DNA of 63,877 nt, filler included, from Octopus bimaculoides (lineage: Eukaryota): the NCBI RefSeq assembly GCF_001194135.2. It is 5 parts of 5 records of this genome, joined end to end, with 100 filler letters (N's around TTAATTAATTAA, not from the genome) between each part and the next. Parts side by side here need not be neighbours in the genome. Positions count along the whole stretch, not along the records: positions 62,558 to 63,877 come from NW_026396673.1; 4 more parts are not named here. One strand, written 5' to 3'. Shown in pieces: positions 1-63,877 of this stretch. Position numbers and translations under genes: made by a program. How positions within the stretch are numbered: the stretch's first letter is position 1; each line of letters begins with the position of its first letter. The notes under the pieces were generated by a model. The model saw only the letters and a program-made list of their open reading frames with translations. It did not search any database and was not told the origin of the DNA.

Positions 1-24720: not shown

Positions 24721-25007
24721 CAGAAATATATGTATGTGTATACTTGTATGCATGCTTGTATATTGTATACATTATGTGTATGTGTTAAGATAAGGATATT
24801 ATTTTAAAGTAAGATTTAGAATTAAAAAACAATATTTACTGTGACTCTATACCGAGGGTAGAGTCAAATTTATAGCGAAGATCAAGTTTACAGGCACGTC
24901 AAGATTCGCCTGCCCGTCCTTCCGTACGTATGTACGTATGCACGTATGTATGTATGTATGTATGTATGTGTGGGTGTGCATGCATGCATATGTATTCTTT
25001 TACTCTT

Positions 25008-25222
25008 TTACTTGTTTCAGTCATTTGACTGTGGCGATGCTGGAGCACCGCCTTTAGTCGAGCAAATCGACCCCAGGACTTATTTTTTGTAAGCCTAGTA
25101 CTTATTCTATCGGTCTCTTTTGCCGTACCGCTAGATTACGGGGACGTAAACACACCACCATCGGTTGTCAAACATATACGAACATATACATATACATACA
25201 TACATATATACGACGGGCTTCT
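25008..25222 (-). mobile_element. 5'-truncated S1 SINE
   Basis: Tail tactcttttacttgtttcagtcatttgac; joins the Helitron fragment at a CTTCTT microhomology. Confidence 0.9.
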
Positions 25223-26050
25223 TCGTCGTCAATCTGAAAGCTGTGATGCAAGGAAAGAACGACTTTCTAGACAAAGAGAGTCTCGGCAAAATGAAACCTT
25301 TGGTGAGCGTCAAGAAAGACAGGAGCAAGATATATTTCGCCATATATTTGCAAGAAGAAATGAGTCTGAGGAAGAGAGACAACAGCGTGTGATTGCTGAT
25401 TGAAGCAGGCATGAAAATTTAAGACAACGTGAGATTCAAAATGCTAAACGTTCAGCATTACTGTATGACAAAAACGACCCATGTAACAAGGCTGCAAGGG
25501 GAGAAATGACCAACCTTTGTCAGTGTGGCGCTAAGAAATTTACTGGAGAATCATCAAGAATGTGCTGTGGAAATGGAATGGTTACACTGGATCCTTTTCC
25601 ACCTTTGCCTCAGTTATTTCAAAGACTGTTCACTGGAGAAAGTCAATTCAGCAAACACTTTTTGTCAAGACGCAGTGAGTACAAATCTGCCATGACCAAC
25701 TTTGGTCACCAGGATGCATCTGTCCAAGGTTGAAATCCAAGGTCAAATTTTACCATCAACTTCGGGAAAATAAGCGTGCCAAAGGAGAACATGCTCGGCG
25801 TTTTAATGCACCAACAGGGGCTGAGGTTGCAGTTTTAATGTCAAATGAGCCTTCAGAAAACAGAAATATTGTTCCTCATTTAAAACAAGGTGGATAGAGA
25901 ATTTCAGAGTTACATCGATCCTATGATCCTTTGATGTATCCATTGTTTTTTTTTTTCATATGGGACAGACGACTACCACATATATTTACAAGAGAGAAAT
26001 TATCACCAAGGAACAGTGAAATATCACGATTGGAGGATTTCGCGACTCAC
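25218..26050 (+). mobile_element. Helitron RepHel N-terminal coding fragment (decayed)
   Basis: R/E-rich repeats, then CQCGAKKFTGESSRMCCGNGMVTL..P..LF..HFL...Y.S.MTNFG; after a deletion, EHARRFNAPTGAEVAVLM...RISELHRSYDPLMYPLFF. These are standard Helitron motifs. Confidence 0.92.
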
Positions 26051-26799
26051 CAGTTATGCTACTTTATCTCGAGCAACGCAGGGTATGCCTGCTAGTATGT
26101 ATATATATATNNNNNNNNNNNNNNNNNNNNNNNNNNNNNNNNNNNNNNNNNNNNNNNNNNNNNNNNNNNNNNNNNNNNNNNNNNNNNNNNNNNNNNNNNN
26201 NNNNNNNNNNNNNNNNNNNNNNNNNNNNNNNNNNNNNNNNNNNNNNNNNNNNNNNNNNNNNNNNNNNNNNNNNNNNNNNNNNNNNNNNNNNNNNNNNNNN
26301 NNNNNNNNNNNNNNNNNNNNNNNNNNNNNNNNNNNNNNNNNNNNNNNNNNNNNNNNNNNNNNNNNNNNNNNNNNNNNNNNNNNNNNNNNNNNNNNNNNNN
26401 NNNNNNNNNNNNNNNNNNNNNNNNNNNNNNNNNNNNNNNNNNNNNNNNNNNNNNNNNNNNNNNNNNNNNNNNNNNNNNNNNNNNNNNNNNNNNNNNNNNN
26501 NNNNNNNNNNNNNNNNNNNNNNNNNNNNNNNNNNNNNNNNNNNNNNNNNNNNNNNNNNNNNNNNNNNNNNNNNNNNNNNNNNNNNNNNNNNNNNNNNNNN
26601 NNNNNNNNNNNNNNNNNNNNNNNNNNNNNNNNNNNNNNNNNNNNNNNNNNNNNNNNNNNNNNNNNNNNNNNNNNNNNNNNNNNNNNNNNNNNNNNNNNNN
26701 NNNNNNNNNNNNNNNNNNNNNNNNNNNNNNNNNNNNNNNNNNNNNNNNNNNNNNNNNNNNNNNNNNNNNNNNNNNNNNNNNNNNNNNNNNNNNNNNNNN

Positions 26800-27040
26800 G
26801 GCTTAGTGGTTAGAGTGTCAGCACCATGAACATAAGGTTGTAGTTTCGATTCCTGAACCGGGTGACGCGTTATGTTCTTGAGCAAAATACTTAATTTCAC
26901 GTTGCTCCAGTCCACTAAGCTGGCAAAAATGAGTAACGCTGCAATGGACTGGCGTCCTGTCCAGCTGGGAACACATACACCATTGAAACTGGGAAACCGG
27001 GCCCATGAGCCCGGCTAGGCTTTAAAAGGGCGCATTTATT
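26800..27040 (+). mobile_element. SINE family S4 (tRNA-derived head)
   Basis: gcttagtggttagagtg...gtttcgattcctg...gttcttgagcaaaatacttaatttcacgttgctccagtccac; homologous to 42470-42720. Confidence 0.85.
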
Positions 27041-27509
27041 TATTATTTTATATATGTATCTATGCGTACATACATACATACATACATACATACAGAGTGA
27101 GTGAGAGAAAAAGAAAGGTAGAAGAAAGTTGCTGCTGTTTATATTTGACTGGGTATTCCACAGTGGTTAAGTATTCCGTAGTCACACCTAACCCTAACAT
27201 AATGCTGAGATAGAATCAGTTTAACACAGGGTACGACAAAGCTCACCTTTTGACTCACATTTAGAATTCATACGGGAAGCCAACCAAAGTTTCCACAAAT
27301 CCAGATTCATTTAGAAACCTTGAGCCAATTCAAAACATAATGACACACAGTAGGTTTGAACCTGGGACGACATTGTTTACACATGCATAACAGACATACA
27401 AAAACACACACTAAGCATTTTCCAGTAATTGAATAATAAGCTACGCCACTTGAGATTAGCTAGTAACCATATATGTTGTTATCGCATTGATTACATCTTG
27501 CAAAGTAAT

Positions 27510-27576
<67 letters not shown>

Positions 27577-27593
27577 CAGCAGCAGCAGCAGCT

Positions 27594-27630
<37 letters not shown>

Positions 27631-27736
27631 CAGCAGAAGCAGCAGTAGTATTATTTAGTATAAGTAATATTCAACGGAGCGTATTGGCAAAGTATATGTA
27701 AGTATGTATGTATGCGTATATATATATATATATATA

Positions 27737-27794
<58 letters not shown>

Positions 27795-28090
27795 GATAGA
27801 TAGATAGAAAGATAGATATGCATGTATTATATATGTAAATGTATGTGCATGTACATATATTCATGTGTCTGTNNNNNNNNNNNNNNNNNNNNNNNNNNNN
27901 NNNNNNNNNNNNNNNNNNNNNNNNNNNNNNNNNNNNNNNNNNNNNNNNNNNNNNNNNNNNNNNNNNNNNNNNNNNNNNNNNNNNNNNNNNNNNNNNNNNN
28001 NNNNNNNNNNNNNNNNNNNNNNNNNNNNNNNNNNNNNNNNNNNNNNNNNNNNNNNNNNNNNNNNNNNNNGTATATATATATATATATATA

Positions 28091-28150
<60 letters not shown>

Positions 28151-28839
28151 GATAGATAGATAGAAAGATAGATATGCATGTATTATATATGTAAATGTAT
28201 GTGCATGTACATATATTCATGTGTCTGTGTGTGTGCTCACCTCTGTATCTAAAATTGCAAAGAATTTGAATATTCTTCAGATATTGATTCTCACTAAATA
28301 TAGAATAGTTTCAATGCCAGCAGATTTGGAAATCCAACCTAAAACGATTCTAATCCAAGAAGGAATCGATGAGCAAACAATTTTATAAATTGCTAATTAT
28401 TTTAATAACTTTGCACATAGTGGGTGTTGTCCATGATGGAGGCGAGGAGCGGAATTGGCCATTAAAAATAACAATTATGAATGAATTTGGAACCATTAAA
28501 GAATTATAATAATTACTTCAAAACAAGATGGACTTGATGCCGCTAGCAACTGGCTTATGCGTATGTATATACTAGAATGTAAGCTGTCATATGTGATGGG
28601 TAATACGAGGAAATATGGTATGGATACAGTAATTATAATTCGACTTTTATCAAATTTCTTGGCGCTTTCACAAAATGATGAAACAGGTACTAATTCAATG
28701 AGATGGTAGTTGCAATCCTCAAGGAGCGATTAATACTGCATTGTGTTTACGGATATCGAGAAAATATGTTTGAAATGATCGAAATGGGGAAAGATGGATC
28801 TGCAAGATTACTTAGGGGTGATAGATCCGAAGTCAAAAG

Positions 28840-28888
<49 letters not shown>

Positions 28889-29475
28889 NNNNNNNNNNNN
28901 NNNNNNNNNNNNNNNNNNNNNNNNNNNNNNNNNNNNNNNNNNNNNNNNNNNNNNNNNNNNNNNNNNNNNNNNNNNNNNNNNNNNNNNNNNNNNNNNNNNN
29001 NNNNNNNNNNNNNNNNNNNNNNNNNNNNNNNNNNNNNNNNNNNNNNNNNNNNNNNNNNNNNNNNNNNNNNNNNNNNNNNNNNNNNNNNNNNNNNNNNNNN
29101 NNNNNNNNNNNNNNNNNNNNNNNNNNNNNNNNNNNNNNNNNNNNNNNNNNNNNNNNNNNNNNNNNNNNNNNNNNNNNNNNNNNNNNNNNNNNNNNNNNNN
29201 NNNNNNNNNNNNNNNNNNNNNNNNNNNNNNNNNNNNNNNNNNNNNNNNNNNNNNNNNNNNNNNNNNNNNNNNNNNNNNNNNNNNNNNNNNNNNNNNNNNN
29301 NNNNNNNNNNNNNNNNNNNNNNNNNNNNNNNNNNNNNNNNNNNNNNNNNNNNNNNNNNNNNNNNNNNNNNNNNNNNNNNNNNNNNNNAATACAATGCATT
29401 GCCGAGTCTAGAAATCGAAACCTCAGACTTACAATCATGGGTGCCACACACTAAGCACTAGGCCACAAACTTGTG

Positions 29476-29690
29476 TACGAGAAGGTGCTGAAAAGTTCCT
29501 TACTTTTTAGTAAAAGAAAATACAGGAGGACAAGTTTTATTGAACATATTCCCCTATCAGATTCACACACTTATTGCAGCGGTTCTTTAGTTTTTCAAAT
29601 TTCTGTAAGAGAACTTGGAAGGTTAGGCTTCCAAAAGGGCCGTCTCCCGCAATACCCTTAAAGCCAGGAACTTTTCAGGAACTATAGGTA
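29476..29690. mobile_element. Mariner-derived MITE (about 215 bp)
   Basis: Both ends begin TAC and share the inverted core CTGAAAAGTTCCT; TA termini. Confidence 0.65.
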
Positions 29691-31754
29691 TATTATAAAT
29701 ATGTATATATTATGTATATATGTATGTGAATATGTGTATAGATATATATGTTTATGCGTGTGTTGCAAAAGTTCTTAATAAAATATGTCATAATATTTAT
29801 TCGATTTTCATCTACCGTCATTCAAACGGCAGCTTGATAAACGAGCGGTATAAACGCGAAAATTAAGGCATGCGGCACAACCGAATACACACACACACAT
29901 ACACACATACACCCCACATACACATATATATATATGTATGTATGAATATATATGTGTATATGTGTGTATGTAAATGCGTATGCATATGTATATATCATTC
30001 AACCACAGTAGTAGTTGAATATATTCTTAAGTCCACCATTTCGTCCATCGCAGCAGCTTCCAAGTTTCACCACTAATTCGATTCTCAACTAAATTGCAAA
30101 CTGTTAACAGTTTTAAAGAGGACACCTCCTCAGCTACACTTTGGCATAAATAGTTTGAGATTTGGCTCAGTAGAAAAAAAATTACATCAAAATATGTAAC
30201 GTCTAAAGGTGGGCAGTAAGGCACCTATTCATCTTCAATTAACATAATTTTTTTTATTTTGAAATAAAAGTATAGTTTTCTTAGGCTTAAATGATAGAAA
30301 AATGCATGAGGAATTCAGAATTGTTAGTAGCATTGAGCAAAAATTAGGACGTTATGAGGTGAAATGTCATGAAATTTATTGTCAGTAAGTGAGGAAGTAA
30401 GAAGTGACGCACCAAGCAATAATGTTAAGATAAGAATATATGTCTAAAATGAGTTATTGTATTCTAACGCGACTAGTCGGCAAAAAGGGTATCGCGGAGG
30501 GCGCAATACTTAGTGCTATTTCGTCTAACTTTTCTTACTGAGTTCGAATTCCACCGAGGTCGACTTTACTTTTCGTATTTTTAATTAAGTATTTAATAAA
30601 GTTATTTTTAATATACTGTTGAATTAGGGTAAGATTAACTTTTATTATTAATTTTCTCTTTCAGCTGTAATTAACTTACTTTCTGCTTTTTTTTTTTTTT
30701 GCTTTTCCTTTTTGGTTGCTTTCCTTTTCTTTTTAGTTAATTATTTAATCAGGCGAGTTCATTGATGTATTATATGCTTCAGATATGTGCACCTAAATTT
30801 ATTGGGGCAGGAATATAGTCATTTTTGGCAGTGTCTCTGTGGGCAGACCTGAAGGCATATAGTAAGGCTGTGCAGAAAAAGGCATTGGTTAAAAGTGCTT
30901 ATATTCTAAATTTACTTTTTAAATTTCAAAATTAATTAAAAGGGATTTTTCATAAATCAGATATATATTAATGGGATGTAGGTAATTTTAACTTGTATCT
31001 TTCTGATATGCTTTTATAATTACTGCTGTAGTGAATAGTTATTGATAGATCTAGATTAGCAGCAGTCAGTGCTATTATCACCAACTGAAAATTTAGGTTA
31101 CTTAAGGTGAGCCTGGTAACTGATGGTTTTGGGGTCCTGTTGCTTGTAACTTTTGGTGAGCCATAGTGCAACCAGCAAGATGGTAAAATTCCCTGCCATT
31201 AATTTGGTGCGGATGGGTAATATCAAATAATTCAATCACAACATATATCTGAATTAAACATGGAAAAAGTTGAAATATTATCATCACTTACATGGAAAAA
31301 TTGAAATATTATCTTTCAGTATTTTGTAAGTTAAAATCTTAAATTATTAAAAATCTTAGATCTGCCCAAAGACAGCAGAAAAAATCGTGTCTCGGGTACC
31401 CCATAGTGGAATCGATACCATAAACACTTAGTGAGTAGTAAAGCGTACATCTTAACCACACGGCTATAGTTCTATGCAACAAATCTACTTAGTTTACTTA
31501 CGGAGTAAATTAAGAATAGAATAAATCGTGTTTTACATCAATTTACGGAATCTACTTAAAAGAAGGTATTTTTAAAGTAAGCAGCGATGTTTACACGGCA
31601 GGAGTATGAAAACAGGTAAAACAACGAGTTGTTGCTATATTGATCGAATGCCATGCATAGATTTATGGAGATTTACAAGGCATTTACTGATTGTAATCAA
31701 CTTCGGCGAAACAGGAACGGAGAGTGTATATATCTATGTCATGGATATGCACTT

Positions 31755-31790
<36 letters not shown>

Positions 31791-32150
31791 GCACACACAC
31801 ACACACACACACTCACATACACATGCACGCTCACATACATATACGCGCGCGAAAAGAGGTACTATATATGTATATAAACGTATGAATGCACATCAATATG
31901 TTAAAAACATACATACATACATACTATATATGTGTGTGTGTGTGTACATATACACGCCCAAACGCATATATATAGCTATCTTTCTCTCTCTATCTCTCTA
32001 TCTATCTATCTATTTATGTATCTATCTATCAGTCTATCACTCTATCAGTCTATTTACATACATATAAGACATGCATATATCTGATATATACATACATACA
32101 TACATACATACATACGCGTTGTATACGATTATGTATTAAATATATATATA

Positions 32151-32212
<62 letters not shown>

Positions 32213-32404
32213 ATAGTGTAAGCATGCCGAGATGTACATTCCAAAGTAAGCTGTGTTTCGCACAGACAAGAAAGAAAAGAAGTTATGTTGCAGTTGCCAT
32301 GTTCATCAGTGGCGAAGATGCCATACCGTTCAGTATTCAAGCTCAGTTTGAGATACACTCATAGTACATATAAAGTAATTCGATATTCTAATATCTACTC
32401 GATG

Positions 32405-32730
32405 TGTTATTATCATCCACCACAATGGTAAATTTGAAGGAAGCCTTAGAATAATAAAAGACGTACTAACAAAATTAGATCAGCATATTAACGTACTTCT
32501 GTTAGATGACTTCAACCACCCGAGCATCAAATAGCCCAAAGGCAACACGATGTTGATAATCATCTCGCCATGAATAAAACCAGGCAGAAACTATATGATT
32601 TCACTAAATTAATGTCCTTGCAACAAAGATTATCGTACCCAATCTGAATCAATAACATTTTGGACCGCAGCTACACTAACAACATGGAACTCACTTACAA
32701 TGCGAAGATAATGCCAACGATTTAGCACCG
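32405..32730 (+). mobile_element. LINE APE endonuclease fragment (CR1/L2-type)
   Basis: CYYHPP (YRPP), NVLLLDDFNHPSIK* (GDFN.P.I.W), QQRLSYPI*INNILDRSYTNN (Q....PTR..N.LDL..TN). Confidence 0.8.
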
Positions 32731-33239
32731 AAAGGAAACAAATATAATCGCCACTAAAATGACGGAGCCTGATGAGGAGGGAGCCTATCTCCCTTGTCAG
32801 TCATTAGAAAGTGGTCTCACGTGGCTAAGAGTTGTTTGACTCTTATTTCTAGAAATGCTAGAAATCGACTCCAGGGTTTCTTCTTTGTTAAGCCTAGTAC
32901 TTTTTCTCTTTTGCGGAATCACAAAATTTCAGGGACGTAAACATCCCAAGATCGGTTCTCGAGAGATGTTGGGGGACAAACACAGACATAGAGATACACA
33001 CATAAATACATACATATGCATACATACATGCATATATATATATATATATATATATNNNNNNNNNNNNNNNNNNNNNNNNNNNNNNNNNNNNNNNNNNNNN
33101 NNNNNNNNNNNNNNNNNNNNNNNNNNNNNNNNNNNNNNNNNNNNNNNNNNNNNNNATGATAAACAGAGTACAGAAAACACACAGACCACATAGAGAACAT
33201 TTCCTCCATCAGCTGTCACCATTCTAACACTGGCGTTTG

Positions 33240-33465
33240 TGTGTGTATATGTTTGTGTGTCTGTGTTTGTCACCCCAACATCGCTTGACAACCGATGGTG
33301 GTGTGTTTACGTCCCCGTAACTTAGCGGTTCGGTCAAAGACACTGATAGAATAAGTATTAGGCTTACAAAGAATAAGTGCTGGGGTCGATTTGCTCGACT
33401 AAAGGCGCTGATCCAGCATGGCCACAGTCAAATGACCGAAACAAGTAAAAAAAGTAAAAGAGTAA
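33240..33465 (+). mobile_element. SINE family S1 3' part
   Basis: catcgcttgacaaccgatg...gaataagtgctggggtcgatttgctcgactaaaggcg. Confidence 0.9.
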
Positions 33466-34304
33466 TTGTAAACAATGGCGAAAACCACAAAGATCCCAGG
33501 AAACTATCATATAAGCCAGCGTACAAAGCGTACTCACGCATAAGAAGCATCCGTATTTTACCAGTATATTTTGTAGAAAAGTACACATTTAATGTTTCAT
33601 CATAGATTTGATTAAACATATTTAAAAGATGTTTTGTAAAAAACATTATCTATGATTCTAAGCATGTAAATATAATATTATGGAATATACTGGAATAAAG
33701 CATGAAATCATAAATAAATTACGTTATGAGCAAACCGTATTTCAACTTCGTCATCTTTCGGGCCAACCGTATTGTTGTTTAAATTTTGGTCAAGAAAATT
33801 GCCATGTGGGATGTAAAACTCGTAATTTTGGCTACGATGTTTTGTGTTACCACGATCTACCATCAGGGCTGTGCGCCACTGCTATGATTTTGCTGTCATC
33901 CACTCATTGGAAATATCTGACAGGCGGATGAAATAATTTTATTTTTCTAGCTGAATTTTATAAGATAATTAAAAGATAATTAAAAGCATATTTCTTTAAA
34001 GTAACACAGTAATTAAATATTGCAAGTTACATATCAGGTGTGGGTCATGTGTGCTGAGGAAGGAGGTTCAGTGAAATGATATGATCATCCCACATAAATC
34101 CCGACATACCGTGAGCAATTTTTCGGGAGTTTGTGCTAAGTCTGTAATAATTTAGCTTCTTTTCAATATTTTATTATATGTAAAAATCATTGTTAACTGG
34201 CGGATTTAAGCCCACCCGGCGCTAGTCTCCCATCTAACATACAAGCTGCATTAAATGCAGGCTAAGTTTTGGATACTTTTAAAAATTATATATGCACTGA
34301 AGAA

Positions 34305-34380
34305 ATAAACTTAATTAAAGGATCAGCAACAGCTGCTTCACCACAGAAATAACTGTTGCTGATCCCTTAATTATGTTTAT
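34305..34380. other. 76-nt near-perfect hairpin
   Basis: aaacttaattaaaggatcagcaacag pairs with ctgttgctgatcccttaattatgttt (24/26), short loop. Confidence 0.85.
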
Positions 34381-35115
34381 AAATTTATAAGAACTTTTAA
34401 ATAAGTTCTTCACCGATAATGGTGTTTACATACCGAAGGGCTTGGTAAAAATTATTAATTATTAATTTATTAATAAATTAATAATCCTTTACCCTTTTAT
34501 TTGTACACTGAAGAAATATATATACACTGTCAAATACGGTTTATAAAGGAAGAATATTATATCATGGAGGAATTACTAAACTCGAGTAAGATACTCACAC
34601 GCAGACACATACACACACGTACACACACACGCACACACACGCATATATGTTTATAGGTTGTTTGCATGTTGTATGTATGCATCGACAAACGCAGTATGTA
34701 TACATGTATGTGCATATGAATAAATGTATGTATATGTTTGTGTGTGTGTTATGTATGTATGCATGTATGCATGTACGTATGCATGTATGTATATATGTAT
34801 GTATGTATGTCTGTATGCATGTATGTATGTATACATGTATGTATGCAATGTCTCCTGAAAGAGCACAATAAGAAACTCGATGTAACAAGACGGAGTGAGT
34901 CATCTGAGTGAAAGAATGTTTGCATGTGACTGTGTATGTTAGTGTGTGTATATCTCTGTATGGGTGTGTGTGTGTATATGGGTGTGTGTATGTGCGTGTG
35001 TATGTGCGTGTGTATGTGTGTGTAGTATGTGTGTGCCTGTGAATATCAAACTTCGTACTTAAAATGTACTTTATTGAGACAGTTGTGTCATAAAACTGCG
35101 AAGGCCCTCTGTACT

Positions 35116-35152
<37 letters not shown>

Positions 35153-35185
35153 GAGTGAGAGAGAGAGAGAGAGAGAGAGACATAG

Positions 35186-35285
35186 NNNNNNNNNNNNNNN
35201 NNNNNNNNNNNNNNNNNNNNNNNNNNNNNTTAATTAATTAANNNNNNNNNNNNNNNNNNNNNNNNNNNNNNNNNNNNNNNNNNNN
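35186..35285. other. Artificial 100-bp scaffold spacer
   Basis: 44N-TTAATTAATTAA-44N. Confidence 0.95.
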
Positions 35286-35436
35286 ATATATATATATATA
35301 TGAGAGGTATTGGTATCCAGATGACCCAAGGTGGCAGGTAACGCTATGTAAGTGCTATGGAAGGACTGTAGTTAAACTCTTGGTTCGATAATGATATGAG
35401 TGAGGAGTCTAATGTGGGTCTTGTATGAGCATGTAT

Positions 35437-35795
35437 ATGTTAAATAAAATGAGACAACAAAGCCAAGGCTGTGTGGAATTTTGAGGACATTTATAAAGAG
35501 AAAGTTAGTTTTACAGCTGTTTCTGGGATATTTAGGATATCCCTTCATCAGAGACGATGTAAGATGTTTTAATAGAGGGAAATATTAGAGTTCAACAGAA
35601 GGAGTTATTTTGCTTCCTTTTTCAAATGATCTCCTTGTATTGAACTCTAATATTTCCTTATATTTAACCATCTCACAATGTCAATGAAGGGATATTCCTA
35701 ATATCCCAGAAACAGCTGTAAGACTAACTTTCTCTTTATAAATGTCCTGAAAATTCCACACAGACTTGGTTTTGCCGTCTCATTTTATTTAACAT
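35437..35795. mobile_element. Penelope-like pLTR foldback (arms 35437-35595 and 35640-35795)
   Basis: About 160-bp inverted arms with a 44-nt spacer; hammerhead motif in each arm. Confidence 0.88.
35508..35555 (-). ncRNA. Minimal type I hammerhead ribozyme motif
   Basis: GTCT-CTGATGA-A-GGGATAT(cctaa)ATATCCC-A-GAAAC-AGCT-GTA-AAAC: 7-bp stem II, palindromic stem III, GUA site, one mismatch in stem I. Confidence 0.7.
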
Positions 35796-37544
35796 ACACA
35801 CACACACACACACATATTTATATATACATACATATTGTGTGTGTGTATGCATAAATATATATATATATATATATATATACATTTATGCATATACATATAC
35901 ATATATAAAAATACAGTTTATATGTAAAGAAATATATATACTATATGCACACACCTATATTTATATAAATAATCATACGCACACACATCATCATCATCAT
36001 TATCTATGAACCCATAAGTCACAAACAAAAAAATGTGCGCTAATATATTTGTCAATAGTGTGAGTATATTTATCAAAGTATGAAGTATCCATTTTCGATC
36101 CACTTCAACTAATCTTACTATAATATTATTCTGTTGAATATAATGCTTATTTATTCCTATTCTTTTGAATTAACTATTCATTTATCTTGTAGCTTCAAGA
36201 TTTTGAGAACGTGGAAGTTTGTTTATATTGACATTTTAGGGTCTGTGTGAAGGGCCAGATCTGGCTACTTTAAGCATAATGCAGGTAGAATATTTGGGCT
36301 GGATACAGTCAGATTAAAGGCTAGAGGGTTAACCCTGAGATGGCATTTATCTCAGAAATATTTGTATTCTGTGCTTTTTAGCACTTTACACCTACATAAG
36401 ATGCTTTGTAAAAACAAATGTTAAATAGGATATACAGATTACTACTCAATACTAATACTGTTACTGTTGCTAATAACTAAATTTTGCGCAGTCTACCCAG
36501 TTATTTGCAAGACAAATGACTGATTAGTCACTGTCTTTCTATATCAGAAGAGGTGAAGCTTGGCTAACATGCAGTAATAGTGGATACCTGCTGCTGATGC
36601 AGTGCAAACATGCAGAAATCCCATGAACTAGCAGTTCCACAGCTGGTGCTGGATATTTTTTGTTTGTGGTTGATACTTTTGTCCTTTTTAGCACAATACA
36701 TCTACACAAGATGCTTTCTCAAGATAATTGTCATTTTTGTTTGTTTGTATGCAGGGCCAAATTAAGACCGACAGAAGCCCTAAGCACTTGAAAGATATTT
36801 ATTGGTATTGCCATATATATGAAATTCAAAATATAAACAATAATAAACAATAGGATTAATTTTTTTATTTTTCAAAATTAAACAAAATTAACAAAAAGAT
36901 GGAAAATAATAATTAATTTTATATACTTCTACTTTAATTATGCTTGAATAATTTTCTCCTACTTTTTTTAATTGCAACGTCTCTGACCGATACTCACTAT
37001 GAGATCATGAACACTTTGAAATTATATTTCTATTTCTGATCATATAAACTATTTCAAGCATAAGTTTAAAGTGATTTCTTTTGTACCCTAAACCATTTAC
37101 AATTTTTGAAGTGCCCCCATTCCCTTGGTGCCCTATGTATGTGTTTATTTTGCTTAATACTTAATTCAGTGCTGGTTGTATGGATGTAATGTATGGAGAA
37201 TATGCCTAGTACAGATCAGGAATTGAACAGTTCAAACTAGGACCCAACAGACAATTATGTAAAGTGTATGCAATATTTTGACAGTGTATATTTCGATGGT
37301 GAGGGGGTTCTACAGAGAGCCTCCTGGATCTGGATGATGAAACTGAACCAGACTCATGAGATAGATGAGATCTCTGTAGAGAATGTTTACTACTGCCAAA
37401 GAGATCTGCAACCATGGTAGGCATTATCTGAGCTTGTGCCCATGGCTCCATCCTCGCTGTGGCACCCTCCTACATCACTGGGCATTTTGCCTTTCTCTGG
37501 CAAAATAAGGAACAAATGTGTGTCTGTATATGTGAGTGTGTACG

Positions 37545-37620
<76 letters not shown>

Positions 37621-37754
37621 CGTGTGTGTATGCAACTGTGTGTATGTGTGCAATGAGAATGTTTACAAAACAAGCACCATCATACACCAAGCACTCTTTT
37701 CTAATACTGTTACTGACACATGTCAGAAAAATAGCAATACAAAATTAAAAGCAG

Positions 37755-37997
37755 CAAGCTGGCAGAAACGTTAGCATGCTAACTGGTGAAATGCTTAGCG
37801 GTATTTCGTCTGCCGTTATGTTCTGAGTTCAAATTCCCACCGAGGTCGACTTTGCCTTTCATCCTTTCGGGGTCGATAAATTAAGTACCAGTTACGCACT
37901 GGGGTCGATGTAGTCGACTTAATCCCTTTGTCTGTCCTTGTTTGTCCCCTCTATGTTCCCTCTATGTTTAGCCCCTTGTGGGCAATAAAGAAATGAG
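37755..37997 (+). mobile_element. SINE family S2
   Basis: High similarity to 20829-21060. Confidence 0.92.
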
Positions 37998-52576: not shown

Positions 52577-53539
52577 TCACCACCACCACCACCACAAATA
52601 CCACAACCATTGCCACTACCACCACCACCACCACCACCACTGTTACAATCATTAGCACTGCTAATATCAACTAACTCCATCACCAGTATCACCACGACCA
52701 CCACCACCTCCACTAATTCTTTAGATGAGAGAAGTGTCTGTTATTTAGTAGAATAAGGCTTCCAGAACTAAAAGACTTCTTGTGACTAACACTTTGTTTA
52801 GATAAATACCTTAGTGTGGAACTACATTATTGGACTGGAATAAGCAACTTACTTACAGGAAACACACTGCTTGAAAGCATATTCGTGGAAAGATAAATTG
52901 CTAGAAAGAGAAACTAGTTGGAAACATATTAAGTGACATTAAATACATTAAGAGTCATACGCATTGCAAAATATTTGTAGAAATACATATTTATGGATAA
53001 ATATACAAATACATCAGAATTTAATATTGTCTAATTTTCTTTTCCATTTTTCTTTTGAAATCTGGATTGTTCTTTATTTATTAGAAAATATAATGTCAAT
53101 TGAAATACATTGAAAGTTAATCTTGATTATTTTTTTAACAATTTATCATAATTTTAAAATAATGTACATGCTTGATAAAAAATCCCTTTGTAATGTGCAG
53201 GTAAAAAGTTAGGCAAAATGGGTAAGATCTCCTCTCATGTCCTTTGCCTACTTATTCTTGGGATGGTCATAGAGACAGAGTCCTCAAGCATTTCTTTCAT
53301 TAGATTCTGCCGGACATAACTGTATCCACTTGATCCTGTTGGATTCCCAAATGAGACCAACTGAGCACATGGATGTTTAACAGGCTTCTTGTTTGTGGTC
53401 TACCTTTGGGTCTCCTGTAACAACTGTCCAGTGATTATTTCCTGAGACATTCTTACCAGATTTGGACGGACTTGTGATAAGAAATATGTAAGTTATATTC
53501 AAAAATGAAAACAATGAAAAAATATATTGTATTACTTGT

Positions 53540-53898
53540 GGCTTGCTTCCCAACCACATGGTTCTGGGTTTTGTCCCACTGCCTAGTACCTTGGGCAAGT
53601 GTCTTCTACTATAGCCCCAGGCTGACCAAAGCCTTGTGAGTGGATTTAGTTTACAGATACTGAAAGAAGCCTGTTGTATGTATGTGTGTGTGTGTGTGTG
53701 TGTGTGCGCTTGACAACCAATATTGGTATGTTTATGTCCCTGTAACTTCGTGGTATCACAAAAGAGAACTATGGAATAAGTATTAAGCTTAAAAATAAGT
53801 ACTCGGGTCAATTCGTTTAACTGAAACCCTTCAAGACGGTGCTCCAGTATGGCCACAGTCAAATGAATCAAAGAAGTAAAAGATAAAAGGTAAAAGAT
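53540..53898 (+). mobile_element. SINE family S1, near full length
   Basis: Head gcttgcttcccaaccacatggttctggg; tail gctccagtatggccacagtcaaatg. Confidence 0.88.
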
Positions 53899-54544
53899 AT
53901 AGGTTCTTTAATGATCCTATAATATTTCAGGAAAGGTGTCCATTTTTGTGACACAACCAACCGGTAATGACACATTTCTCAGAACTCTTTGATAATTTCC
54001 TTCCTTCTTTTTGCACAACACAACAAGAATGGCATGCTGTTCACAACACATTTCTCTAAAGTCTTTGATTATTTTCTTCTATTTGAAAAGGTGAATCTTT
54101 CCCGAACTATTATACAATCATTAAACAAAGTATAAAAGGCTGTAAAATGTCTCATCTTTTTTTCCATTTACTGACATCATCATTATAAACATTTTGTGTT
54201 ACTTTTCACCTGCATCGCTTTTTTTTTTTTCAAACATTTATATAATTTGCACATATTGCAATGCTTGAAGCAAATTTTGATGCTCTTAATATAATATTAA
54301 AAATATAAAAAATATAATATTAAAATGATAAGAAAATATTATTTATTTTCATTGAAATATATTTTCACTTTTTTTTTATATATATTTGTGCTAATGTCTA
54401 TTATAACGCCCAACACATACAACTGAACTTTTTCAAATTGTTTAGTGATAATTGTAATAATAATAATAATGATTTCTAAGACAGTGATATCACCATGACC
54501 TTGACCTTATGATAAGTGCCACACATATATGTATGTGCGTGTGT

Positions 54545-54790
54545 GAATGTAGGATGCACTAGTGATTAGAGTGTTACACTCTCGATCACAAGACCGTGGT
54601 TTCGATTCCTAGACTGGGCGGTGCATTGTGTTCTTGAGCAAAACACTTTGACTCATGTTGCTCTGGGATCGCTTCGGCACCTGATGCATGGTACACCGTG
54701 CACCTGCTCAGGTAGCATCAATTTCATGGAAGTAGTGAGCTAATGTATGCCACATACATTTAATCACTACAAACAAACCATTTGTGCGGG
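54545..54790 (+). mobile_element. Diverged tRNA-derived SINE (S3/S4-related)
   Basis: tagtgattagagtg...gtggtttcgattcctagactgggcg...gttcttgagcaaaacac. Confidence 0.7.
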
Positions 54791-54960
54791 TCGCTCAGCA
54801 AAAGCTGAATGCTTATACAACGTATTTGACAGGAGAGTCCATCATTTATAGACACACTGACACACATATATATATACACACCTTATACATACATACATAC
54901 ATACATATGCAAACGTGTGCGAACACGATCCCAAGGACATACATTTTAATTCTGTTCCAG

Positions 54961-55000
54961 CATAACACAATTAAATACTGCTATTATTATCATGGTGATG
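54961..55000 (+). CDS. Candidate exon (phase 0-1, 40 nt)
   Basis: Strong acceptor acattttaattctgttccag and strong donor ATG|GTAAGT; reads HNTIKYCYYYHGD. Confidence 0.45.
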
Positions 55001-55952
55001 GTAAGTGCAGTAAAGCAAGAGTTAATTTCCTGACACGTATAGTATGTTCCTTGGTTTCAATTCCCGGTTAAGAGTGATATTTCATTCCACTCAAGTTACT
55101 AATGCCTTTGAGAAAGCATTAAGGCTGCACTACCCATTTTCATCCCTAAAACAGAGAATTTGTGCCATGTTAAGAAGAAATCAATATTAAGAGGAATATG
55201 ATTCTAAATGAATTGACTTATAACTTCCACTAAAAGCAGCGCTGAATAGCCTTGAGTAAGGGAGGTTACTCTTCTTAGCTTCATCTACTAAGAAAGAAAT
55301 TAGGTTATAAATACAATATTGATGTCAGCTGAATTGAAGTTAAATCGGTTTTATTTCTTTTTACTTGGTTGTCATTGGACCACGGCCATGCTGGAGCACC
55401 ACTTGAAAACTTCAGTTGAACAAATCGCCCTCATTACTTATTTAAAAAAAAATTTTTTAAAGCCTGGTACATTTTCTATCATTCTTTATTTCTGAACTAC
55501 TAGTTTACAATGATGTAAACAAACTAGGACCAGATTTCAAATGGAGTTGGGGACAAACTCAAACAGAAAGACACACACACACACACATACACTCGCATAC
55601 GCGCGCGCGCATTTGCCCCCATCTTCGACCCCCCAAGAAATATATTAACTTTTGTGATGGAAGATTTCAATTTTATATATAAATATATATATCATCAGAA
55701 TGCAGACCTGTCACCAGTGCTGCTGCTCCTCTAAATGAAAACCATACCTGTCATTGTGATTTTATGGCAAAGCAGACCTTGGTGTTCACTCAAGAAAACA
55801 CATAGTTGATGATCCACAAGCACTTGAGCAAACTGAGTCCTCAACTTGTCCTATTTAGAAAATGGTTTGCAGGGCACCATCAGGCCTCAAGTGATACATT
55901 CATGTCTACAGAACATGAATACTGCTTTATTTCACCGAACCCTCATTTGTCA

Positions 55953-55994
<42 letters not shown>

Positions 55995-56292
55995 NNNNNN
56001 NNNNNNNNNNNNNNNNNNNNNNNNNNNNNNNNNNNNNNNNNNNNNNNNNNNNNNNNNNNNNNNNNNNNNNNNNNNNNNNNNNNNNNNNNNNNNNNNNNNN
56101 NNNNNNNNNNNNNNNNNNNNNNNNNNNNNNNNNNNNNNNNNNNNNNNNNNNNNNNNNNNNNNNNNNNNNNNNNNNNNNNNNNNNNNNNNNNNNNNNNNNN
56201 NNNNNNNNNNNNNNNNNNNNNNNNNNNNNNNNNNNNNNNNNNNNNNNNNNNNNNNNNNNNNNNNNNNNNNNNNNNNNNNNNNNNNNNNNNNG

Positions 56293-56362
<70 letters not shown>

Positions 56363-57297
56363 TTTAGAATTATTAGCAACAGAAGCATTATTAATCCCAA
56401 AATGCAATATTTATCCCCAGTTAAAAGTTGGAACACACAGTACAGTGGTAGTCACCACGAGAGAAGTTCTCATATTAGATTCTAGTGCATAAATGCACTT
56501 TTATTTATATTGCTGGGTGGAGGGAATAAATCACCTGTCACTACCACTGCCAAAACCACCAAATCATGTGATTTCAGTTCAGCCTTCCATGGCCTTGTCA
56601 ATGATGGATGCGCAAACGTCATGATGAAGATGACGACGACAATGATGATGATGGTGGTTACAGTGGTGAGGATGGTGATGATAACATTGATGACCATGAT
56701 GATGACAATGATGATAACAATGTCGAAAAGTATCATCCTTTATTTAATCTAGGTCAACGTGTTAAAAAAATGGACATCAAAATACGAAATATAATTATCA
56801 GACTGTTCTTTACACCAATAATCATCTTGGCAAGTGTTATAACAAACTGAGTTTATCACCTTAGTATTCATTAACAGCTCATATTTCTCAGCATTCAGCC
56901 TGAAAAAGTATCAAAGTATCAGGTCCTGAAGAGTATCATACACATAAATAAGCGATGTCCCATTAATGCTTAAAGTACATTTTCACTCGCTGCTGGTTCT
57001 CAGTGCTGTCAAGCCCTTGGTGAATTATGATGGTGGGAACCTTGCAATCAAAGGTATTATTCAAGTAATAATCTTCCTGTCTTCTATTCATATAGATATA
57101 ATGTATTTGGGACTGCATTTCACTTGAAACAGGCAGATTAAATTATTGATTCTACATCTGCAAGAAGAATAATAGAATACGTTTTTTAGTATGACTAGTA
57201 TGGTAGTCGTGGTGGTGGTGGTGGTGGTGGCGATGGCGACGGCGACGAGGAGGAGGAGGAGGATGGTGATGAGGATGATGATCATGATAATAATAAT

Positions 57298-57445
57298 AAC
57301 TGTTTCAAATTTTGACACAATTTGTAGGCAGTTTTAGTGAGAGAAGGCGTTGTTGATTTCATCAGACTCACTAAATCAACTGCTACTTTTTTTTTTATTG
57401 ACCTCGGAAAAACGAAAGGCAAATTTGACCTTGGATGGATTAGAG
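57298..57445 (-). mobile_element. SINE family S2, diverged
   Basis: tgtttcaaattttgacaca tail; aaaacgaaaggcaaatttgacct core. Confidence 0.7.
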
Positions 57446-57489
57446 CTTGATATGTAAAGACTTGGAAGAAATGTCTTTTTTTCTTCTTT

Positions 57490-57908
57490 CTTTCAAATTT
57501 TCTTCCATTTCTTGCCGAGTGTTTTCCGTACACCTAGGGCAGAGAAACTCGTATGCATTCCCAGTTTACACACGCAAATTCACAGGTAAAATATGTATTT
57601 AAAAAAAAAAATTAATAAATAAATAAATTCATGAATGGATGTTGTTTTCACAGCGATAATACTCTTCTCAGTACATGAGTTGTTCCAGTTAACATGATTT
57701 TTTGCACTTCCTGTAGGGATGGTAAGCCTGGTATCATTTTCAAATAGGTTTCAGTACCTTTTTTATCATTCCTAGAGATCCTACAATCACTGGTATGGTA
57801 GTCGCCTTGAGGTGCCACATTTTTTCAATTTCTATTCAACTTCAAGTCTTCATATTTACTGATCTTGTCAAATTCTTTCGTCGCTATATTATGATCGCAA
57901 GGAATACT
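57490..57908 (-). mobile_element. 5'-truncated R4/Dong-clade LINE C-terminus and 3' UTR
   Basis: 57908 to 57648 reads SIPCDHNIATKEFDKISKYEDLK/EIEKMWHLKATTIPVIVGSLGMIK/GTETYLKMIPGLPSLQEVQKIMLTGTTHVLRRVLSL*; the 5' junction abuts (AAT)n. Confidence 0.92.
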
Positions 57909-58901
57909 ATTATTATTATTATTGTGTGTGCCTGTGTGAGAGAGAGAGAAAGAGAGAGAGTGTGTCAGTAAGTGAGTAGTCACAAAGTATTGTGAAGACT
58001 CAATTAAGTTGAAGTGTAAAATATTTACTTATTGAAGTACAGTATACAATTATTCATATGATGCCTACCACTGGTTTCATATAAGAAGCAAGTTCATTTT
58101 CATGCCACTGCAATGTTCAAGTGAGAACTGCTGTAACTTTGTGAGGTTGTTGAATTATTACTGACGGTGTGAGTGCAGCCTTTTGCTATGTCAGTTTATT
58201 GGATCATTTCTTGCGTCACCTAATCTTTCTGTTGTCTTTTACTTGTTTTAGTCATTGGACTGCAGCCATACAACCCAAATATTTAGTTTTTTTTTTTTTT
58301 AACCTGGTATTTATTCTGCCAGTCTTTTTAGCTCAACCACTAAGTTACAGTGATGTACAAAACTGAGACTGATTGTCAAGCAGTGTGAGGGAAAAACACA
58401 AGCACAAAAGCACATACAAATGTACACATTTATACTTGGCTGTGGGTGAGTGTATGTGTATGTGTGTAAATATACAAACATGCATACAAACATATATATG
58501 TGTTCTTTTATTCTTTATTAGTATCAGTCATGCAGCTACAGTCATGCTGGAGCACCATGTATATATATAAAAATATGCATACATATATATATATATGTGT
58601 GTATATATATTATCATGGTCGTTTAAGGTTCACCTTCCATGCTAGGTCCATAAGGTTCACCTTTCATCCAGGTGGGCTATATATAAATACACATTCACAC
58701 ACACACACATTCACACACACATATATACAGGTAGATGTAGGTATGTACATATATGTATGTACATATGCATATGCTCACATATCATTTGTATTATATATAC
58801 ATACACACACACACACACACACACATATATGTACATAAACATATATATGCATATGTGTGTGTATGTATGTATATGTGTATATGTGTATATATATATATAT
58901 C

Positions 58902-60178
58902 TCAGGCAGGTCATTAAGAATGAAATGACTGATATTGAACTGATAGTTTATTGTACTTTATCTCAACAAAAAGCAATGCATTTAATCAAAGTATGCACCT
59001 AAGTTATCAACACAATTTTGTCATTTTATCGGTAGCTTATTTATGCTGCCAGTGAAGAATTCTGGAGAAGAAAAGGTGATGAAATCACGAAAGGCTGTTT
59101 TTGCATCTTCTTCAGATTTGAAGCTTTTTCCATGCAAAATGAAAATGTGATAGTCAGTTGGTACAAGATCTGGTGAATATGATGGATGATAGAGTACATC
59201 CAAGTTCAGTTCCTGTAACTCAAGTAGCATTCTTTGTGTAACATGCTGTCAAGCATTGTCTTGCAAAAGAATAGGCCTGCTCTATTGACCAATCTCTATT
59301 TGTTTAATTGCAAGTTCACTCAACATTTCATCCAGTTAGTTGATGTATACATCTGCTGTAATTGACTCACTTGATCCCATGAAGCTCTAGTAGATGACAC
59401 CAGCGCTGGACCACCAAACATATACCGTTAGCTTTTTTTGGTGAATATTCTTTTTTGGATTGTGTTTTGGCACTTTGTCTCTATCCAACCACCATGCAGA
59501 CTGCTTACTGTTGTTGAAAAGAATCCTTTTTTTTTATATCTTATGTAATAATATGATGCAAAAATGGTTCACTTTTAAGCCATGACAACAAAGAACAGCA
59601 AGTTTCAAAATGCTGTGTCATTTAATGCTCATTCAGTTCATGTAGTACCCACTTATCCAGCTTCTTTTCCTTGCTTATTTGTTTCAGATGGTCCAATACA
59701 GTTGGAATCGAAGCATCAAACATTGCTGCTAACGCATGTGTAGTTTGAGATGTATCCACTTCCACTACAGTTTCCAGCTCATCATTATCCACCTTGGTCT
59801 CAGATCTCCCACAGGGCTGATTTTCAAGAATAAAGTCACAAGACCAGAACTTCTCAAACCATCGATATACAGTGTGCTCATCCATCACATCTTCACCAAA
59901 TGCCTCATTGATGTTTCAAGTTGTCTGAGATGCATTGGTTCCATGATGGAACTCATATTCATAAACAACAAAAGTTTTTATCTATCCAGGGATTCACAAA
60001 ATTTGATTTACAAGAGAAAACTCACAATATAATCAGACACCATGGATTACATTTTGAAAAGTGATGATGTATCTCTTCAATGTTGTAAAACAAAGAATTT
60101 TCAGAATAAAACATTAGAGCTAATGACTGTCAAACTTGAGGCATAAGAAAATCGAACATTTCATTCTTAATGACCTGA
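58902..60178 (-). mobile_element. Full-length decayed mariner (DD34D) transposon, about 1.28 kb
   Basis: 21-bp perfect TIR CAGGTCATTAAGAATGAAATG (58907-58927 and 60157-60177), in TA context. Transposase remnants EYEFHHGTNASQT..NINEAFG, YRWFEKF, WVLHEL, HPSYSPDLVPTDYHIF, with stops and frameshifts. Confidence 0.95.
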
Positions 60179-61911
60179 TATATGTATGTATGTCATTGTT
60201 CAGTTTTATTTCAAGATTTCTAGCCTAGATTCAAAGATCCTTCATTGGAATTTCAACATCAACAACAGGGTATTTTTGTTTGTATGTATGTATGTATGAA
60301 GACACACACACACACACATAGTTCATTTCACATGCCTTTATCAATGAAACCTCATTGTAATAAATTTTAATATATATATATATATATATANNNNNNNNNN
60401 NNNNNNNNNNNNNNNNNNNNNNNNNNNNNNNNNNNNNNNNNNNNNNNNNNNNNNNNNNNNNNNNNNNNNNNNNNNNNNNNNNNNNNNNNNNNNNNNNNNN
60501 NNNNNNNNAACATGCGTGCACACACACACACAAACGAGGGGTTTCTTTTAGTATCTATCTATCAAATTCACTCACAAGGCTCAGGATCATAGTATGCCAA
60601 GTTGCTGCAGAGTAAGACTGAACCTAAAACCATGTGGTTGCAAAACAGGTTTCTTAACCACGAATCTATAGCTGTGCCTATGTTTACATTTGGTGAGGAG
60701 AGATGAAGCAGTGTTTCTATTCTTGTTTTTGTTTTGTAATTTATCTGTTAATCTAATTTAAGCATTTTCCTTTTATATTTCTTTCTTTTTTTGTCCAGTC
60801 TGTTTCTTTAATTAGAACTGGGTGGTGTGTTTCCTAATGCATTTCAGATGTGTTACTCTTCATGGTAAAGTGATTTTGTTGAATTTTGTTTTGGTCAAGG
60901 TTTGAGGGCTGAAAGACTTCTGCATGTGCATGCTGGTATTGCTGTGCATATGTTTGGGTATATTTTGTTGGTAAGGACTGGGCTTAATTATTCATATATA
61001 TTTCATGTATACTGTTTATATTAGTCCAACTGGTGTCCTCATCCAACTAATATAAACAATATATATAATATAAATACCTCACGTCAACAATATAAAACTG
61101 TATTTATTTTTTGTTGTTTAATTTCTATGCTGTTGGATTTATAGAGTAAATGTAATGTTGTATATTGAATTTATGTGTTAAACTAATTAAAGTTGTAAAA
61201 TGTTTTTTTTTTCTTTCAGTCAATTCTGCTTTATTTGAAAAATGTAAACCTTTTATGAGAGAGTTTGAAAGTGACTTCTATGGTTATTGATATTATTATC
61301 CATGGTTGACTGACTTTTGTGAATATGTGTTTTGAATTTTAGTTTAGTCAAGATAGAAAGGTTTAAAAGGGAAATGTATTGTTGTTTAATGAATTCATTT
61401 GTTAAACTAATTAAAAATGTTCATGCACACATACATATACATGTATACATACATTAAAATGACACATAATTACAGCTAATAATGAACAGAACCTTGAAAA
61501 TAAAATGTAATAAAAATATTATTTTCACTTTATTGAACACTCTCTTATTACAATACGTATATTTTTACAGAACTGCAATAACATAACCTATTATAGTTTT
61601 GTGTGTGTGTGTGCACATGTGTGCGTGCATGTATGTGTGTGCATGCATGTGCACACACATCCACACATAGAGAATATACAAAATCTCCCACATACACCAA
61701 ACAGGCCAACAACCAAAGAAAAAAGCAAATGCAGGAGTGGCAATATGAAATTCCATCATCCTGAAGAAATCAGTCAAAGAAGAATATACAAAATCATGGT
61801 GGTGTTCCAGCATGACCACAGCAACATGACTGAAATAAAAAAGTGAATATAAAGAATATATATATATATATATACACATACACGACACACAATCTGTGTC
61901 CTTATATTTCC

Positions 61912-62457
61912 GAATAGGAGAGGTTGTATATATATATTTGAGAGAATGTACGAAAAAACAACAGACGAGGACAGGTGGTGTAAATAACAAAAGGATGTAT
62001 TAGTATGACGCTCAGGAATACGGAAAGTCTTTGACGTTTCGAGCTACACTCTTCAACAGAAAGAATACGAAGACAAGGAGAAAAACACGGAGAAAGAAAA
62101 TTGAATAGTGTTCAGTCAACAGTCAATCATAATAATGGCTAATAATGGCTGACCAGAAGTTAGAAATTCTTTTTTCAGGAGAGCTAAGAAAANNNNNNNN
62201 NNCTAATAATGGCTGACCAGAAGTTAGAAATTCTTTTTTCAGGAGAGCTAAGAAAAGGGGGAGATAACAAACGGTGATCGAAGAACGAGGGGCTGTGTGC
62301 ATGGGAGATAGGATGCTGGTGATCTTGACGTATGTAGTGTGAAAATGGGGAGGGGAGAAAGGAGTTGGTCAGTTGTAGTGCGTGTGTGGTGAGGTGGGGA
62401 AGGCATGGGTGGAGTGTGGGTTAGGCTGAGGGCGGGGTAGAGGTAGGGGTGTAAGGA
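61912..62457 (-). mobile_element. Penelope-like element end (pLTR region)
   Basis: Contains a PLE-type hammerhead motif; C/T-rich on the - strand. Confidence 0.6.
62028..62064 (-). ncRNA. Minimal hammerhead motif with A6U core variant
   Basis: TCTTT-CTGTTGA-A-GAGT(gta)GCTC-GAAAC-GTC-AAAGA: perfect stem I, GUC site, palindromic ACGT stem III. Confidence 0.6.
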
Positions 62458-62557
62458 NNNNNNNNNNNNNNNNNNNNNNNNNNNNNNNNNNNNNNNNNNN
62501 NTTAATTAATTAANNNNNNNNNNNNNNNNNNNNNNNNNNNNNNNNNNNNNNNNNNNN
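62458..62557. other. Artificial 100-bp scaffold spacer
   Basis: 44N-TTAATTAATTAA-44N. Confidence 0.95.
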
Positions 62558-62977
62558 TTCAGCAATAATCTGTTATTTCGAACATAAATGTGAAAACGAA
62601 ATGAAGCAATAAGATACTTATCAAAAGCAGACAAACGAAGGAACTGACACCAGACATGAGTTAGAAACATACGAATTCTCCAAAGGTTATATATTGCATC
62701 AAGAAAAAGAACACAGCAAATTAAAAGCTATGCATACATAGTCGCTTTGGAAGTCAGAATTACTAAATGTCATGTACGTTAATATAAACATACAGATATG
62801 CTCTAGATGTTGCATATCATTCCCCTCATCATCGTGTAGCACAGTTGGGTTGCTGTAACTACATGTATNNNNNNNNNNNNNNNNNNNNNNNNNNNNNNNN
62901 NNNNNNTTACATATTTCACGTGTAAACAGTGAAGCCAAACACTGAAAGCGAGCAAAATTATTCCCAAATAGACTCAC

Positions 62978-63007
62978 CAACTGTAGATTCAATTTCAGAT
63001 GGTTTTT
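62978..63007 (-). CDS. 30-nt symmetric phase-1 microexon (E)KPSEIESTV
   Basis: attttatatttcgtccag|AAAAACCATCTGAAATTGAATCTACAGTTG|GTGAGT. Confidence 0.85.
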
Positions 63008-63309
63008 CTGGACGAAATATAAAATATGGTACAATAAGTACATAGGTGAAATAATTTATACACAAACACATATTTGTGTCTAAAGGTTTTTAAATGCTTA
63101 CGCATGTTATTGTACATTATTATGTCTTAAATATGTATTTGTTATACTGATATTTACATTTACAAATTGTGTATGTTACTAAGCTTAACTGAAGCATATT
63201 TACCGCTTTTATTTACTCTTTTACAAATACTACAAATTTATTTGAACCAGAATTATTTCCTAACAATAAATTCAAAAATGCATAGGGAAACTTATCAGTA
63301 TGTGCTTAC

Positions 63310-63339
63310 CAATTCGGGATTCGGTTTCTCTAACAATTT
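63310..63339 (-). CDS. 30-nt symmetric phase-1 microexon (E)IVRETESRI
   Basis: CTAAC branch motif...attaattccacag|AAATTGTTAGAGAAACCGAATCCCGAATTG|GTAAGC. Confidence 0.85.
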
Positions 63340-63442
63340 CTGTGGAATTAATAATACCATGAGTTAGCTTTTGTCTTTATCAATTAGTAAAATGAACAAA
63401 GCTTTGCTCTCAATATATACGATTAAATCTACACGGATATCC

Positions 63443-63472
63443 CAATTCGGGATTCGGTTTCTTTAATAATTT
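63443..63472 (-). pseudogene. Duplicated 30-nt microexon (E)IIKETESRI without a canonical donor
   Basis: Intact acceptor ttccacag, but followed by GGATAT rather than GT. Confidence 0.6.
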
Positions 63473-63773
63473 CTGTGGAATTAACAACAGCATGAGTTAG
63501 CTTTTGCCTTTATCAATTAGTAAAATGAACATAGCTTTGCTTTCAATATATACGAATATTCGTCAGCAAACTTCTCTAGAAATTATTCTATTTTTGCATA
63601 CTATGGAGAAAATGATTTAATATTAAATATTTTAAAAGCAAATATGTCTTACATATTAGTTCATAGCTATGAAAATTATATACTTAATCTTTATTTGAAT
63701 AAATGTAACAGCTAAAAATATAAAGAATGATATACTAATATATTTTCATTGAAACTACTTAGGAAACACTTAC

Positions 63774-63803
63774 CAACAGTGGCGTCGACCTCAGAGGGTT
63801 GTT
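63774..63803 (-). CDS. 30-nt symmetric phase-1 microexon (E)QPSEVDATV
   Basis: ttttattctatgttcag|AACAACCCTCTGAGGTCGACGCCACTGTTG|GTAAGT. Confidence 0.88.
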
Positions 63804-63877
63804 CTGAACATAGAATAAAAAGATTGTGACAATAGAGAACTGACCTCCAATACAATGTAAAAACAAATATATGTAAA

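What the first reader, a model, noticed from the sequence alone, without database searches (positions are those of the whole stretch)
62978..63803. Array of homologous 30-nt phase-1 microexons encoding an acidic decapeptide repeat
Seen: within 830 bp, three segments are each exactly 30 nt, start AA, end (G/A)TTG, and have a pyrimidine-rich CAG acceptor and a consensus donor (GTAAGT, GTAAGC, GTGAGT). Spliced, they read EQPSEVDATV-EIVRETESRI-EKPSEIESTV; the first and third are clearly related (PSE[VI][DE].TV). They are invisible to the ORF track. Symmetric exons can be skipped in any combination without frameshift. Known: cassette PEVK exons of titin and schistosome micro-exon genes use this logic. 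Inference: a fragment of a modular, combinatorially spliced repeat protein. The E/V/T/S/P composition suggests a PEVK/PEVT-like elastic region of a giant muscle protein, but the identity is unproven.
Basis: partly seen in the sequence, partly recalled or inferred. Interest (0 to 1): 0.8.

Follow-up and report, generated by a model that had tools for sequence, protein, structure and literature searches.

The report
Array of 30-nt cassette microexons
A 0.8-kb stretch of an unidentified AT-rich eukaryotic genome carries three (plus one crippled) related 30-base mini-exons. Each would add ten acidic amino acids to a repeat protein that matches nothing in the searched databases, so the gene design is familiar and only the gene is unknown.

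Summary
Three segments of exactly 30 nt (63774-63803, 63310-63339, 62978-63007) are each bounded by a pyrimidine-tract CAG acceptor and a GTRAG donor. That arrangement is expected 0.07 times per shuffle and occurred three times in none of 5000 shuffles. The first and third exons are 21/30 identical while their introns show no similarity. Every exon ends in G and starts with AA, so any junction makes GAA (Glu) and any subset can be skipped in frame.

It lies in a recent 133-nt tandem duplication and has GG where the donor should be, so it is probably a dead exon.

These are most likely real phase 1-1 cassette exons of an acidic, Ser/Thr-rich, probably disordered repeat region that grows by tandem exon duplication.

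The titin/PEVK identification is not supported. Pro is 7% and Lys 3% of the residues, there is no Pfam match, and there is no homologue in any of the three protein searches. No transcript evidence, source organism or flanking domains could be obtained, so alternative splicing remains inferred. This is a new member of a known kind, of modest interest.

The parts
63774..63803 (-). Microexon E1 (type A), 30 nt, phase 1-1, encodes (E)QPSEVDATV. Acceptor ...ttattctatgttcag lies at 63804-63823 and donor GTAAGT at 63768-63773.
63443..63472 (-). E2', a duplicated copy of E2 (28/30 identical, would encode EIIKETESRI). Its acceptor and CTAAC branch site (63496-63500) are intact, but GGATAT follows where the donor should be. 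Downstream GTs would give 38, 40 or 52 nt, so none is an in-frame cryptic donor. Probably a dead or decoy exon.
63309..63558 (-). Recent tandem duplication: two 117-nt copies (63442-63558 and 63309-63425) with 9 mismatches, separated by a 16-nt filler GATATCCGTGTAGATT (63426-63441). Each copy holds 86 nt of upstream intron, the 30-nt exon and 1 nt beyond it.
63310..63339 (-). Microexon E2 (type B), 30 nt, phase 1-1, encodes (E)IVRETESRI. Acceptor ttccacag; CTAAC branch-point match at 63363-63367, 25 nt upstream; donor GTAAGC at 63304-63309.
62978..63007 (-). Microexon E3 (type A), 30 nt, phase 1-1, encodes (E)KPSEIESTV. Acceptor tatatttcgtccag; donor GTGAGT at 62972-62977.
63473..63773 (-). 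Intron of 301 nt, 24% GC, between E1 and E2'. The functional intron is probably 63340-63773 (434 nt) if E2' is not used.
63008..63309 (-). Intron of 302 nt, 25.5% GC, between E2 and E3. It shows no detectable similarity to the 301-nt intron (z 0.1-0.5).
62869..62906 (.). Assembly gap of 38 N, 71 nt downstream of the E3 donor. It limits what can be said about the next exon.

Best explanation
The piece is an internal fragment of a minus-strand, spliceosomal, protein-coding gene of an unidentified AT-rich, non-vertebrate-like eukaryote.

The gene encodes an acidic repeat region rich in Glu, Ser and Thr, with Val or Ile present, and probably intrinsically disordered. Each decapeptide module is carried by its own 30-nt phase 1-1 exon.

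Two module types are visible: A = E-[QK]-P-S-E-[VI]-[DE]-[AS]-T-V and B = E-I-[VI]-[RK]-E-T-E-S-R-I. Their order is A-(B')-B-A.

Every exon ends in G and starts with AA, so any exon-exon junction re-creates a GAA Glu codon. The array can therefore be lengthened or shortened, by exon skipping or by duplication and deletion, without changing frame or junction residue.

The array grows by tandem duplication of exon-plus-intron units. The old duplications have kept only the exons similar. The newest one, the 133-nt unit, produced a copy that lost its donor and is probably non-functional.

What is shown: the exon anatomy, the selection signature, the symmetry and the duplication. What is inferred: actual splicing, cassette use, disorder, and a length-tunable spacer or linker role. 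The purine-rich GAR codons may also act as exonic splicing enhancers that help define such short exons (inference from general knowledge of ESEs).
For: - Exon anatomy: three exact YAG-N30-GTRAG units lie on one strand against 0.073 expected, with 0 of 5000 shuffles reaching 3. Pyrimidine fraction upstream of the acceptors is 0.60-0.75, and a CTAAC sits 25 nt upstream of E2.
- Conservation confined to exons: E1/E3 share 21/30, while positions +7..+30 downstream share 4/24 and -30..-11 upstream share 8/20. The 301-nt and 302-nt introns are unalignable, with z of 0.14 global and 0.49 local.
- Composition: E1 (57% GC) and E2 (37%) are clearly richer in GC than the introns (24-26%); E3 and E2' are 30%.
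- Symmetry: all four copies start with AA and end with G.
- Duplication: the tandem duplication is documented.
- Peptide properties: net charge is -6 per 30 residues, on the disordered side of the charge-hydropathy boundary.
Against: There is no expression evidence of any kind. No protein among 5.8 billion clusters shares even three 5-mers with the spliced peptide. The exhaustive HMMER scan of 1.84 billion representatives found nothing. No related DNA turned up in the metagenome, GTDB-genome or IMG/VR contigs.

Only three intact exons are visible, so the statistics on codon positions rest on nine differences. A second frame (phase 0) is also open in all exons. The B-type exon is only marginally similar to the A type. 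The source organism and the rest of the gene are unknown, and the assembly is a draft with a 38-N gap.
Confidence: 0.65

Rival explanations
1. The exons belong to the elastic PEVK/PEVT-like spring region of a titin-family giant muscle protein (titin, sallimus, projectin/twitchin, TTN-1).
For: Symmetric, repetitive, Glu- and Val-containing cassette exons are the design of vertebrate titin PEVK and of insect projectin PEVK regions, which are alternatively spliced from many small exons, one as short as 24 nt (PMC6469411; PMC3835035). P+E+V+K is 50% of the 30 residues, above the 40% cut-off that one study applies to 250-aa windows (PMC12063666).
Against: Pro is 7% and Lys 3%, so the PEVK score is carried by Glu. 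With Ala counted, the whole 30-aa peptide scores 0.53 and exon E2 0.40, under PEVK_Finder's 0.54 per-exon cut-off, while E1 and E3 score 0.60. There is no PPAK or other Pfam hit. No similarity to any protein was found, titins included. Drosophila sallimus PEVK is encoded by very large exons, not microexons. Flanking Ig/Fn3 exons cannot be examined.
Confidence: 0.08
2. It is part of a micro-exon gene (MEG)-like gene: a small secreted protein whose coding region is made mostly of tiny symmetric exons, varied by exon skipping, as in schistosomes and other flatworms.
For: The exon size and symmetry fit the MEG definition: tandem, symmetric exons in multiples of three, 6-36 bp, with introns from 0.1 kb (PMC3961193; PMC10526429; PMC4350168). 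MEG-4.1/Sm10.3 is reported to have tandemly repeated exons encoding repeats (title of Davis 1988, cited). Low GC and a CpG o/e of 0.79 are compatible with a flatworm but not specific to one. MEGs are routinely missed by annotation.
Against: No similarity to any known MEG protein was found. MEG exons within a gene are mostly 15 bp and of unequal sizes, whereas here they are uniform 30-nt homologous units. Signal peptide, terminal exons and taxon are unobservable. The acidic hydrophilic peptide differs from the hydrophobic, 'sticky' MEG composition described.
Confidence: 0.12
3. It is a relic array: exons of a decaying or silent gene, or exonised repeats that are no longer or never productively spliced.
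For: One of the four copies (E2') has demonstrably lost its donor. Protein and transcript-derived databases are completely silent. It is a short draft scaffold.
Against: Three copies retain consensus donors, acceptors, the exact length and an open frame, although their introns have diverged to saturation. Differences between E1 and E3 avoid second codon positions. That pattern requires long-term purifying selection.
Confidence: 0.1
4. It is a chance arrangement or a non-coding repeat, and the apparent exons are not functional units.
For: Short AG...GT intervals are common in AT-rich DNA. Other 30-nt AG..GT intervals exist in the piece.
Against: None of 5000 shuffles gave three YAG-N30-GTRAG units. 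The 21/30 identity is above every shuffle. The similarity stops at the splice sites, and the other AG..GT intervals have poor signals and no homology.
Confidence: 0.05

Closest known systems
Vertebrate titin PEVK exons and insect projectin PEVK exons
   Same: Arrays of short, homologous, in-frame cassette exons encode a charged, disordered repeat. They are prone to tandem duplication, poorly annotated by gene finders, and their length is tuned by exon skipping (PMC6469411; PMC3835035).
   Different: The unit is 10 aa/30 nt, against about 28-aa PPAK exons (own knowledge). The composition has very little Pro and Lys and much Ser and Thr. There is no PPAK or Pfam match and no sequence homology. 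No Ig/Fn3 context is available.
Schistosome micro-exon genes (MEGs), especially MEG-4.1/Sm10.3
   Same: Symmetric micro-exons of 36 bp or less in multiples of three, separated by introns of 0.1 kb or more, allow variant proteins by exon skipping.
   Different: MEG exons are mostly 15 bp, heterogeneous and non-homologous within a gene. Their products are small, secreted and rather hydrophobic, and are restricted to platyhelminths. None of these features could be verified here, and no homology was found.
Tropoelastin and avian fast troponin T 'P' exons (own knowledge, not tested here)
   Same: In tropoelastin all exons split codons the same way (phase 1-1), so any exon is a removable cassette. 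Chicken fast TnT has a run of homologous 15-nt exons, each encoding an acidic or His-rich pentapeptide, produced by exon duplication.
   Different: These are vertebrate genes with different composition and exon sizes. The present DNA is 29.5% GC with CpG o/e 0.79, which is not vertebrate-like, and the peptides are unrelated.

Membership tests
Titin-family PEVK region | High P+E+V+K(+A) content: about 70% in human, with a 0.54 per-exon PEVK_Finder cut-off | tested here: inconclusive
   PEVK+A is 0.60 for E1, 0.40 for E2, 0.60 for E3 and 0.53 overall. Pro is 0.07 and Lys 0.03, so the score is driven by Glu (cut-off from PMC6469411).
Titin-family PEVK region | PPAK-type repeat motif or detectable homology to titin, sallimus, projectin or twitchin | tested here: not met
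   No Pfam family reached its cut-off and PPAK was not listed. There were 0 hits in 1.84 billion representatives and none in the word-indexed searches.
Titin-family PEVK region | Embedded between Ig/Fn3 domain exons of a giant gene | not testable with these tools
   Only 1320 nt are available, and the piece was not found in any searchable DNA collection.
Schistosome-type micro-exon genes (MEG) | Very small symmetric exons, multiples of 3, 6-36 bp | tested here: met
   Three intact exons of 30 nt, all phase 1-1. Definition.
Schistosome-type micro-exon genes (MEG) | N-terminal signal peptide, small secreted product, and most of the CDS in 10-20 micro-exons | not testable with these tools
   The gene ends lie outside the piece.
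Schistosome-type micro-exon genes (MEG) | Platyhelminth origin, or similarity to one of the 25 MEG families | tested here: not met
   No protein similarity was found. The taxon is unknown.
Spliceosomal cassette microexon (generic) | Canonical acceptor (pyrimidine tract + YAG) and donor (GTRAG) flanking an open, frame-preserving segment of 51 nt or less | tested here: met
Spliceosomal cassette microexon (generic) | Presence in mature transcripts, with alternative inclusion | not testable with these tools
   No transcript data for the unknown source. Protein databases that include transcript-derived assemblies gave nothing.

The most novel reading that the evidence does not exclude
The exons belong to a so-far unannotated protein family, absent from all searched protein collections because gene finders miss it. 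The protein would be built largely from uniform 30-nt cassette exons, decapeptide 'beads' joined by an invariant Glu junction codon, in a non-flatworm organism. That would be an independent invention of the MEG or PEVK design, with the module number tunable by splicing and by exon duplication.
Probability: 0.25. Interest if true: 0.55.

Novelty: new member of a known kind. Interest (0 to 1): 0.3.

Why it matters
If the exons are expressed, this is another clean example of a repeat protein assembled from symmetric microexons, caught in the act of exon duplication, with one fresh copy already disabled. It also illustrates coding sequence that standard annotation and protein databases miss.

It would matter more if the full gene proved to be a large array or a new secreted or elastic protein family. 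With only 1.3 kb, no organism and no transcripts, it does not open a long-standing question.

Tried and rejected
**Protein and peptide searches**
- Word-indexed search of 5.8 billion proteins with the 40-aa spliced peptide: nothing.
- The same search with a 16-row alignment of synthetic recombinants of the observed residues: 5 word candidates, none with E <= 10.
- The same search with the alternative phase-0 reading: nothing.
- Exhaustive phmmer against 1.84 billion representatives: 0 hits.
- Exact look-up of 10 ORFs of the piece, to find the source contig: none is in the collection.
- Pfam and PDB sequence scans: nothing above cut-off.

**DNA and RNA searches**
- Degenerate DNA pattern for type-A exons: 0 hits in metagenome, GTDB-genome and IMG/VR contigs.
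- A relaxed pattern gave one hit, L001. It is the end of a long exon in an unrelated contig and is at the number of hits I estimated for chance, about 1-4.
- Rfam and tRNA scans: nothing meaningful.

**Literature**
- Searches for the peptide strings and for '30-bp exons' gave nothing relevant.
- DeMarco 2010 and Davis 1988 are not held.

**Rejected readings**
- Phase-0 frame: 6 of the 9 E1/E3 differences would fall on second codon positions.
- A cryptic in-frame donor for E2': none exists.
- Other AG..GT intervals as extra exons (63653-63682, and the 24-nt segment upstream of the GTAAGC at 63101): they have poor acceptors, no homology, or a stop at the junction.

Full report
**1. What is there**

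The piece (62558-63877; 1282 called bases, 29.5% GC, 38-N gap at 62869-62906) reads as eukaryotic intron-rich DNA. The reported features lie on the minus strand. A mechanical scan for AG-N30-GT finds three segments:
- E1, 63774-63803: cag|AACAACCCTCTGAGGTCGACGCCACTGTTG|gtaagt
- E2, 63310-63339: cag|AAATTGTTAGAGAAACCGAATCCCGAATTG|gtaagc
- E3, 62978-63007: cag|AAAAACCATCTGAAATTGAATCTACAGTTG|gtgagt

Upstream pyrimidine content is 0.60-0.75, and E2 has a CTAAC branch-site match 25 nt upstream.

**2. Is it more than chance?**

Yes, on several counts.
- YAG-N30-GTRAG occurs three times on the minus strand and never on the plus strand. Dinucleotide-preserving shuffles give 0.073 per sequence (both strands), and none of 5000 gave three.
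- Three of the five GTRAG sites on that strand are these donors.
- E1 and E3 are 21/30 identical. No 30-mer in 300 shuffled pieces reached 21 matches to E3, and the fixed-register binomial P is about 7e-6.
- The similarity stops at the splice sites. For E1/E3, positions +7..+30 after the donor share 4/24 and positions -30..-11 share 8/20.
- The 301-nt and 302-nt introns cannot be aligned better than shuffles, with z of 0.14 and 0.49.
- A phase-0 frame is also open in every exon. It would put six of the nine differences on second positions, and it has no database match.

Conservation confined to an exact 30-nt open segment between consensus splice signals, with a third-position bias, is the signature of exons under purifying selection.

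**3.

A fourth copy, E2' (63443-63472, AAATTATTAAAGAAACCGAATCCCGAATTG, EIIKETESRI), lies in a tandem duplication (TRF period 133, 92% matches).
- The two 117-nt copies (63442-63558 and 63309-63425) differ at nine sites, seven in the 86 intronic bases (8%) and two in the 30 exonic bases (7%). They are separated by a 16-nt filler.
- The duplicated block ends one base after the exon, so E2' is followed by GGATAT instead of GTAAGC.
- Downstream GTs would give 38-, 40- or 52-nt exons, none of them in frame.
- E2' therefore keeps a perfect acceptor and branch site but has no usable donor. It is most likely a dead exon, possibly a decoy acceptor.

The visible order is A - B' - B - A. The exon starts are spaced 331, 133 and 332 nt apart, which suggests an ancient unit of about 331 nt whose intron sequence has since been randomised. 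That last point is inference.

The B type is only weakly related to the A type. It shares 16/30 with E3 (P about 0.006) and 12/30 with E1, which is not significant.

**4. How it most likely works**

All four copies start with AA and end with G. Any junction between members therefore makes GAA (Glu), and any subset can be joined in frame with the same junction residue. This is shown by the sequence.

The encoded 30 residues have net charge -6 and are 27% Glu and 23% Ser+Thr. They fall on the disordered side of the charge-hydropathy boundary.

I infer an acidic, disordered repeat (linker or spacer) region. Its length could be set by the number of included modules, and it expands by tandem duplication of exon-plus-intron units. 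The 133-nt duplication is a recent and apparently failed example.

Two further points are inference from general knowledge, not tested:
- The GAR-rich exons may double as purine-rich splicing enhancers.
- There is a recurring Ser with an acidic residue at +3 (SEVD, SEIE, SRI-E, STV-E), which matches the casein-kinase-2 type consensus.

**5. Identity**

Every outside search was empty.
- No protein among 5.8 billion clusters shares three 5-mers with the spliced peptide or with a 16-row variant alignment.
- The exhaustive HMMER scan of 1.84 billion representatives found nothing at E <= 0.001.
- Pfam and PDB gave nothing.
- Ten ORFs of the piece are not in the 15-billion-protein collection.
- A specific degenerate DNA pattern that matches both A exons found nothing in the metagenome, GTDB-genome or IMG/VR contigs, so the piece itself is not in them.
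- A relaxed pattern gave one hit at roughly the number I estimated for chance, inside a long exon of an unrelated contig.
- Rfam and tRNA scans gave nothing.

CpG o/e of 0.79 at 29.5% GC argues against a vertebrate but does not name a taxon.

**6. Comparison with known systems**

The design is that of cassette microexon repeat arrays.
- Titin PEVK has more than 100 short repetitive exons that are poorly annotated (PMC6469411).
- Insect projectin PEVK has up to 21 alternatively spliced small exons, one of only 24 nt (PMC3835035).
- Schistosome MEGs have symmetric 6-36 bp exons, mostly 15 bp, with introns of 0.1-5 kb and secreted products with a signal peptide.
- From my own knowledge, tropoelastin has uniform 1-1 phase, and avian fast troponin T has P exons (15-nt homologous exons).

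Membership in the titin family fails where it could be tested:
- there is no PPAK or Pfam match;
- there is no homology;
- Pro is 7% and Lys 3%;
- P+E+V+K+A is 0.53 overall and 0.40 for E2, against the 0.54 per-exon cut-off.

Drosophila sallimus encodes its PEVK in very large exons, so 'giant muscle protein' does not by itself predict microexons.

The MEG structural criterion (tiny symmetric exons) is met. Signal peptide, gene size, taxon and homology are either untestable or negative.

**7. Verdict**

The structural interpretation is well supported by internal evidence but unproven for lack of transcripts. The PEVK/titin label is unsupported.

This is a new member of a known kind of gene architecture, in an unknown gene of an unknown organism. 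Interest is modest (0.3).

The most novel reading that remains open is an unannotated protein family built from uniform decapeptide microexons outside flatworms and titins (probability about 0.25).

Noticed in passing
63443-63472 and 63426-63441 (minus strand): The duplicated exon copy E2' keeps an acceptor and CTAAC branch site identical to those of E2 but lacks a GT donor. The duplication breakpoint, with a 16-nt filler GATATCCGTGTAGATT, falls one base after the exon end. E2' could act as a decoy 3' splice site.
   Followed up: partly
63008-63309 and 63473-63773: The two long introns are 302 and 301 nt, and the exon starts are spaced 332 and 331 nt, yet the introns share no detectable sequence similarity. 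The equal lengths may be a relic of an ancient duplication unit of about 331 nt, or a coincidence.
   Followed up: partly
63774-63803 vs 62978-63007: The homologous exons E1 and E3 differ sharply in third-position GC. E1 has 5 of 9 codons ending in G or C and E3 has 0 of 9 (57% against 30% GC overall). No explanation was found.
   Followed up: no
62794-62852 (minus strand), just beyond the 38-N gap: A 59-nt segment, ttacag|CAACCC...CATATCT|gtatgt, has higher GC than its surroundings. Read in phase 1 after E3 it gives ATQLCYTMMRGMICNI and then a stop, so it could be a terminal exon or nothing. A different frame stays open for about 50 codons.
   Followed up: no
L001:243-279 (ERZ1740056 contig, minus strand): An unrelated eukaryotic metagenome contig has ...NQEQPSEIDQLL|gtaagt at the end of a long acidic exon. 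This single hit is about what I estimated chance would give for the relaxed pattern, and I judged it coincidental.
   Followed up: partly
62558-63877: CpG o/e is 0.79 at 29.5% GC, and the scaffold gap is 38 N, not a round number. This points to a non-vertebrate draft genome assembled from short reads with estimated gap sizes.
   Followed up: no
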